DNA of 64,000 nucleotides from a virus (IMGVR_UViG_2974625740_000001:1-64000), one strand, 5' to 3'; shown: positions 1 through 64,000, counted from the stretch's first letter. Numbers and translations are program-made. The notes: generated from the sequence alone by a model not told the origin.

Positions 1-612
1 ATGGGGTCGGACCCGAACGGACGTGCGCCGAACCGGCTGCCGCCTGAACTGAGGGCCCAGGTCGTCGAGGATCTCAGGTCGGGCAAGTACGGTCGAAACG
101 AGATCGCGCGACGGAACAACGTCGGGCAGTCCACGGTGACCTACATCGCGAACCAAGAGGACCTGTCGGCTCACAAGAAGACGGACATCACCGAGGAAGC
201 GACCCGGGCGATGGCGGCCAACAACCGTCAACGTCGCGAGGTCCTCAAAGAGCAGATGTACGGCGACATTCAACGTCTGCGCGTACGGGCGTGGTCCTCC
301 TGGTCTCGCGAGGTCGTGACCAAGGAGGGCATCGAGACGCTCACGGCCGAATTGCCACCGCTTCCCGAGGTGCTGGCCGCGTACAAGGCCATCCAGATCA
401 ACCTCGATGGCATCTTCAAGCTCGACGCTCTCGACGCTGCCCAGGGCGAGTCGGCGCAGGACGCCAAGGACTTCCTGATGGAACTGCGCGAGCAGATGGG
501 CAAGGTCCGCGACGAGTTTGAGGCCAAACACGGCGTCGCGTTCGACTCGGAGGAAGCCCGCACCATCATCCAGGGCGAACTCGCCGACGACTCGGGCGGT
601 GAAGGTGCGTGA
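1..612 (+). CDS. Terminase small subunit (N-terminal HTH)
   Basis: ATG at base 1; HTH-like segment (GRNEIARRNNVGQSTVTYIA); overlaps terminase large subunit. Confidence 0.7.
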   Translation: MGSDPNGRAPNRLPPELRAQVVEDLRSGKYGRNEIARRNNVGQSTVTYIANQEDLSAHKKTDITEEATRAMAANNRQRREVLKEQMYGDIQRLRVRAWSSWSREVVTKEGIETLTAELPPLPEVLAAYKAIQINLDGIFKLDALDAAQGESAQDAKDFLMELREQMGKVRDEFEAKHGVAFDSEEARTIIQGELADDSGGEGA

Positions 613-1903
613 GCTGGGCAAGCTGACGGCGATGATGTCACCGCGCCAGGTGGTCAGCATCCTCGACAGTGAAGCCCGAATCAACGTGTGGCACGGCGCG
701 ATCCGGTCCGGCAAGACCTTTGCCAGCCTGGTCGCGTTCCTGATGGCGGTGGCCGTGGCACCGAGCGCCGGTTTGATCGTCATCGCTGGCCGCACGCTCG
801 ACACGATCGGGCGCAACGTGCTGGAGCCGATCACAGACGACGGCGTTATGGGTCGGCTGCTTTCGAAGCACGTCAAGTGGACCGCTGGCGCGACCGTCTG
901 CAAGATCTTCGGCCGGACGATCCACTTGATCGGCGCGAACGACAAGCAGGCCGAGGGCAAGCTTCGAGGTGCGACGGTCTGCCTGGCGTACGTCGACGAA
1001 GCGACCCTGCTGCCGTACGACTTCTTCCGCCAGATGCTCGGCCGCATGTCCGTCAAGGGCGCGCGGATGTTTGCCACGACGAACCCGGACAACCCGGCGC
1101 ACTGGCTCCGCAAGGAGTACATCAGCCGCCAAGGCGAGCTGAACCTGAGGCACTGGAAGTTCGGCATCGACGACAACCCGTCGCTTGACCCGGACTACGT
1201 GCGTGACCTCAAGTCCGAGTACACGGGCCTGTGGTACAAGCGGTTCATCCTGGGCAACTGGGTCCAGTCCGAGGGCGCGGTCTACGAGATGTGGGACGAA
1301 GACCGCATGGTCGTCGACGTCTTGCCCATGATGGTGAAGTGGCTGGCCGTCGGCATCGACTACGGCACCACCAACCCGTTCAGCGCGCTGACCCTGGGGC
1401 TCGGCGCGGACAAGCGGCTGTACCTTGCCCGCGAGTACCGCTGGGACTCCAAGCTGAAAAAGCGGCAGCTCACTGACGTCGAGTACTCCCGGCAGGTTCG
1501 CGAGTTCCTGGCGCAACACCCGGTGCCCGGCTCGACGCTCAAGGGCGTGCGCCCCGAATGGTGGGTCCTCGACCCGTCAGCGGCCAGCTTCCGGATTCAG
1601 CTCTACGAGGACGGCGTGACGGCACGGCTGGCCAACAACGAGGTCAAGTCGGGCATCAACACGTTTGGCTCGCTGCTGACCACGGACCGGCTCAAGGTGC
1701 ACAGGTCGTGTGCTGGCTTTATCGACGAGATCCCCGGGTATTCGTGGGACGAGAAGGCCAGCGGCAAGGGCAACGACGAGCCGATCAAGTCGGACGACCA
1801 CAGCCTGGACGCCGGACGCTACGCCGTGTTCACGACCCGACCCATCTGGAACGGCATGTTGAGGGCCCCGGTTCTCCCCGAGGACATGGAGCAGGCAGCA
1901 TGA
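605..1903 (+). CDS. terL: Terminase large subunit
   Basis: Walker A GAIRSGKT, Walker B YVDE, TTNPD motif, nuclease motifs GIDYG and DDHSLDAGRY; GTG start at 605 inferred from overlap with upstream stop. Confidence 0.95.
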   Translation: MRELGKLTAMMSPRQVVSILDSEARINVWHGAIRSGKTFASLVAFLMAVAVAPSAGLIVIAGRTLDTIGRNVLEPITDDGVMGRLLSKHVKWTAGATVCKIFGRTIHLIGANDKQAEGKLRGATVCLAYVDEATLLPYDFFRQMLGRMSVKGARMFATTNPDNPAHWLRKEYISRQGELNLRHWKFGIDDNPSLDPDYVRDLKSEYTGLWYKRFILGNWVQSEGAVYEMWDEDRMVVDVLPMMVKWLAVGIDYGTTNPFSALTLGLGADKRLYLAREYRWDSKLKKRQLTDVEYSRQVREFLAQHPVPGSTLKGVRPEWWVLDPSAASFRIQLYEDGVTARLANNEVKSGINTFGSLLTTDRLKVHRSCAGFIDEIPGYSWDEKASGKGNDEPIKSDDHSLDAGRYAVFTTRPIWNGMLRAPVLPEDMEQAA

Positions 1904-1954
1904 CCAAACGTCAATCGTCAATAGTTGCTGTGAGCGCACCGGGGAGGTGGCGGC

Positions 1955-3595
1955 GTGCCTCTGCCTGACAACAACCCGGTTTGGCCCCCGGCTGAGTGCA
2001 AGAAAGCCGACAGGCACTACCGGGAGTGGGGCGCGTGGTACTCCGGCGACCCGCAGGAGCTGCGCAAGTTCTACCAGGTGTCCAACGGATTCGGGGCGAT
2101 GATCGACCCGAAGCAGTACCCGGACAGCGCGAACAACATGCTCGACCAGACCTCGCGCTTCTTCTGGGGCAACCCGCCCGAGCCGGGCAGTCTGCGTGAC
2201 GCCAAGCTGCACATTCCGCTCGCTGGCGACATCGCGTCGACCAGCGCGGATCTGCTGTTCGGCGAACCTCCGGCGTTCACGATCCCCGAGGACCTGGACG
2301 GTGCAGAGAACACCCAGGGCCGACTCGACAAGATCGTCGAAAACGGGCTGATCCCGGTTCTGCTCGAAGGTTCCGAGATCGACAGCGCGCTGGGCGGTGT
2401 TTACCTGCGGGTGAATGCCGACCTGGAGATGGGGACGCCGGTATTCGACGCCATCCCGCCCGAAAGCGCGGTGCCGGAGTGGCGTGGTAGTCGGCTCAAG
2501 GCCGTGATGTTCTGGCGCGAGCTTCAGAACGACCAGGGCAAGGTGTACCGACACGTCGAACGGCACGAGCCGGGGTGGATCTACCACGGCTTGTACATCG
2601 GCACCGAGGAACGTCTGGGTGTCCAGGTCGACCTCAGGATGCACCCCGAGACCGAGGGATTCTATCAGCAGGTCGGCGACGCTGGCCGTGCGATGACGGG
2701 TACGGAGCTGCTCACGGCCGAGTACGTACCGAACATGCGGCCGAACCGCCTGATGCGCGGGTCGCCGCTCGGTCGCTCGGACTTTCAGAGCATCGAGCCG
2801 ACGATGGACGCCCTCGACGAGGCATGGTCGAGCCTGATGCGGGACATCCGCCTCGGCAAGTCCCGGCTGGTCGTGCCCGAGAGCTACCTGGAGTCGAACG
2901 GCCCCGGTCGAGGTGCGCGGTTCAGCGCTGAGCGCGAGCTGTTCACCCCGGTCAAGGCCATGCCGGACAACGAGGGCATCTCGATCGAAGAGGTGCAGTT
3001 CAACATCCGGGTCGACGAACACCTGACCGCGTGCCGTAACCTCGCCGTACAGGCGTTGCGCGGTGCCGGATACGCTGCCCAGACCTTCGGCGAAGGCGAC
3101 CAGGGCGGACCGGCCACGGCAACTGAAGTCCAGGCGCGCGAGCGTCGAAGCTTTGTCACCCGAGATCGCAAGATCGGGTACTGGCGACCTCCGCTCGCGC
3201 GGCTGGCACAAGCCGCGTTGCAAATGGACAAGGTCTGGTTCCGTTCGGACGCTGGCGATGTCACCGAGCAGCCGAACCTTGAGTGGCCGGACGGCGTGCA
3301 GACCGACATGGAAACCACGTCCAAGATCGTCCAGATGCTCGACGCAGCCAAGGCAATCTCGCTGCGCACCAAGATCCAGATGGTGCACCCGCAGTGGGAC
3401 AAGGACCAGGTCGAGGAAGAGATCGAGCTGATCGAGGGCGACGGAGCGGTCGAGGTCGAGGCCGACGACGACGCCGACCTTGGCGACGAACTCCCACCGG
3501 GCGACGGTCCGGCGGGTACGACCGAGGACCCTGAGGGCGGCTCTGCCCTCGACGCGGTCAACGGTCAGGCCCTGGCTCGCGCTGGGGCAGGCTGA
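1955..3595 (+). CDS. Portal protein (SPP1 gp6-like)
   Basis: Follows terL; 546 aa; GRSDF and SL.T.I...HP.W motifs typical of actinophage portals; GGAGG RBS. Confidence 0.9.
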   Translation: MPLPDNNPVWPPAECKKADRHYREWGAWYSGDPQELRKFYQVSNGFGAMIDPKQYPDSANNMLDQTSRFFWGNPPEPGSLRDAKLHIPLAGDIASTSADLLFGEPPAFTIPEDLDGAENTQGRLDKIVENGLIPVLLEGSEIDSALGGVYLRVNADLEMGTPVFDAIPPESAVPEWRGSRLKAVMFWRELQNDQGKVYRHVERHEPGWIYHGLYIGTEERLGVQVDLRMHPETEGFYQQVGDAGRAMTGTELLTAEYVPNMRPNRLMRGSPLGRSDFQSIEPTMDALDEAWSSLMRDIRLGKSRLVVPESYLESNGPGRGARFSAERELFTPVKAMPDNEGISIEEVQFNIRVDEHLTACRNLAVQALRGAGYAAQTFGEGDQGGPATATEVQARERRSFVTRDRKIGYWRPPLARLAQAALQMDKVWFRSDAGDVTEQPNLEWPDGVQTDMETTSKIVQMLDAAKAISLRTKIQMVHPQWDKDQVEEEIELIEGDGAVEVEADDDADLGDELPPGDGPAGTTEDPEGGSALDAVNGQALARAGAG

Positions 3596-4692
3596 TGTCA
3601 GTTTCCCCCGAGGACGCAGAGGACCTTGCAGCGGAGGTGGCCGACGCCTACGCGTCCGCCGAACTCGGCATCTTCGGGCGACTGGCTCAGTTCATCGGCA
3701 CCGGCCTCAACCTGGACGGTTGGTCAGCAGATCGACGCAACGCCGCAGGGCCTTTGCGTCGGGCCCTCGGCACCATGCTGTCCGGCCTGTTCAAACGAGG
3801 ACGGAAGGCAGCCAAGAAGGCTGCGGCCGAAGCAGAACGCCGGGGTGTGGCGGCAGCAGACGGGGAACTTGGAGCCCTCTCCGACGACCTTCCGCCACCC
3901 TCCGGCGTTCACAGCAAGCGCGGTGAAGGCAAGATCACCGACGACCTCAAGCGGGTCGAGTCGGCCATGGTCGATCAGTACATGTCGATCTACCACAAGG
4001 TGATCACTCAAGCGTCGGCCAAGGTCGAGGCCGGAACCACAACCCGACTCAAAGCGGCTGGCCAGGCTCTGGCCGCGTTCGCCAACGAGGGGATCACGGG
4101 CTTTGTCGACCGAGCCGGTCGCAAGTGGGAGCTGGCCACCTATGTTGAGATGGCCGTGCGCACCCAGGTCGCCAACACCATGATTGACGCTCACGCCGAC
4201 CGCATCCAGTCGGCAGGCGTTCGACTCGTGATGGTCAGCGACGCCCCGTACGAGTGCGAGAAGTGCAAGCCCTGGGAAGGCAAGATCCTTGAGATCGACG
4301 GACCCGAGGGCGCGCACGAGGTCACCGTACGCAGAGCGGGTGAACGAGGCTCGATCACGGTGCGGGTGGCGGGTTCGCTGGCGGAAGCCAGGTCGAAGGG
4401 CCTATTTCACCCCAACTGCCGACACTCGATCACCGCGTACTTGCCCGGGGTCACCCGCGCACCCGAGAAACCGGACACCAAGGGCGTCACGTACAAGGAC
4501 ACCCAACGACTTCGTCAGATCGAGCGCACCGCCAGGAAGTGGGATCGACGCAGGGCGGTGGCGTTGACTGACGAGGAGCGCGCAGCGGCTGACGCCAAGT
4601 TCAAGGAATGGCGCAAAAAGGCACGCGAGCACGCAGCCAAGACGGGGTTGCCACGCAAGACAAACCGAGAGCGTCACGACGCGACGAGGTGA
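3595..4692 (+). CDS. Minor capsid / head morphogenesis protein
   Basis: Follows portal; GRKWELATYVEMAVRT, CEKCKPWEG and GLFHPNCRH motifs. Confidence 0.85.
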   Translation: MSVSPEDAEDLAAEVADAYASAELGIFGRLAQFIGTGLNLDGWSADRRNAAGPLRRALGTMLSGLFKRGRKAAKKAAAEAERRGVAAADGELGALSDDLPPPSGVHSKRGEGKITDDLKRVESAMVDQYMSIYHKVITQASAKVEAGTTTRLKAAGQALAAFANEGITGFVDRAGRKWELATYVEMAVRTQVANTMIDAHADRIQSAGVRLVMVSDAPYECEKCKPWEGKILEIDGPEGAHEVTVRRAGERGSITVRVAGSLAEARSKGLFHPNCRHSITAYLPGVTRAPEKPDTKGVTYKDTQRLRQIERTARKWDRRRAVALTDEERAAADAKFKEWRKKAREHAAKTGLPRKTNRERHDATR

Positions 4693-4697
4693 GCAGC

Positions 4698-4787
4698 ATG
4701 AACCGTACTTGGGGACTGACCGACGTCATCATCCTGGCGACGTTCATCATCGTTCTTCTCCACTGGCTCGGGGTCAACCCGGGCTGA
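4698..4787 (+). CDS. Small hydrophobic peptide (29 aa)
   Basis: MNRTWGLTDVIILATFIIVLLHWLGVNPG; GAGGTG upstream; below ORF-track length cut-off. Confidence 0.45.
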   Translation: MNRTWGLTDVIILATFIIVLLHWLGVNPG

Positions 4788-4847
4788 CACCACGCCGGGC
4801 AGGTCGCTCGGCCGACTTAGGGCTTGACGCCCGAAATGAGGACCATC

Positions 4848-5771
4848 ATGGCGACACCCGTCGAGACTCAGCCGCCCGGAGGCCCGGAGCAGGGCACGGG
4901 AGCCCCGGAGAGCACGCCCCCGGCACCGGAGGGCCAGGGCCAGCCCGCAGGCGCTCCGGCGGCCACGGAGACCCCTTCTGGGGGCACCCCGGGCCAGCAC
5001 GGTCTTCCCGGCCAGCCCGCCCCGGACGGGGTGATCACCTCGGGCCGTGGTTCGAACCAGGACACGGCCCCCCAGACCCCTGCGGCTCCGTCGGCCACCC
5101 CGTCACCGACGGAGCCGCAGGGCCAGACCCCCGCCACCCCGGCGGCAGGTCAGCAGGTCGAGGACCTGCCGGACTGGGCCCAGAAGATCATCAAGGACGC
5201 CCGGGACGACGCGGCCAAGGCACGGGTCAACGCCAAGACGGCAGCAGCCGACGAGGCCCGCAAGGCCATGGCCCAGGACATCGCCAAGGCCCTGGGCATC
5301 ACGACCGACGAGACTCCCGCCGAAGAGCAGCTCGACCCGGACCAGCTCCGCGACCTGCTGGCGGGTGAGCGCAACACCGCCAAGATGGCGCGTGTCGAAC
5401 TTGCCGTGTACCGCACGGCGCAGGGTGGCGGCAACTTCAACGCCGCTGCCCTCCTGGACAGCCGGGCGTTCCTCGACTCCATCAAGGACGTCGACCCCTC
5501 GGACGCCGAGGCTCTCACCGCGAAGATCGCGGAGGCCGTCCAGGCGCAACCCTGGCTTCAGGTGCAGCCCGCACCTGCGGCCGACCCGGCGGCACAGCCC
5601 GCCACCCCCCAGGGTGCGGCTCCGGTCGCACCCGCCGCACCGGCCCCCGCGCCGGTCGCAGTACCCCCCTCGGGCGGTCAGTTCGCTGGTGGACCCGGCG
5701 CGCAGCCGCAGGATCTTTCGACCATGTCGATCGACGACTTCCGTCGCCTGCGGCGGAGCCCCCGTTCCTAA
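4848..5771 (+). CDS. Capsid scaffolding protein
   Basis: Pro/Ala-rich ends, LPDWAQKIIKDARDDAAKARV coiled segment, LLDSRAF motif; directly before capsid gene. Confidence 0.8.
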   Translation: MATPVETQPPGGPEQGTGAPESTPPAPEGQGQPAGAPAATETPSGGTPGQHGLPGQPAPDGVITSGRGSNQDTAPQTPAAPSATPSPTEPQGQTPATPAAGQQVEDLPDWAQKIIKDARDDAAKARVNAKTAAADEARKAMAQDIAKALGITTDETPAEEQLDPDQLRDLLAGERNTAKMARVELAVYRTAQGGGNFNAAALLDSRAFLDSIKDVDPSDAEALTAKIAEAVQAQPWLQVQPAPAADPAAQPATPQGAAPVAPAAPAPAPVAVPPSGGQFAGGPGAQPQDLSTMSIDDFRRLRRSPRS

Positions 5772-5799
5772 CCCTTCAGCAACCAAGGAGTGAGCCCCC

Positions 5800-6735
5800 G
5801 TGGCCAACACCTTCCTGACGCCCGACATCATCGCGCGGGCCGCTCTGGCAACCCTCTACGAGACCACGGTCATGCCGAACCTGGTCTACCGCGACTACGA
5901 GTCCGAGTTCCAGCAGGTCGGCGACACCATCACCATCCGGAAGCCCACCACGTTCACGGCGCAGGAGTACAACCGCCAGGACGGCATCGTCGTCCAGAAC
6001 GCGACGGAGACCGGCGTCCCGCTGACGCTCAACCACTTCGCCGACGTGTCGTTCGCGGTCACGTCCGAGGACCTCACGCTCAACATCCTCGACTTCGGCG
6101 AGCAGCTCCTGAACCCGGCGATGGAGGCGATCAGCCAGAAGATCGACCGGGACCTGCACGCGGACGCCGTGGCGAACGTGACGCAGGAGGTCGGCGTGGT
6201 CGGCGGTACGAACCCGCCGCTGCCGGGCACCAACGAGTACGCGTGGGACAACCCGCGCGTCGCGATCGACGCCGGTCGTGTGCTCACGCAGCGCAACGTG
6301 CCGACCAACAACCGCCGGATCGTCATCGGCCCGATCACCCAGGCCGCGTGGCTCGGTGACGACCTGTTCAACCGCGCCGACGCCCGTGGTGACACGGAGG
6401 GCCTGCGCGAGGCGAACCTGGGTCGTCGCGTGTTCGGGTTCGACCCGTACGTGTCGCAGAACGTCACCCCGCCCACGGCGGTCAGCGGCGAGTCCTCGAC
6501 CGAGGTCGGCCTGGCGTTCCACAACACCGCCATCGCCCTCGCGTTCCGTCCGCTGGCGCTCCCCCGAGGTGCGCAGAACGCGGCGATCGCGAACTACAAG
6601 GGCTTCGGTCTGCGCGTGGTCTACGACTACGACATCGACCAGAAGCAGGACGTCGTCTCGATCGACTGCCTGTACGGCACCAAGGTCATCGACCCGAACC
6701 GCGCCGTCCTGATCAAGGGCGCGGACAACGCCTGA
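5800..6735 (+). CDS. Major capsid protein (P22 gp5-like)
   Basis: GDTITIRKP motif, C-terminal DVVSIDCLYG; strong codon bias; AAGGAG RBS. Confidence 0.9.
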   Translation: MANTFLTPDIIARAALATLYETTVMPNLVYRDYESEFQQVGDTITIRKPTTFTAQEYNRQDGIVVQNATETGVPLTLNHFADVSFAVTSEDLTLNILDFGEQLLNPAMEAISQKIDRDLHADAVANVTQEVGVVGGTNPPLPGTNEYAWDNPRVAIDAGRVLTQRNVPTNNRRIVIGPITQAAWLGDDLFNRADARGDTEGLREANLGRRVFGFDPYVSQNVTPPTAVSGESSTEVGLAFHNTAIALAFRPLALPRGAQNAAIANYKGFGLRVVYDYDIDQKQDVVSIDCLYGTKVIDPNRAVLIKGADNA

Positions 6736-6742
6736 TCGGCTG

Positions 6743-6762
6743 GGGACGACTGAGGTCGTCCC
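6743..6762 (+). terminator. Hairpin after capsid gene
   Basis: GGGACGAC-TGAG-GTCGTCCC perfect stem. Confidence 0.5.
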
Positions 6763-6799
6763 CGCCCGGTCCCACCCTCGTGAAGGAAGGACATCAACC

Positions 6800-7168
6800 A
6801 TGGCCGTAGGCCGTAGGTTCCACTCGGTGACGCAGCGGCTGACCGGTGCCCCGGTCGCCACGGGCGACACGGTCGTCTGGCGTGCCCCCTGGCCCTGCCG
6901 GGTGACCCACATCCGGGCGTACCGTACCGGCGGTGCGGCGAACGCCGTCAACGCCAAGATCAACAGCACCAACGTGCTGAGTGCCAACCTGACCGCCGGT
7001 TCGTCGGCGTTCGCGTCCGGCGCGACCGACCAGACGGACGACGCCGGGGTCGGTTCCGGCAAGATGGCCGCCGGGGACGTTCTCGCGTTCACCGTGGTCT
7101 CCGGTGACGGCACCCTGCTGGTGCTCCAGGCCGACATCGAGATCGACAAGGACGTCACCGAGCTGTGA
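6800..7168 (+). CDS. Putative virion structural protein
   Basis: Strong RBS and codon bias; beta-rich Ala/Thr/Gly composition; follows capsid gene. Confidence 0.6.
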   Translation: MAVGRRFHSVTQRLTGAPVATGDTVVWRAPWPCRVTHIRAYRTGGAANAVNAKINSTNVLSANLTAGSSAFASGATDQTDDAGVGSGKMAAGDVLAFTVVSGDGTLLVLQADIEIDKDVTEL

Positions 7169-7176
7169 CGCGGCAC

Positions 7177-7202
7177 GGGCGGGGGTGGTGGCACCCCCGC
7201 CC
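7177..7202 (+). terminator. Intergenic hairpin
   Basis: GGGCGGGGGTG-GTGG-CACCCCCGCCC perfect 11-bp stem. Confidence 0.55.
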
Positions 7203-7221
7203 ATCGGGAGGGTAACCGAAC

Positions 7222-7731
7222 ATGGCACTCAAGAGCGCTCTGGCCATCTCGGCGAGCGCCACACTCACGGGAACGACCGACCTCGCGTCGATCAGCTCCC
7301 CGCTCAGCTTCAGCCGTGCGGTGCAGCTCGCCAGCGGCACCGGAGCGGGCAAGGCCGACCGGATGTTCGCGGACACGCGCACCCTGGCGGCCAGCGCGAC
7401 CGAGGACCTGGACCTGTCGGGTGCCCTGCTCGACGCCCTGGGCGGCTCGGCGGCGTTCGTCCGCATCAAGGCCCTCGTCATTGCGGCCGACAAGGACAAC
7501 ACCAACAACGTCATCTTCGGTGCGGCCTCGGCGAACGCCTGGGCGACCCTGCTGAACAGCACCGGAACCGTCACGCTGCGACCGGGCGCAGCAGCGTGCT
7601 TCATGGCTGGTGTCGCCGACGCCACCGGGTGGGGCGTGACGGCCGGAACGGGCGACCTGCTGAAGGTCGCGAACAGCGCGGGCAGCACGTCGGTCAACTA
7701 CGACATCGTGGTCATCGGCAACTCCGCCTGA
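7222..7731 (+). CDS. Putative virion structural protein
   Basis: 169 aa Ala/Thr/Gly/Ser-rich; GGAGG RBS; strong codon bias. Confidence 0.6.
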   Translation: MALKSALAISASATLTGTTDLASISSPLSFSRAVQLASGTGAGKADRMFADTRTLAASATEDLDLSGALLDALGGSAAFVRIKALVIAADKDNTNNVIFGAASANAWATLLNSTGTVTLRPGAAACFMAGVADATGWGVTAGTGDLLKVANSAGSTSVNYDIVVIGNSA

Positions 7732-7747
7732 CATCAAGGAGGTGTGC

Positions 7748-8233
7748 ATGCCTGGCTTTTCGGCTTTGTGCCGCCGACATCAGGTGAAACCCGGGCCTTT
7801 GGTCCACGTCGGCAACGCTCAAGGCCGCGAGATACCCGAGTACTACGAGGCCGGTTTCACCAACATCACCGTGGTGGAGTCGGCCCCTGATCGGGTCCGG
7901 GCGTTGCGCACCCGCTTTCCCGGGGTGGACGTTCAAGAGGTGACGGGCGAGGTTGGGTTCCGGCTTGACGCCGCGTGCCCGCTCGCCCACGTTGCTGTTG
8001 TGAACATTCCGGGTCACGAATTGGCCGTCCTGGAGTTTGCACCCTGGGACAGCCTGCGCCTGTTGATCGTGGTCACGTCCGCTTCTGATAACTCCGCCGG
8101 AGCCAGCTCGTACGACCTCCTGACCGAGGTCGCCACGACGCGCGGTTTCGTGGAGGTCGACCGGTGGAAGCGTACGGCCGACGCAGATCTCGATGTCGCA
8201 TTCGTAAAACTCGGAAGGGACGAGCATCAATGA
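7748..8233 (+). CDS. Degenerate FkbM-like methyltransferase
   Basis: LVHVGNAQGRE...TVVES.P resembles the SAM-binding HVGAHxG..E.xP motif; VNIPGHELAVL resembles IDxQGxELxVL; weaker codon bias. Confidence 0.45.
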   Translation: MPGFSALCRRHQVKPGPLVHVGNAQGREIPEYYEAGFTNITVVESAPDRVRALRTRFPGVDVQEVTGEVGFRLDAACPLAHVAVVNIPGHELAVLEFAPWDSLRLLIVVTSASDNSAGASSYDLLTEVATTRGFVEVDRWKRTADADLDVAFVKLGRDEHQ

Positions 8234-9057
8234 GCGACGAGAACCAGACCCCGGACGACGAGCCGACCTCGTACCGGTACTTCAACAAGAACAACGGCGA
8301 CGTCGTCGAGTACCCCAAGAAGCACACCCGCCTGGAGTACCTCCAGAACTGGGTGCGCGTCGAGGACGACGACCACCTGGCCGAACTCCAGAAGGACAAC
8401 GACCGGAACGGGCGGGGCAACCTGCTGGGGTCGGCCAGCATCGGCGACCGCATCGAGCCGCGTCACCAGGTCCCGCCGGAGACCTTCCAGCCCAAGGTCG
8501 AGTACACCCGTCCGTCGATGACCGAGCTGCCGAAGGATCGCCTCGACCCCGAGGAGTACCGCAAGGACGAGCAGCCCGCCGTGGTCACGGTCGACCCCTC
8601 GAAGCAGACGGAGCCGATCGCGGGCGAGGGCAAGCGCGACCTGAAGGCCGTGGTCCTCGACGAGAACCTCGACATGACGCCCGGTTCGAAGCCGATCGGG
8701 GCGGGTGCCGAGGACGGCGTTCTCGCCCGTGCGCACCCCGAGCTGGAGGGCGTCGAGGAGCGTCGGCAAGCGATGATCAAGGAGCAGCAGGCCGGACAGG
8801 AGAAGGGCGACCCGGACGCCGGTCACACGGCGGTCCAGGAGCGTCCGGCGAACGGCGACGACGCCAGCACCAAGCATGGCGTCACCCAGGGCACGGAGAC
8901 CCCCGACGAGACCCGGGGCGACCCCGACCCGAACAACCGTCCGGCGCGCTCGGCCACCAAGTCGGAGTGGGTCAACTGGGCCGTCGAGTGCGGTGCGGAT
9001 CGATCCGACGCCGAGAACATGACCAAGACGGACCTGATCGAGGTCTACGGAGACTGA
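8230..9057 (+). CDS. Acidic, largely disordered protein with C-terminal helix-extension-helix-like motif
   Basis: C-terminus RPARSATKSEWVNWAVECGADRSDAENMTKTDLIEVYG. Confidence 0.55.
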   Translation: MSDENQTPDDEPTSYRYFNKNNGDVVEYPKKHTRLEYLQNWVRVEDDDHLAELQKDNDRNGRGNLLGSASIGDRIEPRHQVPPETFQPKVEYTRPSMTELPKDRLDPEEYRKDEQPAVVTVDPSKQTEPIAGEGKRDLKAVVLDENLDMTPGSKPIGAGAEDGVLARAHPELEGVEERRQAMIKEQQAGQEKGDPDAGHTAVQERPANGDDASTKHGVTQGTETPDETRGDPDPNNRPARSATKSEWVNWAVECGADRSDAENMTKTDLIEVYGD

Positions 9058-9070
9058 GGAGTCCTCAACC

Positions 9071-9520
9071 ATGGCCAACCTGGTCACCAACATCGGCAAG
9101 GGCCGGTTCGTCCATTACGCCACCCTCCCCGCGACGAATGACGCGCTCATCGCCGTTGTTCTGGAGGCGACCGGGCTGGAGGCGGACGACGCACTTCAGG
9201 ACTACGACGACCTCGCCGCTCTGCTGGCCGGTGCCAGCAACGAGCAGACGACCATGGGTCGCAAGACCCTGGCCAACGTCACGGTGAACGTCAACGACAC
9301 GGCCAACACGGCGTCGATCGACTGCGACGACGTCACCTGGACGGCGGCCACGGGCAACGCGACCGGCAAGCTGGTCGTCTGCTACGACCCGGACACGACG
9401 GCCGGTACCGACAGCTCCATCATCCCGCTCACGCTGCACGACTTCAGCGTGACGCCGGACGGCACGGACATCACCGTGCAGATCAACGCGGCCGGACTCG
9501 CGACGGCTGCGAACGCGTGA
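9071..9520 (+). CDS. Putative virion structural (fibre-base-like) protein
   Basis: DCDDVTWTAA and VTPDGTDIT motifs seen in small actinophage virion proteins; directly before large fibre gene. Confidence 0.55.
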   Translation: MANLVTNIGKGRFVHYATLPATNDALIAVVLEATGLEADDALQDYDDLAALLAGASNEQTTMGRKTLANVTVNVNDTANTASIDCDDVTWTAATGNATGKLVVCYDPDTTAGTDSSIIPLTLHDFSVTPDGTDITVQINAAGLATAANA

Positions 9521-9538
9521 CCCAGGGGGTGGCGGCAG

Positions 9539-12500
9539 ATGGCCCGGCTGTGGACCTGTGGATTCGAGAGCCAGAGCGCAACGCTTGAACTCGGGGTGAA
9601 CTCCGGTACGATCGCTGGCGGAGTGACCCCGGACATCTCGACCACGGTGAAACGCCGGGGCACCGCCTCCCTCCGGTCACACCCGACGACCAACCAGTCC
9701 TACGTCGAGCACCAGATCGACACGGGCACGGTAAAGCGCACGTTGCACCGCCTGTATCTGCGCGTAGCCACGCGCCCGAGCGTGGACACGAACGTCTACG
9801 CCATCGGCCAAGCTGGTTACTTCCCGGCGTCGCTCCGGCTGCTCACCACGGGCGAGCTGGTGTTGCGCGACAGTTTTTCGGGGACCACCTTGACGGGCAC
9901 CAGCGCGGTGCTCGACCTGGACCGGTGGTACCGCGTCGAGCTGGACTACACCGACGTTGCGGGCACCCCGGCATCGGGCGTGTCGGCGTTCAAGGGGTAC
10001 CTTGATGGAGCCCTGTTCGCCGACGCCATGTGCGCCAACATCAACGGCTGGTCGCGCGTCCGCATGGGCATCAACGGCGTGAACGCGACGGCCGACATCT
10101 TCATCGACGACGTTGCCGTGAACGACACGGCGGGGTCGGTCCAGAACGGCCTTCCCGGGTCCGGTTGCGTGGTCCACCTGCTGCCCAACGCGGCTGGTGA
10201 CAACAACCTCTTCGAGACCGCCATCGGCGGAACGGCTGGCGCAGCCAACAACTACACGCGGGTGGCGGAACGTACCCCGGACGATTCGACCTCGTACAAC
10301 CAGACGGCGGCCACCGGAACCACGACGATCGACGATTTCAACCTGACTTCGTCGGCAGACGCGGGCATCGGCTCGGCCGACTCGATCACCTGCGTGCAGG
10401 TCGGTGGACGGGTCAGTTCGGACGCCCTCACGGCGGCCAACCTGGTGTACCGGCTGAAGTCGCAAGCGGCTGGCACCGTGGCGGAGTCGGCCAGCTTTCC
10501 GGTCAACAACACGGGATCGGCTGGCGCGTGGTCGGCCCACCGGGGCCAGTCTCCGAGGCCGTACCAACTGACCTCGTACACGGACCCGCAGGACGGCAGC
10601 GCGTGGACGGCGGCCAAGCTCGACAGCGCACAGATCGGGTATCGGTCGAGCGTCAGCCAGACCACCATCCGCCGAGTGACGGCGGTGTGGGCCCTGGTCG
10701 AGTTCGTGCCGCGATTCGCCCTGGGCGTCGCCAGCGAACCCACCACCGCCCACGCGTTGGGGTACGCACAGTCGGCGTTCCCGGTCAAGACCCTGGTCGA
10801 CGACTTCGACGACAACACGGTCGACACCGGCCTTTGGCCCAACTCGTTCGGCACGTACAGCGAGACCGGCGGCAAGGCGCACGTCGCGGTGAACACCGGG
10901 TACAACGCCTACTCAAGCGCCAAGGCGTACCGACTCCAGAACAGCCAACTGACCTTCCAGATCATGCCGCCGACGATCCCGGACGGAGCGACCGAGGCTT
11001 GGGCCCAGGTCCTCATCAAGTCCAACGTCGAGGGCACGGACCTGGGATTCGAGGTCGGCATTGGATCGGGCAACACGGTCTGTTTCAACAGGACCGGGTA
11101 CTTCGACGCTGAGGCCGCGTATCTGACGTACAACGCCACCGCCCACGCGTGGATGCGCATCCGGGAATCGGGCGGACAGGTCTTCTTCGACACCGCGCCG
11201 GACGGCCACACCTGGACGAATCGCCGAACCATCACGAGCCCGGCGTGGGTGGCGGACGGCGACCTTGAAGTCCAGATGATCGCCCACCGGGCGGACGGTA
11301 CGGACAACTTCGTCGACTACGACAACATCAACGTCCTGCCGCCCTACCTGACCAGCATCAGCTTCGCGACATCGACCAACTTCGGTCGTGCGCTGGCCAT
11401 GCGTAAGACCCGGTCGATCGGGTTCGCCACCGCCAGCCAGACGGCGCACGCCTTCACGGTCACCAAGCGGCGGTCGATCGGGCTGGCGTCGACCACCACC
11501 ACGGCCCGGGGCGTGACCCGGTCCAAGTCCAAGGGGTTGGGAGCAGCGGCCAGCGGCGTTTCTGCCATGGCGCTCAAGGCACTGCGCCTGATCCCCATCG
11601 GGTCCGGCAGCGTGGCGAATTCGGGGCATGGGCTGGACCCGAACAAGCTGCGGACGCTGGGCAACCCGGCCCGTACGGCAGACCAGGCTTCCTCACAGAC
11701 GGCCCGGAAGCGAGCCCCCGTGGGTTCGGCCGCTCAAGCCGTCACTGGTCTTGCCGTACGGGCCCTCAGGATCATCGGCACCGGGTTGGCGAGCCAGGCC
11801 AGCAGCGCTCACGTCGTGAGTCCGGCAAAGTCGGGTGGAGTGGCACCCGCTGCGAGCCAGCAATCCGCCAACCCGGTGTCGGTGCGCAAGTCACTGGTTA
11901 TCGGGGCTGCGGCCACGGAGACCACCACGGAGGCCCTCCGGGCGTACCGCCGGTACTCGGTGGCCCCGGGCGGCTCCCAGGCCACGGGATGGCCCGTCGT
12001 GGCCCTGTCTGGGGCCAGCCTGGAGCCCGCCACGGCCACGGAGCAGGCCCACGAGCTGGGCCACCGGCGCTCTGCGACACTCAGTGACGCCGCGACCACT
12101 ACCAGTGGGCACGCGGTGACAGCCTCCAAGCACGACCCCCGGTCGACCCCGGCTGAAGCGGTCGACTCGGCCCACGCCCTGGTCCCGCGCAAGTTGCGGA
12201 ATCTGGGTCGGGCCCTTCAAGCCGACGCTGCCCGACCTCCAGCGGGCAGCGTCAAACTACTCCAGGTCGGCGTGGCCACCTCCACCCACCTGGGGAGCGG
12301 GACCGAGGTTACCAAGCGGTCTTACCTCGGTCCCGCCCAGTCGACGCACACCGCGACGGCGATCGACCCCAACAAGCTCGGACGTCTCGACGCAGCCGAC
12401 ACCGCCACCGCTGCACACGCGGTGACCTGGAAGCGTCGCACCAGTCTGGGCTTGGCAGGGTTGGCCGACACAGGTCGCGCTCTGGACGTCGACAAGACTC

Positions 12501-12871
12501 GTCACCTCGTCAATGGTGCGGTAGCAACCACGACGGCGGGGGTGGCGGTTCGCAAGACTCGATCGGTAGATCGAGGCATCACGCTGGTGTCCGGGCTTGA
12601 CGTCCGGGCCTCCAAGCGTGTGATCCTCGGTGTGGCGTCCGAGACGAGCGAGACACACGAGATCGAGCTGGCCGTCCTCAACCGCCTGTTGGGGAACGCC
12701 AGCGAGTTCTACTACGCCCACACGTTGGGCGTTGTCAAGCAGCGTCCGGCTGACAGCCTGACGCCGGGTATCACCGAACCTGGGTTGATCCCGGGAACGA
12801 CCGGACCCGGTCTGACGGCCAGCACCAGCGGACCGAACCTGACCGCCTACACGACCTCGGGAGGTTCGTAA
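9539..12871 (+). CDS. Large fibre/spike-like virion protein (lectin-like N-terminus, 20-aa repeat shaft)
   Basis: 1110 aa; N-terminal beta-sandwich-like regions (LDLDRWYRVEL); ~23 repeats of K/R-x-x-x-L/I-G-x-A in C-terminal half. Confidence 0.6.
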   Translation: MARLWTCGFESQSATLELGVNSGTIAGGVTPDISTTVKRRGTASLRSHPTTNQSYVEHQIDTGTVKRTLHRLYLRVATRPSVDTNVYAIGQAGYFPASLRLLTTGELVLRDSFSGTTLTGTSAVLDLDRWYRVELDYTDVAGTPASGVSAFKGYLDGALFADAMCANINGWSRVRMGINGVNATADIFIDDVAVNDTAGSVQNGLPGSGCVVHLLPNAAGDNNLFETAIGGTAGAANNYTRVAERTPDDSTSYNQTAATGTTTIDDFNLTSSADAGIGSADSITCVQVGGRVSSDALTAANLVYRLKSQAAGTVAESASFPVNNTGSAGAWSAHRGQSPRPYQLTSYTDPQDGSAWTAAKLDSAQIGYRSSVSQTTIRRVTAVWALVEFVPRFALGVASEPTTAHALGYAQSAFPVKTLVDDFDDNTVDTGLWPNSFGTYSETGGKAHVAVNTGYNAYSSAKAYRLQNSQLTFQIMPPTIPDGATEAWAQVLIKSNVEGTDLGFEVGIGSGNTVCFNRTGYFDAEAAYLTYNATAHAWMRIRESGGQVFFDTAPDGHTWTNRRTITSPAWVADGDLEVQMIAHRADGTDNFVDYDNINVLPPYLTSISFATSTNFGRALAMRKTRSIGFATASQTAHAFTVTKRRSIGLASTTTTARGVTRSKSKGLGAAASGVSAMALKALRLIPIGSGSVANSGHGLDPNKLRTLGNPARTADQASSQTARKRAPVGSAAQAVTGLAVRALRIIGTGLASQASSAHVVSPAKSGGVAPAASQQSANPVSVRKSLVIGAAATETTTEALRAYRRYSVAPGGSQATGWPVVALSGASLEPATATEQAHELGHRRSATLSDAATTTSGHAVTASKHDPRSTPAEAVDSAHALVPRKLRNLGRALQADAARPPAGSVKLLQVGVATSTHLGSGTEVTKRSYLGPAQSTHTATAIDPNKLGRLDAADTATAAHAVTWKRRTSLGLAGLADTGRALDVDKTRHLVNGAVATTTAGVAVRKTRSVDRGITLVSGLDVRASKRVILGVASETSETHEIELAVLNRLLGNASEFYYAHTLGVVKQRPADSLTPGITEPGLIPGTTGPGLTASTSGPNLTAYTTSGGS

Positions 12872-13530
12872 TGCCGGATGCCGGAGACCAGATCACGGCA
12901 ACCCTGCTGGTCTCGCCTTTCGATGGGACGACCGACGCGACCCTGGTCGCGACCAAGCCCAACGGCACCACCACGGCCCCGACCGCCACCACGGAGGACG
13001 ACGGCCAGACCTGGACCGCCCCGATCCTCCTGGATCAGGCCGGGACCTGGATCTTGAAGTGGACCGTGGTCGGGACCGGGGCGTCGGTCGAGTACCAGGA
13101 GATCGGGGTCGGTCCGGGTCTGACCTACACGGACCCGGATCTCCGGATCTACGCCACGACCACGGATCTGGCCAACTTCCTCCGATCCGCTCCTCCGGCC
13201 GGAGCCCAAAAGCTCCTGGAGGACGCCAGCCGCAAGATGACCGGCGTCCTGCTCACTGCGGTCTACGCGACCGACGAGGACGGTTACCCCTCGAACCTCA
13301 CCCAGAAGAAGGCTATCGCAGACGCGACGTGTGCTATCGTCGAGTGGTGGGGCGAGACGGGTGACGTCCTCGGCACCGATGGCAACTGGACGTCAGCCAG
13401 CGCGGGCAACGTGAGCGTCAGCCGGGACGCCGGATCGACCACCGTGGTAAACAACGAGCGCATCCCCTGGAAGGCGTTCAACATCCTGATGGACGCCAAG
13501 GTTCTGCCGGGGGTGGTGTATCAGAGATGA
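12871..13530 (+). CDS. Head-to-tail adaptor with N-terminal Ig-like extension
   Basis: YATTTDLA..L and ADATCAIVEWW motifs; position. Confidence 0.75.
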   Translation: MPDAGDQITATLLVSPFDGTTDATLVATKPNGTTTAPTATTEDDGQTWTAPILLDQAGTWILKWTVVGTGASVEYQEIGVGPGLTYTDPDLRIYATTTDLANFLRSAPPAGAQKLLEDASRKMTGVLLTAVYATDEDGYPSNLTQKKAIADATCAIVEWWGETGDVLGTDGNWTSASAGNVSVSRDAGSTTVVNNERIPWKAFNILMDAKVLPGVVYQR

Positions 13531-13844
13531 AGCAGATCCCCGGTTTCATGATGCGGCACAAGATCTTCGTTGAGCCGTTCATCGGAACCAACGCCGCTGG
13601 CGAGGTCTACGGCCTCAAGGCCGAGGTCAAGTGCCATTTCATCGAGAAACGCCAGATGGTGCGCAACGCTCAGGGCGAAGAGGTCACGTCGAACTCGTCC
13701 TACATCACCACTCCCGACCACCGACCGAAGGAGAACAGCCGGGTGCTGACTCCTACGGGTGGAACGGCGAAGGTGGTCGCGGTCGAGTACAACTCGTGGC
13801 CCGGGATGGACGTTCCCGCCAACACCGCCGTGTACCTGGATTGA
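13527..13844 (+). CDS. Head-to-tail stopper
   Basis: 105 aa; MVRNAQGEEVTS motif; neck gene order. Confidence 0.75.
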   Translation: MKQIPGFMMRHKIFVEPFIGTNAAGEVYGLKAEVKCHFIEKRQMVRNAQGEEVTSNSSYITTPDHRPKENSRVLTPTGGTAKVVAVEYNSWPGMDVPANTAVYLD

Positions 13845-13846
13845 TC

Positions 13847-14200
13847 ATGGGCCAAATGTACCGGATGGACTGGCAAGGCCGACGCGTCTGGACGAGGCGA
13901 GGCAAAGCCAGGGCGGCACGAGGTCTGCAACTCGCCCTTGAGCACGTGCTGGCGGAGAGCAACAAGATCATCCCGTTGGAAGAAGGCACGTTGATGCGGT
14001 CTGGTCAGACCAGCGTCGACGAAGCGAGCTTGACAGGCACGGTCAGCTACGGTACCCCGTACGCCGTCCGCCAGCACGAGGAACTGACCTGGCGTCACGC
14101 CCCTGGCAGGCAGGCGAAGTACCTGGAGACCGCAGTCAACACGAGCCGTCAGGAGTGCCTTCGAATCATGCAGGCCGAACTAAGGAGGTGGCTGAGTTGA
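13847..14200 (+). CDS. Neck / minor structural protein (HK97 gp10-like)
   Basis: PLEEGTLMRSG, YGTPYAVRQHE and GRQAKYLE motifs. Confidence 0.75.
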   Translation: MGQMYRMDWQGRRVWTRRGKARAARGLQLALEHVLAESNKIIPLEEGTLMRSGQTSVDEASLTGTVSYGTPYAVRQHEELTWRHAPGRQAKYLETAVNTSRQECLRIMQAELRRWLS

Positions 14201-14646
14201 GCACTCCTGCGGAGGAGGGCTACAACACCCGGTTGATCACCGGGGTCGGCCAGCTCCTGGACGACGAGGGCATCGGCGTCTTCGCGACGACCGGAACCTA
14301 CGCCGCTGACGCATGGGCCGTGTTCATCGGCCTTACACCCGATCAGCCGGACCGGGCCATCACCTTGATGACCTATCCGGTCGAGGACACCGACCTGACC
14401 TCGATGATCACGGGTTTGCAGGTCCGCTTTCGCGGCCAGCGCGACCCGCGTGAGGTCGAAAACACCTCGGACGCCGTTTACAACCTGCTCCACATGCGGG
14501 AGCACTACCGGTTGAACGACGTCCCGGTGAACCTGTCTTGGCGTCAGTCCGGCGCATGGATGGGTCAGGACCAGAATCAGCGAATCGAGCGCGTGGAGAA
14601 CTTCTACCTACGCACCGAGCGCGAATCCCCGCATTTGAAACTCTGA
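14197..14646 (+). CDS. Tail terminator
   Basis: PDQPDRAITL and LQVRFRG motifs; TTG start after AAGGAGG; precedes major tail gene. Confidence 0.75.
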   Translation: MSTPAEEGYNTRLITGVGQLLDDEGIGVFATTGTYAADAWAVFIGLTPDQPDRAITLMTYPVEDTDLTSMITGLQVRFRGQRDPREVENTSDAVYNLLHMREHYRLNDVPVNLSWRQSGAWMGQDQNQRIERVENFYLRTERESPHLKL

Positions 14647-14660
14647 GGAGGCACGAGGTC

Positions 14661-15134
14661 ATGTCGACCCCCACCCCCACCACCGCGCTCGCCCGTCGGT
14701 GGAAGTCTGACATCAACCTGGGCACCGACAGCGTGCCCGACTGGCAGCCGCTGATCGCGATCACCGAGTTCCAGCCGACGTTCCCGCCCAACATCGAGGA
14801 GTCGTCGACGTACGACTCGGACGGCTGGGCCGAGAACGAGAAGACGGCGCAGAGCTGGGAGGTGGCGGTCACCTTCAACCGGCGCATCAACGACCAGACC
14901 CTGGTGTACAACGACGTTCACGAGGCCATCCGGCTGGCCGCGTTCGCGTACGGGTCGGCCGCGCGGGTGCACCTGCGCTTCTACGACCGGAACGGCCTCC
15001 CCGAGGCGTACGAGGGCAAGGCCCTGGTCGAGTGGGAGGACCAGGGCGGCGAGTACAACGCCCTCGGCCAGGTCTCCGCCACCTTCACGGGTGACGGCGC
15101 GCTGGAGCTGATCGATAACCCGTTGGCCGCCTGA
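14661..15134 (+). CDS. Major tail protein
   Basis: STYDSDGW, VHLRFYDRNG and TFTGDG motifs; position. Confidence 0.8.
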   Translation: MSTPTPTTALARRWKSDINLGTDSVPDWQPLIAITEFQPTFPPNIEESSTYDSDGWAENEKTAQSWEVAVTFNRRINDQTLVYNDVHEAIRLAAFAYGSAARVHLRFYDRNGLPEAYEGKALVEWEDQGGEYNALGQVSATFTGDGALELIDNPLAA

Positions 15135-15703
15135 TGGGCGGTCGCTTCGAAGCTCTGGATGAACTCCTCGACGAGTACATCGAGCTTCCGGTCCCCGTGG
15201 GGGATCGTGACGGGAACGGCAAGCAGAAGCGGATCACGTACCGCATCGAGTCGCCCAGCGGTCGCGACGGCCTGAAGATCGAGGCCATCACTCAGGCCGC
15301 TGTCACCCTGGTGCAGGGCGGCGAGGACATCAACACCGAGTTGCTCGACGACGACGAGGAGCGCGACACGTTCAAGCTCCTGCTCGGCGACACGTACGAG
15401 ACGATGCTGAAGGACGGCGTCAAGTGGGTGTGGCTCCGCCACTCCGCCCTCACGGTGCTGATGTGGGTCAACTCCGGGTTGCAGACCGCTGAGCAGTACT
15501 GGGCCTCGGCAGGCGACCCGGAACGCCTGGCCCGGAATCGGGCGGAACGGCGATCGAAGCAGCAGGGCTCATCGGCTGCGGCGAAGTCGACCCGACGACG
15601 GGCCTCCACGAGTGGTACGAACCGAGGCCGGGGTACCGGAGGCCGCCAGCGCCAGGGCAACCCGGCATCACATGGGAAAAGCTCCTCGACGAGTGGCCAC
15701 TGA
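15134..15703 (+). CDS. Tail assembly chaperone (short form)
   Basis: Between major tail and tape measure genes; RNRAERR motif. Confidence 0.8.
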   Translation: MGGRFEALDELLDEYIELPVPVGDRDGNGKQKRITYRIESPSGRDGLKIEAITQAAVTLVQGGEDINTELLDDDEERDTFKLLLGDTYETMLKDGVKWVWLRHSALTVLMWVNSGLQTAEQYWASAGDPERLARNRAERRSKQQGSSAAAKSTRRRASTSGTNRGRGTGGRQRQGNPASHGKSSSTSGH

Positions 15704-15891
15704 TCGAGCGGGACCTTCACCAGGTCTACGGCATCGACATCCACGAGGTGCTCGACACCCGGTCATGGCGATGGCTCCAGTGCCGCATCATCGGCCTGCT
15801 CGAAACTGAGTGCCGGGTTCAGCGGCATTTCGCCCCACCGGAGAAACAACCGAACACGCGGAGCGGAGGAGGTGGTGGGCGGTGGCGCTGA
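15493..15891 (+). CDS. Tail assembly chaperone, -1 frame extension
   Basis: The -1 frame is open 15493-15891 and encodes WEKLLDEWPLIERDLHQVYGID...RSWRWLQCRIIGLL; no in-frame ATG/GTG/TTG precedes this block. Confidence 0.7.
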   Translation, partial: AVLGLGRRPGTPGPESGGTAIEAAGLIGCGEVDPTTGLHEWYEPRPGYRRPPAPGQPGITWEKLLDEWPLIERDLHQVYGIDIHEVLDTRSWRWLQCRIIGLLETECRVQRHFAPPEKQPNTRSGGGGGRWR

Positions 15892-18707
15892 CCATTGGTG
15901 AGCTGGTCGGTTTCATCCGGTTCGACCCGTCCGGAGTCGATGACGGAGCCAACCAGGCCGAGAACCGGATGCGGCAGCTCGGCAATGACATGGGCAACAC
16001 CGCCAACCAAGCGGGACAGTCGGCCGGTCAGCAGCTCGGAGACGGAATCGTCCGGGGTGCTGACGGCCGACTGCGCAACGCACAAGGTCAGTTCGTAGCG
16101 ACCGGTCGTCAGATCGGTGACAGCGTCGGTGACGGCGTTGCTGATGGCGCGTCCGCTGGTGGCGAGGAGGCCGCCGGGGGGCTCTCCACGGCCCTCGAAG
16201 GCGTCAAGGGCATGCTGATCGGTGGAGCCATCGGCGCGGCCCTCATGGAGGGCCTCGGACAGGCTCTCGAACAGGGCAACATCACCAGTCGTCTGGGTGC
16301 CCAGCTCGGTGCCACTCCGGCTGAAGCCGAGAAGTACGGTAAGATCGCCGGGTCGATGTACTCGCACGGTCTGACCGAGGATTTCCAGCAGGCCGCCGAC
16401 GCTATCCGGGCGACCATGTCGTCCGGTCTCGCGCCCCCGGGCGCAACCAACAGCCAGATCCAGTCGATCGCCACCAAGGTCAACGACCTGGCGAACACCT
16501 TCGAGCTGGACCTGGGCCAGTCGGCAAACGCGGTCGGCCAGATCATGAAGACGGGCCTGGCCCCAAACGCTCAGACCGCCTTGGACGTGATTACCCGTGG
16601 TTTGCAGGTCATGGGGCCCAGGGCGGACGATATTGCGGACACGTTCAACGAGTACTCGACGCTCTTCAGGCAGATGGGTCTATCTGCGGCCGACGCCACC
16701 GGCATCATGGCCCAGGGTCTCAAGGCTGGTGCTCGGGATACTGACGTCGTCGCGGACTCGCTCAAAGAGTTCGTGCTCATCGCGCAGGGTGGCGGCAAGG
16801 AAGTCGAGGGCGCGTTTCAGAAGATCGGCCTCAACGGCAAGGAGATGCAAAAGGTCTTCAGCGAGGGCGGTCCGAAGTCGAAGGAAGCCCTCGATAAGGT
16901 CTTCGACGCGCTGCGCAAGGTCAAGGACCCGGCAGACCGGTCGGGTCTCGCCCTCACGCTCTTCGGCACCAAAGCCGAGGACATGCAAAAGGCCCTGTTC
17001 GCGATCGACCCCAGCAAGGCCGAGGCCAGCCTGGGCAAGGTCGGCGGAGCGGCCAAGCGCATGGGCGACGCGCTGCACTCCGGCCCGAGCCACCAGATCG
17101 AGGTGTTCAAGCGCACCGCGATGCAGGGCATCGTCAACGTGATGGGGTCGTACGTCATCCCCGCGCTGATGAAGGTGCCCGGGTACGTCAAGGCGGTGGG
17201 GTCGGCGTTCAGTTCGGTCGTCAGCCACATCGCGGCCAACAAGGAAGTGTACATCGCCATCGCCTCGGTGATTACGGCGATCCTGCTTCCGTCGCTGATC
17301 ACGATGGCCACCACCGCCGTCACGTCGGCTGCTACTACGGTCACGGCCTGGGCCACTCAAGCCGCAGCCGCAGTGACCACCGGGGCCACGTACGTCGGCG
17401 TGAACGCCCTTATCCTGGCTGGATGGATCAGGCAGGGCGCGGCGGCTGCGGCGGCTGCGGCCCGGGTGGTCGCGGCGTGGGTCCTGATGGGTGTTCAGTC
17501 GATGATCCGGGCGGCACAGATGGCCGCAGCCTGGTTGATCGCGATGGGCCCGATCGGCTGGATCATTGCAGCCGTGGTCGCCCTGGTCGCGCTGATCATC
17601 GCTAACTGGGACAAGGTCAAGGCGTGGACGCTGGCCATCTGGGATTGGGTGTGGAACAAGATCAAGGGCATCGCCCAGTTCCTCCTTGATCTGTTCATGA
17701 ACTGGTCCCTGATCGGGTTGATCATCACCCACTGGGACACCATCAAGTCGGCCACCAAGGCGGCTTGGGACTGGGTGATGAACGCCATCAAGACGGTCTG
17801 GGAGTGGATCAAGACCGCCGTGGTGACGTACTTCAATTTCTACCTGACGATCATCCGAACCGTTTGGAACACCATCAAGTCGGTGAGCCAGTCGGTGTGG
17901 AACGGCATCAAATCGGTGATCACCACCGTTTGGAACGCCATCAAGTCGGGAATCACGACGGCCATCAACGCCGTGAAGTCCGTCATCAACACCGTGTGGA
18001 ACGGCATCAAGTCGCTGACCAGCACGGTGTGGAACTCGATCAAGTCCACGATCACGAACCTGATCAACGGCGCGAAGTCGGCCGTGTCGTCGGCGATTAA
18101 CTCCATCAAGGGGTTCTTCTCCAGCGGGTTCAACGCGGTGAAGTCGACCGTATCGAACGCCCTTTCGAACGTGGTCTCGACCATCAAGGGGCTGGCGGGT
18201 AAGGTCAAGTCGGCCGTCTCCGGCGCAGCCTCGTGGTTGGTCAACGCTGGTAAGTCGATCATCGAGGGCCTGATCAACGGCATTAAGTCGATGGCGGGCA
18301 AGGTCGGCGACGCGGTGAAGGGCGTCCTCAAGGGCGCGCGTGACCTGCTGCCGTTCTCCCCGGCCAAGAAGGGCCCGTTCTCCGGTAAGGGCTGGACGCT
18401 CTACTCCGGTCGGTCGATCTCCGAGGCCCTAGCCCGGGGTATCCTCCAGCGCAAGCAGAAGATCGCCGACGCGACCAAGCGCGCCGTCCTCGCGGCCAAG
18501 CGCGCACAGATCGCCACCGCTGCCCAGTCGACCAAGTTCCAGACCGGTCAGCAGTCCTACAGCGGCAAGAGCGACCAGGAGGGCGCAGCCGTTCAGAACG
18601 GTTACGGTGGCCGCATGCTCTCGATCCAGAACTACTACGAGTCCGACAGCGGTTCCGCCACCAAGACGGCGCTTGAGCTGGAGTGGCTCGCGAAGGTGAG
18701 GGGGTGA
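15882..18707 (+). CDS. Tape measure protein
   Basis: ~940 aa; GTG start MALTIGEL; Ala/Gly-rich; W..IK 11-residue periodicity; PFSPAKKGPFSG motif. Confidence 0.95.
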   Translation: MALTIGELVGFIRFDPSGVDDGANQAENRMRQLGNDMGNTANQAGQSAGQQLGDGIVRGADGRLRNAQGQFVATGRQIGDSVGDGVADGASAGGEEAAGGLSTALEGVKGMLIGGAIGAALMEGLGQALEQGNITSRLGAQLGATPAEAEKYGKIAGSMYSHGLTEDFQQAADAIRATMSSGLAPPGATNSQIQSIATKVNDLANTFELDLGQSANAVGQIMKTGLAPNAQTALDVITRGLQVMGPRADDIADTFNEYSTLFRQMGLSAADATGIMAQGLKAGARDTDVVADSLKEFVLIAQGGGKEVEGAFQKIGLNGKEMQKVFSEGGPKSKEALDKVFDALRKVKDPADRSGLALTLFGTKAEDMQKALFAIDPSKAEASLGKVGGAAKRMGDALHSGPSHQIEVFKRTAMQGIVNVMGSYVIPALMKVPGYVKAVGSAFSSVVSHIAANKEVYIAIASVITAILLPSLITMATTAVTSAATTVTAWATQAAAAVTTGATYVGVNALILAGWIRQGAAAAAAAARVVAAWVLMGVQSMIRAAQMAAAWLIAMGPIGWIIAAVVALVALIIANWDKVKAWTLAIWDWVWNKIKGIAQFLLDLFMNWSLIGLIITHWDTIKSATKAAWDWVMNAIKTVWEWIKTAVVTYFNFYLTIIRTVWNTIKSVSQSVWNGIKSVITTVWNAIKSGITTAINAVKSVINTVWNGIKSLTSTVWNSIKSTITNLINGAKSAVSSAINSIKGFFSSGFNAVKSTVSNALSNVVSTIKGLAGKVKSAVSGAASWLVNAGKSIIEGLINGIKSMAGKVGDAVKGVLKGARDLLPFSPAKKGPFSGKGWTLYSGRSISEALARGILQRKQKIADATKRAVLAAKRAQIATAAQSTKFQTGQQSYSGKSDQEGAAVQNGYGGRMLSIQNYYESDSGSATKTALELEWLAKVRG

Positions 18708-19594
18708 CGGTGGCTGCCATCAACTGGCAAGGGTCGCAGCCGGGGCACATGCAGTACGGGGACCTGCTCCTCGGCCCCGGGACGGCCTGGCGCTGGGACC
18801 AGCTCGAAGGGTGGGAGGACACGCCGGGGCTGGACTCCGGAACCGTCCTCAAGGCGTCCGCACACGGCGCGTGGCCCGGTATTCTCTACGCCCAGACTCG
18901 CACCGTGACCGCCAGCCTGGTGGTCCGGTGCGAGCCGGGCAACATGAATGGGACCATCCGCCAACTGTCGGCCGCCACCCCCATCGACGCCGAGGACGAG
19001 ATCCCGCTGGTGGTTCAGCTCGACGACGACGCTCCCCTGGTCATCTTCGCCCGGTGTACTCGACGCGCGTTCAGCGTGGTCGGGACGCATCGGAAGGGAC
19101 TGGCCCGGGGAGCGATCGAGTTCGAGGCCAGCGACCCTCGCCGGTACAGCCTGCTGGAAACGTCGCAGACGACCAGCCTGCCGCAGCCGGAACCCGGTCT
19201 GTCGTGGGACCTGGTGTTTCCGCTCGACTTCGGCGTACCGGGGTCCAGCGGAAACATCGACGCGGCCAACTCGGGGGACGCGCCGACGCACCCGCATTTC
19301 GCGATCACCGGGCCCTGTTCGCAGCCCTCGATCACGAATATCAACACGGGCGACCTGCTGGAGTACGACATCGACTTGAGCGCGTCCGATACGCTCTACG
19401 TCGACACCCTGCAGGGCACCGTGACGCTCAACGGCACCACGGCAAACCGCCTGTACACCGCCACCACCCGCAGCCAGCCGGAAGGGTCGTTCATCCTGAA
19501 GCCCGGTTCGTCGGCCCTGGCGTTTCGATCCGACGATTCAGAACCCGACCCGGCGTCGACCCTGACGGTCACTTGGCGCTCGGCTTTTTGGTAG
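18704..19594 (+). CDS. Distal tail protein (Dit-like)
   Basis: First gene after tape measure; FEASDPRRY and N.GDAPTHP motifs. Confidence 0.75.
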   Translation: MTVAAINWQGSQPGHMQYGDLLLGPGTAWRWDQLEGWEDTPGLDSGTVLKASAHGAWPGILYAQTRTVTASLVVRCEPGNMNGTIRQLSAATPIDAEDEIPLVVQLDDDAPLVIFARCTRRAFSVVGTHRKGLARGAIEFEASDPRRYSLLETSQTTSLPQPEPGLSWDLVFPLDFGVPGSSGNIDAANSGDAPTHPHFAITGPCSQPSITNINTGDLLEYDIDLSASDTLYVDTLQGTVTLNGTTANRLYTATTRSQPEGSFILKPGSSALAFRSDDSEPDPASTLTVTWRSAFW

Positions 19595-19603
19595 GAGGAC
19601 CAA

Positions 19604-20875
19604 GTGACCATCCGCTCGGTGTGGCACATCAACAACACGCAGACCCGGGAGGACACCCGGTTCGCCCCGCTGGGCATCATGACGCCGAACAGCACGTCGG
19701 CCCTGTCGACGGCGAACGGTGTGGTTCCCACCTCGAACAACCCCATGAACTTGACCTCGACCGGAGCCATGACGGCCCAGGTCGAGATCGGGCGTGCGGT
19801 GGTTCAGGGCCTGCTCACCCAGGGCTGTTACCCGGTGGTCATCACGGCCCCCGAAGCGCTCACGTTCGCGGACGGCGACGCCACCAACCCCCGCATCGAC
19901 TCGGTGATGATCGTCATCCGCGATGACCCCTACGACTCCAGCGGCTTCACGGATGTTCGGGTGATCGTCGAGCCGGGCACTCCGGCGGCCAGCCCGGTCG
20001 CCCCTGCTCTGCCGACCGAGGCCAGCCTGAGGCTGTGGGACGTGCGCGTCGAGGCAGGCGTCAGCGCGGGTGGCGGTGGCATCGACTGGGGGACCAAGCT
20101 CACCGACCGCCGGTCGTACGCGGTCGCCCTCGGTGGCATCGGTGTTGGTAACAACCCGGGCGCGTACGCGGGGCAGTGGCGGGATTCGGGCGGCTCGGCT
20201 GGCACGCTGAGCCGGTACAACGGGACGGCCTGGGAATCGTACGTCCGGCTCGACTCCGGTGGCCAGCTCCAGATCGGCGACGTCAACCTCCGGCGCGATT
20301 TCTCGAACGTGCTGGCGACGGACGACCTGTTCCGGATCTACCGACCTGCGACCAGCGACAACGCTATCTCGCTGCGCCTGCCGACCGACACCAGCGCCAG
20401 CCGTTGGTACATCAACGCTGACGGCAACATGAACTGGGGTCCGGGCGGCACGACCTCGACGGACACCAATCTGTACCGCGCGGCGGCTGACACCCTCAAG
20501 ACGGACTCGAAGTTCCGGTCAGAGGTCGAGGTGGTCACGTCCGGCATCACGGGGATGGCGTCCGGGTGGGCCCTCAACTCCTTCTTCGGTCGCCGAACGG
20601 CGCAGGTGGTGGTGCTCGACCTGTACATCAACCGTACGGGCGCAGCCATCACGGTCAACCAGAACGACAACGTGACCGACATCAACCTGTGCACCGTTCC
20701 GGCGGGGTGGCGACCTCAGCACAGCACGATCTCGGGATTCTTCGACAACGGCGTTACCGGCATCGGTGGCGTGGTCGTCGGAACGGACGGCGTGGTAACG
20801 CTGAGGTCGTCCGCAGGCACCATCGGAAACGACACGAACCTGCGCATGCAGTTCGTGTTCATTCAGGTCAACTAG
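19604..20875 (+). CDS. Minor tail / tail fibre protein
   Basis: NPRIDSVMI motif; C-terminal VPAGWRP fibre motif. Confidence 0.7.
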   Translation: MTIRSVWHINNTQTREDTRFAPLGIMTPNSTSALSTANGVVPTSNNPMNLTSTGAMTAQVEIGRAVVQGLLTQGCYPVVITAPEALTFADGDATNPRIDSVMIVIRDDPYDSSGFTDVRVIVEPGTPAASPVAPALPTEASLRLWDVRVEAGVSAGGGGIDWGTKLTDRRSYAVALGGIGVGNNPGAYAGQWRDSGGSAGTLSRYNGTAWESYVRLDSGGQLQIGDVNLRRDFSNVLATDDLFRIYRPATSDNAISLRLPTDTSASRWYINADGNMNWGPGGTTSTDTNLYRAAADTLKTDSKFRSEVEVVTSGITGMASGWALNSFFGRRTAQVVVLDLYINRTGAAITVNQNDNVTDINLCTVPAGWRPQHSTISGFFDNGVTGIGGVVVGTDGVVTLRSSAGTIGNDTNLRMQFVFIQVN

Positions 20876-20884
20876 GAGAAGCAC

Positions 20885-21145
20885 ATGCCCTACGTCGTCC
20901 CGCGTAGTCAGTCGGTGCAGTACACCGGGCAGAACATGGAGGCGATCCAGGCGATCGTCGACCAGTCCGACTACTGGCAGTCGGCCGAGTTCCTCGTGAC
21001 CGAGGAGCGCATCAAGTGGTCGGCCGGTGAAGGCGACCGGATCAACATCCCGGTCGGTGGGTACCTGGTGTACAACACCGAAATGGGAACGTACCAGGGC
21101 CTGAGCCAGGCCGACTACGAGGCTCAGTATCACGAGATCGCCTGA
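20885..21145 (+). CDS. Hypothetical protein (tail module)
   Basis: AGGAG RBS; VQYTGQN motif; codon bias. Confidence 0.55.
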   Translation: MPYVVPRSQSVQYTGQNMEAIQAIVDQSDYWQSAEFLVTEERIKWSAGEGDRINIPVGGYLVYNTEMGTYQGLSQADYEAQYHEIA

Positions 21146-21157
21146 GGGGGTTAAGGC

Positions 21158-22261
21158 ATGCCGGTGGCCAGCCCGTACCGGGTCATCATCTGCGACCTGC
21201 GCACGGACCAACTGCTCGACGTCCTGCCGGTCACCGGCCTGTCGTTCGACGACTTCATCGGGAAGATGGGCACCTGCTCGGGGACCATCGAGATCACCGA
21301 CACCCGAGTCGCCGCGCGAATGCGGCTGAACTTCATCCCCGCGCGCACCGCCGTCTACGTGCAGCGCGGTGCTGACATCTGGTGGGGCGGTATCATGTGG
21401 ACCCGCACCGTTCAGGTGGACAGCCGGGGTTACGTGAAGGTCGCGTTCCAAGCCAGCACGTTCGATAGCTACTTCGACAAGCGCAAGATCTACGACACCC
21501 AGACGTTCGTCGGCGAGGAGCAACTGGAGATCGTCCGGAAGCTGCTCGACTACGCCCAGGGTCAGACCGGCGGCGACATCGGGATCACGTACGACACGCT
21601 ATACTCGAACGTCGGCCGCGACCGCACGTACAACAGCTACGACCTGCTCAACATCCGGGAGCAGATCGACCTACTGAGCAACGTCGACAACGGCTTCGAG
21701 TGGCGCATGCGCGCGTACTCGGACGAGGCCGGACGCCGGGTGAGAAACCTCCAGCTCGGTTACCCCAAGATCGTGTCGAGCCGCAACGATGTAATGCTGT
21801 CGGCACCCGGCCAGATCATCAGCTACTCGCTGCCGGAGGACGGCACCACCACGGCCAACTACTGGCAGTCCCGAGGCGCGTCGACCAACCAGGACGCATC
21901 CAGCGAGTCCGTCCCGCTGATGTCTACGCGGTACTTCTACCCGACCGACCTTGACGCCGGGTGGCCCAGGCTCGACGGTAGCAGTGACTACAACACCGTT
22001 GAGGACCTGACCACCCTGGACGCGCACGCGGTGGCGGATATCAAGAGGTTTCGTCGGCCGATCGTCATCCCGGACATCGAGGTTATGCTGGACGGCCGGA
22101 ACATCACGCCGGGGCTGCTGGGGACCACCACCCGCCTGCGCATCAAGGACATCTGGTACTATGAAGGGATCACCCTCCGGTACCGGATCATCGGATTCAA
22201 AGTCAGCCCTCCGGACCGGGGTAAGCCCGAAACGGCCACGCTCTATCTGGAGGCCCTGTAA
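21158..22261 (+). CDS. Minor tail protein (baseplate hub-like)
   Basis: RGADIWWGGIMW, DNGFEW and AGWPRLD motifs. Confidence 0.75.
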   Translation: MPVASPYRVIICDLRTDQLLDVLPVTGLSFDDFIGKMGTCSGTIEITDTRVAARMRLNFIPARTAVYVQRGADIWWGGIMWTRTVQVDSRGYVKVAFQASTFDSYFDKRKIYDTQTFVGEEQLEIVRKLLDYAQGQTGGDIGITYDTLYSNVGRDRTYNSYDLLNIREQIDLLSNVDNGFEWRMRAYSDEAGRRVRNLQLGYPKIVSSRNDVMLSAPGQIISYSLPEDGTTTANYWQSRGASTNQDASSESVPLMSTRYFYPTDLDAGWPRLDGSSDYNTVEDLTTLDAHAVADIKRFRRPIVIPDIEVMLDGRNITPGLLGTTTRLRIKDIWYYEGITLRYRIIGFKVSPPDRGKPETATLYLEAL

Positions 22262-23001
22262 TGGCAGCACCCAACACGCCGACCGACTTGATCGACCGCA
22301 TTCGCGCGCTTGAGCGCAAGGTCGACGACCTGTCTGGGCGACTCAACATCCGTCCCGCTCTCAACACGATCGTCGGCGGCTCCGTCACGATCAAGGAGGG
22401 CGGCACGCTGCTGGTCGAAGACCACGACGGGACCGACGTGCTGAGCATCGGCCGCGTGTCCCCGGACGTCGACGGACAGCCGCAGATGGCCACGGTCGTT
22501 CGCCGGATGGACGGCTCTTTGGCGTTCGCGGTGTGGACCAGTGCCACCACGGGCGTGCAACCGGTGCGGATGTATGACAAGGGGTCGAACATCATCTTCG
22601 CTGACGACACGGCCAGCGCGGGTGGCGGTCTTGCGGTCCCGTGGCTCCCGTACAACGTGCCGCAGCCGATCCAACGTGCTGGATGGGGCACTACTGCCTC
22701 GACCTCGTACACCGCCGTCCTGCGTACGGTGTCGCCCATCATGCAACCCCGGATGTACGTCCAGGTCGTCCAGGGCGCAGCCTCGGGGTCGACCGCCACT
22801 GGCCAGCTACGCGTCATGGTCAACGGCGTGCAGATGGTCGAGGGCACGGACGGCGACAACATCGACGGCACGTTCGACGTGCCCAACTTCGTCTACGCCG
22901 GAACGCCACTGCACTGGACCGTCGAGGTTCAGGCGAAGGTGACCGGCGGAACCGGGACCATGGCCGTTTCGGTCAGGTCGTGCTACGGAAGGCAGAGCTG
23001 A
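22261..23001 (+). CDS. Minor tail protein
   Basis: DLIDRIRALERKV coiled N-terminus; beta-rich C-terminus. Confidence 0.65.
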   Translation: MAAPNTPTDLIDRIRALERKVDDLSGRLNIRPALNTIVGGSVTIKEGGTLLVEDHDGTDVLSIGRVSPDVDGQPQMATVVRRMDGSLAFAVWTSATTGVQPVRMYDKGSNIIFADDTASAGGGLAVPWLPYNVPQPIQRAGWGTTASTSYTAVLRTVSPIMQPRMYVQVVQGAASGSTATGQLRVMVNGVQMVEGTDGDNIDGTFDVPNFVYAGTPLHWTVEVQAKVTGGTGTMAVSVRSCYGRQS

Positions 23002-23342
23002 TGCCCGAGAACCCGGTCCCCCACGAGCCTGAGGCCGACGTGCCGCTGGCTCCGATCGAGGGTGTTACCGACCCGCGCGTGCTCGAAGTCGCGCGGGTCG
23101 GCTTCAACTTCCAGCTTGCTATCCGCAATCAGCTTCCTGAGTGCCCGGAGGTGGAACTGGCTGCCCGCTATGTGGATCTGGCGGTGCAGGCAGCCCACCG
23201 GGCGGCCCAGGAGAACCCCCCGGCGGCCAGCGGAGAGCCTGGAGCACGCTCCCAGGCACCGACGGCCCCGGACAGCGCGAGAGGCCCCGGGATACACCGC
23301 CGGGAGCTTCAGGTACGAGAAAGCGGGAAAAGTGCCGGATGA
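23001..23342 (+). CDS. Hypothetical protein, weak Acb2/Tad1-like helical hairpin
   Basis: LEVARVGFNFQLAIRNQLPECPEVELAARYVDLAVQAAHRAA; coupled to upstream stop. Confidence 0.4.
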   Translation: MPENPVPHEPEADVPLAPIEGVTDPRVLEVARVGFNFQLAIRNQLPECPEVELAARYVDLAVQAAHRAAQENPPAASGEPGARSQAPTAPDSARGPGIHRRELQVRESGKSAG

Positions 23343-23409
23343 TCATCTTCGGCCCCAGAGAGGGGCATTACATGCATCGACGAAGATAACAACCTGAAAG
23401 GTCCACCAC

Positions 23410-23769
23410 ATGGACTTCAGCAAACTTCCTCTCGCGACCGGCTCCGCCACCGCGCTGCTCGGTCTCGTCCTTCTGCTCGTCCTCCTCGGCAAGCTCGTTC
23501 CCCGATCGGCTCTCGACGACGCCCGTAAGGACGCCGAACAGGTCCGCGCAGAGCGTGATCGTGCGTTGGACGAGAAGCAGCGGGAAGTCGAGCTGTGGCG
23601 ATCCGCGTTCATGAACGAGGTGGGCACCACCCGAGAGTTGAGCAGCCAGAACAGCCAACTGATGGAGGTCGCCCGCACGGCCGACCGAGTGCTGCGCTCT
23701 CTCCCTTCTGGAGCAGGAGATTCACCCAATGACGGGAGCAACAGCAGTGGTGTGGTTTCTCGGCCGTAA
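23410..23769 (+). CDS. Membrane protein (lysis module)
   Basis: One N-terminal transmembrane segment followed by coiled coil. Confidence 0.6.
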   Translation: MDFSKLPLATGSATALLGLVLLLVLLGKLVPRSALDDARKDAEQVRAERDRALDEKQREVELWRSAFMNEVGTTRELSSQNSQLMEVARTADRVLRSLPSGAGDSPNDGSNSSGVVSRP

Positions 23770-23986
23770 ACGAAAGACACACGACCGACCCTCGGCCCAT
23801 GTTCCCCTCAAGAAGAACGAGGGCGAACTGGAGGCCCGGAGGGCAGTCCGTGAGTCGGCCGCTCGACAGGACGCGGTCACCGGTCAGCGAAGGATAGTGG
23901 AGCGGGTGGTGGACAGCCTCGCTGAGGTGCGCCGGAATAACCACTTCGGCGACAACATCAGGGCAGCAATGGGAGGGGACAAGTGA
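23729..23986 (+). CDS. Hypothetical protein (lysis module)
   Basis: RRNNHFGDNIRAAM C-terminus typical of small actinophage lysis-region genes. Confidence 0.5.
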   Translation: MTGATAVVWFLGRKRKTHDRPSAHVPLKKNEGELEARRAVRESAARQDAVTGQRRIVERVVDSLAEVRRNNHFGDNIRAAMGGDK

Positions 23987-24306
23987 CGGTCGCCGACGGG
24001 TCGCAGACGTGGAACGCCTGGGTCAGCCTGGGCACCGCCATCACCTGCTTCCTGTTCGTCACCGCGTACGCCGTCCTGGCGCGGTGGTGGCGAACCTACG
24101 AGGGTCGAGTCATGATGGGCAAAGCCACCGCCATCGGCCTGCTCGCCCTGTACACCTTCATCATCACCGAGGTCGCCCCCGATTCCGCGTCCGCACGCTG
24201 GGCCCGGGTCGTGCTAGTCGGCATCATCGGTGTGTTCATGGTGTTCCAGACCATTCGGCTGGTCACCAACCAGCTCGGTCGGACCTACGACAACAGGAGT
24301 GACTGA
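23983..24306 (+). CDS. Holin-like membrane protein (3 TM)
   Basis: Three hydrophobic segments; RWWRTYEGRVMM; adjacent to endolysin. Confidence 0.55.
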   Translation: MTVADGSQTWNAWVSLGTAITCFLFVTAYAVLARWWRTYEGRVMMGKATAIGLLALYTFIITEVAPDSASARWARVVLVGIIGVFMVFQTIRLVTNQLGRTYDNRSD

Positions 24307-24307
24307 C

Positions 24308-25282
24308 ATGGCCAAGAAGGGACCCCAGCAGTACCCGGGGGCGTCCAACAAGTACCGGTACGACGGGAAGTACCCGGGGTCGCCGATGGAGACCAACGTC
24401 ATCGGCTGGCACTCGACCGAGGGCATATCGGTCCCCGGGTACCGAGGGGGTGCCGACGCGCCGAACCTCACCGTGGCACCGGACTTCAAGAACCGGCGCG
24501 CGGTCTGGTACCAGCACCACGACTTCGACTCGTCGTCGCGGGCTGCGGTAAACATGGCGGGTGGCGTCGAGACCAACACCGCCAACATGTGCCAGGTCGA
24601 GATCGTCGGCACCTGCGACCCCAAGCACAAGACGTCGTGGACCATCAGCGGCCGGACCTACAAGGCCGGGGTCGACTACCTGTACACGCCGGATCTGCCG
24701 GACTGGTTCATCGAAGAGCTGGCCGAGTTCAGCGCGTGGGCCCACATCCACCACGGCGTGCGGCTGGAGTCGAAGCGGCCGAACGGGTCGAAGCTGGTGT
24801 GGAAGCCGTACCCGTCGAGCTACGGTCGGCGCGACCAGAACGACGTGCGCCTGTCGAACAGCGAGTGGGGCGACTTCTACGGTCACTGCTCGCACCAGCA
24901 CTTCCCCGAGAACCTGCACGGCGACACCGGCAATATGGACATCGTCACCATCCTGTCGGTCGCCAAGGACATGGTCAAGGCGGGCAACACGCCCAAGCCC
25001 CCGGCGACCAGCCCGCAGCCGCCCAAGCCGAAGTACGAGCCCTTCCCCGGGGCGTCGTTCTTCAAGGACGGCCGGAAGTCCCCCATCGTCAAGGCGTGCC
25101 GCCAGCGGCTCATCGCGATGGGCTGCAACAAGTACGAGTCGACCACGAACCAGGACGTGTGGGGTTCGGGAGACGAGGCCAGTTACGCGGCCTGGCAGCG
25201 CAAGTGCGGGTTCACCGGCAAGGGTGCCGACGGCACTCCGGGCAAGTCCTCGTGGGACGACCTGAAGGTCCCCAACGTCTGA
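24308..25282 (+). CDS. Endolysin: N-acetylmuramoyl-L-alanine amidase with peptidoglycan-binding domain
   Basis: WHSTEG, QVEIVG and HQHFPENLHGDTG Zn-amidase motifs; C-terminal WQRKCG...ADGTPGKSSW binding domain. Confidence 0.9.
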   Translation: MAKKGPQQYPGASNKYRYDGKYPGSPMETNVIGWHSTEGISVPGYRGGADAPNLTVAPDFKNRRAVWYQHHDFDSSSRAAVNMAGGVETNTANMCQVEIVGTCDPKHKTSWTISGRTYKAGVDYLYTPDLPDWFIEELAEFSAWAHIHHGVRLESKRPNGSKLVWKPYPSSYGRRDQNDVRLSNSEWGDFYGHCSHQHFPENLHGDTGNMDIVTILSVAKDMVKAGNTPKPPATSPQPPKPKYEPFPGASFFKDGRKSPIVKACRQRLIAMGCNKYESTTNQDVWGSGDEASYAAWQRKCGFTGKGADGTPGKSSWDDLKVPNV

Positions 25283-25298
25283 TCAGGAGGTCAACGTC

Positions 25299-25640
25299 AT
25301 GAGCACCAACACCACCGTACCCTCGGTGTTCCCCTCGGTCATGCGGACCGTGGTTCCGCTCGTGGTCGGGTGGGTCATCACGGCCCTCGCCAGCGTGGGC
25401 GTCGACTTCGGGTCGGAGAAGACCACGGCGGCTGTCACGGTCATCATCTCGGCGGCGTACTACACGCTGTTCCGGCTGCTGGAGCGCGCGGCCCCCACGG
25501 GTGGTCGCGTCGAGAAGCTCTTCGGCCTGCTGCTCGGGTTCGTGCGTCCGCCGATCTACCCGCCCTCGGGTTCGGTCGCGGCTCCGGCTCGGGTCGAGAC
25601 GCTGACGGCCCCGAACCCGCCGAACGACCACCGCCTGTAA
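25299..25640 (+). CDS. Holin
   Basis: SVMRTVVP.VVGW and YYTLFRLLE; two TM segments; follows endolysin. Confidence 0.75.
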   Translation: MSTNTTVPSVFPSVMRTVVPLVVGWVITALASVGVDFGSEKTTAAVTVIISAAYYTLFRLLERAAPTGGRVEKLFGLLLGFVRPPIYPPSGSVAAPARVETLTAPNPPNDHRL

Positions 25641-25706
25641 CCGCTGGTAACGGTACCCGACCGGGAGGACTAGCGCAGTACGCAAGTCCTGTGGTACACT
25701 TTCGGT

Positions 25707-26012
25707 ATGGACAGCAACCAGGACACCGTTACGCTTGAAGCGTTCGCAGACCGGGTCGGATGCCACTTCACGACGGCGTCCCGACTGCGGTCCGGCGACA
25801 GGATGCCCAGCAAGGAACTGCTCGGGCGCATCGTTGAGGCTTACGGCCTCGACAAGGAATCGGCTTTCGACGTCTTCACCCAGGGCGACCCGACCCAGTT
25901 CGGGCGGTACCTGCGTGAGGAGGTCTTCAAGTCCGAGGCCGAGTCGGGGCCGGAGTCTCAGGAGACAGGGAACCGAACACATGACACAGACGCTCGCATC
26001 TCCGCCGCGTGA
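25707..26012 (+). CDS. XRE/Cro-family HTH regulator (candidate repressor)
   Basis: EAFADRVGCHFTTASRLRSGDRMPSKELLGRI HTH; starts 7 nt after the first operator-promoter. Confidence 0.8.
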   Translation: MDSNQDTVTLEAFADRVGCHFTTASRLRSGDRMPSKELLGRIVEAYGLDKESAFDVFTQGDPTQFGRYLREEVFKSEAESGPESQETGNRTHDTDARISAA

Positions 26013-26283
26013 GACCGCTCACGCGGCGCGGGTCCAGCAGGTCGACCACCACATGGCGGATCTGGTCGCCCGGCTGAAGGGCCCCGAGTTCGAGCTGGTC
26101 CACCCGGCGCGGTGGCGGCATCTCGACACGGGTCACCACGTGGAGACCGGATACTCTTACGGCGAGGGCCGTGTCCGTGTTTTCCTGGGTGGAGGTCGGA
26201 CGGCAGATCACCTGTTCGTCCTCTCCGGTCGGGAAGACGACATGGACGCGTTCAACGCGCTGTTCCCTGTCTCCAGCGAGTAA
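25981..26283 (+). CDS. Hypothetical protein
   Basis: ORF with phage codon bias overlapping the regulator stop. Confidence 0.5.
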   Translation: MTQTLASPPRETAHAARVQQVDHHMADLVARLKGPEFELVHPARWRHLDTGHHVETGYSYGEGRVRVFLGGGRTADHLFVLSGREDDMDAFNALFPVSSE

Positions 26284-26441
26284 CGCAAGGTCCGCCGACC
26301 CCCCGTCGACGCCCCCACTCCGCAGCCAGCAGGGTGGGGGCGTCGGCGTGTCCGGCGCAACCGTCCTTATCCGGGACTTGCGCTGTAGACAATCACCATG
26401 CTGTACTGGCGGGGACGAGACAGGAACAAGGAGGTTCCACC

Positions 26442-26756
26442 ATGAGGCACAAGGGACAGTACACCACCCCCCAGCTCAAGCGGCTGGCGCTTCAGGGCAA
26501 CGACGTGATCCCCGTCTTCGGCCGTCCGGTCGAGATGGTGACCCTCCGCCACCGCCCCCGCACCAAGTTCGACCCCAAGCCCTGGGTCTGGGGCACCGAC
26601 GGCCTGCGCTACAGCGCGTGGGAACTGACCGTCGAGCCGCACAAGGCGACCGAGGGCGAGCTGGCCGAACTGCGTCACGAGGTCGAGGACACGACCGACT
26701 TCATCCGTGCCAACATGGTCTGTGCGGTCGGCGCACCGCAGGGGGTGGCGGCGTGA
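26442..26756 (+). CDS. Hypothetical protein
   Basis: AAGGAGG RBS; downstream of promoter at 26376. Confidence 0.6.
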   Translation: MRHKGQYTTPQLKRLALQGNDVIPVFGRPVEMVTLRHRPRTKFDPKPWVWGTDGLRYSAWELTVEPHKATEGELAELRHEVEDTTDFIRANMVCAVGAPQGVAA

Positions 26757-26920
26757 CCTGTCGATGTTCGGTCGACAACCTGCGTCGGCTGTGCGAACCG
26801 TGTCGGGTTCGAGCCGGTCGGCCCTCGTGCGCCTGGTGCCTCGGCCGTGGGTTCCGCGTGTTGAACATGCGTTGGACCCGCTGCGACCACACACCGGCTC
26901 GGGTGGAGGTGGTGGCATGA
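26753..26920 (+). CDS. Small Cys-rich protein
   Basis: GTGA overlap; CRC, CEPC and CAWCLG motifs. Confidence 0.4.
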   Translation: MTCRCSVDNLRRLCEPCRVRAGRPSCAWCLGRGFRVLNMRWTRCDHTPARVEVVA

Positions 26921-27003
26921 ACCGCATCAGCGTGGCGTGGGCCCTCACCCTCTCGTACGGCGCTCTCGGCGTCGCGGCGTGCGTCGTGAAATTCCTCGGC
27001 TGA
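26917..27003 (+). CDS. Small hydrophobic peptide
   Basis: ATGA overlap; MNRISVAWALTLSYGALGVAACVVKFLG. Confidence 0.4.
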   Translation: MNRISVAWALTLSYGALGVAACVVKFLG

Positions 27004-27017
27004 CGCCTTCGAAGACC

Positions 27018-27058
27018 ACTGACCCCCCGGGTTCCAAGGCCCTGCCCGGGGGGTCAGT
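27018..27058 (+). terminator. Intrinsic terminator-like hairpin
   Basis: ACTGACCCCCCGGG / CCCGGGGGGTCAGT 14-bp stem. Confidence 0.65.
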
Positions 27059-27138
27059 GCTGTGCCCGAACGAGGGTACTTGCGCACCCCGCAAGTCGTG
27101 TGGTTTAATTGTACCAACGACGAACGAGGGAGCAGGAA

Positions 27139-28143
27139 ATGCCGAAGCTCAGCCAGCCCGCCACCACCCGCAAGGTCCAGCCCGCCGCGCAGGACTCGAT
27201 GTTCATCAGCTATTCCCCCAAGGGCGCGGTTCCCCCGAGCGAGAAGGCCGGGGTCGACTTCGAGATCGAGATGGTCCTGGACGCGATCGACTACCACGAG
27301 AACGGCGACGAGACCGACCCCGCGTGCTGCACGGGTGAGAACCCCTGCAAGACCCGGATCTTCCTGGTCGGTCGCCAGCGGGACCTCGCGAAGAAGGCCC
27401 TGGTCGCCCGTGACGAGAAGATCCTGGCGGAGCGCGAGGAGATCAAGGCGCAGACCTCCGGCGGATCGGGTCCGGCCCGGGTGGCGGACCCCGCGACCCC
27501 CGCCCAGATCGGGTACATCAACACCCTGGTCGGCCAGCACGACACCAGCCAGATCGGTACCTTCCCGGGCCGGACCCTCGCCCAGATCCAGAAGGGCGAG
27601 GAGGTCAGCAAGGGCCGTGCGTCCAAGCTGATCGAGGTCCTGAAGCGCCAGCCGAAGCAGGTCGAGGAGATCCACAACGCGGCGACCCCGGCGGGTCCGG
27701 CGGCCAGTGCCGCTCAGCTCGGGTTCCTCCGCCAGCTCACCAGCGAACAGGGCGAGGAGCTGCGGACCTCGTACACCAAGGCCGAAGCCAGCGCGGAGAT
27801 CACGCGGCTCCTGAAGAACCGCGAGGAGGGTCCGAAGACCCAGGTCCGGACCCCCGCGACCGAGGGCATGTACAAGAAGGACGGCCAGATCTACAAGGTC
27901 CAGATCGCGGTGCACGGGTCCGGCCGACCCTACGCCAAGAAGCTGGTCGAGGTCGACGGCGAGTGGGAGTTCGTCCGGGCCCCGGGAATGGTGAACCGTC
28001 TTACCTCCGCCGACAAGATGAGCCTGGAGGAGGCCAAGGAGTTCGGCAAACTCTACGGCACCTGCTGCGTCTGCGGTCGGACCCTGACCAAGGAAGAGTC
28101 CATCGCCGAGGGAATCGGCCCGGTTTGCGCGGGGAAGATGTGA
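27139..28143 (+). CDS. Modular protein with C-terminal DUF6011-like Zn motif
   Basis: CCVCGRTLTKEESIAEGIGPVCA; internal ATPAQIGYI and ASAAQLGFL helical repeats. Confidence 0.6.
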   Translation: MPKLSQPATTRKVQPAAQDSMFISYSPKGAVPPSEKAGVDFEIEMVLDAIDYHENGDETDPACCTGENPCKTRIFLVGRQRDLAKKALVARDEKILAEREEIKAQTSGGSGPARVADPATPAQIGYINTLVGQHDTSQIGTFPGRTLAQIQKGEEVSKGRASKLIEVLKRQPKQVEEIHNAATPAGPAASAAQLGFLRQLTSEQGEELRTSYTKAEASAEITRLLKNREEGPKTQVRTPATEGMYKKDGQIYKVQIAVHGSGRPYAKKLVEVDGEWEFVRAPGMVNRLTSADKMSLEEAKEFGKLYGTCCVCGRTLTKEESIAEGIGPVCAGKM

Positions 28144-28826
28144 ACAAGGAACAGGCAGCGTGGGGTCGGCTCTTGGAGTCGGCCCCACGCGGGCGTTACG
28201 AGCACGCCCGTTCGTGGCAGAAGCGAGAAAAGCGACGTGCGAACTTCCGGGCCAAGGTGTCGCGCCAGCCCGGCGGCTGCTGGCTATGGGTCGGGCAGTC
28301 GCCGGTCCGGAGCGGCAAGCCGTACCCGCTGTGGGGCGTCAAGATCAAGGGCCGGAGTCAGCAGCGGTCGGCGTTCGTGTGGATGATCGGCGAGTTCTTC
28401 CCCGAGCTGGCCGCCACCCTCCCCCATCGCACGCAGCCCTCATGCGGTGAGTCGACGTGCATCGCGCCGACGCACCGTGTCAACGGCATGTTGACCAAGA
28501 ACGTCATCACTCCCGAGCAGGCTATCGAGCTGTTCAGCTTGAAGGGCCACGCGGACTCGCAGGAGGTGGCGGAGCGCTTTGGCATCAGCCGCAACCAGGT
28601 GTTGTCGATATGGCGTGGTCGGAACTGGGGGAACGTGACCGGAGCAGTCAACCAGACGCGCCAGCGCAAGGTCACGCCGCCGGACATCGTGGACGCCATC
28701 AAGGATCGCCACGGTACGGCCAGCAGCCGGGCAGTGGCGGCTGAGTTCAACGTGAGTTACAAGACCGTGCTGCGCATCTGGAACGACGAACACCGTGGCT
28801 TGTCCCGGGAGCAAGCACCATGCTAG
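28140..28826 (+). CDS. Degenerate HNH-like domain plus two HTH motifs
   Basis: GCWLWVG...SCGESTCIAPTH; QEVAERFGISRNQVLSIWRG and RAVAAEFNVSYKTVLRIW. Confidence 0.6.
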   Translation: MNKEQAAWGRLLESAPRGRYEHARSWQKREKRRANFRAKVSRQPGGCWLWVGQSPVRSGKPYPLWGVKIKGRSQQRSAFVWMIGEFFPELAATLPHRTQPSCGESTCIAPTHRVNGMLTKNVITPEQAIELFSLKGHADSQEVAERFGISRNQVLSIWRGRNWGNVTGAVNQTRQRKVTPPDIVDAIKDRHGTASSRAVAAEFNVSYKTVLRIWNDEHRGLSREQAPC

Positions 28827-28862
28827 GCTGGCGGTCCGTACGAGACACAGGAGGTCGGCACC

Positions 28863-29399
28863 ATGCCACTCAGTGAGGCCGCGAGGGCGTTGTTCCCTTG
28901 GACCGACGAGAGCCGCCACGCCTGCACCGAGGTCATCGTGGAGGGCAACACCTTTCGGTGCCCGTGCCGCTGTGGCTACCGGGGCAAGCAGGTGACATCG
29001 AGCCCGTCGCACGCGTTCAACGCTACGAAGGTACACGCCGAGAATGAGAACCGACGCGAGGGCGACGGTGGCCAGAAGGTCGAGGGGGACCAGTACCAGA
29101 ACAACGGCGAGCCCCCGCGCGCCGTCCGGCGGGCAGCCACCGCCGCGAGTACCCCGTCCCGGCCCGGGACGGCCCCACGGAGGGCCTCCCAGGGTACGCC
29201 GGGCACTCCGTGCGGGTGCGGGTGCGGGGAGCCCTCCGGTGGCCTCTTCCGGCCCGGACACGACTCGAAGTTGCTGAGCCGCCTGCTCAACGAGGTCAGG
29301 TCCGGTGCCAAGACCCTGGCCGACGCACACGCCGAGATGACCACCATCGGCACCAGCGAGGTGCTCAAGGAGAAGCTGGCCAAGAAGGTGGCGGCATGA
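28863..29399 (+). CDS. Cys-rich hypothetical protein
   Basis: CPCRCG and CGCGCGEPSGGLFRPGHDSKLLSRL motifs; GGAGG RBS. Confidence 0.55.
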   Translation: MPLSEAARALFPWTDESRHACTEVIVEGNTFRCPCRCGYRGKQVTSSPSHAFNATKVHAENENRREGDGGQKVEGDQYQNNGEPPRAVRRAATAASTPSRPGTAPRRASQGTPGTPCGCGCGEPSGGLFRPGHDSKLLSRLLNEVRSGAKTLADAHAEMTTIGTSEVLKEKLAKKVAA

Positions 29400-29623
29400 C
29401 CGACCTGACGCCGGACGAGATCACGCTGGTTCAGTTCGAGAACACCAAGGAGAACCTGATCAGCCAGATGGTCGTGTACGGAATCGACCGTGACCAGGCT
29501 CGCATCCAGGTCGAGGGCCTGGTCACGTGGACCATGCGAGCGAAGGAGGCCATCGACCGTGCCGTATCGGAAGGAAAAGCGGGGGTCCAAATGGGTCGTC
29601 GTCAAGATCAAGAAGGCACCTGA
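29396..29623 (+). CDS. Hypothetical protein
   Basis: ATGA overlap; codon bias. Confidence 0.5.
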   Translation: MTDLTPDEITLVQFENTKENLISQMVVYGIDRDQARIQVEGLVTWTMRAKEAIDRAVSEGKAGVQMGRRQDQEGT

Positions 29624-29720
29624 CGAGACCGAGTCGACCGAGGTGGTCGGCAAGCACGACACCGAGGACGAGGCCAAGAAGCAGCTGGCCGCCCTCAAAA
29701 TCAACGTGGAGGACGCGTAA
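29559..29720 (+). CDS. Small hypothetical protein
   Basis: MPYRKEKRGSKWVVVK...VVGKHDTEDEAKKQLAAL pattern common in small phage proteins; TAATG coupling to next gene. Confidence 0.5.
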   Translation: MPYRKEKRGSKWVVVKIKKAPDETESTEVVGKHDTEDEAKKQLAALKINVEDA

Positions 29721-30685
29721 TGCTCAGAGCCGTTGACACGGTCGCTGGCAGGCCCGGGGCCATCGTCATCAGCTACTCCGAGTTGGACACGTTCAAGCAG
29801 TGTCCGCACAAACACGACCTCGGGTACGTCCAGCGGTGGACGCAACCCAAGGACGAACGCACTGCCGCCGGTCGCGGCACGATGTGGCACAAGATCCTCG
29901 ACTCGCACTACACCGCCTTGAAACACGGGGGCGGCAAGCGCGAGGTCGCGACCGCCGTGGCGGAGCGTGTCCAGGACTTCCGCAACGTCGGCAAGGACCC
30001 GGACGTCATCGACCTCCTCATGTGGATGTACGAGGGGTATCTGGAGAAGTGGGGGCTCGACGAGGAATGGGAGATCCTCAAGGTCGAGTACAAGACCATC
30101 GTCCCCCTGAAGTACCGGAACGGCAAGCTGTCCCGGTTCGACCTCAAGATGGTCATCGACCTGGTCGTGCGCGACCGGCGCACGGGAAAGGTGTGGCTGA
30201 TCGACCACAAGTCACACGCGGCTCTGCCCAAAGAGCGCGAGCTGGAGCTGGATGACCAGTTCGGCCTCTACACGTGGGGTCTGCGCGAGCTGGGTCACAA
30301 GGTGTTCGGTGCGATCTACAACACCGCCCGAACTCAACGCAACAAGGGTGACTATCCCGAGGTCATCCGCGAGTGGGAGATCAAGAAGGCGAACGGCCAG
30401 ACCAAGGCCGCGCGCCCGGTGCCGCAGGACCTCGACGCCCGATTCGACCGGTACCTCATGTCGAGGACGCCGATCGAGGTCGAGAACATCGCCCAGGACG
30501 CCCTCGCCACGGCGCGTTCGATGTACTCCAGGGAGAACCGCCGGGAGCGGCACACCAACAACGACACGTGCAAGTGGAAGTGCGATTTCACTGAAGCGTG
30601 CCTGCTCGGCCGGAAGACCGACGACGCCCGTGAACTCCAGTTCCTCAAGGACACGGGTTTCGCCCAGGACTTCACCCGGCACTGA
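29720..30685 (+). CDS. Cas4/RecB-like PD-(D/E)XK exonuclease
   Basis: SYSELDTFKQCP, IDLVV and LIDHKS nuclease motifs; C-terminal CKWKCDFTEAC (four-Cys Fe-S pattern). Confidence 0.85.
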   Translation: MLRAVDTVAGRPGAIVISYSELDTFKQCPHKHDLGYVQRWTQPKDERTAAGRGTMWHKILDSHYTALKHGGGKREVATAVAERVQDFRNVGKDPDVIDLLMWMYEGYLEKWGLDEEWEILKVEYKTIVPLKYRNGKLSRFDLKMVIDLVVRDRRTGKVWLIDHKSHAALPKERELELDDQFGLYTWGLRELGHKVFGAIYNTARTQRNKGDYPEVIREWEIKKANGQTKAARPVPQDLDARFDRYLMSRTPIEVENIAQDALATARSMYSRENRRERHTNNDTCKWKCDFTEACLLGRKTDDARELQFLKDTGFAQDFTRH

Positions 30686-30830
30686 ACGTTGAGGCATCTG
30701 AGGCCCGGACCACCACCCGCGTGGCACCGGGCCTCAGATGTATCGGGTGCCACATACACAGGGCTTGTCTCTGGCGCAAGCCACATGGTACAATCTTGTA
30801 CGATGTGGTAGCAACCAGGGAGGTGGCGCA

Positions 30831-31100
30831 ATGGACCGCAGGGTCTGGCGCGCAAGGGCCCAGGGTGGATACACCCGGGTGTTCGAGATCGTCAACGGGG
30901 CGGAGAGGTCGCCCGAGATCGCCGTCAACAAAAAGGTCTTCGGCGAGCAGATCGCCCGTAAGCTCAACGAGGCTTACGCGTGGGGGGTGGCGGATTCCAA
31001 GGCCGACCATGAGCGCGAGGCGAAGATCAAAATCGCCGAGCTGCTCAAGGAGATGGGCCACGACAAGGCCGCCGACCTGGTGCGACAGGCCCCGATCTAG
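30831..31100 (+). CDS. Hypothetical protein
   Basis: GGAGG RBS; follows promoter at 30763. Confidence 0.6.
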   Translation: MDRRVWRARAQGGYTRVFEIVNGAERSPEIAVNKKVFGEQIARKLNEAYAWGVADSKADHEREAKIKIAELLKEMGHDKAADLVRQAPI

Positions 31101-31227
31101 GGGGCTTGCGTGGGGGACAACCCCCATGCTACGATGGTTCTGCCAGCCGGGGAGAGCGTCCCCCCGTCGCCCCCCGGCTGGTGCAGAGGGCAGGTCCCCT
31201 AACCCCCCCGGGGGACCTGCCCGTCAA

Positions 31228-31299
31228 GCCCGGTTAGTGTAATTGGTAGCACGCGGTCCTCTCAAGGCCGTAGCGCGGGTTCGAATCCCGTACTGGGTA
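31228..31299 (+). tRNA. tRNA-Glu (anticodon CUC), CCA not encoded
   Basis: Acceptor GCCCGGT/ACTGGGT; D arm GTGT/GCAC; anticodon arm CGGTC-CTCTCAA-GGCCG; T arm GCGGG-TTCGAAT-CCCGT. Confidence 0.8.
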
Positions 31300-31431
31300 C
31301 TGGGGCGGTGGCGGAATGCTCGCTGAGCATCGACACCCAAACAGAGGTGCGGCAGACGACAGGCCGCCACCATCCCCGGTCGTCACACGTCACGTGACAG
31401 GGAAGTGAACCTCAACGACGGGAATAGCAAG

Positions 31432-32076
31432 ATGCCTTTGAGCATGATGAAGGACACGCCGACCGCTGGCGGTAAGTGGCGGTTCCTGCTGAACTGGGAC
31501 CAGAAGGTCGGCAAGCAGTCCCGAGCCGCACGGATGGCGGCCAGGGCGACCGGCGGCAAGGTCAACATCGGTGGCAAGCCGCAGGAGTCCGACGTGGACA
31601 TCTGGGCGACCTTCTACCGCGACGGCCAGCCCAAGCGCACGGTCGTCGGCTGGAACCCGAACGCCGTCCCCGGTGCGGGACACACGGGCGACAACCAGAC
31701 CGGTGCGGGCGACGACGACGAGGCCGTCAGCATCGACTTCGACTCGGTTCCCGCGTGGGTGACCGAGGTCGTCGTGGGCGTCAGCACCAAGCCGAACGGC
31801 TCCTTCGGCGATGCCATGAACGTGGGCGTCAAGGTGTTCGAGAACGGCACCGAGGTCGACGAGCTGATGCCGACCTTGGGTGCCAACGAGAACATCGCCG
31901 TCACGCTGCTGGCCACGCGCAACAAGGACGGCGACGGAAACGTCCTCGACGGCTGGCAGATCCGCGTGCTCGACTCGGCCGGTCGCTACCAGGCCCAGCA
32001 GCAGCAGGGGCAGTCGGCCAGCGACGCCGCCGACGCGGGCATCCTGTCGTTCGCGAAGTCCCGCGCGGGCTTCTAG
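31432..32076 (+). CDS. terD: TerD-family protein
   Basis: DVDIWA, HTGDNQTGAGDDDEAVSIDFDSVP and SFGDAMN motifs. Confidence 0.8.
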   Translation: MPLSMMKDTPTAGGKWRFLLNWDQKVGKQSRAARMAARATGGKVNIGGKPQESDVDIWATFYRDGQPKRTVVGWNPNAVPGAGHTGDNQTGAGDDDEAVSIDFDSVPAWVTEVVVGVSTKPNGSFGDAMNVGVKVFENGTEVDELMPTLGANENIAVTLLATRNKDGDGNVLDGWQIRVLDSAGRYQAQQQQGQSASDAADAGILSFAKSRAGF

Positions 32077-32142
32077 TACAACCAGCGGGCCGGACGCCTA
32101 AGGCTACGCGCGCTTGACCCCCGGGCGCGTTACGAAACCATG

Positions 32143-32349
32143 GCGGGTAACAGTCAGTATTGCGAGTTAAGTCCGGATGAGGGTGGGGTAGCCCTCACAA
32201 ACTCCCGAGACGACCCGTGAGTGGTCGACCCTCGGGGCATACGGCCCGGGGCCGAACGTGGGTGTCTGTCATACGCTCTATCGCCGCCTGTTTGAGCGGC
32301 AACGTTCGGTGGAGGTGAAGGCCCGGTAGTGGGAGGGAAACCCACACCT
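32143..32349 (+). ncRNA. Candidate structured non-coding RNA
   Basis: Intergenic with nested stems: GAGGG/CCCTC, CGACC/GGTCG, CCGAACGT/ACGTTCGG, GCCGC/GCGGC, GTGGG/CCCAC. Confidence 0.4.
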
Positions 32350-32430
32350 GTCGATGGACGCCCAGGGTGGGCGACGCAGCTAACTGGCTCCGGCTGCGGG
32401 TAGCGGGTTCGAACCCCGTCATCGGCTCCA
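32350..32430 (+). tRNA. tRNA-like element with enlarged anticodon loop and encoded CCA
   Basis: Acceptor GTCGATG/CATCGGC + U + CCA; D arm CGCCC/GGGCG; stem CGCAGC/GCTGCG closing a 12-nt loop; T arm GCGGG-TTCGAAC-CCCGT. Confidence 0.6.
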
Positions 32431-32491
32431 GGGCGCGAGCAGGCCCGACCATCCGGTCGAATTGCTCATAGAGTGGAAACGGAGTAGCTTA

Positions 32492-33436
32492 ATGGCGAAG
32501 TTGCAATCCCTGGAGGACTCGGAAGAGTTCGTCAACGTGCTGTACTACGGGGAACCGGGGTCGGGCAAGACCACGGACGCCGCGAGCATGGCCAAGCTCG
32601 GTACCATCGTCTACATCGACGCCGAGGCCGGTCTGAAGCGCCAGCCGATGCAGCGTCTGAAGATCCCCACCACCCGCATCCTCCAGTACAAGGTGGAGAC
32701 GTTCGACGACCTCCAGAGCCTGTACTGGCAGCTCAAGGCCAAGATCGAGAAGCAGCGCGAGGAGCGCGAAGCGGCCGAGGCCGCCGGTACGCCCCTGAGC
32801 GAGGAGGAGCTGGCCAAGCACATCATCGGCGTCGTGTTCGACTCGATGACCGAGATCCAGAAGAAGCTCCTGGAGGGCATCACCAACGCGCGCTTCGAGA
32901 AGTCCAAGGCGCAGGCCGAGCGCGCGGGCATGGTGAACCAGGACGACCCGTTCGCCACGGACCGGGACGAGTGGGGCAAGATGACCGAGATGTGTCGTCG
33001 CGTCACCCGCCAGTTCCGCGACCTCGAATGCCACACGGCGTTCGTCTGCCTCGACCGGCGCGAGGTCGACAAGGAGGCCACCGAGGGCGGCGTGTTCTAC
33101 CGTCCCGCGCTGACCCCCGCGTTCTCGACGGACCTCATGGGGTACGTCGACGTGGTGATCTACACCGGTCGCGAGGAGGTCGACGACCTCAAGGACGAGT
33201 CCCAGTTCGTCGGCACCACGGTGGCCACGGGCAAGTACCGAGGCAAGGACCGGTACGGTGTCCTGCCGCCCGCGTTCCCCAACCCCACGTTCGATCGGGT
33301 CGTGAAGTTCGTCCGCGAGGCCGACGCCGACGACCCGCAGGCGTGGGCCCTGGAGGACGAGTTCGTTCGACGTCGGCTGATTCGCATCGGCGAATTGCCC
33401 GACCCCAAGGCCGAGGCCGCTGACGTCGGTCTCTGA
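32492..33436 (+). CDS. AAA ATPase, Sak4-like recombinase
   Basis: YYGEPGSGKTT, IDAEAG and VVFDSMTE motifs; lies between exonuclease and SSB. Confidence 0.8.
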   Translation: MAKLQSLEDSEEFVNVLYYGEPGSGKTTDAASMAKLGTIVYIDAEAGLKRQPMQRLKIPTTRILQYKVETFDDLQSLYWQLKAKIEKQREEREAAEAAGTPLSEEELAKHIIGVVFDSMTEIQKKLLEGITNARFEKSKAQAERAGMVNQDDPFATDRDEWGKMTEMCRRVTRQFRDLECHTAFVCLDRREVDKEATEGGVFYRPALTPAFSTDLMGYVDVVIYTGREEVDDLKDESQFVGTTVATGKYRGKDRYGVLPPAFPNPTFDRVVKFVREADADDPQAWALEDEFVRRRLIRIGELPDPKAEAADVGL

Positions 33437-33633
33437 ACCGCCAAGGTTCACAGGCGCAAACACCCTACTTGCGCCAGGAACAACCCCCATGGTAGGGTAG
33501 TCACAGACGGGGCGGGCCGGACCGCACGGATCACGTGAGTTTCGACCCGCCCCAGCAACACCGGCGATGCCCAGTCGTCACGGGGCAGGGATAACATCAA
33601 CCGCAGTACCAGACGAAAGCAAGAGGTGGCGTA

Positions 33634-34110
33634 ATGCCGAAGCTCGACGACAAGAAGGCCGCAGCGGTCGACCAGGCCGAGGACGGTTTCAAGCCGGTCC
33701 CCGAGGGCGTCTACATCGTCCAGCTCATGGAGGACGTGGACGTCAAGGAGGGTGACAAGGGCACGTACTGGCGCTGGACGTTCGAGGTCCCGAAGGAGCA
33801 CGACGGCAAGGAGCTGGACCACGCCGGTCGCCGCTTCTGGACGAACACGTCGCTCTCCGAGGCCGCGTTCTTCAAGCTGAAGGAGACGTTCGGCGCGTTC
33901 GGCGTCCCGACCAACACCGACACCGCCGAGCTGGTCGGCCGCAAGGTCAAGGCCCTGATCACCCAGCGGACCATCCAGGGCGGCCAGCGCAAGGGCGAGA
34001 TCGGCAACGAGATCTCGAAGCTCCTGCCGCTCTCGCACGACGAGTCGGCCGAGGCCGAGAAGGTCGCCGAGGCCGCCAAGAGCGGCAGCAGCGAAGAGCC
34101 GCTGTTCTGA
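33634..34110 (+). CDS. ssDNA-binding protein (DUF669-like)
   Basis: FKPVPEGVY, YWRWTFEV and DTAELVGRKVKA; acidic tail ending PLF. Confidence 0.75.
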   Translation: MPKLDDKKAAAVDQAEDGFKPVPEGVYIVQLMEDVDVKEGDKGTYWRWTFEVPKEHDGKELDHAGRRFWTNTSLSEAAFFKLKETFGAFGVPTNTDTAELVGRKVKALITQRTIQGGQRKGEIGNEISKLLPLSHDESAEAEKVAEAAKSGSSEEPLF

Positions 34111-34138
34111 TCGACCGCCACCGCACAACCCGCTGAAG

Positions 34139-34173
34139 CCGACCCCCGCCACCGCCCCCGGTGCGGGGGTCGG
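34139..34173 (+). terminator. Terminator-like hairpin after SSB
   Basis: CCGACCCCCGC / GCGGGGGTCGG stem. Confidence 0.6.
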
Positions 34174-34193
34174 TTCGTCTAAGGAGCCAGCAA

Positions 34194-36686
34194 ATGACAA
34201 CAACCGCTGAGGGCGTCGCGATTCGCGACGTTTGGGCGGAATACTCCGGGCAGGGTCTGGAGGTGTTCCCCCTCAAGCGTGGTGGTAAGAACCCCGGCAC
34301 CGACTTTGGTATCAAGTGGCTGCAAGACTGGCTGAAGCCGGGTCGCCGGACGTACCCGGACCTGTGCGACGTCTACGAAACCGGAACGTACGGCCTGTGG
34401 CTGGCGACCGGCCAGGTGTCCAAGCGCGTCGTCCTCGACCTGGACCGGCCGGAGGCCGAGGTCTACTGGCGCAAGCAGCTCGGTGAGGTCATCTTCGACC
34501 GAGCGCTGAAGGTCAAGACGCGCAAGGGCCACCACCTGCACTTCAGGATTCGCGACGACGACAACCGCGCGTGGGAGTCGCACAGCGAGGAATCCGAGAT
34601 CGGGTACGACTTCCGTGCGGACGGCACGGGCGTCGTGATGCCGCCCTCGGTCCACGCAACTGGGGTGATTTACGAGTGGGTCGGTGGCGAGCTGATGGAC
34701 GCCCCCGATTCTCTTCGCAAGGAGAACCAGCCCAAGCAGGTGCAGGCCAGGCAGTCGGGACGAAACTCCGCTGCCTCGACGCTGGCCGACCTGCTGGCGC
34801 TGCCGCCGGACGATCCCGGACGCGGGAACAACTGGCTTGCACGGGTGGCGGGACACATCGCGAAGATGTGCAAAGGCCGCTACTACGACCGTTACGTCGG
34901 GCTCCTTCAAAACATCAACTGGGCCAGCGATGACCCGATTGACGAAGGGGACTTCATGAAGACGGTTGAGTCGATCTGGGCCAGCGAGTCCGGCCGGACC
35001 GAATCCCACAGCCAGGACAACGGTTGGCTGATCGGAGACGGCGAGCGGCTGCACACCCTGGTCGAGATCGGGTCGGGCGACGAGAAGAAGCTGGTCGCTC
35101 AGGAGTGGGCCGACTTCGACATCCGGGTCCGGTCGATCACCCGCGCGGCCGACGACACGATGGTCTACACGGTCGACCTGCACACGGACGGCCACGTTTA
35201 CGAGGGCGTCCAGCTCGACCCTGCCATCTTCTCGACCGACTCCAAGCTCACGCAGTGGCTGGCGGTCCGGGGCGCGACGATCCTGCCGCCCCCGTTCGAC
35301 AAGTATGCCGGGCACAGCGCACGGGCGCGACTCGCCAAGTACATCAAAAACCAGGAGGCCGCAAGCTCGAACGCCGTTCGTCATCTGGGGTGGAATACCG
35401 AACTCGAAGAGTTCATCGTTCACGAGGGCGTGATCACGCCGGACCGGATCGTGCCGCATGATGGCTCGGTGCCGGACCCGATGCTGACCTCGTGGGCACC
35501 TTACATCTACGGAACCGTGCCGCAGATCGAAGCTATCAACGTCCTGCGCGAGGTGCTGACCTTCCAGGACGAGACCGTCACGTCGGTGTTCGGGTCGTGG
35601 TGGGTCATGACCCAGCTCAAGGGTCGGTTCCAAGCGTCGCAGTTCCCGTTCATGTCGATCGAGGCCCCCTCGGAGTCCGGCAAGACCACGGGTTTCTTCG
35701 CCCTCATGGTCGCCATGGCGGGCAACACGAGCGGCCACGGCCGGTACACCGCCCCCGCGTTCCGCGACGCGCTGGCGGGACACCGGAACGGCATCACCTG
35801 GCTCGACGACATGACCGAGATCAGCGACCTTCAGGACACCATCCGCCAGGTCACGGCCGAGGGCCACACGAGCAAGAAGGGCACCGACCGCCGGGAAACC
35901 GAAACGGTGCAGCTCCTGTGCCCGTTGGTGGTCTCGGGCGAGGGCCTCGGCACGGTGATGTCGGAGAAGGCCATGCGCGACCGGGCCATCTCGCTGGAGG
36001 TCACCAGCCCGAAGGGTCGCCGGTCGTTCAAGGACCCGACGCGCCCTCAGTGGGACGACATCCAGGAGCTGATGGCTCGATACGGTGGCAAGCCGGAGAA
36101 CCTGACGGCGGTGGCGGGGACCCTGGTCAGCCTGATCCAGGCCAGGGCCGACATGCTGGGCGAAATGCGCGCGTTGCGTACCAGCTCGGGCCGACACGGC
36201 GACAAGATGGCGATCATGCGGATGGGAGCCCGGATTCTGGCCGACATCACCGAGGACGCCAGCCACATCGAGCGCGTCGACGCCTGGTGTGCGATGCAGC
36301 AGGACGAAGGATCGATCAACTACGCGATCGGCGAGATCATCCCCTGGTTCCTGCGGTCCAACCTGATCCCGACCAGCGCGCGGGGTCACGTCGCCGCGTA
36401 CTACGACTCGCGGGCTGACACGGTCTGGGTCGCGCCCCAGAAGCTGGCCGACGCGTGGCGAGGTCGCAACGGCCTTACCGCGCGGGAACGCCAGCTCGGG
36501 ACCGAGGACGCCATCCGCCAGGAGCTGAAGGCGAACAGCGTCGACACCCAGGGCAAGCCCAAGTGGACCGACAAGGCGAACGGCCAGAAGTCACGTTACT
36601 GCGCGCTTGAGGGCGCGCTGGCCACGCTGATCATGGACCGAGTCGGCGCGAGCTTCGACGATCCGGAACCTGAGCCGACGGATTAG
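34194..36686 (+). CDS. Bifunctional primase-polymerase fused to P-loop helicase-like domain
   Basis: VVLDLD, TRKGHHLHFR and DFRADG.GVVMPPSVH prim-pol motifs; IEAPSESGKTT Walker A; WLDD. Confidence 0.85.
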   Translation: MTTTAEGVAIRDVWAEYSGQGLEVFPLKRGGKNPGTDFGIKWLQDWLKPGRRTYPDLCDVYETGTYGLWLATGQVSKRVVLDLDRPEAEVYWRKQLGEVIFDRALKVKTRKGHHLHFRIRDDDNRAWESHSEESEIGYDFRADGTGVVMPPSVHATGVIYEWVGGELMDAPDSLRKENQPKQVQARQSGRNSAASTLADLLALPPDDPGRGNNWLARVAGHIAKMCKGRYYDRYVGLLQNINWASDDPIDEGDFMKTVESIWASESGRTESHSQDNGWLIGDGERLHTLVEIGSGDEKKLVAQEWADFDIRVRSITRAADDTMVYTVDLHTDGHVYEGVQLDPAIFSTDSKLTQWLAVRGATILPPPFDKYAGHSARARLAKYIKNQEAASSNAVRHLGWNTELEEFIVHEGVITPDRIVPHDGSVPDPMLTSWAPYIYGTVPQIEAINVLREVLTFQDETVTSVFGSWWVMTQLKGRFQASQFPFMSIEAPSESGKTTGFFALMVAMAGNTSGHGRYTAPAFRDALAGHRNGITWLDDMTEISDLQDTIRQVTAEGHTSKKGTDRRETETVQLLCPLVVSGEGLGTVMSEKAMRDRAISLEVTSPKGRRSFKDPTRPQWDDIQELMARYGGKPENLTAVAGTLVSLIQARADMLGEMRALRTSSGRHGDKMAIMRMGARILADITEDASHIERVDAWCAMQQDEGSINYAIGEIIPWFLRSNLIPTSARGHVAAYYDSRADTVWVAPQKLADAWRGRNGLTARERQLGTEDAIRQELKANSVDTQGKPKWTDKANGQKSRYCALEGALATLIMDRVGASFDDPEPEPTD

Positions 36687-36848
36687 GGACAGCCGCCACC
36701 GCCCCCGGAGCCCCCTTGTGGGCCCGGGGGCGTGGTGTGCCCGGGACGGCCCTCCGTGGGCCACGGGACGGCCTGGAGCCCCCGCCCCGGGCCCCGGTGC
36801 CAGCGCGCCCACGAGAGGCCGCCGGAGGGCCCACGGGAGCCCCCGCCC

Positions 36849-37200
36849 GGGTAACCCCCAGGGGTAACGGCGCAGGGTGTTACCCCCGCCGTTACCCCCC
36901 CTGACCTTAGCAACTCCGAGTAATCACATTTCAGGGGGGTAACACCCGCGAAAGGTGGGGGGTAACGGTCCGAAGAGGGGGTGTCGTTACCCCTACCGTT
37001 ACCCATGAGCCAACCTTTTATTACTGCCGAGTAACCCCCTCTGACCGGCCAGGCTTTTTTCTACAATAATCACACTTTAATAGGGGGGTAACGGGGGTAA
37101 CACCCCCCGGGGGGTGTGGCTCAGGGCGTGTGCCGCTCGACTACTCCCCGTTACCGTTCCCCCATACCTGCGCCGCGCACTCCAGCCGCCGTTACCCCCC
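36849..37200. repeat. Iteron-like GGGGGTAAC array with AT-rich core (putative replication origin)
   Basis: At least 12 GG(G)GTAAC/GTTACC(C) copies in both orientations; AT-rich patch at ~37055-37082; directly after primase gene. Confidence 0.7.
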
Positions 37201-37297
37201 TGTTTGTACCCCCGACAAGCCCTGTGATATGCTACTGCCGTCCGGTGCTCCACAGAAACGGGTGGTTTGATTGACTACGATGTCTTCGGAGGACACG

Positions 37298-37450
37298 ATG
37301 CAACTCGTGCGTCCTCGCTGGGTTCGGCTGAAGCGGGCTCTCGCCTACTTCGTCGACCACGTTATGCCGCCGATGATCGGCGCGTTTGTCGGCCTGTCCA
37401 TCGGCACGGCTCTCTGGCTGCTGGCTCTCCTCTGGTGGCTCAACGCATGA
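37298..37450 (+). CDS. Small membrane protein
   Basis: GGAGG RBS; one TM segment; ATGA overlap with next ORF. Confidence 0.5.
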   Translation: MQLVRPRWVRLKRALAYFVDHVMPPMIGAFVGLSIGTALWLLALLWWLNA

Positions 37451-37701
37451 ACCCCTGGGACGATGAGGACATAACCCCGCACGACCTCGACCAGTGCGCC
37501 TGCCGCCACTCGCGCGACATGCACAACGGCGAGGTCTGTTGGGCCTGTTATGTCATCACGCCGCAGATCCTGGCACCGGCTTACCCCTGGCACGCGTTCC
37601 ACCTCGTCCGGCCCTGGTTGACCCCGGTTCAGACGTCGTCGGCCGCTGCCGACTACACACCGCCGCGCGGGTGGGACCGACCCGCTGTCAATCGTCAATA
37701 G
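37447..37701 (+). CDS. Small Cys/His-rich protein
   Basis: CACRHSRDMH...CWAC motif. Confidence 0.5.
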   Translation: MNPWDDEDITPHDLDQCACRHSRDMHNGEVCWACYVITPQILAPAYPWHAFHLVRPWLTPVQTSSAAADYTPPRGWDRPAVNRQ

Positions 37702-37838
37702 TTGCCGTGGGCGACCCAACGGCGGGGGTGGCGGCGTGCCCCCGGTAGTTGCGCCCGGGGCAAATCCCGTGTTTTACTGGTGGTCCCGCCGGAACCCCGG
37801 CGGGTCCTTCAGACCCAGATAGGTGGGGTGTTCCCCAA

Positions 37839-39692
37839 ATGATCGACGGAGTCTTCGAGCAGATGATGGAGTCGATGGGCCTTCCGCCCCGACCCCAGCA
37901 GCTCAAGTTGGTCGACTCGATCCGTCAGGTTCTCCAGGTCGGCTCCGGCGTGAAGTTCGGCCAGTACGGCACGGGTACCGGTAAGTCCTTCGTGATCCTG
38001 CCGACCGCCCTGGAGGCCGCCCGGCAGACCGGCAAGCCCTCGCTGGTCGTCTGCCCCAACAACAGCCTGATCGACCAGTACGTCCTCAAGGACGCCCCCA
38101 AGGTCCGCGAGGCCGTGGGCGGCAAGATCGTGCACCTCAAGGGCCGGTCGAACTACGTCTGCGCCAACTCCAAGGCCCTCAGCGAACGAGGCGAGCGGCT
38201 CGCCCGTCAGCAGTTCGTCGAGCTGACCAAAGATGGCAACTTCGAGTGGGCCCAGCTCGGCCTCGACAACCTGTACGGGTGCCCCGGTTCTGGCGACTGC
38301 GACGCGAACAGCGCGTGGGTTCGTGACGACCACTGCCCGACCCACTCCGGCCACGCGTCCACCTGCGAGGACGTCCACAGCACGCCCCCGTGGAAGTGCC
38401 CGTGCAAGGGCCCGAACCCGGGTTGCTCGTGCCGCTTCTACTGCGGTGCGATCATGGCCAAGCGGATGGCGGAGACGGCCGACGTGATCATCACGAACGG
38501 GCACGTCCTGACGTACAACTACCTCGTCGACGCGTGGTCGGGCGGCGTGGTCCAGCTCCTGCCCCAGATCGGCGCGCTGTTCGTCGACGAGTGCCACGAG
38601 CTGGAGGCCATCGCCCGTGGCTGCCAGTCCGACGAGATCAAGCCGGGCAGCAAGGTGTACGACTACATCGATGGCCTGCGCGAGTGGGTCGACGCCAAGA
38701 CCCTGGAGATGGTCGAGACCAACCAGACCGAGGGCCTGCTGGCGCGCGACGACACGGTCATGAAGATGGCCACTGACGCCAAGGCTCTGGCCCAGGACCT
38801 GGAGGACCGCGCGGACGCGGTCGGCCAGGACCCCGACCTTGCCAAGCAGTACCGCAAGGAGGCCAAGCAGCTGATGCGCTTCGTGGACTTCGTCGAGGAG
38901 TCCGAGGAGCACATCTCGACCATCGAGCTGCAGCCGGTCGGCCCGTACGACGACCCGGTTTCGCACCTCAAGCGCATCTGCGTCGACACCGCCCTGGTGT
39001 ACCGCGACATCCTGACCGAGCAGCCCTCGTTCCTGGTGTCCGGCACGATCCCGCAGACCGACCCGCGCCGTCTGGGCGTCGGCGACTTCGGCCGGATCGA
39101 GGTGGGCGGCCACCCCTTCGACTACTCGAAGTCCCGGCTCGTCATCAGCCAGCACAGCCCCAAGGTCCCGACCTCGCTGGGCGAGCGCGCCAAGCAGGTA
39201 GCGGCGGCCATCAACGCCAAGGGCGGTGGTGCGCTGATCCTGTTCACCTCGTGGAAGGACGTCGACAGCGTCCTGCCGCTGATCGTCCAGCACCTCAAGC
39301 CGGAGATCGCGGCCGAGGTCTACGTGCAGGACAAGCACGACAAGGCGTCGCTGAAGCAGGACATCGAGGACTTCAAGGCGCACGGCTCGGCGGTGCTGGC
39401 GGGGGTGGCGTCGCTCTGGACCGGCCTCGACATCCCGGGTCCGGCCCTCCGCACCGTGATCGTCTGGAAGCTGCCCTACGGGGTGCCGACCCTGGAGTCG
39501 AAGGCGATCGAGCGCAAGCACGGGCGCGAGGTCTACTGGGATTCGATGCTGTGCCGTCTGGTCCAGGGCATCGGTCGGCTCGTCCGCACCACGGAGGACG
39601 CCGGAACGGTCTTCATCTGCGACTCGCGCGCCAAGTCGCAGAAGTGGGGAAACAACCCCATGACGCGCCACCTCAACGAGTTCAGCAAGTAA
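37839..39692 (+). CDS. DinG/XPD-family SF2 helicase
   Basis: GTGTGKS, KGRSNYVC, VDECHELE, ALILFTSW, LWTGLDIPG and QGIGRLVR motifs. Confidence 0.9.
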   Translation: MIDGVFEQMMESMGLPPRPQQLKLVDSIRQVLQVGSGVKFGQYGTGTGKSFVILPTALEAARQTGKPSLVVCPNNSLIDQYVLKDAPKVREAVGGKIVHLKGRSNYVCANSKALSERGERLARQQFVELTKDGNFEWAQLGLDNLYGCPGSGDCDANSAWVRDDHCPTHSGHASTCEDVHSTPPWKCPCKGPNPGCSCRFYCGAIMAKRMAETADVIITNGHVLTYNYLVDAWSGGVVQLLPQIGALFVDECHELEAIARGCQSDEIKPGSKVYDYIDGLREWVDAKTLEMVETNQTEGLLARDDTVMKMATDAKALAQDLEDRADAVGQDPDLAKQYRKEAKQLMRFVDFVEESEEHISTIELQPVGPYDDPVSHLKRICVDTALVYRDILTEQPSFLVSGTIPQTDPRRLGVGDFGRIEVGGHPFDYSKSRLVISQHSPKVPTSLGERAKQVAAAINAKGGGALILFTSWKDVDSVLPLIVQHLKPEIAAEVYVQDKHDKASLKQDIEDFKAHGSAVLAGVASLWTGLDIPGPALRTVIVWKLPYGVPTLESKAIERKHGREVYWDSMLCRLVQGIGRLVRTTEDAGTVFICDSRAKSQKWGNNPMTRHLNEFSK

Positions 39693-39747
39693 CCGACCGG
39701 GCCCGGGTGCGAACGCGCACCCGGGCCCCCGCGTGTGGAGGCACGAC

Positions 39748-39957
39748 GTGAGTTTGATCAACGTGTGGGACGACGCCCAGGACGGTTCGTCCGGCGACGA
39801 GGACGAGGTGCGTGTGCGCAACGTCCACAAGAAGGACGGCTCTCACCAGTCGTTCGAGACCGATAGCGAGATGCTGGCCGCCGTCCAGCACATCCTCAAG
39901 GTCATCGACGACGCCGACAACGGCGACGTTATCGTGATCACGAAGGATGTGTGGTGA
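39748..39957 (+). CDS. Hypothetical protein
   Basis: GGAGG RBS; codon bias. Confidence 0.5.
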   Translation: MSLINVWDDAQDGSSGDEDEVRVRNVHKKDGSHQSFETDSEMLAAVQHILKVIDDADNGDVIVITKDVW

Positions 39958-40637
39958 CCGTGGGCGACAAGCGCGACCCGAAGCGGGACCAGCCGCTACC
40001 CGAGAAGGGCGAACTCAACGTACAGGAGATCCTGTCGAAGGTCGTCATCGAGCGGATGCGATACGGCATCGAGAAATACGGCTCGCCGCTGGAGACGTTC
40101 AACGGGCGCGACCCGATCCGCGACGTCTGGGAAGAGCTGATCGACGCGCTCGTGTACATGACCCAGGTCCGACTCGAACGGGGCGATCGGCTGCCCGGCA
40201 TGGAGCCGACCGACCGCGTACGCACCACTGACCTGACGCTCCCGGTCGTGCGCTGCAACACGTGCGGTGGCGTTCGTTCCAAGTCGGCGTACGACGCGGC
40301 CGACGCCCTCGAACGTCAGGTCTGGATCTTGCAGGCCCTGCGCAAGCTGGCCAACGACTCGGTCACTGGCTCCATCCGGGTCAACGTCATCGAGCAGGTT
40401 CTGGACGGCGAGATCTCGCTGGCGTTCCACCCGCTCCGCGAGAACGCCGACGGACCGACGCCGATCCCCGAGGGGCACCCGGCGTACAGCCTGGTTCAGG
40501 ACCTGATCGAGGGTGACGGCCCCACTCAAGACGCTGCCCGCGAGAAGCTGGCCAAGATCTGGCCGACCAACGTGTCTCAACACGGCGAGGACCTGTCGGC
40601 CGCGTACTCGCCGCAGGAACCGCCGGACCAGGACTAA
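39951..40637 (+). CDS. Protein with N-terminal MazG-like all-alpha NTP pyrophosphatase domain
   Basis: GIEKYGSPL..FNGRDPIRDVWEELIDALVYMTQ. Confidence 0.55.
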   Translation: MVTVGDKRDPKRDQPLPEKGELNVQEILSKVVIERMRYGIEKYGSPLETFNGRDPIRDVWEELIDALVYMTQVRLERGDRLPGMEPTDRVRTTDLTLPVVRCNTCGGVRSKSAYDAADALERQVWILQALRKLANDSVTGSIRVNVIEQVLDGEISLAFHPLRENADGPTPIPEGHPAYSLVQDLIEGDGPTQDAAREKLAKIWPTNVSQHGEDLSAAYSPQEPPDQD

Positions 40638-40716
40638 ACGGCGGGTAATTGCCCGTGCTACAATCACCGGAGGTCGGCCCACTGGGGGTCGGCCTCTCGG
40701 CTTATGCGGGGTCATC

Positions 40717-41082
40717 ATGCGGCGTACCGTCTCCGGGGTCTTCGTGGCCCTTCTCTTGGCCTCCGGCTGCTCCGGCGGGGGTGAGGACCAGCCCGCCAGC
40801 GAGAGGCCCGGGAAGACGTCCTCTCTGGACTTCGCAGGCAAGTCCGCATGCAACGAGTTCGCCCGGTGGCTCGCTGGCGATGAGGACCCCACCACCCGCG
40901 CTGACGTCGCCGCCCGGGTTGACGACCTGGCGCGTGACTCGAAGTCCGGTGCCCTCGCCGACAAGTCCGAGCTTTTGCGCAAAGCAGACGTCATCAACTC
41001 CAACGAGAACTGGGCATTGGCCGCCGACGCGTTCGCCTACGAGTGCGACGTATTGGGCTGGACCCCGGCCGACGCCCAGTAA
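40717..41082 (+). CDS. Lipoprotein
   Basis: Signal peptide MRRTVSGVFVALLLASG-C with lipobox. Confidence 0.7.
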   Translation: MRRTVSGVFVALLLASGCSGGGEDQPASERPGKTSSLDFAGKSACNEFARWLAGDEDPTTRADVAARVDDLARDSKSGALADKSELLRKADVINSNENWALAADAFAYECDVLGWTPADAQ

Positions 41083-41160
41083 TACCCGCCACCGCCGCTG
41101 GCGTGGTACCATCGACCCAGGTTCCTACACCCGCAGGACACGAGACAGGACGGTATTAAC

Positions 41161-41445
41161 ATGATGGACGCGCCGATGGGCGGTGGCGGTGGGCTTTCGA
41201 GCCTCGATGCCGACTTCCTCGACGGGATGCTCGCCCTTTCGCAGCAGGTCAGCGCTCTGTGTACCACGTACATCAAGGACTCCGACGCGTCCAGCTCGAT
41301 GGGCGTGGTGGACATGGCCCGGGGCACGCTGGAGCAGACCAACTACATGACCGAGGCCCTCAAGTCGATGCGCGGTCACGCGGACGGCGACGAGCTGCGC
41401 AACGCGGAGCACGTGGAGAACGTCGAGGTCGTCGCCGCGTACTGA
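41161..41445 (+). CDS. Hypothetical protein
   Basis: AGGA RBS; codon bias. Confidence 0.55.
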   Translation: MMDAPMGGGGGLSSLDADFLDGMLALSQQVSALCTTYIKDSDASSSMGVVDMARGTLEQTNYMTEALKSMRGHADGDELRNAEHVENVEVVAAY

Positions 41446-41593
41446 CCCGCCACCCCCGCCGACGCCCCCTCTGTTGAAACTTGACAGAGGGGGCGTCGCT
41501 GTGCTTGCGCCGCGCGCAACTACCATGCTAGGATGGTGGCACACCACGCCGGGCCGTTAGTCCCCGGCGGAAGACGAGAATAAGGAGGGCCCC

Positions 41594-42526
41594 GTGGGCA
41601 AGCTGGATCAGCTGCTCGACCAGGGCGACATCTGGGTTGACAAGAACGAGGTCATCCACCAGATCGAAGCGATGGACGGCCGGTACGCGCTCAACGTGTA
41701 CAACTGGCTGAAGTCCCGCGCGATGCAGATCGGCTTTCACTACGCCCTCAACCTCGCGGGCATGCGCCTGCCGGACGAGGACACCGTGGCTTACCTGCAC
41801 GTCACCGACGCCATCGAGCGTGAGCAGGAGCGCATCAGCAACGACCCGGAAGGGTGGATCAAGGACAAGCCGCTGATGCGCGCACTCATCGCGCGAGTGG
41901 CGGTCGACCGGATCACCCGTGACCAGGCTGGCTACATCCCGCCGACCTCGCCGCTCCCGGCCAAGTTCACCAAGTACGAGGCCAAGCCGTTCGAGCAGCA
42001 GCACGTGCGCGACCTCGACACCGAGCGGTTCGGCCAGCGACCGGGAGACGAGACCCGGGTCTTCCTGGTCATCGAACCGGGCGGGTATGACGACAAAGAC
42101 ACCATCCTCGCGTGCTTCGTCGGCAACCGGCTGGCCGCGTACCGGTTCGAGGTCGAGGCCGAGCTGTACGGCGGGTACGCCGAGGTCATCGAGCTGGACG
42201 ACAACCACGCAGGCAAGACCGAGGGCATGTACGGTCAGATCCGGCGGTACCGCGACCCGTGGACCGAGGTGGAGTACCGCACCCTGGTCAACCTGGAAAA
42301 CGCGGCGATCATTCGCGATGACGACGTCGTGACCCGCGTCCGCAACGACATCGACCCGACTATGGGCACGACCAAGGAGGCGGACGGCCTGCGCGGTCGG
42401 TATAACGTCTGGGTCAAGACCACCGGCCCGGACCTCGACATCGACGCCGTCCGCAGCTACCACAGCAACGCCGTGAACACCATCCGGGCCAACGTGCTCG
42501 CCGACCTCACGAAGGATATGCCGTGA
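41594..42526 (+). CDS. Hypothetical protein
   Basis: AAGGAGG RBS; promoter at 41503; GTGA coupling to polymerase. Confidence 0.6.
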   Translation: MGKLDQLLDQGDIWVDKNEVIHQIEAMDGRYALNVYNWLKSRAMQIGFHYALNLAGMRLPDEDTVAYLHVTDAIEREQERISNDPEGWIKDKPLMRALIARVAVDRITRDQAGYIPPTSPLPAKFTKYEAKPFEQQHVRDLDTERFGQRPGDETRVFLVIEPGGYDDKDTILACFVGNRLAAYRFEVEAELYGGYAEVIELDDNHAGKTEGMYGQIRRYRDPWTEVEYRTLVNLENAAIIRDDDVVTRVRNDIDPTMGTTKEADGLRGRYNVWVKTTGPDLDIDAVRSYHSNAVNTIRANVLADLTKDMP

Positions 42527-44913
42527 TTCCTGCTCAGCACCCCGAGCTGAAGATCCCCGAGGGCTGGAACGCGACCCAGGTCGGAAACGACCTACTGCCC
42601 GACCTTCCGCCCGGGTGGCCGGTCGCGTGGGACACCGAGGGCTCCGGCCTGGCCGTGGACGGCGAGCCGTTCGTCACGGCCGGTCGGCCCGCGCACCCCG
42701 AGGCCCGCATCAGTGCGGTCTCCGTGTCCTTCCGCTGGCCCAACCCGGACGGTACCCCGGGCGAGATCGTCGACTTCGCGTGGCCGTTCGATCAGGGCCC
42801 CGTGCTGGGCAAGCCGGGTCACCCTCAGAAGGACCCCGTCACCGGTATCGTCACCTTCAAGCCGATCGACGAGGCCGACCAGGCGAAGATCCTGGCCCAG
42901 CACTCGAAGTCGCTCGGGTACACCGTGACGCCCGAGATGGCCATGCCCAACCTGCACCCGGACGAGTACGGCGTGCTGGTGATGTGGCTCGACTTCCGGG
43001 ACAACCTCGCCGCGCACAACAGCGTTCACGACATGCACCAGGAGCGGGTCGGCCTGCGCGCCGACGCTGGCGGGTTCGGCGGACCCGAGGGCCTGTGGGC
43101 CTGGGACCCGGACACCGAACCCGGCTCGCTGGCCAAGTCGATCATGGACGGCAGCACGCCCAAGCTCCACATGATGGAGCCGACCCGGGTACCGCTGTCG
43201 TTCTCGAAGTCGCGCCGGAACATCTGGTGCACCATGGTCGTGCAGAAGCAGGTCGTCGACCCGCTCCAGCCCGCTGCTCTCAAGCCGACTGCGCGTCGGC
43301 TGTGGGGTGACGACTCGACCGACGAAGAGACCGCGCTGGCGGAGGAGCTGAAGCGCCAGGGGGTCGGCCTCACCAAGCGGTACGACCTGCTGCCTTGGTG
43401 CGGTGCGGTCGGCGTCTACGCGGCCAAGGACACCAACCTGTGCTACCGGCTCTGGGAGTACCAGGAGAACGTCGGCGAAGAGGGCCTGATCCCGAAGTAT
43501 TGGGAGCTGGTCAACACCGAGATGGAGCTTCGCACGACCCTGTACCGGATGGAACGGCGCGGGGTGGCGTACAACGCCGAGGAGTCGTTCGCCGAGGGCA
43601 AGCGCGTCCGGGCGATCAACGCGGAGAAGGCCCGCGAGCTGCCGTTCAACCCCTCCAAGCGACTGGAGGCCGCACGGTTCTACTTCGGCCCCGTCTGCCT
43701 GAACGAGATCAACCGCACCCGACGGAACGTCAAGCCGCAAGAGACCGTGTGGTCGGCGTTCTTCTGCGCCAAGTCGTGCACCGAGTGTGAGGGCAAGAAC
43801 GGCCTGGGCCTGGAGCCGACCGAGCGCACGCCGACCGGACAGCCCAAGCTCGACATCCCGGAGAAGATCCGGCTGGACGAGGCAGGCCACCCGTTCGCGG
43901 CCGAGCTGATGGCGTGGACCAAGCGCCGTGACGCTGACTCGAAGTGGTACACCGGATGGGCCGCGCGGGTCGGCCGTGACGGTCGCATCCGGACCTCGTT
44001 CAAGCAGTGCAAGAACGACAAGGAGCGCGCCGGAGCGGCCGAGGGCGGCACCAAGTCCGGCCGTCTCGCGGTCGGCCGCTGGCAGTGCCAGGCGATCCCG
44101 CACATCGAGTTGGTGCCCAAGGACGCCAAGCCGGTGCGGCCGATGATTGGCCAGGTCCCGCCGGGCACCATGGTCACCCGCTGGGACGGCACCAAGGAGC
44201 CCACCCCGGTTCGCCGCATCCAGTTCGAGCACGACCTGTCGGCTGGTGAGGTCCGAGTGGTCACCGTGATCAGCGGTTCCACCAAGTTCTGGGACGCCCT
44301 CGACGCGGGCATGGACATGCACGCCCTCAACGCCAAGTCGCTGTTCGGCGTCGACGAGTCCCACCCCCAGTTCAAGTACCTGCGGTCGGCCGCCAAGCGC
44401 GGTACCTTCGGCATCATCTACCTGGGTGGCGTGAAGGCCATCCAGACCCAGATGGAAGCCGCGTCCGGCATGAAGATGAAGACCACCGACGTCCAGAAGG
44501 CCAAAGACAACTTCTGGGCCGAGAACCCCGAGATCAAGGCGTTCAGCGACCGGGCCGTGCAGCGGGTCACCCGGTGGATGGGCGGACCTGGCTACCTCAA
44601 GATGCTGGACGGGTGGCGTCGCTGGTACGCGGTCGACGAGAAGACCGTCAGCGCGCCGAACCAGGTCATCCAGGGCAACCTCGCCCGAGCCATGATCTAC
44701 TGGATGACGGCGGTCGAGCGCGAGGTCCCGGGGTGCCTTCTCCTCCAGGTGCACGACTCCCTCGTGACCGAGCACGACGACACGCCCGAGGGTCACGCCG
44801 AGGCCAAGCTGGTGAGCGAGATCGGTCAGCGCGTCTTCCAAGAGTACTTCAACGTGCGAGGCCGCGTGATGGACTTCGGCATCGCTCCCGACCGATGGGA
44901 CGAGAAGGCATGA
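42523..44913 (+). CDS. polA: DNA polymerase, family A (3'-5' exonuclease plus polymerase)
   Basis: Exo I AWDTEGSG; YAAKD; motif A DLSAGEVRV; motif B RSAAKRGTFGIIY; NQVIQG; motif C LLQVHDSLV. Confidence 0.9.
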   Translation: MIPAQHPELKIPEGWNATQVGNDLLPDLPPGWPVAWDTEGSGLAVDGEPFVTAGRPAHPEARISAVSVSFRWPNPDGTPGEIVDFAWPFDQGPVLGKPGHPQKDPVTGIVTFKPIDEADQAKILAQHSKSLGYTVTPEMAMPNLHPDEYGVLVMWLDFRDNLAAHNSVHDMHQERVGLRADAGGFGGPEGLWAWDPDTEPGSLAKSIMDGSTPKLHMMEPTRVPLSFSKSRRNIWCTMVVQKQVVDPLQPAALKPTARRLWGDDSTDEETALAEELKRQGVGLTKRYDLLPWCGAVGVYAAKDTNLCYRLWEYQENVGEEGLIPKYWELVNTEMELRTTLYRMERRGVAYNAEESFAEGKRVRAINAEKARELPFNPSKRLEAARFYFGPVCLNEINRTRRNVKPQETVWSAFFCAKSCTECEGKNGLGLEPTERTPTGQPKLDIPEKIRLDEAGHPFAAELMAWTKRRDADSKWYTGWAARVGRDGRIRTSFKQCKNDKERAGAAEGGTKSGRLAVGRWQCQAIPHIELVPKDAKPVRPMIGQVPPGTMVTRWDGTKEPTPVRRIQFEHDLSAGEVRVVTVISGSTKFWDALDAGMDMHALNAKSLFGVDESHPQFKYLRSAAKRGTFGIIYLGGVKAIQTQMEAASGMKMKTTDVQKAKDNFWAENPEIKAFSDRAVQRVTRWMGGPGYLKMLDGWRRWYAVDEKTVSAPNQVIQGNLARAMIYWMTAVEREVPGCLLLQVHDSLVTEHDDTPEGHAEAKLVSEIGQRVFQEYFNVRGRVMDFGIAPDRWDEKA

Positions 44914-45152
44914 GACACCCCGACATGCTCCCGATGACCGACGGCGAACGTCGCGCCGACCTGGCTCGTCTGTTCCGGATCGTCATCCCGGAGACGCGCG
45001 AGGTCGCGCGCACGGCCCTTGCCAACATGCTGGAGATGGGCACGCTTCGGCAGTCGTCGGCAACCCGGCTCTTCCAGGACCTGTGGCAGGACCCGGCCGA
45101 CTACTTCAGCAACATCCGCGAGACTTGGCGCGCACGCGCCGAGGGCAACTAA
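44910..45152 (+). CDS. Hypothetical protein
   Basis: ATGA overlap with polymerase stop. Confidence 0.5.
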   Translation: MRHPDMLPMTDGERRADLARLFRIVIPETREVARTALANMLEMGTLRQSSATRLFQDLWQDPADYFSNIRETWRARAEGN

Positions 45153-45248
45153 ACACCACTTGCCTGCTGGGCACACCTCGGGGTACCATGGGGGCGGTGG
45201 CGGTACAGGCCGCCACCGCCCCCCGCGCATCCTTGAGAGTGAGTCAAA

Positions 45249-45491
45249 GTGAGTCGTCTGTTCAGTCTCCCGGAGTGCCTCGAAACCAAGGTCAAGATCA
45301 ACGTCTGCGCAGAGCATCGGCACCATTGCGTGCAATGCGGAGCGCCGTCTTCGGCCGGTGGGCACTTCGTGGGTGGGTCACGTCCGGACGCCCGGACGAT
45401 CTGTGACCCGACTGACCGAGCCGCTTACGTGGCCCTGATCAAGGACACCGCCAGCCCTGGTCGACGTTACAGGGAAGAAGGAGGTGTTTGA
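45249..45491 (+). CDS. Small Cys-containing hypothetical protein
   Basis: Follows promoter at 45158; HHCVQCG motif. Confidence 0.4.
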   Translation: MSRLFSLPECLETKVKINVCAEHRHHCVQCGAPSSAGGHFVGGSRPDARTICDPTDRAAYVALIKDTASPGRRYREEGGV

Positions 45492-45493
45492 CC

Positions 45494-45688
45494 ATGGCAC
45501 AGCAGGACGAGATCAACCGCAAGTTCGAAGAGATGATGACTGCGTTGGGCTACGTGCCTTCGATCGCCCGTACGCTGGCGGGTTACCTGTGGGCAGCCCC
45601 CGGTCAGCACCGTGCGAACGAGCAGGCCGTCGACTACGCTCTCAGTCAGTTGTGGGTCAAGAACCCCAAGAAGGGCTCCGTCACATGA
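45494..45688 (+). CDS. Hypothetical protein
   Basis: GGAGGTG RBS. Confidence 0.5.
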   Translation: MAQQDEINRKFEEMMTALGYVPSIARTLAGYLWAAPGQHRANEQAVDYALSQLWVKNPKKGSVT

Positions 45689-46092
45689 AGCGTAACCAGA
45701 CCCTGCGAACCCCGTGGAGTGCCTCGGGTTCTCAGTTGCTGCATTACCCCGACCGCAATTTGCATCCCGACATGCAGTGGCGGGAGAACACGGTGTTCGC
45801 GCTCAAGCTCAAGATGCTGGGCACCGAGCGCGGTCGGTCGGCCGCGTACTTCCGGTGGGAGGTCCAAGAGGGGGACCTTCCCAAGGGCACGCTGCTGCCG
45901 ATGTTCATCACCGACGTCGGGCACGTCATCATGCAGGGCCTTCCTCGACCCGGCGGGGTGATCGAGGGCGAGTTCTTCGTGGTGAAGCGCGGGCAGAACT
46001 ACGGGATCACGCCACAGGCCCCAGCGGAGGACGTGGCCCCCCGGGGCCAGGAGCAGCCCACGGAGACCACCGGAGCCCCGGCCAGCTCCTGA
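45685..46092 (+). CDS. Hypothetical protein
   Basis: ATGA overlap; GRSAAYF, LPMF and KRGQNYG motifs. Confidence 0.55.
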   Translation: MKRNQTLRTPWSASGSQLLHYPDRNLHPDMQWRENTVFALKLKMLGTERGRSAAYFRWEVQEGDLPKGTLLPMFITDVGHVIMQGLPRPGGVIEGEFFVVKRGQNYGITPQAPAEDVAPRGQEQPTETTGAPASS

Positions 46093-46250
46093 GCCCCCCG
46101 GGCCTCGCGAGAGGCTGCCGGAGACCCCACAGAAGCCCTCGGGCCCACCAACACGGTGACCCGGGGGCTTCGCCATGTCGACTACCAGTTGCCCCGGCCG
46201 CAAACCCCGTGATACCCTAGTATTTTCAGGGCACGGAGGACGGAGGACCT

Positions 46251-47255
46251 ATGCCCACACCAACACCTCGTGAACGTCTCCAAGATCGGGTCGAATCGCG
46301 GCTGCTGGCCCAGGGCTTCAACCCGGACCGGGTGCACGCGATGGCGGTTCTGTCGGTCGAGGCGTTCTACGCCGAGAATCAGGACGACCCGAACTACGCG
46401 CTCGCTGCCGAGGAGGCGGTGCGCATTCTGATGGACGTCATGCCGCCGTTCGTCGTGCACATGCGCGCGGCGTTCGAGCAGGTCGCCCAGGCATTCGAGA
46501 ACGTCACCCGAGCGGCTGCATCGGCAGGCCCTTATGTCGACCTGGCGCAGCGGCTCCAGCGCGCCGAGCAGAACCAGATGACCCCCGAATTCGACGCGTC
46601 CGGCCTGCCGATTACCGACCACCCGGACGAGATCGAGCTGGCTGGCCTGATGGTCGACACCGGGGGTCCGTACCGTGTCCTGGTTCCGGCCGAGGAGGAA
46701 ACGACCAGCTTCCTGCCGACCGCGCATGAGCGGCTCGCACCGCCCGAAGTGATCGAGCTGACGACGCGCGAATGGCATCTGGGCGTTGCGCGCCGTCTGC
46801 GTCAACTGGGGTGCACGTACAGTCAGCTCAAGGCCATGCACGACAACCGCGATTTCGAGACCAGCCAGCACCATGCCGCGTGGTTCGCGTTCGGTGACAC
46901 GGTCGACGATCGCCAGCTCGACCGCGCGAACTTCGTCCTCGAAAACCTCGAACGTGGCGACGCGTTCGGCATCGACATGGACGACGAGGCCATCGCCCGA
47001 GCTGAGGAGCGATACCCCGAGGACCGGCTGACGGGTGCCCCCCACCACCTGCTGGTCAACGGTGATCATTCGGGCTGCGGCTGCGGGGGTCACCTGGTCG
47101 AGTGCGAGACCTGGAACGACCCGACCTGGAAGCACGCCGCCAGCATCTGCGGCATCCGGCGCACCAACTGCCGACACACCCCCGCTCACGCGTATCGGGA
47201 GCCTTGCCCCAACGATTACGTGGACACCCTGGGGGGTGGCGGTGCCAGCGCTTGA
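46251..47255 (+). CDS. Hypothetical protein (multi-domain, Cys/His-rich C-terminus)
   Basis: GGAGG RBS; promoter at 46187. Confidence 0.55.
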   Translation: MPTPTPRERLQDRVESRLLAQGFNPDRVHAMAVLSVEAFYAENQDDPNYALAAEEAVRILMDVMPPFVVHMRAAFEQVAQAFENVTRAAASAGPYVDLAQRLQRAEQNQMTPEFDASGLPITDHPDEIELAGLMVDTGGPYRVLVPAEEETTSFLPTAHERLAPPEVIELTTREWHLGVARRLRQLGCTYSQLKAMHDNRDFETSQHHAAWFAFGDTVDDRQLDRANFVLENLERGDAFGIDMDDEAIARAEERYPEDRLTGAPHHLLVNGDHSGCGCGGHLVECETWNDPTWKHAASICGIRRTNCRHTPAHAYREPCPNDYVDTLGGGGASA

Positions 47256-47736
47256 CGAGTACCGAGACAAGCACGTCAACAACATCAACAGCCTGCCCGT
47301 GTACTGGTGGTCCGTCGACCCGGGGGACCGCAACGTCGGCATTAGCTGGTGGTGGGGTGCTTTCTGCATCAGGTCGTACCACACCGACCCCGACGACTGC
47401 GTTGATACGCTGGTCCGCGAGGTTCGGTACCTCGACCTGCTGGTACACGAACAGTTCACGTTGCGTGGTTCGCAGATGGGCATGCAGCAGGGGTCGGAGT
47501 TCCTGACCTCGCAGCTCATCGGGGCCATGCGCCACATCTGTCGGCGCGCGGGTGTTCCGGTCAAGTCGTACCAGGCCGGAAACCACAAGCCGATCTACAG
47601 GAAACCGGAGTTCAAACCGCCCCAGCGAGCCCACAGCGAGTGGGTCTCATTCGGTGAAGGCCCCCACGCCAAAGACTCCGAATGCTTGGGCGAGTACTAC
47701 GTCCGAACAGTCATCTTGAAAGGCAAGGGCTACTGA
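47242..47736 (+). CDS. RuvC-like Holliday junction resolvase
   Basis: WSVDPG, LVHEQF, TSQLIGAM and HAKDS RNase H-fold acidic motifs. Confidence 0.7.
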   Translation: MPALDEYRDKHVNNINSLPVYWWSVDPGDRNVGISWWWGAFCIRSYHTDPDDCVDTLVREVRYLDLLVHEQFTLRGSQMGMQQGSEFLTSQLIGAMRHICRRAGVPVKSYQAGNHKPIYRKPEFKPPQRAHSEWVSFGEGPHAKDSECLGEYYVRTVILKGKGY

Positions 47737-48164
47737 TGCCGAACCCCACGCCGCTGCCCAGTGCGCCCCCTCGAAGTCAAGCTCAACGGATCGGAGACCT
47801 CACCCGCGAACGCGACCGAATCGCCGCCGACCTCATCCGAACGAAGCGCATCCTCGGTGCCATCCGCGACGCCGTGTTCAACGTCGCATGGGGCCAAGAG
47901 CAAATGGTCCAGGCCGTCAAGCAATACCTGGTCGACGACTGGGACGCCACCACGCCCCCCGGTTGCGCGTTCGACCTGATGCGCTCCCACGACGGTTCGG
48001 GCGTGTCTGGCTCGGGGCGGGTGGCGGAGGGCTTCGAGTTCGAAAATGGCAAGGTCGCCCTGTGTTGGCTGGGCAAGTTCAGCTCGGTCAACGTGTACGA
48101 CTCGATCGACCACGTCCGGGCCATCCACGGCCACGGCGGTTCTACGGAGGTTGTGTACCGATGA
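47736..48164 (+). CDS. Hypothetical protein with conserved actinophage C-terminal domain
   Basis: FDLMRSHDGSGVSGSGRVAEG...IHGHGGST. Confidence 0.6.
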   Translation: MPNPTPLPSAPPRSQAQRIGDLTRERDRIAADLIRTKRILGAIRDAVFNVAWGQEQMVQAVKQYLVDDWDATTPPGCAFDLMRSHDGSGVSGSGRVAEGFEFENGKVALCWLGKFSSVNVYDSIDHVRAIHGHGGSTEVVYR

Positions 48165-48748
48165 GCAAGCCCCACCACCGCACGCTCGTCAGAGATCTTC
48201 ACCTCAAGCCGGGTGACGTGATCCTGCTGCGCATAGAAGGGTTCGTCGGCCTCATGGTCGACGTCATGCAGCGCATCAACCGCGACACCTCGTACTGGAC
48301 TCACGCCGCCATGGTGCTGGACGATGACACGGTCTTCGAGGCTCAGCCCGGGGGTGCCGTGATCACGCCGCTGTCGAAGTACCTGGACCGTCCCGGCACC
48401 GTGGTCAGCTACTACCAGAAGCCCAAGCCGGGCAACCCCCACGAGTACGAGCTTACCCCCATCGCCAACTTCATGACCGACACCCGGCGTGCGAGCATCG
48501 TCCGTGACGCTCGGGTCGCATTCGAGCGGGGTTACCGGTACGCGTGGTCGACGTACCTGTACCTCGCGCTGTACCGGTTCGGTATTCACAGCAACTGGGT
48601 GAAGTGGGCCGTCCAGCAGCCGGACCAGGGCATCTGCTCGCAGGTGTGCGACCTGCTGCTGGCCGACAATGGCATCCACCTGTTCGCGGATGGCCGCCTG
48701 CCATACGACGTCACCCCGGGCGACCTGGCCACGCTGGCGCTGCCGTAA
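48161..48748 (+). CDS. Permuted NlpC/P60 (YiiX/YaeF-like) papain-fold enzyme
   Basis: LKPGDVILL...YWTHAAMV (His first), Y.Y, then ICSQVC (Cys later) and VTPGDL. Confidence 0.7.
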   Translation: MSKPHHRTLVRDLHLKPGDVILLRIEGFVGLMVDVMQRINRDTSYWTHAAMVLDDDTVFEAQPGGAVITPLSKYLDRPGTVVSYYQKPKPGNPHEYELTPIANFMTDTRRASIVRDARVAFERGYRYAWSTYLYLALYRFGIHSNWVKWAVQQPDQGICSQVCDLLLADNGIHLFADGRLPYDVTPGDLATLALP

Positions 48749-48831
48749 CCCCGGTACTTGCGCACCAGACAACGGTCATGATACGGTATGACCCTGGCCG
48801 CCGCTCGGGTGGCCAGGGAACGGAGCCAGTA

Positions 48832-49167
48832 ATGCGCGTAACGATCACGTCGGACGTCCTGGAGCACGAGCACGACGGCCAGCCGGTGAACAGCAACTTC
48901 GCCACCGCGTACATCGCGGGGGCCGAGCCGTACATCGTCCCGGGCGTCACCTCCTGGGACAACGTGCAGGCCGAGATGCCCGACCCGAACACGGTCGTCA
49001 TCACGGCCGACCTCACCACGCTGGACACCGTACCCAAGGACGACGCGAGCACCCACGGGGACACGCCCGTGACCACGGACTGGGTGCGCGACTACGTCAC
49101 CGGAGCCGACGCCTACTGGCTGGCCCCGGGCGTCCTGCGAGCCACCGAGGTCACGTTCGCCGACTGA
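48832..49167 (+). CDS. Hypothetical protein
   Basis: Own promoter (48756) and RBS. Confidence 0.55.
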   Translation: MRVTITSDVLEHEHDGQPVNSNFATAYIAGAEPYIVPGVTSWDNVQAEMPDPNTVVITADLTTLDTVPKDDASTHGDTPVTTDWVRDYVTGADAYWLAPGVLRATEVTFAD

Positions 49168-49286
49168 GCCGCCGGGGGCGGTCCCGATGCACCACGTCGG
49201 GACCGCCCCCGCTGCTTGCGCGGGCAGCAACTACCGTGCTACGATGGGTATCCGGCGGTCACCCTGGCCGCTGGGGGAGGGCAAGC

Positions 49287-49757
49287 ATGAACCTGATCGG
49301 GACCCCCAGCAACGACGACGTCCCCGCGTCGGACATGATGGACGAGATCCATCGTGTGAATCGGGCGATGTCGCAGCACCCCGACCCCGAGTGGGTGAAC
49401 GTGACCGTGGGCTACCGGCTCTCGGGCTGTGACACGATCTTCCGCGAGGAGCCGCTGGTACAGCAGGCCCCCGAGGTCGCGGAGATCCTCGCGCGGCTGG
49501 CGCGACACGTGAAGCTGGCGTACGGCCAGATGTCCGCCGAGGTCACCACGCCGCACGGCAAGCGACGTCGCTTCCTCACGTTCGACATCGCCGACCTGCT
49601 GTACGTGGAGGTCATCACCGAGCCCCACGAGCCCGAGCACACGGACGAGGACAAGCGACGCGCCAAGCTGCACGGCTCCGCGCGCCGACGCACCTCGGAC
49701 GGCCGGGTCACCCGCCAGCCGGACACCGAAATCGACATGACCGTCTTCGAGCAGTAA
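49287..49757 (+). CDS. Hypothetical protein
   Basis: Own promoter (49214); first gene of the purZ-like operon. Confidence 0.55.
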   Translation: MNLIGTPSNDDVPASDMMDEIHRVNRAMSQHPDPEWVNVTVGYRLSGCDTIFREEPLVQQAPEVAEILARLARHVKLAYGQMSAEVTTPHGKRRRFLTFDIADLLYVEVITEPHEPEHTDEDKRRAKLHGSARRRTSDGRVTRQPDTEIDMTVFEQ

Positions 49758-49799
49758 ACACCAACACCCGAGCAACAACGAAACAGAAGGGGGTTTGCC

Positions 49800-50915
49800 G
49801 TGGGTGGCAAGCTTCTGGTAGTGGCCGGAGCCCAGTACGGTTCCGAGGCCAAGGGACACGTCGCTGACCAGCTCAGCCGACCGGCCGTCGCGAGTGACAA
49901 CGTGGTCGTCATGCGGGTGGCGGGACCGAACGCGGGTCACACCGTGTACGGCCTGTGCCCCAACGACTGCACCCCGGACGACTCGCACATGTCCGGCGAG
50001 AACTGGATCGGGCACCCGTGGCGGCTGCGCACCGTGCCGGTGGGGGCCGTCAGCAACCCCGATGCCGACCTGGTCATCGCCGCCGGTTCCGAGATCGACT
50101 ACAACGTGCTCATGTCGGAGGTCGTCGCGCTAGACGCCGCCGGATACAAGGTCAGCCAGCGGCTGGTCATCGACACCCAAGCGACGCTGCTCGAACCGCG
50201 TCACATCCAGGAGGAGGTCGACGCCAAGATCCAGGAGCGTCTCGGCTCCACCGCCAAGGGCATCGGGGCGGCTCGCGCCGACCGCATCTGGCGACTGGCC
50301 AAGACCTGGGGTGACCACATCCAAGACGAGGGCCGGATCGAGTCCGCCGAGTTCGTGCGGGGTCGGCTGGCCGACGGCGCTACGGTCGTGATCGAGGGGA
50401 CCCAGGGGTTCGGCCTCGGGCTGCACGCGGGTCACTACCCCCAGTGCACCTCGTCCGACTGCCGCGCGATCGACTTCCTGTCCATGGCTGGCCTCAGCCC
50501 GTGGATGCGCGAGGTCGACGAGTTCGGCGTCTGGCTGGCCGCCCGGGTCCGCCCGATCCGCGTGGCGGGCAACTCCGGCCCGATGAAGAACGAGACCACC
50601 TGGCAGGACCTGCGTCTGCCGGAGGAGTACACGACCGTGACCAAGAAGGTCCGGCGCGTGGGCGAGTGGGACGGCGAACTCGTCGCCCGCGCCGTGATCG
50701 CCAACGGCGGTGCTCCGGCCGTCCGGGTCGCGCTGACCATGGTCGACAGCATCTTCGACGAGATCCGCAACGCCGAGGGCATGTTCGACGACGTCGACTG
50801 GACGCACGAGGTTGCACCCCCGCTGCCCAAGATCGTGACCAACATCGAGCGCGAGATCGGGGCCCCGATCCGCATGATCACCACCTCGCCGACCACTGCC
50901 CTCTGGAGGCCGTGA
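49800..50915 (+). CDS. purZ: PurZ/PurZ0-like adenylosuccinate synthetase paralogue (2-aminoadenine pathway)
   Basis: GAQYGSEAKG (Ser at the PurA catalytic Asp position), PNAGHT, GSTAKGIG, VIEGTQG, YPQCTS, TTVTKKVRRVG, ALTMVD. Confidence 0.85.
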   Translation: MGGKLLVVAGAQYGSEAKGHVADQLSRPAVASDNVVVMRVAGPNAGHTVYGLCPNDCTPDDSHMSGENWIGHPWRLRTVPVGAVSNPDADLVIAAGSEIDYNVLMSEVVALDAAGYKVSQRLVIDTQATLLEPRHIQEEVDAKIQERLGSTAKGIGAARADRIWRLAKTWGDHIQDEGRIESAEFVRGRLADGATVVIEGTQGFGLGLHAGHYPQCTSSDCRAIDFLSMAGLSPWMREVDEFGVWLAARVRPIRVAGNSGPMKNETTWQDLRLPEEYTTVTKKVRRVGEWDGELVARAVIANGGAPAVRVALTMVDSIFDEIRNAEGMFDDVDWTHEVAPPLPKIVTNIEREIGAPIRMITTSPTTALWRP

Positions 50916-50917
50916 CC

Positions 50918-52177
50918 ATGGGTGCTGACTTCCACATCCACCTCCCCAAGCGGGACGACCCCGACCACTGCGGTCGCGAGGGGTGCGCCCGTCACTACAG
51001 CCACCCCGTCCACGCGCCCTCGGAGGCCCTCCGGAGGCTCTCGGAGCTGCCGCCGGACCTCCGCCCCCTGGAGCACCACGAGAGGGCTTCCGGAGCCCCC
51101 TACGTGCCCGCGCAGAGGGACGCGGCCCCCGCCACCCACACCGGCCGTCCGGCCATGCACCCGGGAACTACCATCCGGGTGGCCAAGATGGGCGAGCCGC
51201 AGCGCGACGCCACCCCCGCCGAAATCGCCGCGTACCTCAAGGCGAATCCGCACATGAACCAGGACCCCGACCTGTACTGCTCGCACCCCAACGGGTTCGG
51301 CCCGAACGGGTGCCCGTGCGGCAAGGGCCAGCCGGGTGAGGACGACCCCGAGACCGTGCGCAACATCGATACGGGCGAGGACGTTCCCGCCACCCGCTGC
51401 CCCGAGTGTCAGGAGGCGGTGCCGACCGACCAGCTCCTGGCGCACATGCGCGACGTCGAGGCGTCCGATCAGGAGGACATCGACGCGATGGCCGAGCTGC
51501 TCGGTCTGCCGACGCTGCCGCCCCCCAACATGACCATCAACACGGTCGGGGAGGACTCGCCCATCTGGGGTCGTCCGATCGGCTGCCCGGTTCGCGAGAG
51601 GGAGCTGGCCGAGGGTGTGCCTACCTCGTGCCCGGGTCGTGCTGGCCACACCAAGGGAACCATCCGGCGGCATCTCCAGACCGTTCACTCGTGGAACGGC
51701 GACCAGTGGAACGACTGGGCCGAGTCGGTCAACTTCCTGGAGCTGCCCAGCGTCCCGAAGTCCATCCTCGACGAGATGGAGGCCCTGGGGAAGCGCGTCG
51801 ACGCCTTCCTGGACCCTGACATCACGATGGAGCAGATCATGTCCGACGCGCAGCAGAACGGCACCGAGATCCTGACCGAGTGGTGGCTGAAGCGAGCCGC
51901 CGCAGAGGCCGAGGGCGTGGTGCCCAAGTCGATCGAGTACGGGTCGAACAGCCTGATGCAGCTCGGTCGCAAGATGGCCCAGCTCCAGGGTCGCGAGGTG
52001 TCCGAGGCCGAGGCCCTGGAACTCGGCTGCTGGGCCAACTGCATCCAGAAGATCGAGCGCTGGACGGACGCCGTGATGCGGGGTGAGCGTCCCTCGGACG
52101 ACACGATCCTCGACGCGGGGGTCTACCTCAAGATGGTCCAGCGCATCCGCGACTCGGGGTCCTGGCCCGGAGTCTGA
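50918..52177 (+). CDS. Cys/His-rich modules fused to C-terminal all-alpha MazG-like / nucleotide-modification domain
   Basis: Several CxxC/HxH clusters; C-terminus PKSIEYG...KIERW...PSDDTILDAGVYLKM. Confidence 0.5.
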   Translation: MGADFHIHLPKRDDPDHCGREGCARHYSHPVHAPSEALRRLSELPPDLRPLEHHERASGAPYVPAQRDAAPATHTGRPAMHPGTTIRVAKMGEPQRDATPAEIAAYLKANPHMNQDPDLYCSHPNGFGPNGCPCGKGQPGEDDPETVRNIDTGEDVPATRCPECQEAVPTDQLLAHMRDVEASDQEDIDAMAELLGLPTLPPPNMTINTVGEDSPIWGRPIGCPVRERELAEGVPTSCPGRAGHTKGTIRRHLQTVHSWNGDQWNDWAESVNFLELPSVPKSILDEMEALGKRVDAFLDPDITMEQIMSDAQQNGTEILTEWWLKRAAAEAEGVVPKSIEYGSNSLMQLGRKMAQLQGREVSEAEALELGCWANCIQKIERWTDAVMRGERPSDDTILDAGVYLKMVQRIRDSGSWPGV

Positions 52178-52249
52178 GTCAATCCGTCAATCCGAGCACA
52201 ACCAACGGCGGGGGTGGCGGTGCTGCCCCCGCCCGGCTGGAGGGCCGAC

Positions 52250-53128
52250 ATGAAGAACGACCGACTGATCTACCTGGCACACCCGATCGACATGGGCCGC
52301 GCGTGCCCCGACCTGCTCAACTACGCGGTCGGCGAACTCCAGGCCCTGGGCCTGCCGACGTACAACCCGCTGACCGCGTTCAACGTGAGCGGTCAGCCGT
52401 CTGGGGTGATCAACCGCGTGAACGAGGCCGCCATGCTCGCCAGCTCGGGGGCGGTGGCGTTCCTGCCGAAGGACACCCCGACCATCGGCACCCCGGCCGA
52501 GATCTCGTGGCTGATGACGCACGGCAAGCCGGTCCTGATCCTGACCGACATCGACACCTCATGGGTCGTCGCGGGCTGGCGCGGTCAGCTCTTCACCGAG
52601 GTGCACCATCTGGACGAGGAGGGCGTCAGCGCGGGCATCGACTGGCTGACCGACCGGATGTCGTACCTGGACGACAACCCCGAGTTCGGCGACGTCGAGC
52701 CGATCGTGTTCGAGAAGGCCAAGCAGGACGCCACTCTCCCGACCAAGGGGTACGCCGACGACGCCGGATACGACCTGTACGCCAGCGACGAGGTCGTCGT
52801 TCCGGCTCGGGGTCAGGCCACGGTGCCGCTCGGCGTCAAGGTGGACATCCCCGAGGGTCTGTGGGCCCAGATCACTGGCCGAAGCTCGACGCTCAAGAAC
52901 CTCAACCTGATGGTCGCCCCCACGGTCGGCGTGATCGACGAGGGGTACACGGGCGAGCTGTTCGCTCCCGTGGTCAGTAACGCGGACGAGGACGTGAAGA
53001 TCGAGCGCGGGCAGCGGATCGCCCAGCTCATCCTTCACGAGGCCCCGGGCCAGCGCTTCACGCCCGTGTGGGGCGTCGCCCGCCGGAAGGAGCGGGGAGC
53101 GAACGGCTTCGGATCTACCGGTCGCTGA
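52250..53128 (+). CDS. dut: Nucleoside deoxyribosyltransferase-like domain fused to trimeric dUTPase
   Basis: N-terminus IYLAHP, YNP, GTPAEI, GKPVLI; dUTPase motifs AGYDL, GRSS, GVIDEGYTGE, RIAQL, RGANGFGSTG. Confidence 0.85.
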   Translation: MKNDRLIYLAHPIDMGRACPDLLNYAVGELQALGLPTYNPLTAFNVSGQPSGVINRVNEAAMLASSGAVAFLPKDTPTIGTPAEISWLMTHGKPVLILTDIDTSWVVAGWRGQLFTEVHHLDEEGVSAGIDWLTDRMSYLDDNPEFGDVEPIVFEKAKQDATLPTKGYADDAGYDLYASDEVVVPARGQATVPLGVKVDIPEGLWAQITGRSSTLKNLNLMVAPTVGVIDEGYTGELFAPVVSNADEDVKIERGQRIAQLILHEAPGQRFTPVWGVARRKERGANGFGSTGR

Positions 53129-53138
53129 CCGCACCCGC

Positions 53139-53174
53139 CACGGCCCCCACCCAGCGCACAGGGTGGGGGCCGTG
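53139..53174 (+). terminator. Terminator-like hairpin after dut
   Basis: CACGGCCCCCACCC / GGGTGGGGGCCGTG 14-bp stem. Confidence 0.65.
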
Positions 53175-53276
53175 CGCTGTCTTCCGCCACCACGCGCCAC
53201 CCCTGTGCGCTCTTGTGCCGTTGCGGAGGGCGCAATTACCGTGGTAGTACAACTCCCGACCGGAGGTTTGAGCACC

Positions 53277-53468
53277 GTGGTTCTGAACGTTGACGACTGG
53301 GTGGAGACAAAAAACGGCAACATCGCGTTGGTGGTCGCTCGCAAGAGCCGACGCGTGGTCACCCTGTACACGATCGAAGATCACGAGCTGCACGAGGACG
53401 TCAGCGTCGACGTGATCAGCGGGTGTTTTCCGAACGTGTACAGGTTGCGCAACGCGGCCCCCGTATGA
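53277..53468 (+). CDS. Small hypothetical protein
   Basis: GGAGG RBS; lower GC. Confidence 0.4.
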   Translation: MVLNVDDWVETKNGNIALVVARKSRRVVTLYTIEDHELHEDVSVDVISGCFPNVYRLRNAAPV

Positions 53469-53555
53469 TTTAATCGCCGATCGGATCCCGCTTGTCCCAA
53501 CGGCAACAGGGTGGTACACTTGTGCCCAGTTGCAAGAGACCTGGAGGGCTCCCCG

Positions 53556-53801
53556 GTGGTTACCGCTGTGATTGTACTGGCGACGTTGATCGCTCTCGTA
53601 CTCATCGTCATGGGTTTCGTGTCGGTGTTTCGCGAGCAGACCATGCGCACGCCCTGGTTTTACTGGACCTGGGCGGTCGTCGCCGTCCTGATCATGTCGA
53701 TGCTGATCGACCTGCCGATGTGGGTCAGGGTCGCCAACTTCGTCGTCCTGCTGGCGTCCGCCGTCCTGTGGACCCGGGACATCAAGGAGGTCGCCCGATG
53801 A
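53556..53801 (+). CDS. Membrane protein (3 TM)
   Basis: Hydrophobic; follows promoter at 53490. Confidence 0.55.
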   Translation: MVTAVIVLATLIALVLIVMGFVSVFREQTMRTPWFYWTWAVVAVLIMSMLIDLPMWVRVANFVVLLASAVLWTRDIKEVAR

Positions 53802-54097
53802 GCGACGTTCAGCAGCGGATCTTTGAGGACATCCGCAACGAGAGAGCGGCCCAAGACCTCAAGTGGGGCAAGCAGATGCACCCCAACGGCACGTCGATCC
53901 GGTTCAAGCCGATGGCCGACGCTGCCCGGAACGCCACCCGCAAGGCCGACGCGAACAACCAGCAGACGTGGACCAACATCCTGCGCGAGGAGTTCTGGGA
54001 GGCCCTGTCGGAAACCGACCGCGCGGCCCTGCGCGCCGAGCTGATCCAGGTCGGTGCCGTGGTCGTCGCGTGGGTCGAGTGCCTCGACGAGAGCTGA
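53798..54097 (+). CDS. MazG-like nucleotide pyrophosphohydrolase
   Basis: ERAAQDLKWG...WTNILREEFWEA...LRAELIQVGAVVVAW. Confidence 0.7.
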   Translation: MSDVQQRIFEDIRNERAAQDLKWGKQMHPNGTSIRFKPMADAARNATRKADANNQQTWTNILREEFWEALSETDRAALRAELIQVGAVVVAWVECLDES

Positions 54098-54230
54098 CCG
54101 CCACCCCCCCCTGACGCCCCCTCACCCAAATTCCCGCGCTCCGGTCCGGGTGAGGGGGCTCACGCTTGCCCGGGTGATTGCGCTGCGAGCAAGTCCCATG
54201 GTAGGATAAGCTCGGAATAAGGAGGTGCAC

Positions 54231-54593
54231 ATGCACCGTTGGGAATACGCCGTCGGCCACCAGAGGCTCGACGACACGTGGACCAACGACACGGACCCGG
54301 CCACGTTCGAAGTCGCGCGCCGTGATCTGATCATCCAGCAGATCCAGCACGGTGACGAGGACTGGGCACACGATCTGCGCGTCATCAAGCGCGGTGACCA
54401 CCAGCTCGACTGGACCCCGGTGTACGACCACGCGGCCGAGTTGCTGGTGGAGGTCCTGGAGGGCGTCCGGCTCGACTTCGCCACGATCGGCTCGGGGATC
54501 GTCCAGGGCAGCGACGTCGCCCGGATCTTCAAGAAGCGTGCCCAGGTCCTTCGTAACACCCTGCCCAACCAGAACCAGGAGTACGACTCGTGA
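54231..54593 (+). CDS. Hypothetical protein
   Basis: AAGGAGG RBS; promoter at 54177. Confidence 0.55.
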   Translation: MHRWEYAVGHQRLDDTWTNDTDPATFEVARRDLIIQQIQHGDEDWAHDLRVIKRGDHQLDWTPVYDHAAELLVEVLEGVRLDFATIGSGIVQGSDVARIFKKRAQVLRNTLPNQNQEYDS

Positions 54594-55183
54594 CGTACCA
54601 TCACTACATCAAGCTCATGAGAGACGCGTCGGTCCCGCTCGACAACGTCATCCATCGGCTGACGGACGAGGGCCACGCCCTCACCCTCCGCCGGACGCAG
54701 GTCACGTTCGACCAGGCCAACATCTTCGTCACGCCGCATCCGGACGACCGGGACGTCGTTTTCGGCGTGTACATCGAGGAGTTCAGCAAGGCCGGATGGG
54801 CGTACGGGTCGCAGACGGCCCCCGCCAGCGAGGACCCCGCGCGCCCCGTGATCTCGATGTCGTTCGGGCACCCGCGCACCAAGACCCGGCTGGGTGAGCG
54901 TCCGCCGATCCGGCCCCGGGCCATCGGGTTCGAGATCCCGATGCCGGACCCGTCGCTGCCGATCACCACGGACCTGATCGAGTACTACGCCCAGCGCGCG
55001 GCCGACATCACCCGGGGCCTGATGGCGCAGCAGGTCGTCGACGAAGAGGGCAAGATGCCCGGCACCCCGGGCCAGGGCGGACCGCAGTTCAGGTCGCCCG
55101 ACTGGCAGCCCACCGTGACCAAGGTCGAGCCCAGGCCGCTGAACGAGATCTTCAACGACGAGGACGAGGAGGACGACGCGTGA
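54590..55183 (+). CDS. Hypothetical protein
   Basis: GTGA overlap; codon bias. Confidence 0.55.
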   Translation: MTYHHYIKLMRDASVPLDNVIHRLTDEGHALTLRRTQVTFDQANIFVTPHPDDRDVVFGVYIEEFSKAGWAYGSQTAPASEDPARPVISMSFGHPRTKTRLGERPPIRPRAIGFEIPMPDPSLPITTDLIEYYAQRAADITRGLMAQQVVDEEGKMPGTPGQGGPQFRSPDWQPTVTKVEPRPLNEIFNDEDEEDDA

Positions 55184-55287
55184 ACGTGCTGGCCGCGTTC
55201 GCCATCAGCCTGGCGGGGTTGGGGTTCGCCCTGGCCCTGCTGGGCTGGCACGGATGGAAGTTTCTCGCACCCCAAGGAGCGTGCTAA
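55180..55287 (+). CDS. Small membrane peptide
   Basis: GTGA overlap; MNVLAAFAISLAGLGFALALLGWHGWKFLAPQGAC; stop abuts purB start. Confidence 0.45.
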   Translation: MNVLAAFAISLAGLGFALALLGWHGWKFLAPQGAC

Positions 55288-56661
55288 GTGCAAACCGAAC
55301 TCGACCGATACACCACCCCCCAGATGGACACCATCTGGTCACCGGACTGGAAGCTCCGGCGGTGGGCCGAGATCGAGCTGGCCGCTGCGGAGGCCCTCGG
55401 TGCCCCCTCGGAGGCCCTCGCGCAGATCAGCCGGGCATCGGTCCCGTCGGCGCAGGCCGTGGCCACGGAGGAGGCCACGACGCGCCACGACGTGATCGCC
55501 TTCCTGAACCTCTGGCGCACGGGCATGGGCCCGGAGGGTCGGGCCTGGTCGCACAAGGGCCTGACCAGCTCGGACGTCGTCGACACCGCGAACGCCCTCC
55601 GCATGAAGGCCAGCACCGACGCCATCCGCGTGAACCTGGGTCGGCTGTCCAAGGCGGTCGGCCAGAACGCCCTCCTGTACAAGGACGCGGTCCGGGTCGG
55701 TCGCACCCACGGTCAACACGCGGAGGTCACAACGTGGGGGTGGCGGCTGGCCGTTTCGTTCTACGACCTTCAGCGCGCCGAGCGGCGGCTGTCGATGCTG
55801 GCCGAGCTGTACGAGGTCGGCAAGCTGTCGGGACCGGTCGGCGACTACAAGTCGATGACCCCGGCGGCTGAGCTGACCGCGCTTCAGGGCCTGGGCCTGC
55901 GACCGGCCGGAGCCACCACCCAGGTGGTCACCCGGGACGTCTACGTCGACTACCTGCACGCTCTCGCGCAGATCGCCAACGTGGTCGAGTCGCTGGCGCT
56001 GGAGATCCGGCTGTCCTCGCGGTCCGAGGTCGCCGAGATGCGCGAGGGCTTCAGCTCCGGCCAACGCGGTTCGTCGGCGATGCCGCACAAGCGGAACCCG
56101 ATCGGGTCGGAACAGCTCTGCGGACTCGCCCGGCTGGTGCGGGCTCAGGTGGAACCGGTCGCGCAGGGGGTGGCGTTGCACCACGAGCGCGACATCTCGC
56201 ACTCGTCGGTCGAGCGGGTCGCGTTGTCCACCGCCAGCCGCGTGGTCGACTACATGCTCGAAACCGCCACCGCCCTCGTTAACAACCTGCGGGTCGACGT
56301 CGACCGGATGCGCGCGAACGTGGTCGATAACCCGAGCCTGCTCAGCTCGCTGATCAAGAACGCGCTGACCGAGCAGCACAACATCGACCCGCACTGGGCG
56401 TACGAGGTCGTGTTCTACGGGTTCGAGGACTGGGGTCGGCCGGACCACGGCGGGTTCGACACGCTGGCCGACGCCCTGGCCGACGCGTGGTACCGGCTGG
56501 CCGAGACGCAGCACCTCGACGCGCACGTCCCGGGCCTCGACTTCGAGGACCTGGTGGCCATCGGGGACGACATCACGACGCTGACCGGCGGGACTGACCC
56601 CGTGTTCAAGGAGATCGAGTTCCTGATCAGCGACCAGAAGGGCGACCCGTCCGCCTGGTGA
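55288..56661 (+). CDS. purB: Adenylosuccinate lyase
   Basis: RYTTPQMDTIWS, TRHDVIAF, HKGLTSSDVVD, GRTHGQHAE, signature GSSAMPHKRNP, HERDISHSSVER. Confidence 0.95.
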   Translation: MQTELDRYTTPQMDTIWSPDWKLRRWAEIELAAAEALGAPSEALAQISRASVPSAQAVATEEATTRHDVIAFLNLWRTGMGPEGRAWSHKGLTSSDVVDTANALRMKASTDAIRVNLGRLSKAVGQNALLYKDAVRVGRTHGQHAEVTTWGWRLAVSFYDLQRAERRLSMLAELYEVGKLSGPVGDYKSMTPAAELTALQGLGLRPAGATTQVVTRDVYVDYLHALAQIANVVESLALEIRLSSRSEVAEMREGFSSGQRGSSAMPHKRNPIGSEQLCGLARLVRAQVEPVAQGVALHHERDISHSSVERVALSTASRVVDYMLETATALVNNLRVDVDRMRANVVDNPSLLSSLIKNALTEQHNIDPHWAYEVVFYGFEDWGRPDHGGFDTLADALADAWYRLAETQHLDAHVPGLDFEDLVAIGDDITTLTGGTDPVFKEIEFLISDQKGDPSAW

Positions 56662-56675
56662 CCCCCGAACACAGC

Positions 56676-56708
56676 GGAACCCCCCGCCACTCCCCGGCGG
56701 GGGGTTCC
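56676..56708. terminator. Bidirectional terminator between convergent genes
   Basis: GGAACCCCCCGCC / GGCGGGGGGTTCC stem. Confidence 0.7.
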
Positions 56709-56716
56709 GTGTTGTC

Positions 56717-57016
56717 TCAGCCCTGCGAGCACCAGATCGACTCCTGCCAGCGGTCGAAGTCCGCGCTGAGTGCCGCCGCGCGACGCTCGTCCTCCTCGCA
56801 CTCCCACCGGTACCGGTCGTTGGTCTCCAGGAACCGCTCGTACCCGACCTCGGCCGCGATTTCGGCCTCGGCGTCGAGCCGCTCCTGTTCCCACTGGGCG
56901 GCCAGCGCGCGGGTCGGGGCGGTGTCCCCGTCCAGCTCCCAGACGAAGTAGCTGGGGCCGGTGAAACCGTCCGCCATCCGAGCTTCGCCGACCTTGCCAC
57001 GGTTGAAAGCTGCCAT
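56717..57016 (-). CDS. Leftward acidic hypothetical protein
   Basis: Minus-strand AGGGAG RBS and minus-strand promoter/operator at 57076-57105. Confidence 0.7.
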   Translation of the reverse strand: MAAFNRGKVGEARMADGFTGPSYFVWELDGDTAPTRALAAQWEQERLDAEAEIAAEVGYERFLETNDRYRWECEEDERRAAALSADFDRWQESIWCSQG

Positions 57017-57211
57017 GGTCTTGGCTCCCTCTTGAGTTGTGGGGGCGGTGTTGCCCCCGCCGTCGTTCTAATTCAATTAAATCACGGCCTTGTCGACCGC
57101 GCAAGTCCCCTCCGTCGTAACGTTATCGCTGGGGCTGGACTTGCGCCCGGAGCAAGCCTGTGATTTACTGGGGTTGTGGCCGGACGCACCGGCCCGGACA
57201 GGAGCCAGCAC

Positions 57212-57580
57212 ATGATCACGGACCAGCAGCCCACCAAGGTCGGCCAGCGGGTGGCGGACATCTTCGCGGACACGCGGGGCACCATCACCTATCTCAACGA
57301 GAACAACGAGGCTCACGTCGACTGGGACGAGAAGCCGGTCGGCAACGAGGACGAGGTTTTCCCGCTCGACGCGCTGCGCGTGGTTCAGCAGATCCAGATC
57401 GACGCCGACTGGTACGAGGACCCCGCGCTGCACCCGATCGTCGAGGTCAGCTACACCCCCGAGGACGGCGTCACCAACTACGTGGTGAACACGCCGACCA
57501 TCGGTCAGCACACCCTCCGGGGGATCGACCAGATCAGGCTCTACCTGCTCGGATACCACCTGGTGCCGAACAAGCGCTAG
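57212..57580 (+). CDS. Hypothetical protein
   Basis: AGGAG RBS; promoter at 57139. Confidence 0.6.
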   Translation: MITDQQPTKVGQRVADIFADTRGTITYLNENNEAHVDWDEKPVGNEDEVFPLDALRVVQQIQIDADWYEDPALHPIVEVSYTPEDGVTNYVVNTPTIGQHTLRGIDQIRLYLLGYHLVPNKR

Positions 57581-57733
57581 AGCACCCGGGCGGGGGTGCC
57601 CCCCACCACCCCCGCCGTGGGCTCCCGTGGGGTCTCCCGGGCCCTGGGGGGCGTGCGCCGGTACTCGTGGCCGGTAGCGTGCTCCCAGGGTTCCGGAGGG
57701 GCCACGGAAGGCTCCGAGACAGGAGGCAGTAAC

Positions 57734-57961
57734 GTGATCTTGATTCTAGTCGGCTCGGCCGTTGTGTGGGCCCTGGTGACGACGTCGACCGGCGGTAACT
57801 GGCAGGCCGGTTTGGTCGTCGCGGGGGTGGTGTTCTGCACGACGATGGGCGGCATGCGACGTCGGCGCGAGGAGCTGCACCGCGAGGAGCGCGCCCAGGC
57901 CGCACGCGAGGTGATGGACGCCCTGTACGCGCCGGAGCCGCGCCGGAGGTGGTTCCGATGA
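57734..57961 (+). CDS. Membrane protein (2 TM)
   Basis: AGGAGG RBS; hydrophobic N-terminus. Confidence 0.5.
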   Translation: MILILVGSAVVWALVTTSTGGNWQAGLVVAGVVFCTTMGGMRRRREELHREERAQAAREVMDALYAPEPRRRWFR

Positions 57962-58131
57962 GGATGCCGCCGAAGGGGTCGATCGAACGCCACCTGCTGT
58001 GGGCGATGATCGTTACCGGGGGCGTGTTCGCCCTGCTGCTGCCGCTGGTCGGTTCGCTTTACGCGTTCGGGTCGGCTGCTGCCGCGTTCATCCTGTACTG
58101 GGTCACCGTGTTCTCCCTCGGGGGACGCTGA
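57958..58131 (+). CDS. Membrane protein (2 TM)
   Basis: ATGA overlap; hydrophobic. Confidence 0.5.
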   Translation: MRMPPKGSIERHLLWAMIVTGGVFALLLPLVGSLYAFGSAAAAFILYWVTVFSLGGR

Positions 58132-58142
58132 CCTGAACAAGC

Positions 58143-58181
58143 CCGAGGGCCCGGACCGATTCACGCGGTCCGGGCCCTCGG
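58143..58181. terminator. Bidirectional terminator
   Basis: CCGAGGGCCCGGACCG / CGGTCCGGGCCCTCGG 16-bp stem between convergent ORFs. Confidence 0.7.
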
Positions 58182-58193
58182 TGTGTCACCCCC

Positions 58194-58295
58194 TCAGAAC
58201 CCCAGCGAATTTGCCGGGAGCAGCATGAGCAGAACGAACGCCCCGAGCAGGCAGGTCAGCCCGATGAACAGCATCCAGGGCGACGGCTCTTTCAT
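58194..58295 (-). CDS. Leftward small membrane peptide (33 aa)
   Basis: MKEPSPWMLFIGLTCLLGAFVLLMLLPANSLGF; AAGGAG RBS; minus-strand promoter at 58343-58372. Confidence 0.6.
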   Translation of the reverse strand: MKEPSPWMLFIGLTCLLGAFVLLMLLPANSLGF

Positions 58296-58484
58296 TTTGG
58301 TGCTCCTTCCGGCGGGGAGGTCCGTCCTCCCCGCTAATTTCAATTAAATCACAACCTTGCGTTCAACGCAAGTCAAAGCGGGTGATCTGCGTCACATGAC
58401 CTGGCTACTTGCGCTGCGGACAAGCCGGTGCTTTACTGGTAATAGACAGGGCGGGACACCGCCCCGGAGCCAGCAGGAGGAACC

Positions 58485-58673
58485 ATGGCGTTCGACTCGA
58501 TCAAGGCCGGTCTGAAGGTCATCACCCGCATCGGTGGCAAGGCCGGAGCGATCCACTCGATCACCCGCCACCCCGTGACCCGTTCGGTCCTCGCGGTGAT
58601 CATCGCCCCCGAGGGCGTCATCGACCCGAACGACTTCATCGTCACCTCGGCCCGGAACCTTCGCACCGCCTGA
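58485..58673 (+). CDS. Hypothetical protein
   Basis: AGGAGG RBS; promoter at 58407. Confidence 0.55.
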   Translation: MAFDSIKAGLKVITRIGGKAGAIHSITRHPVTRSVLAVIIAPEGVIDPNDFIVTSARNLRTA

Positions 58674-58767
58674 CCCCTGGGGTGCACGTCGGCCGTCACT
58701 TCCGCACTGGCGGGGGTGGCGGCCATTCGGGGTGAAAGCACACCGCGATAAACGGGAGATAAACGCC

Positions 58768-59094
58768 ATGGACGACGCCACCCGCCACCGCTACTACGTC
58801 GAGTCGACATACGCCCTGGGCATGCTGGCCACGGACCCGGTCGGCCTGCTGACCGAACGCGGCATCAAGGGCCAGCGATCCAACCGCGACGACTGCATCG
58901 TGAGGATGCTCAACGCGGAGGTCCCGCCCCCGGAGGGTTACCGGTGGCTGTCGAACAAGGACCACGTCCGGCTGCAGCTCACCGCTGACCTGGAGTCGGT
59001 GCTGATCGTCTTCACGCCGGACCCGCTGCGTGACTTCGGCGAGAAGTTTGACAAGGGACGGTACCCGGAGCTGCTCGACGAAGAACTTGCGTAA
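58768..59094 (+). CDS. Hypothetical protein
   Basis: GGGAG RBS; codon bias. Confidence 0.55.
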   Translation: MDDATRHRYYVESTYALGMLATDPVGLLTERGIKGQRSNRDDCIVRMLNAEVPPPEGYRWLSNKDHVRLQLTADLESVLIVFTPDPLRDFGEKFDKGRYPELLDEELA

Positions 59095-59166
59095 CCCGCA
59101 AGCCCTGTGCTTTAATTGAGGTATCGGGGCGGGAACAACCCGCCCCCCACTCCTAAGGAGCCGACC

Positions 59167-59631
59167 ATGGCGACCTTCTTCCACCGCACCGACACCTTCA
59201 ACGGTCGCGTCGTCACCGAGGGCCCCCGGGTCTACACGGTGTTCACCGACGGCGCGTTCCTGGGGTGGGTCTCCGGGGGCGAGCGCTCGTTCCGCTTTTT
59301 CCCCGAGGGCGGTTTCGAGTGGGGGCCGTCCGCCACCACCCGCGCGAAGGCGGTCGACGCCTACTACGCCCGGAAGGCGAAGGAGGAGGCCGCGCGTGCC
59401 TGGCGTTCGCAGCAGGTCCCGGTTTCGACGTACACCGTGCGTCTGACGGTCGAGAACCTGGCCGACGAACTGCCCAACCTGGTCGGCTGCCTGCTCGACG
59501 GAGCCGAGGACCTGGGCGAGGTCGTGAACGTTCGGGTCACCCGGGACGGATACGAGAACGCCATGATCGTCGGCACCAACGGGCGCGACATCCTCGGCCT
59601 GCCCTCCCAGGTCACCGCGTACAAGCTGTGA
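59167..59631 (+). CDS. Hypothetical protein
   Basis: AAGGAG RBS; promoter at 59085. Confidence 0.55.
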   Translation: MATFFHRTDTFNGRVVTEGPRVYTVFTDGAFLGWVSGGERSFRFFPEGGFEWGPSATTRAKAVDAYYARKAKEEAARAWRSQQVPVSTYTVRLTVENLADELPNLVGCLLDGAEDLGEVVNVRVTRDGYENAMIVGTNGRDILGLPSQVTAYKL

Positions 59632-59637
59632 CCCCCC

Positions 59638-59672
59638 GCAGGAACCCCGCCACCCCCCGGCGGGGTTCCTGC
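59638..59672 (+). terminator. Terminator-like hairpin
   Basis: GCAGGAACCCCGCC / GGCGGGGTTCCTGC stem. Confidence 0.65.
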
Positions 59673-59750
59673 GTGTCCGGTACTTGCGCGGTGAGCAAGC
59701 CGTGTGATTTACTGGTTGTAGAACGAGGACGGAACACACCGGAGGTTACG

Positions 59751-60107
59751 ATGCGCAAGGCAACCGCGAACACGCTGGTTCACCTGCTGGGGGCCATGGC
59801 CGCCGGTCGCTCCGTGACCATTCGGTACGTCAAGGAAAACGGCGAGGTCAGCCGACGCCGGATCGACATCTACTCGGTCCAGGTCACCAAGGCCGGTAAC
59901 GTCACGCTCACCACGTGGGACCATCGGGACCAGGAGCTGACCACGTTCCGCCTGGACCGCATCACGCATTACACCCTGCACCGGTCGGCGAAGCTCACCG
60001 CTTACGCGCGGCCGGTCGTCCCCTGCGACGACCCGATCATCGACGCCGACACCGACGAGGTTGTCGGGTTCAGCGCGTGGGACGACGCTTACAAGCTGAC
60101 CGCCTGA
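59751..60107 (+). CDS. Stand-alone WYL-domain protein
   Basis: VTIRYVKENGEVSRRRI...WDHRDQELTTFRLDRI. Confidence 0.75.
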   Translation: MRKATANTLVHLLGAMAAGRSVTIRYVKENGEVSRRRIDIYSVQVTKAGNVTLTTWDHRDQELTTFRLDRITHYTLHRSAKLTAYARPVVPCDDPIIDADTDEVVGFSAWDDAYKLTA

Positions 60108-60116
60108 GGAGGGCCC

Positions 60117-60356
60117 GTGAACCAGGACTACCACCCGAACTCGGTGCATCACCCGGACAACGTCCGCCGAGCCAAGATCGAGGCGGACCACCTGGAGGCC
60201 CTGGCCGAGCACGTCCGGCGCGAGGTGATGGCCCTGGTCGACTCGTACGGGTTCGACATCGAGATCGACCACTGGGGCACCGAACAGGTCATGTTGCGGC
60301 ACAGGACGCCGCGAGGTGGCTACGACTACGAGATCCCGCTGGGGGAATCATGCTGA
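60117..60356 (+). CDS. Hypothetical protein
   Basis: AGGAGG RBS. Confidence 0.5.
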   Translation: MNQDYHPNSVHHPDNVRRAKIEADHLEALAEHVRREVMALVDSYGFDIEIDHWGTEQVMLRHRTPRGGYDYEIPLGESC

Positions 60357-60796
60357 GCAAGGTTGCACGAAACGACGTCGTCCGCGTCACCCGGACCGGC
60401 GAGGTCGGTCTGGTGAAGGGGTGGGCCGACCACGAGAAGATCGACGAGAACGGCACGATCGTCGACGTCGAGCTGAGCCTGGGCAAGACCGTTCAGGCGA
60501 ACGGGCTGGCGCTGGAGTTCGTCGCCGACGCCAAGCCGAAGTTCAGCAAGGCCAAGAGTGCGTGGGTCCTGCTGGCCGCCCTCATCGCCCTGTCGAACGG
60601 CGTGTGGGTCGGGATCGACCTCACCTCGCGCTACGGGATGACCTGGTGGGCGTCGTTCTCGCTGGCGGTCGGCTCGACCATGCTGGTGTGGAAGGCCCTG
60701 TACCTGCTGACCATCCGACCGCGCAAGACGTCGATCCGTCTGCCTCGCAAGCAGGTTCCGCACCCGTCGGTCGGTCGGCCATCTGTCCACAAGTAA
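60350..60796 (+). CDS. Membrane protein with N-terminal SH3-like domain and 2 TM
   Basis: DVVRVTRTGEVGLVKG; two hydrophobic segments. Confidence 0.5.
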   Translation: MLSKVARNDVVRVTRTGEVGLVKGWADHEKIDENGTIVDVELSLGKTVQANGLALEFVADAKPKFSKAKSAWVLLAALIALSNGVWVGIDLTSRYGMTWWASFSLAVGSTMLVWKALYLLTIRPRKTSIRLPRKQVPHPSVGRPSVHK

Positions 60797-60858
60797 AACC
60801 ACCGCGCGGGGGTGGCGGCTTCGGTCGCTGCCCTCGCGCCGACGTGTTTGGAGACACG

Positions 60859-61104
60859 GTGAGCAAGAAGGTGTACAAGGTCAAGTTCCTGGGCGGCGTC
60901 GACGCGTTCGAGCCCGAGCAGCTCAGCGAGGCCGTCCGTGCGGCTGCGGGGGCCCTCGCGGACCCCAGCACGCCCGAGGTGACCGACGACGAGCGCGAGG
61001 CCCTCCGAGACGTCTTCGGAGCCCTCGGGCTGGTGCGCCCGTGCGACCCCGGCACCCAGATGGGTGGCCGGACGCTGTCCGACCTCAGGCCCGTGAGCGA
61101 CTGA
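60859..61104 (+). CDS. Hypothetical protein
   Basis: GGAG RBS; codon bias. Confidence 0.45.
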   Translation: MSKKVYKVKFLGGVDAFEPEQLSEAVRAAAGALADPSTPEVTDDEREALRDVFGALGLVRPCDPGTQMGGRTLSDLRPVSD

Positions 61105-61248
61105 CTTGCGCCGAGCGCGCGGGTGTGGTTAGATTGCTCCTGCGCCGCTTCCACTTACCGGACCCAGGGGACTTGACCCCGGAGCAAGGGCCATGGTACA
61201 ATGGAACCACGACAGAGCACGAAGTCCCCTTTTCTGGAGGTAAGCATC

Positions 61249-61920
61249 ATGAGCGAGACCGCAGTCGAGACGCCCGAGGTCGAGGCCGAGGCCGTCGAGG
61301 AGAAGCCGAAGCGCGAGAAGAAGGTCGTCGTCGCGACCCCCTGCGCCTGCCAGTTCTACACCGGCAAGGACAAGAGCGGGAACGACCTGTCGACCGGCTG
61401 CAACGGCGAGAACGTCCGGACCTTCCTGCCGGGTCACGACGCCAAGCTCAAGTCGCTCCTGATCCAGGTCGGCGTCGCGGGTGGCCAGGTCACCAAGGCC
61501 ACGGACGACGAGGACGTCCTGATGGACCCGCTGCACGCGGCCGAGGAGTACGGGTTCCGCAACCTCGTCGAGCAGTCCATCGACAAGGCCAAGGTCAAGG
61601 AGGAGGCTCGCGCGGCCAAGGCCCAGGAGCGCGCCGACGCCAAGGCCAAGAAGGAGCAGGAGAAGGCCGCCGCGAAGGCCAAGCGCGAGCAGGCCGCCAA
61701 GGCGAAGAAGGCGCACGCCGAGGCCGTCGCCAAGGCCGCCGAGGACGCCAAGGGCAAGCCGGGTCCGGCCAAGGCCAAGGTCGGCCGCACCACGGTCGAG
61801 GGCGAGATCCTCGCCGACGGAACGTTCAAGTACAAGAAGGGCGACGAGGACGTCGAGACCACGAACTACACCGTGGTGATCGACCCGGCGTCCGTCCCGG
61901 TTCCCGACGTCGAGGCCTGA
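61249..61920 (+). CDS. Lys/Ala/Glu-rich protein with Cys-PGHD motif
   Basis: PCACQF...GCNG...FLPGHDAKLKS; AKAKKEQEKAAAKAK tract; extreme codon bias; two tandem promoters upstream. Confidence 0.65.
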   Translation: MSETAVETPEVEAEAVEEKPKREKKVVVATPCACQFYTGKDKSGNDLSTGCNGENVRTFLPGHDAKLKSLLIQVGVAGGQVTKATDDEDVLMDPLHAAEEYGFRNLVEQSIDKAKVKEEARAAKAQERADAKAKKEQEKAAAKAKREQAAKAKKAHAEAVAKAAEDAKGKPGPAKAKVGRTTVEGEILADGTFKYKKGDEDVETTNYTVVIDPASVPVPDVEA

Positions 61921-62072
61921 CCCGACCTGCGACGCGCGTAACAGCCCGACCCCGGGCCCTCTGCGGAGGGTGCCGGGGTCGACGCATGTCTGAGGTCAGC
62001 CGACCCGGGTACTTGCGCCAGCCGCAAGTGCCATGATAAGATGGTGGTACACCGAGGGAAGGAACCGCACCA

Positions 62073-62330
62073 ATGGCGACCGAGAGCTGGAAGATCACCA
62101 CGAGCCGGAACGCGAACGGCGACCTGCCGAAGGTCAACGACCGGATCGAGGTCGACGGAATCCCGGCGGACGTGATCCAGGTCCACACGTTTCACGGCAT
62201 CCAGTACCAGATCCTGATTCCGGGCCTCGTGGTCGACGGGAAGCAGCAGTTCATCACCGACTGGATCCCGTGGGAGATCGTCCTGGACCTGCGCAAGGTC
62301 GAGCCTACCGACGAGGTCATCAACCTCTGA
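62073..62330 (+). CDS. Hypothetical protein
   Basis: Perfect operator/promoter at 62011; AAGGA RBS. Confidence 0.55.
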   Translation: MATESWKITTSRNANGDLPKVNDRIEVDGIPADVIQVHTFHGIQYQILIPGLVVDGKQQFITDWIPWEIVLDLRKVEPTDEVINL

Positions 62331-62417
62331 GACTCCCCGGGGGTCGGCGGACTGAGACGCCACCGGCCCCCGGGTGAACCTCCTTCCTTTCAACCCATCA
62401 AACCCCCAGGGGGAACC

Positions 62418-62933
62418 ATGAACCGCAAGACATCGGCCGCAGTCGCCGGAACCGCCACCGCCCTGGTGCTCGGTCTCGTCGGCTGCGGTGGCTCGGGCGA
62501 ACCGAGTACCGTGGACGGCCTGCGCGACGACTTCAAGACCAAGGCCGCTGTCGCCGAGGTCGCGCACTTCGAGACCAAGCCGAAGACCAAGCGCGTCTGC
62601 GCCGCGAAGAACAACAAGGGGACGTGCACCCGGTACGAGGACCGACCCAACGGCACGAAGCGCGTCAAGGTCGTCGACAAGCCGGGCAAGCCCGCGCTGT
62701 ACTGCGTCGAGCTGGACGACGTCAACGGCTCCAAGAGCGACGACGACGCCTGGTACACGGTCACGCTGGCGACGTACGCCAAGGTGTCCGGCCAGGACGA
62801 GGGCAGCAAGGTCAAGAACATGACGTTCCTGCACCCCGGTTGCGGCTCCGACAAGCAGCGGCCCCCGCACCCGGTAACCCGGGTCGGGGGCCGCTGCTTG
62901 TCGGAGCCGCAACCGGGGTGGTACCCTTGGTAG
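62418..62933 (+). CDS. Lipoprotein (C-terminus extended by inverted repeat)
   Basis: MNRKTSAAVAGTATALVLGLVG-C lipobox. Confidence 0.65.
   Translation: MNRKTSAAVAGTATALVLGLVGCGGSGEPSTVDGLRDDFKTKAAVAEVAHFETKPKTKRVCAAKNNKGTCTRYEDRPNGTKRVKVVDKPGKPALYCVELDDVNGSKSDDDAWYTVTLATYAKVSGQDEGSKVKNMTFLHPGCGSDKQRPPHPVTRVGGRCLSEPQPGWYPW
62832..62920. repeat. Perfect 36-bp inverted repeat with 17-nt spacer
   Basis: 62832-62867 is the exact reverse complement of 62885-62920. Confidence 0.95.
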
Positions 62934-62988
62934 ACCACGCCAGCCGCCGGGAGGTCCTCGGCGGTTTTGCGTATCTGGAGGCAGGGAC

Positions 62989-63708
62989 ATGTATCGACCA
63001 GGCAGCGCGGGTTATTCCGCGTTAAGGCAGGCGGTTCGCCTGTGGGTCAAGCACGCGAAGGACGCAGCAACCTGGTGCGGTTGCTCGTGGGCGGGTGGCG
63101 GTGTAGGCTTCGCCCTGGCCCCGGGAAGCCTCTCCGTGGTATCTCTCGTGGCCGGAGGAGCCGCCGGGGTCACTCTGGCCGTCTGGCGCTGGCGGAGGCC
63201 GTCCCAGTGGCGCTCGTGGCTTCAGGGCGCACGGGCCGAGTACCGCACCGGTCGCCAGCTCAACCGACTGAAGCGAGAGGGGTGGGGCGTTCTGCACGAC
63301 CGACGCATACCGCGCTCGCGCGCCAACCTCGACCACGTCCTCGTGCACCCCTCGGGCGAGTTCCTGGTGTACGTCGACACGAAAGCCTGGCACGCCAAGA
63401 AGGCCATCGTTCGCGTTAACCAAGGTCGCCTGATGTATGGGCCGTGGTCGCAGGCGCAGAAGGTCGAAACAGTCGCGTGGGAAGCGTCGAGGCTCCAGGA
63501 GCTGATCGGCCTGCCGACGTACGCGGTGATCGCCGTGGACGGCGGCAAGGTCAACGGAGGGACGTTGATCTTCAACGGCGTTCGAGTGACCGAGTCGGCC
63601 AGCCTGGTGGAGACGCTCGACTCGTTCAGCTCTCGGCTGCTGCCCTGCCGGGACGTGGTCGACGGTGTCACCAGAAACATCCGGCGCGACTTCGCTGTCG
63701 CGCGCTAA
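62989..63708 (+). CDS. NERD-domain nuclease-like protein with N-terminal TM segments
   Basis: GARAEYRTG..L...GWGVLHDRRIP..RANLDHVLVHPSG...VDTKAW. Confidence 0.75.
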   Translation: MYRPGSAGYSALRQAVRLWVKHAKDAATWCGCSWAGGGVGFALAPGSLSVVSLVAGGAAGVTLAVWRWRRPSQWRSWLQGARAEYRTGRQLNRLKREGWGVLHDRRIPRSRANLDHVLVHPSGEFLVYVDTKAWHAKKAIVRVNQGRLMYGPWSQAQKVETVAWEASRLQELIGLPTYAVIAVDGGKVNGGTLIFNGVRVTESASLVETLDSFSSRLLPCRDVVDGVTRNIRRDFAVAR

Positions 63709-63725
63709 CTGAAACCGGAGCAACA

Positions 63726-64000
63726 TTGAACAACGACAGGCCAAGGTGTGTCGGATGCCGTCGCGTGTTGAGGCCCGAGGAACAGGACCTCGCGCGGATC
63801 GTGTGCTTCCTGTGTGAAGATGGTGTGAAGGACCACCTCAACGCGCTGGCGGGACCTGACGGCCTGTTCGCTCAACTCGTGTGGAAGGGCACCGACGCCC
63901 TCACCCCGGGGTCACGCCGGAGCAGCTCGGACCCGGTCGTCAAGATGTCCAAGGTCACCGCGCCCTCGCCCGTCAACCTGGGTGCAGCGAACCTGCTCGG
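63726..64000 (+). CDS. Zn-finger protein, truncated by window end
   Basis: TTG start; CVGC...CFLC followed by LFAQL..LTPG; frame open to base 64000. Confidence 0.5.
   Translation, partial: MNNDRPRCVGCRRVLRPEEQDLARIVCFLCEDGVKDHLNALAGPDGLFAQLVWKGTDALTPGSRRSSSDPVVKMSKVTAPSPVNLGAANLL

Follow-up and report, generated by a model that had tools for sequence, protein, structure and literature searches.

Phages that replace adenine by 2-aminoadenine (Z) in their DNA are described with two different gene sets. The cyanophage S-2L, the Vibrio phage phiVC8 and the Acinetobacter phage SH-Ab 15497 have the synthetase PurZ together with DatZ and MazZ (DUF550). The second architecture, PurZ0 with DutZ and DmtZ and without DatZ, was characterised by Poubanne et al., NAR 2026 (PMC12884076); DutZ, DmtZ and DUF5664-1 are characterised in the same study, with biochemistry in the phages Wayne and Ghobes. 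There, dutZ was present in all PurZ0 genomes (98/98) and dmtZ in 85, in 77 of these as a fusion (PMC12884076).

The window, a stretch of 64,000 nucleotides of viral DNA (IMGVR_UViG_2974625740_000001:1-64000), comes from a ~83-kb Streptomyces siphovirus with a genome of 83,219 bp (CheckV completeness 100%). From its sequence, we consider it likely, with a probability of roughly 85%, that the block at 49.8-56.7 kb encodes a PurZ0-type Z-DNA pathway. The PurZ0-type pathway itself is already described, and the initial annotation went too far in calling the locus a variant architecture: PurZ0 with DutZ and DmtZ (mostly fused) and no DatZ is the standard set of PurZ0 phages (PMC12884076). The features discussed below are:

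42532..44910, + strand: family A DNA polymerase (PolA), matched by tblastn to Wayne-like DpoZ, the Z-specific PolA type of PurZ0 phages
49800..50915, + strand: gp49800, 371 aa, assigned to PurZ0 (N6-succino-2-amino-2'-deoxyadenylate synthase, GTP-type branch) by HMM, PDB match, tree and residues
50912..52177, + strand: gp50912, PurZ0-adjacent 421-aa protein with an N-terminal part of ~300 aa and a C-terminal four-helix domain of ~105 aa
about 51863-52174, + strand: the C-terminal ~105-aa helical domain of gp50912, homologous to gp51 of Ghobes and Archimedes
52214..53128, + strand: gp52214, predicted DmtZ-DutZ fusion (Pfam, TIGR00576, alignment to the Wayne enzyme)
53163..55183, + strand: small genes between the pathway genes and co-oriented with them (101 aa, 96-aa membrane protein, 122 aa, 197 aa)
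53798..54097, + strand: gp53798, 99-aa four-helix protein with conserved acidic motifs (phrog_2831, function unknown)
55288..56661, + strand: gp55288, adenylosuccinate lyase (PurB) of the short bacterial type with a diverged C-terminus of ~85 aa (TIGR00928, 1C3U)

The Streptomyces phage Spocter (PQ114745) is 97.7% identical across the block, with the same gene order, and forms one phage group with the window phage and the related Streptomyces phages Keanu (MT723933) and Galactica (MT316461). The GenBank records of these three already name a PurA-like synthetase, a deoxyuridine triphosphatase and a PurB-like lyase; they leave the NDT half of the fusion unnamed and list the 421-aa and 99-aa genes as 'hypothetical protein'. 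Our literature search found no publication on the DNA chemistry of Spocter, Keanu or Galactica. The order PolA ... PurZ0 - helical-domain gene - NDT-dUTPase ... PurB recurs in four independent contigs (L009, L186, L187 and L188) and in 18 IMG/VR loci with long flanks. The small genes at 53163..55183 have no Pfam or PHROG match; the 101-, 96- and 197-aa proteins have weak homologues in the syntenic contig L009.

Synthetase and DmtZ-DutZ fusion

The protein gp49800 belongs to the PurA family (Pfam PF00709, E 3e-33), reaches 374 bits with the NCBIfam PurZ model NF038379 (cut-off 300) and stays below all PurA equivalog cut-offs (185, 132 and 108 bits vs 368-402). Its best solved relative is the PurZ0 of Archimedes (PDB 7VF6, E 1e-83; phiVC8 PurZ: 7e-23). 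Both residue changes pointed out in the initial annotation are real: the motif GAQYGSEAKG has Ser in place of the catalytic Asp13 of E. coli PurA (GTQWGDEGKG), and the guanine-loop Asp is kept as Asp316 in LTMVD (compare LTKLD in E. coli PurA and VTMLD in archaeal PurA). Ser15 and Asp316 are invariant among 27 PurZ0 relatives, whereas ATP-type PurZ has Asn at the latter position (LNFCN). The profile searches and phylogeny that the annotation had proposed as a check place gp49800 outside PurA: in the maximum-likelihood tree PurZ and PurZ0 are set apart from PurA with 100/100 support, and ATP-type PurZ splits off, again at 100/100, leaving gp49800 on the PurZ0 side, with 42-49% identity to PurZ0 versus 30-33% to PurZ. 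Judged by profiles, residues and tree, gp49800 is a PurZ0, as had been suspected. The PurZ0 structure paper reportedly gives GTP as the nucleotide used. GTP use by PurZ0 is probable; a single enzyme has been characterised in this respect, and the sources are at odds: a preprint also gives GTP (10.1101/2025.10.22.683976), one sentence in PMC12884076 has the ATP/GTP preference reversed.

The NDT-dUTPase fusion is likewise confirmed: gp52214 matches both Pfam domains (dUTPase 6e-27, Nuc_deoxyrib_tr 4e-5), passes TIGR00576 (108 bits, cut-off 102.6) and is collinear with Wayne DmtZ-DutZ over the full length (32% identity, E 6e-40). Six key residues have been tested by mutagenesis or modelled, namely the NDT catalytic triad Tyr6/Asn77/Glu103 and Asp12, Pro57 and Trp124 in Ghobes numbering (PMC12884076); all are kept in gp52214, as Y20, N70, E96, D26, P52 and W117, respectively. 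Translation probably begins at the ATG at 52250, compare the annotated start in Spocter. This alignment makes gp52214 an orthologue, over the full length, of the enzyme characterised from the Arthrobacter phage Wayne, with a predicted NDT-family dAMP hydrolase / deoxyribose-5-phosphate transferase at the N-terminus and a predicted dATP/dGTP/dUTP diphosphatase with trimeric-dUTPase domain at the C-terminus.

Phage PurB and two helical proteins

The PurB is complete, as initially annotated: gp55288 scores 335 bits with TIGR00928 (cut-off 326) and aligns with the T. maritima adenylosuccinate lyase 1C3U (E 4e-76), with TRHDV, GRTHGQHAE and GQRGSSAMPHKRNP conserved and the Ser-loop signature GSSAMPHKRNP aligned. 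With the catalytic His/His/Ser-loop kept, gp55288 is by its signatures a PurB with intact catalytic residues, and we propose that it turns N6-succino-2-amino-dAMP (dSMP) into dZMP and fumarate. The alignment with 1C3U stops at residue 373 of 457. The protein belongs to a clade of ~20 phage-contig sequences; for this phage PurB clade PF00206 alone is on record, and some cellular PurBs likewise give no match to the C-terminal domain model PF10397. A phage-borne PurB is not peculiar to the window phage: 31 of the 80 viral PurZ0 loci (~40%) have a PurB homologue and a PurB-like gene is annotated in Gordonia PurZ0 phages, although the literature we searched gives the lyase step of the Z pathway to the host PurB.

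The gene following PurZ0 had been read as a MazG/Nmad-like fusion, which no HMM or fold search backs. The N-terminal ~300 aa of gp50912 contain, by their Cys/His pattern, four zinc-finger-like modules; no functional Pfam, NCBIfam or PHROG model matches the protein, and the helical domain has no Pfam family. This domain is all-helical, ~100 aa long, has conserved K, E and D residues (AF2 model, pLDDT 91), and its homologues include gp51 of Ghobes and gp51 of Archimedes (E 1e-23; profile E 1e-39). Of 80 viral PurZ0 loci, 78 have it immediately behind PurZ0 and the other two have DUF5664 at its position; in two samples it is fused to PurZ0 (as in P0055). The domain is very probably part of the PurZ0 pathway; we would most readily take it for a partner of PurZ0, or for a nucleotide-pool enzyme at the place that DUF5664 has in Arthrobacter phages. 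We see an even chance that two things hold together: that it is a core component (subunit or regulator of PurZ0, or an enzyme standing in for DUF5664-1) and that the phage PurB clade is a dedicated dSMP lyase and not a duplicate made redundant by the host enzyme.

Beyond positional replacement, the helical domain could itself be a very divergent DUF5664/MazG-type dNTP pyrophosphohydrolase, homologous to DUF5664-1. Its occurrence at the DUF5664 position of Wayne-type phages, where the two are mutually exclusive, its size, helical content and conserved K/E/D residues, and a DUF1599/Nmad1 lead of the ESM Atlas in 14% of one neighbouring cluster are all in line with this; yet hhalign against an alignment of 63 DUF5664 sequences gave a probability of 0.1%, the helical-domain profile finds nothing in the genomes of Wayne, DMU1 or phiVC8, the Pfam models DUF5664 and DUF1599 have no match in the window phage genome at E <= 10 and no MazG-like fold was prominent in PDB fold searches, so that we regard the homology as unlikely.

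The 'MazG-like enzyme' at 53798-54097 has no functional Pfam, NCBIfam or PHROG match either. An alignment of gp53798 with its relatives has the motifs ER..Q..KWG.Q.HP.GT, ILREE..EA and LR.ELIQV, and the AF2 model (pLDDT 95) has no significant PDB fold match. The only pointers to MazG are the conserved EExxE-type motif and a language-model lead of the ESM Atlas (MazG/PRA-PH, score 0.89-0.90): the protein is possibly an all-alpha NTP pyrophosphatase. It occurs in contig L009, is missing from all 80 IMG/VR loci and is confined to close relatives of the window phage. For both gp53798 and the C-terminal domain of gp50912, profile-profile comparisons were negative, Foldseek and VIA gave generic helical matches only and the Atlas leads were weak; across the whole genome, the models for MazG, PRA-PH, DUF550, DUF5664 and DUF1599 have no match even at E <= 10.

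Proposed pathway and competing explanations

The absence of DatZ, initially noted for the window, extends to the complete 83,219-bp genome: the HD domain (PF01966) has no match at E <= 10, with all control genomes matching, and Blast with phiVC8 DatZ gave no real match. Removal of dATP and dAMP must therefore fall to non-DatZ enzymes, as had been assumed, and DmtZ-DutZ is present. Searches of the same complete genome with the models DUF550/MazZ (PF04447) and DUF5664 (PF18909), up to E <= 10, were likewise negative; the absence of DatZ/HD, DUF550 and DUF5664 agrees with the published PurZ0 gene set. To call the pathway self-contained was an overstatement: the kinase search found neither guanylate kinase (Gmk) nor NDK encoded in the complete genome and the conversion of dZMP to dZTP thus depends on the host.

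From family membership and conserved catalytic residues, both demonstrated here, we infer every enzyme activity and the presence of Z in virion DNA. DutZ, the C-terminal half of gp52214, would hydrolyse dATP, dGTP and dUTP to the monophosphates, depleting dATP and supplying dGMP. DmtZ, the N-terminal half, would break dAMP into adenine and deoxyribose-5-phosphate and may also move the sugar phosphate onto free Z base. PurZ0 (gp49800) would then join dGMP and aspartate, probably with GTP, to dSMP, from which the phage PurB (gp55288) would take off fumarate to give dZMP. Host guanylate kinase and NDK would produce dZTP, to be incorporated by PolA, a distant relative of Wayne-like DpoZ.

Beyond its own group, the nearest known phage relatives of this PolA are the Wayne-like DpoZ (DpoZ-1), with an identity of no more than 27-28%: best matches outside its own cluster are the PolAs of Arthrobacter PurZ0 phages (tblastn, E ~1e-53), with E-values of 4e-58 for Wayne, 7e-47 for Ghobes, 2e-10 for DMU1 and 0.002 for phiVC8. 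Motif B reads RSAAKRGTFGIIYLG vs R..AKR.NFSLIFG, with ...FGIIYLG in place of the ...FSLIFG of Wayne, Ghobes, Archimedes and Goodman; position B4 is Tyr and not the DpoZ-typical Phe, which is common to both DpoZ groups (PMC10201439). Because of the low identity and the Tyr, Z-selectivity of PolA is not implied. If the polymerase were no Z-selective DpoZ, and with DatZ missing, the pathway could be active with only partial replacement of A by Z, or the Z nucleotides could serve another purpose; the Tyr in motif B, the low identity to DpoZ-1 and the lack of a triphosphohydrolase would fit. We give this a small chance: S-2L achieves complete replacement of A and has no DpoZ (PMC10201439), DutZ and DmtZ of Wayne and Ghobes remove dATP and dAMP efficiently in vitro (PMC12884076), and both phages are within the group reported to have Z genomes. 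Very improbable is that PurA-like protein and PurB are auxiliary purine genes that boost the AMP/dATP supply during infection by a phage with canonical DNA: PurA and PurB do catalyse consecutive steps of AMP synthesis and a bona fide purB without PurZ is found in some phage records (for example Microcystis phage MaAM05), but gp49800 does not have the catalytic Asp, whose conservation among true PurA is 99% (PMC12884076), and passes the PurZ model while failing every PurA equivalog cut-off, and an adjacent DmtZ-DutZ predicted to destroy dATP and dAMP would be senseless for AMP supply.

Comparison with described Z-DNA phages

With S-2L, phiVC8 and SH-Ab 15497, the proposed PurZ0-type pathway shares the route from dGMP to dZMP via a PurA paralogue and a lyase and the removal of dATP from the pool. 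In contrast, the synthetases of these phages lie across the 100/100 split, with ~30-33% identity to gp49800, and have Asn in the guanine loop, not Asp; HD-domain DatZ, DUF550/MazZ and a phiVC8-like DpoZ are all absent from the window phage.

Features in common with Wayne, Ghobes and Archimedes are PurZ0 with Ser for Asp and the guanine-loop Asp (42-49% identity), absence of DatZ and an upstream PolA apparently of one broad lineage. The DmtZ-DutZ fusion is shared with Wayne, including all key residues, and the gene after PurZ0 (homologous to gp51 of Ghobes and of Archimedes) as well as the carriage of a PurB-like gene with the Gordonia phages Ghobes and Archimedes. Differences are the genome (83 kb vs 43-45 kb), the host, Streptomyces, Tyr and not Phe in motif B of PolA and the extra 99-aa helical protein. 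Unlike Wayne-type phages, the window phage has no DUF5664; unlike in Ghobes and Archimedes, its helical domain carries the ~300-aa zinc-finger-like N-terminal extension; and its PurB is a full, TIGR00928-scoring protein whose clade does not include the strongly diverged PurB-like proteins (365-377 aa) of the Gordonia phages.

The published PurZ0 gene sets were built on Pfam matches and therefore miss the helical-domain family, which has no Pfam model, is almost always the neighbour of PurZ0 and is sometimes fused to it. Both this domain and the lyase that ~40% of viral PurZ0 loci bring along are relevant to any reconstruction of Z-DNA synthesis in heterologous hosts. As a candidate for a Z genome, the window phage brings the actinobacterial host genera of PurZ0 phages to three and extends these phages to a much larger type of genome.

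The PurZ0 synthetase and its phage lineage

Judged by its genes, the block at 49800-56661 is a genuine PurZ0-type pathway for DNA with 2-aminoadenine (Z), from a lineage of Streptomyces phages. The window, with a G+C content of 65-69%, covers the initial 64 kb of an IMG/VR record of 83,219 bp that is 100% complete (CheckV). Over the block, DNA identity is 97.7% to Spocter (a Streptomyces phage of 82.7 kb) and 84% to Keanu; the DNA match to Galactica is limited to the PurB gene (83%), with matches at the protein level also for PurZ0 and PolA. The genes discussed here are:

Features of the window
42532-44910: PolA
49800-50915: PurZ0 synthetase (Pfam PF00709; phrog_1211, 9e-82)
50912-52177: gene after PurZ0 (gp50912, 421 aa), C-terminal helical domain at 51863-52174
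52214-53128: NDT-dUTPase fusion (gp52214)
53798-54097: 99-aa protein (phrog_2831, unknown function)
55288-56661: PurB

The synthetase scores 374 bits against the NCBIfam model NF038379 (succino-amino-deoxyadenylate synthase PurZ; cut-off 300), and against the PurA equivalog models it stays far under each cut-off. Among solved structures it matches best to Archimedes PurZ0 (7VF6, from a Gordonia phage; E 1e-83), followed by archaeal PurA (1.5e-31), phiVC8 PurZ (7e-23) and S-2L PurZ (3e-15). In a maximum likelihood tree rooted with E. coli PurA, PurA is split from PurZ and PurZ0 at 100/100; a further 100/100 clade unites the ATP-type PurZ proteins, and the window protein is placed among the PurZ0 sequences, outside PurA. 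The P-loop reads GAQYGSEAKG (GTQWGDEGKG in E. coli PurA), and LTMVD retains the aspartate found in LTKLD of E. coli and in VTMLD of P. horikoshii, a segment that is LNFCN in ATP-type PurZ; Ser15 and Asp316 of PurZ0 are both invariant in 27 relatives. The initial annotation was therefore correct in noticing the serine in place of the catalytic aspartate and the kept aspartate of the guanine loop, and in proposing a PurZ0. An ordinary PurA/PurB pair of auxiliary metabolism is rejected, as the synthetase passes the PurZ cut-off and remains far under those of PurA.

After its NAGHT motif, the window PurZ0 has a 17-aa insertion with two cysteines (LCPNDCTPDDSHMSGENW; window 49950-50010, residues ~52-69). 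Among eight aligned proteins it is common only to the window protein and the metagenomic relative L009; the ATP-type PurZ proteins and those of Wayne, Ghobes and Archimedes are without it.

Sources conflict on the phosphate donor of PurZ0. The paper on the PurZ0 structure is said to give GTP as donor. GTP is also assigned to PurZ0 in a preprint (10.1101/2025.10.22.683976), and one sentence in PMC12884076 assigns ATP and GTP to PurZ0 and PurZ opposite to the other sources. This 'respectively' sentence appears to be reversed, as it clashes with the introduction of the same paper and with the preprint.

A helical domain adjacent to PurZ0

The protein encoded directly after PurZ0 has zero matches in Pfam, PHROG and NCBIfam, even at E <= 10. 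Its N-terminal ~300 aa are variable and contain four Cys/His modules, including CSHPNGFGPNGCPC and a C2H2-like C...C...HLQTVH; the C-terminal ~105 aa are predicted to form a four-helix domain (AF2 pLDDT 91) with the invariant residues W, K, Y-G, E, K, R, D, D and Y. A library clustered at 50% identity contains 775 relatives of the domain. It is homologous to the gp51 proteins of Ghobes and Archimedes (E ~1e-23; profile E 1e-39 and 2e-40), whose genes are directly 3' of PurZ0. In P0055, found in two independent samples, a Ser-type PurZ0 carries the domain at its C-terminus as a fusion, and in P0233 it is present as a tandem duplicate, two genes upstream of a DmtZ.

Further copies of the helical domain in PurZ0-type loci
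L005:13598-13984 (Archimedes)
L006:11771-12334 (Ghobes)
L010:1946-2245
L186:5001-5747

The domain directly follows PurZ0 in 78 of 80 IMG/VR loci (the best 80 of 446 matches; ~37 of these, L022-L058, look like one freshwater lineage, and roughly ten independent lineages are behind the count). In 77 loci both are on one strand, and the matches lie a median of 90 bp apart. The other two loci belong to Wayne-type Arthrobacter phages with DUF5664-1 in that position, and in these loci (the best 80 of 446 matches) the helical domain and DUF5664-1 are mutually exclusive. In the reverse direction, from domain proteins to their contexts, seven assembly contexts were used: three (L186, L187, L188) have a PurZ-like gene directly upstream of the domain gene, with an NDT-dUTPase on the downstream side and a lyase in the vicinity, and in L014 PurZ0 is likewise upstream. 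The window gene almost certainly belongs to the PurZ0 system. Poubanne et al. (PMC12884076) annotated Z-genomes by best Pfam hit, which is why the helical-domain family, having no Pfam model, is missing from their gene sets.

No homology to DUF5664 was found by profile search or by hhalign of the domain against the Wayne DUF5664 alone and an alignment of 63 DUF5664 sequences. Foldseek PDB searches and VIA wide searches with the AF2 model returned generic helical matches only, and no significant MazG-like match; in the searches on gp50912 and the 99-aa protein, the best Z values of such generic matches were 7.0 and 6.8. The earlier label of a MazG/Nmad-like protein is therefore unsupported by HMM, profile and fold searches. 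A hint at DUF1599/Nmad1 from the ESM Atlas found no confirmation when the genome was searched with the Pfam model.

Phage PurB and the polymerase

The phage encodes a complete PurB, as initially annotated: the protein reaches 335 bits against the TIGR00928 purB equivalog (cut-off 326), matches the adenylosuccinate lyase of T. maritima (1C3U) at E 4e-76 and keeps the catalytic segments TRHDV, GRTHGQHAE and GQRGSSAMPHKRNP. The C-terminal ~85 residues have diverged, and a PF10397 match is absent from the phage clade. This clade (SH-aLRT 99) consists of ~20 sequences on phage-sized contigs and adjoins short-type bacterial PurBs in the tree. In Ghobes and Archimedes, the proteins annotated as 'PurB-like' (365-377 aa) form a separate, very long branch, and one recent lineage for these Gordonia phage genes and the window PurB is rejected because of its length. 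These Gordonia phage proteins are very divergent, and their lyase function is not as certain as the annotation implies. Their genes are at L005:5078-6175 (Archimedes, minus strand) and L006:2090-3223 (Ghobes, minus strand); the Pfam Lyase_1 match is only 1e-9, and the branch is ~5.8 substitutions per site from every other PurB in the tree.

In all literature searched, the lyase step is ascribed to the host, and the supplement of PMC12884076 leaves room for 'or uncharacterized phage proteins'. A PurB homologue was found at most 10 kb from PurZ0 in 31 of 80 viral loci (the best 80 of 446 matches), and in 20 of those 38 whose upstream sequence extends for 8 kb or more. In one lineage (IMG/VR loci L074, L075, L081-L083, L085, L087, L088, L093) the PurB-like gene is part of the operon, in the order PurZ0, helical-domain gene, PurB, DmtZ, DutZ, within ~3 kb.

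In ~50,000 phage records, and outside its own cluster, the window PolA best matches the Wayne-like DpoZ (Z-specific PolA) proteins that Arthrobacter PurZ0 phages encode (27-28% identity, E ~1e-53); the match to phiVC8-type DpoZ proteins is much weaker. Its motif B is FGIIYLG, versus FSLIFG in Wayne, Ghobes, Archimedes and Goodman. The motif B phenylalanine is the single substitution common to both DpoZ groups (PMC10201439); the window PolA has a tyrosine at this position and is therefore not classed as DpoZ. Z clusters may thus have a third associated lineage of PolA, to which this enzyme would belong. In L017 and L019-L021 (IMG/VR), PolAs 55-67% identical adjoin PurZ0. Two related, syntenic contigs have a gene of 130-146 aa with a match to Pfam PF26761 (Acb5) between PolA and PurZ0 (L009:3173-3565 and L188:1599-2039); a window counterpart is expected at ~47.7-48.2 kb.

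Nucleotide-pool enzymes and comparison with known PurZ0 phages

The 99-aa protein has relatives only within this phage group and in some Streptomyces proteins. It is modelled as a confident four-helix bundle (pLDDT 95), with the kept motifs ER..Q..KWG.Q.HP.GT, ILREE..EA and LR.ELIQV. The EExxE-type motif and an ESM Atlas lead to MazG and PRA-PH clusters (score 0.89-0.90) are compatible with a putative all-alpha NTP pyrophosphatase. A MazG-like enzyme, as first proposed, found no confirmation by HMM, profile or fold: searches of Pfam, PHROG and NCBIfam, extended to E <= 10, gave no match with a function; hhalign against DMU1 DUF5664-DUF550, phiVC8 p23, the helical domain and DUF5664, and a PDB profile search with its alignment, gave nothing; and Foldseek PDB and VIA wide searches returned only generic helical matches for the AF2 model, and no significant MazG-like match.

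In the complete genome, the models for DUF5664, DUF550, MazG, PRA-PH and DUF1599 have zero matches at E <= 10, and BLAST with phiVC8 DatZ, phiVC8 p23 and DMU1 gp38-40 detected nothing real. The guanylate kinase and NDK models have zero matches at E <= 1; host kinases are therefore still needed, and to call the pathway self-contained was too strong. The proposed absence of DatZ held for the complete genome, with the HD model PF01966 at zero matches at E <= 10 and an empty BLAST with phiVC8 DatZ.

The NDT-dUTPase fusion aligns end to end with a 306-aa protein of Wayne (32% identity, E 6e-40) that Poubanne et al. (PMC12884076) showed to be DmtZ-DutZ. According to these authors, its dUTPase half converts dATP, dGTP and dUTP to monophosphates, and its NDT half releases adenine from dAMP and is able to pass deoxyribose-5-phosphate to the Z base. 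All six residues of Ghobes DmtZ that were probed by mutation or modelling (Tyr6, Asp12, Pro57, Asn77, Glu103, Trp124; PMC12884076) are kept in the window protein (Y20, D26, P52, N70, E96, W117).

In Spocter, GenBank labels in the block are 'PurA-like adenylosuccinate synthetase', 'deoxyuridine triphosphatase' and 'PurB-like adenylosuccinate lyase'; relatives of this lineage are already deposited and annotated, and the pathway logic was published in 2023-2026. The helical domain adjacent to PurZ0 and the phage PurB, which is widespread, are worth pursuing. The layout with other dNTP-pool editors and no DatZ, initially taken for a variant architecture, is the known architecture of PurZ0 phages, since in the survey of PMC12884076 dutZ is present in 98 of 98 PurZ0 genomes and dmtZ in 85 of 98 (fused to dutZ in 77 of the 85), and DatZ is a trait of phages with the ATP-type PurZ.
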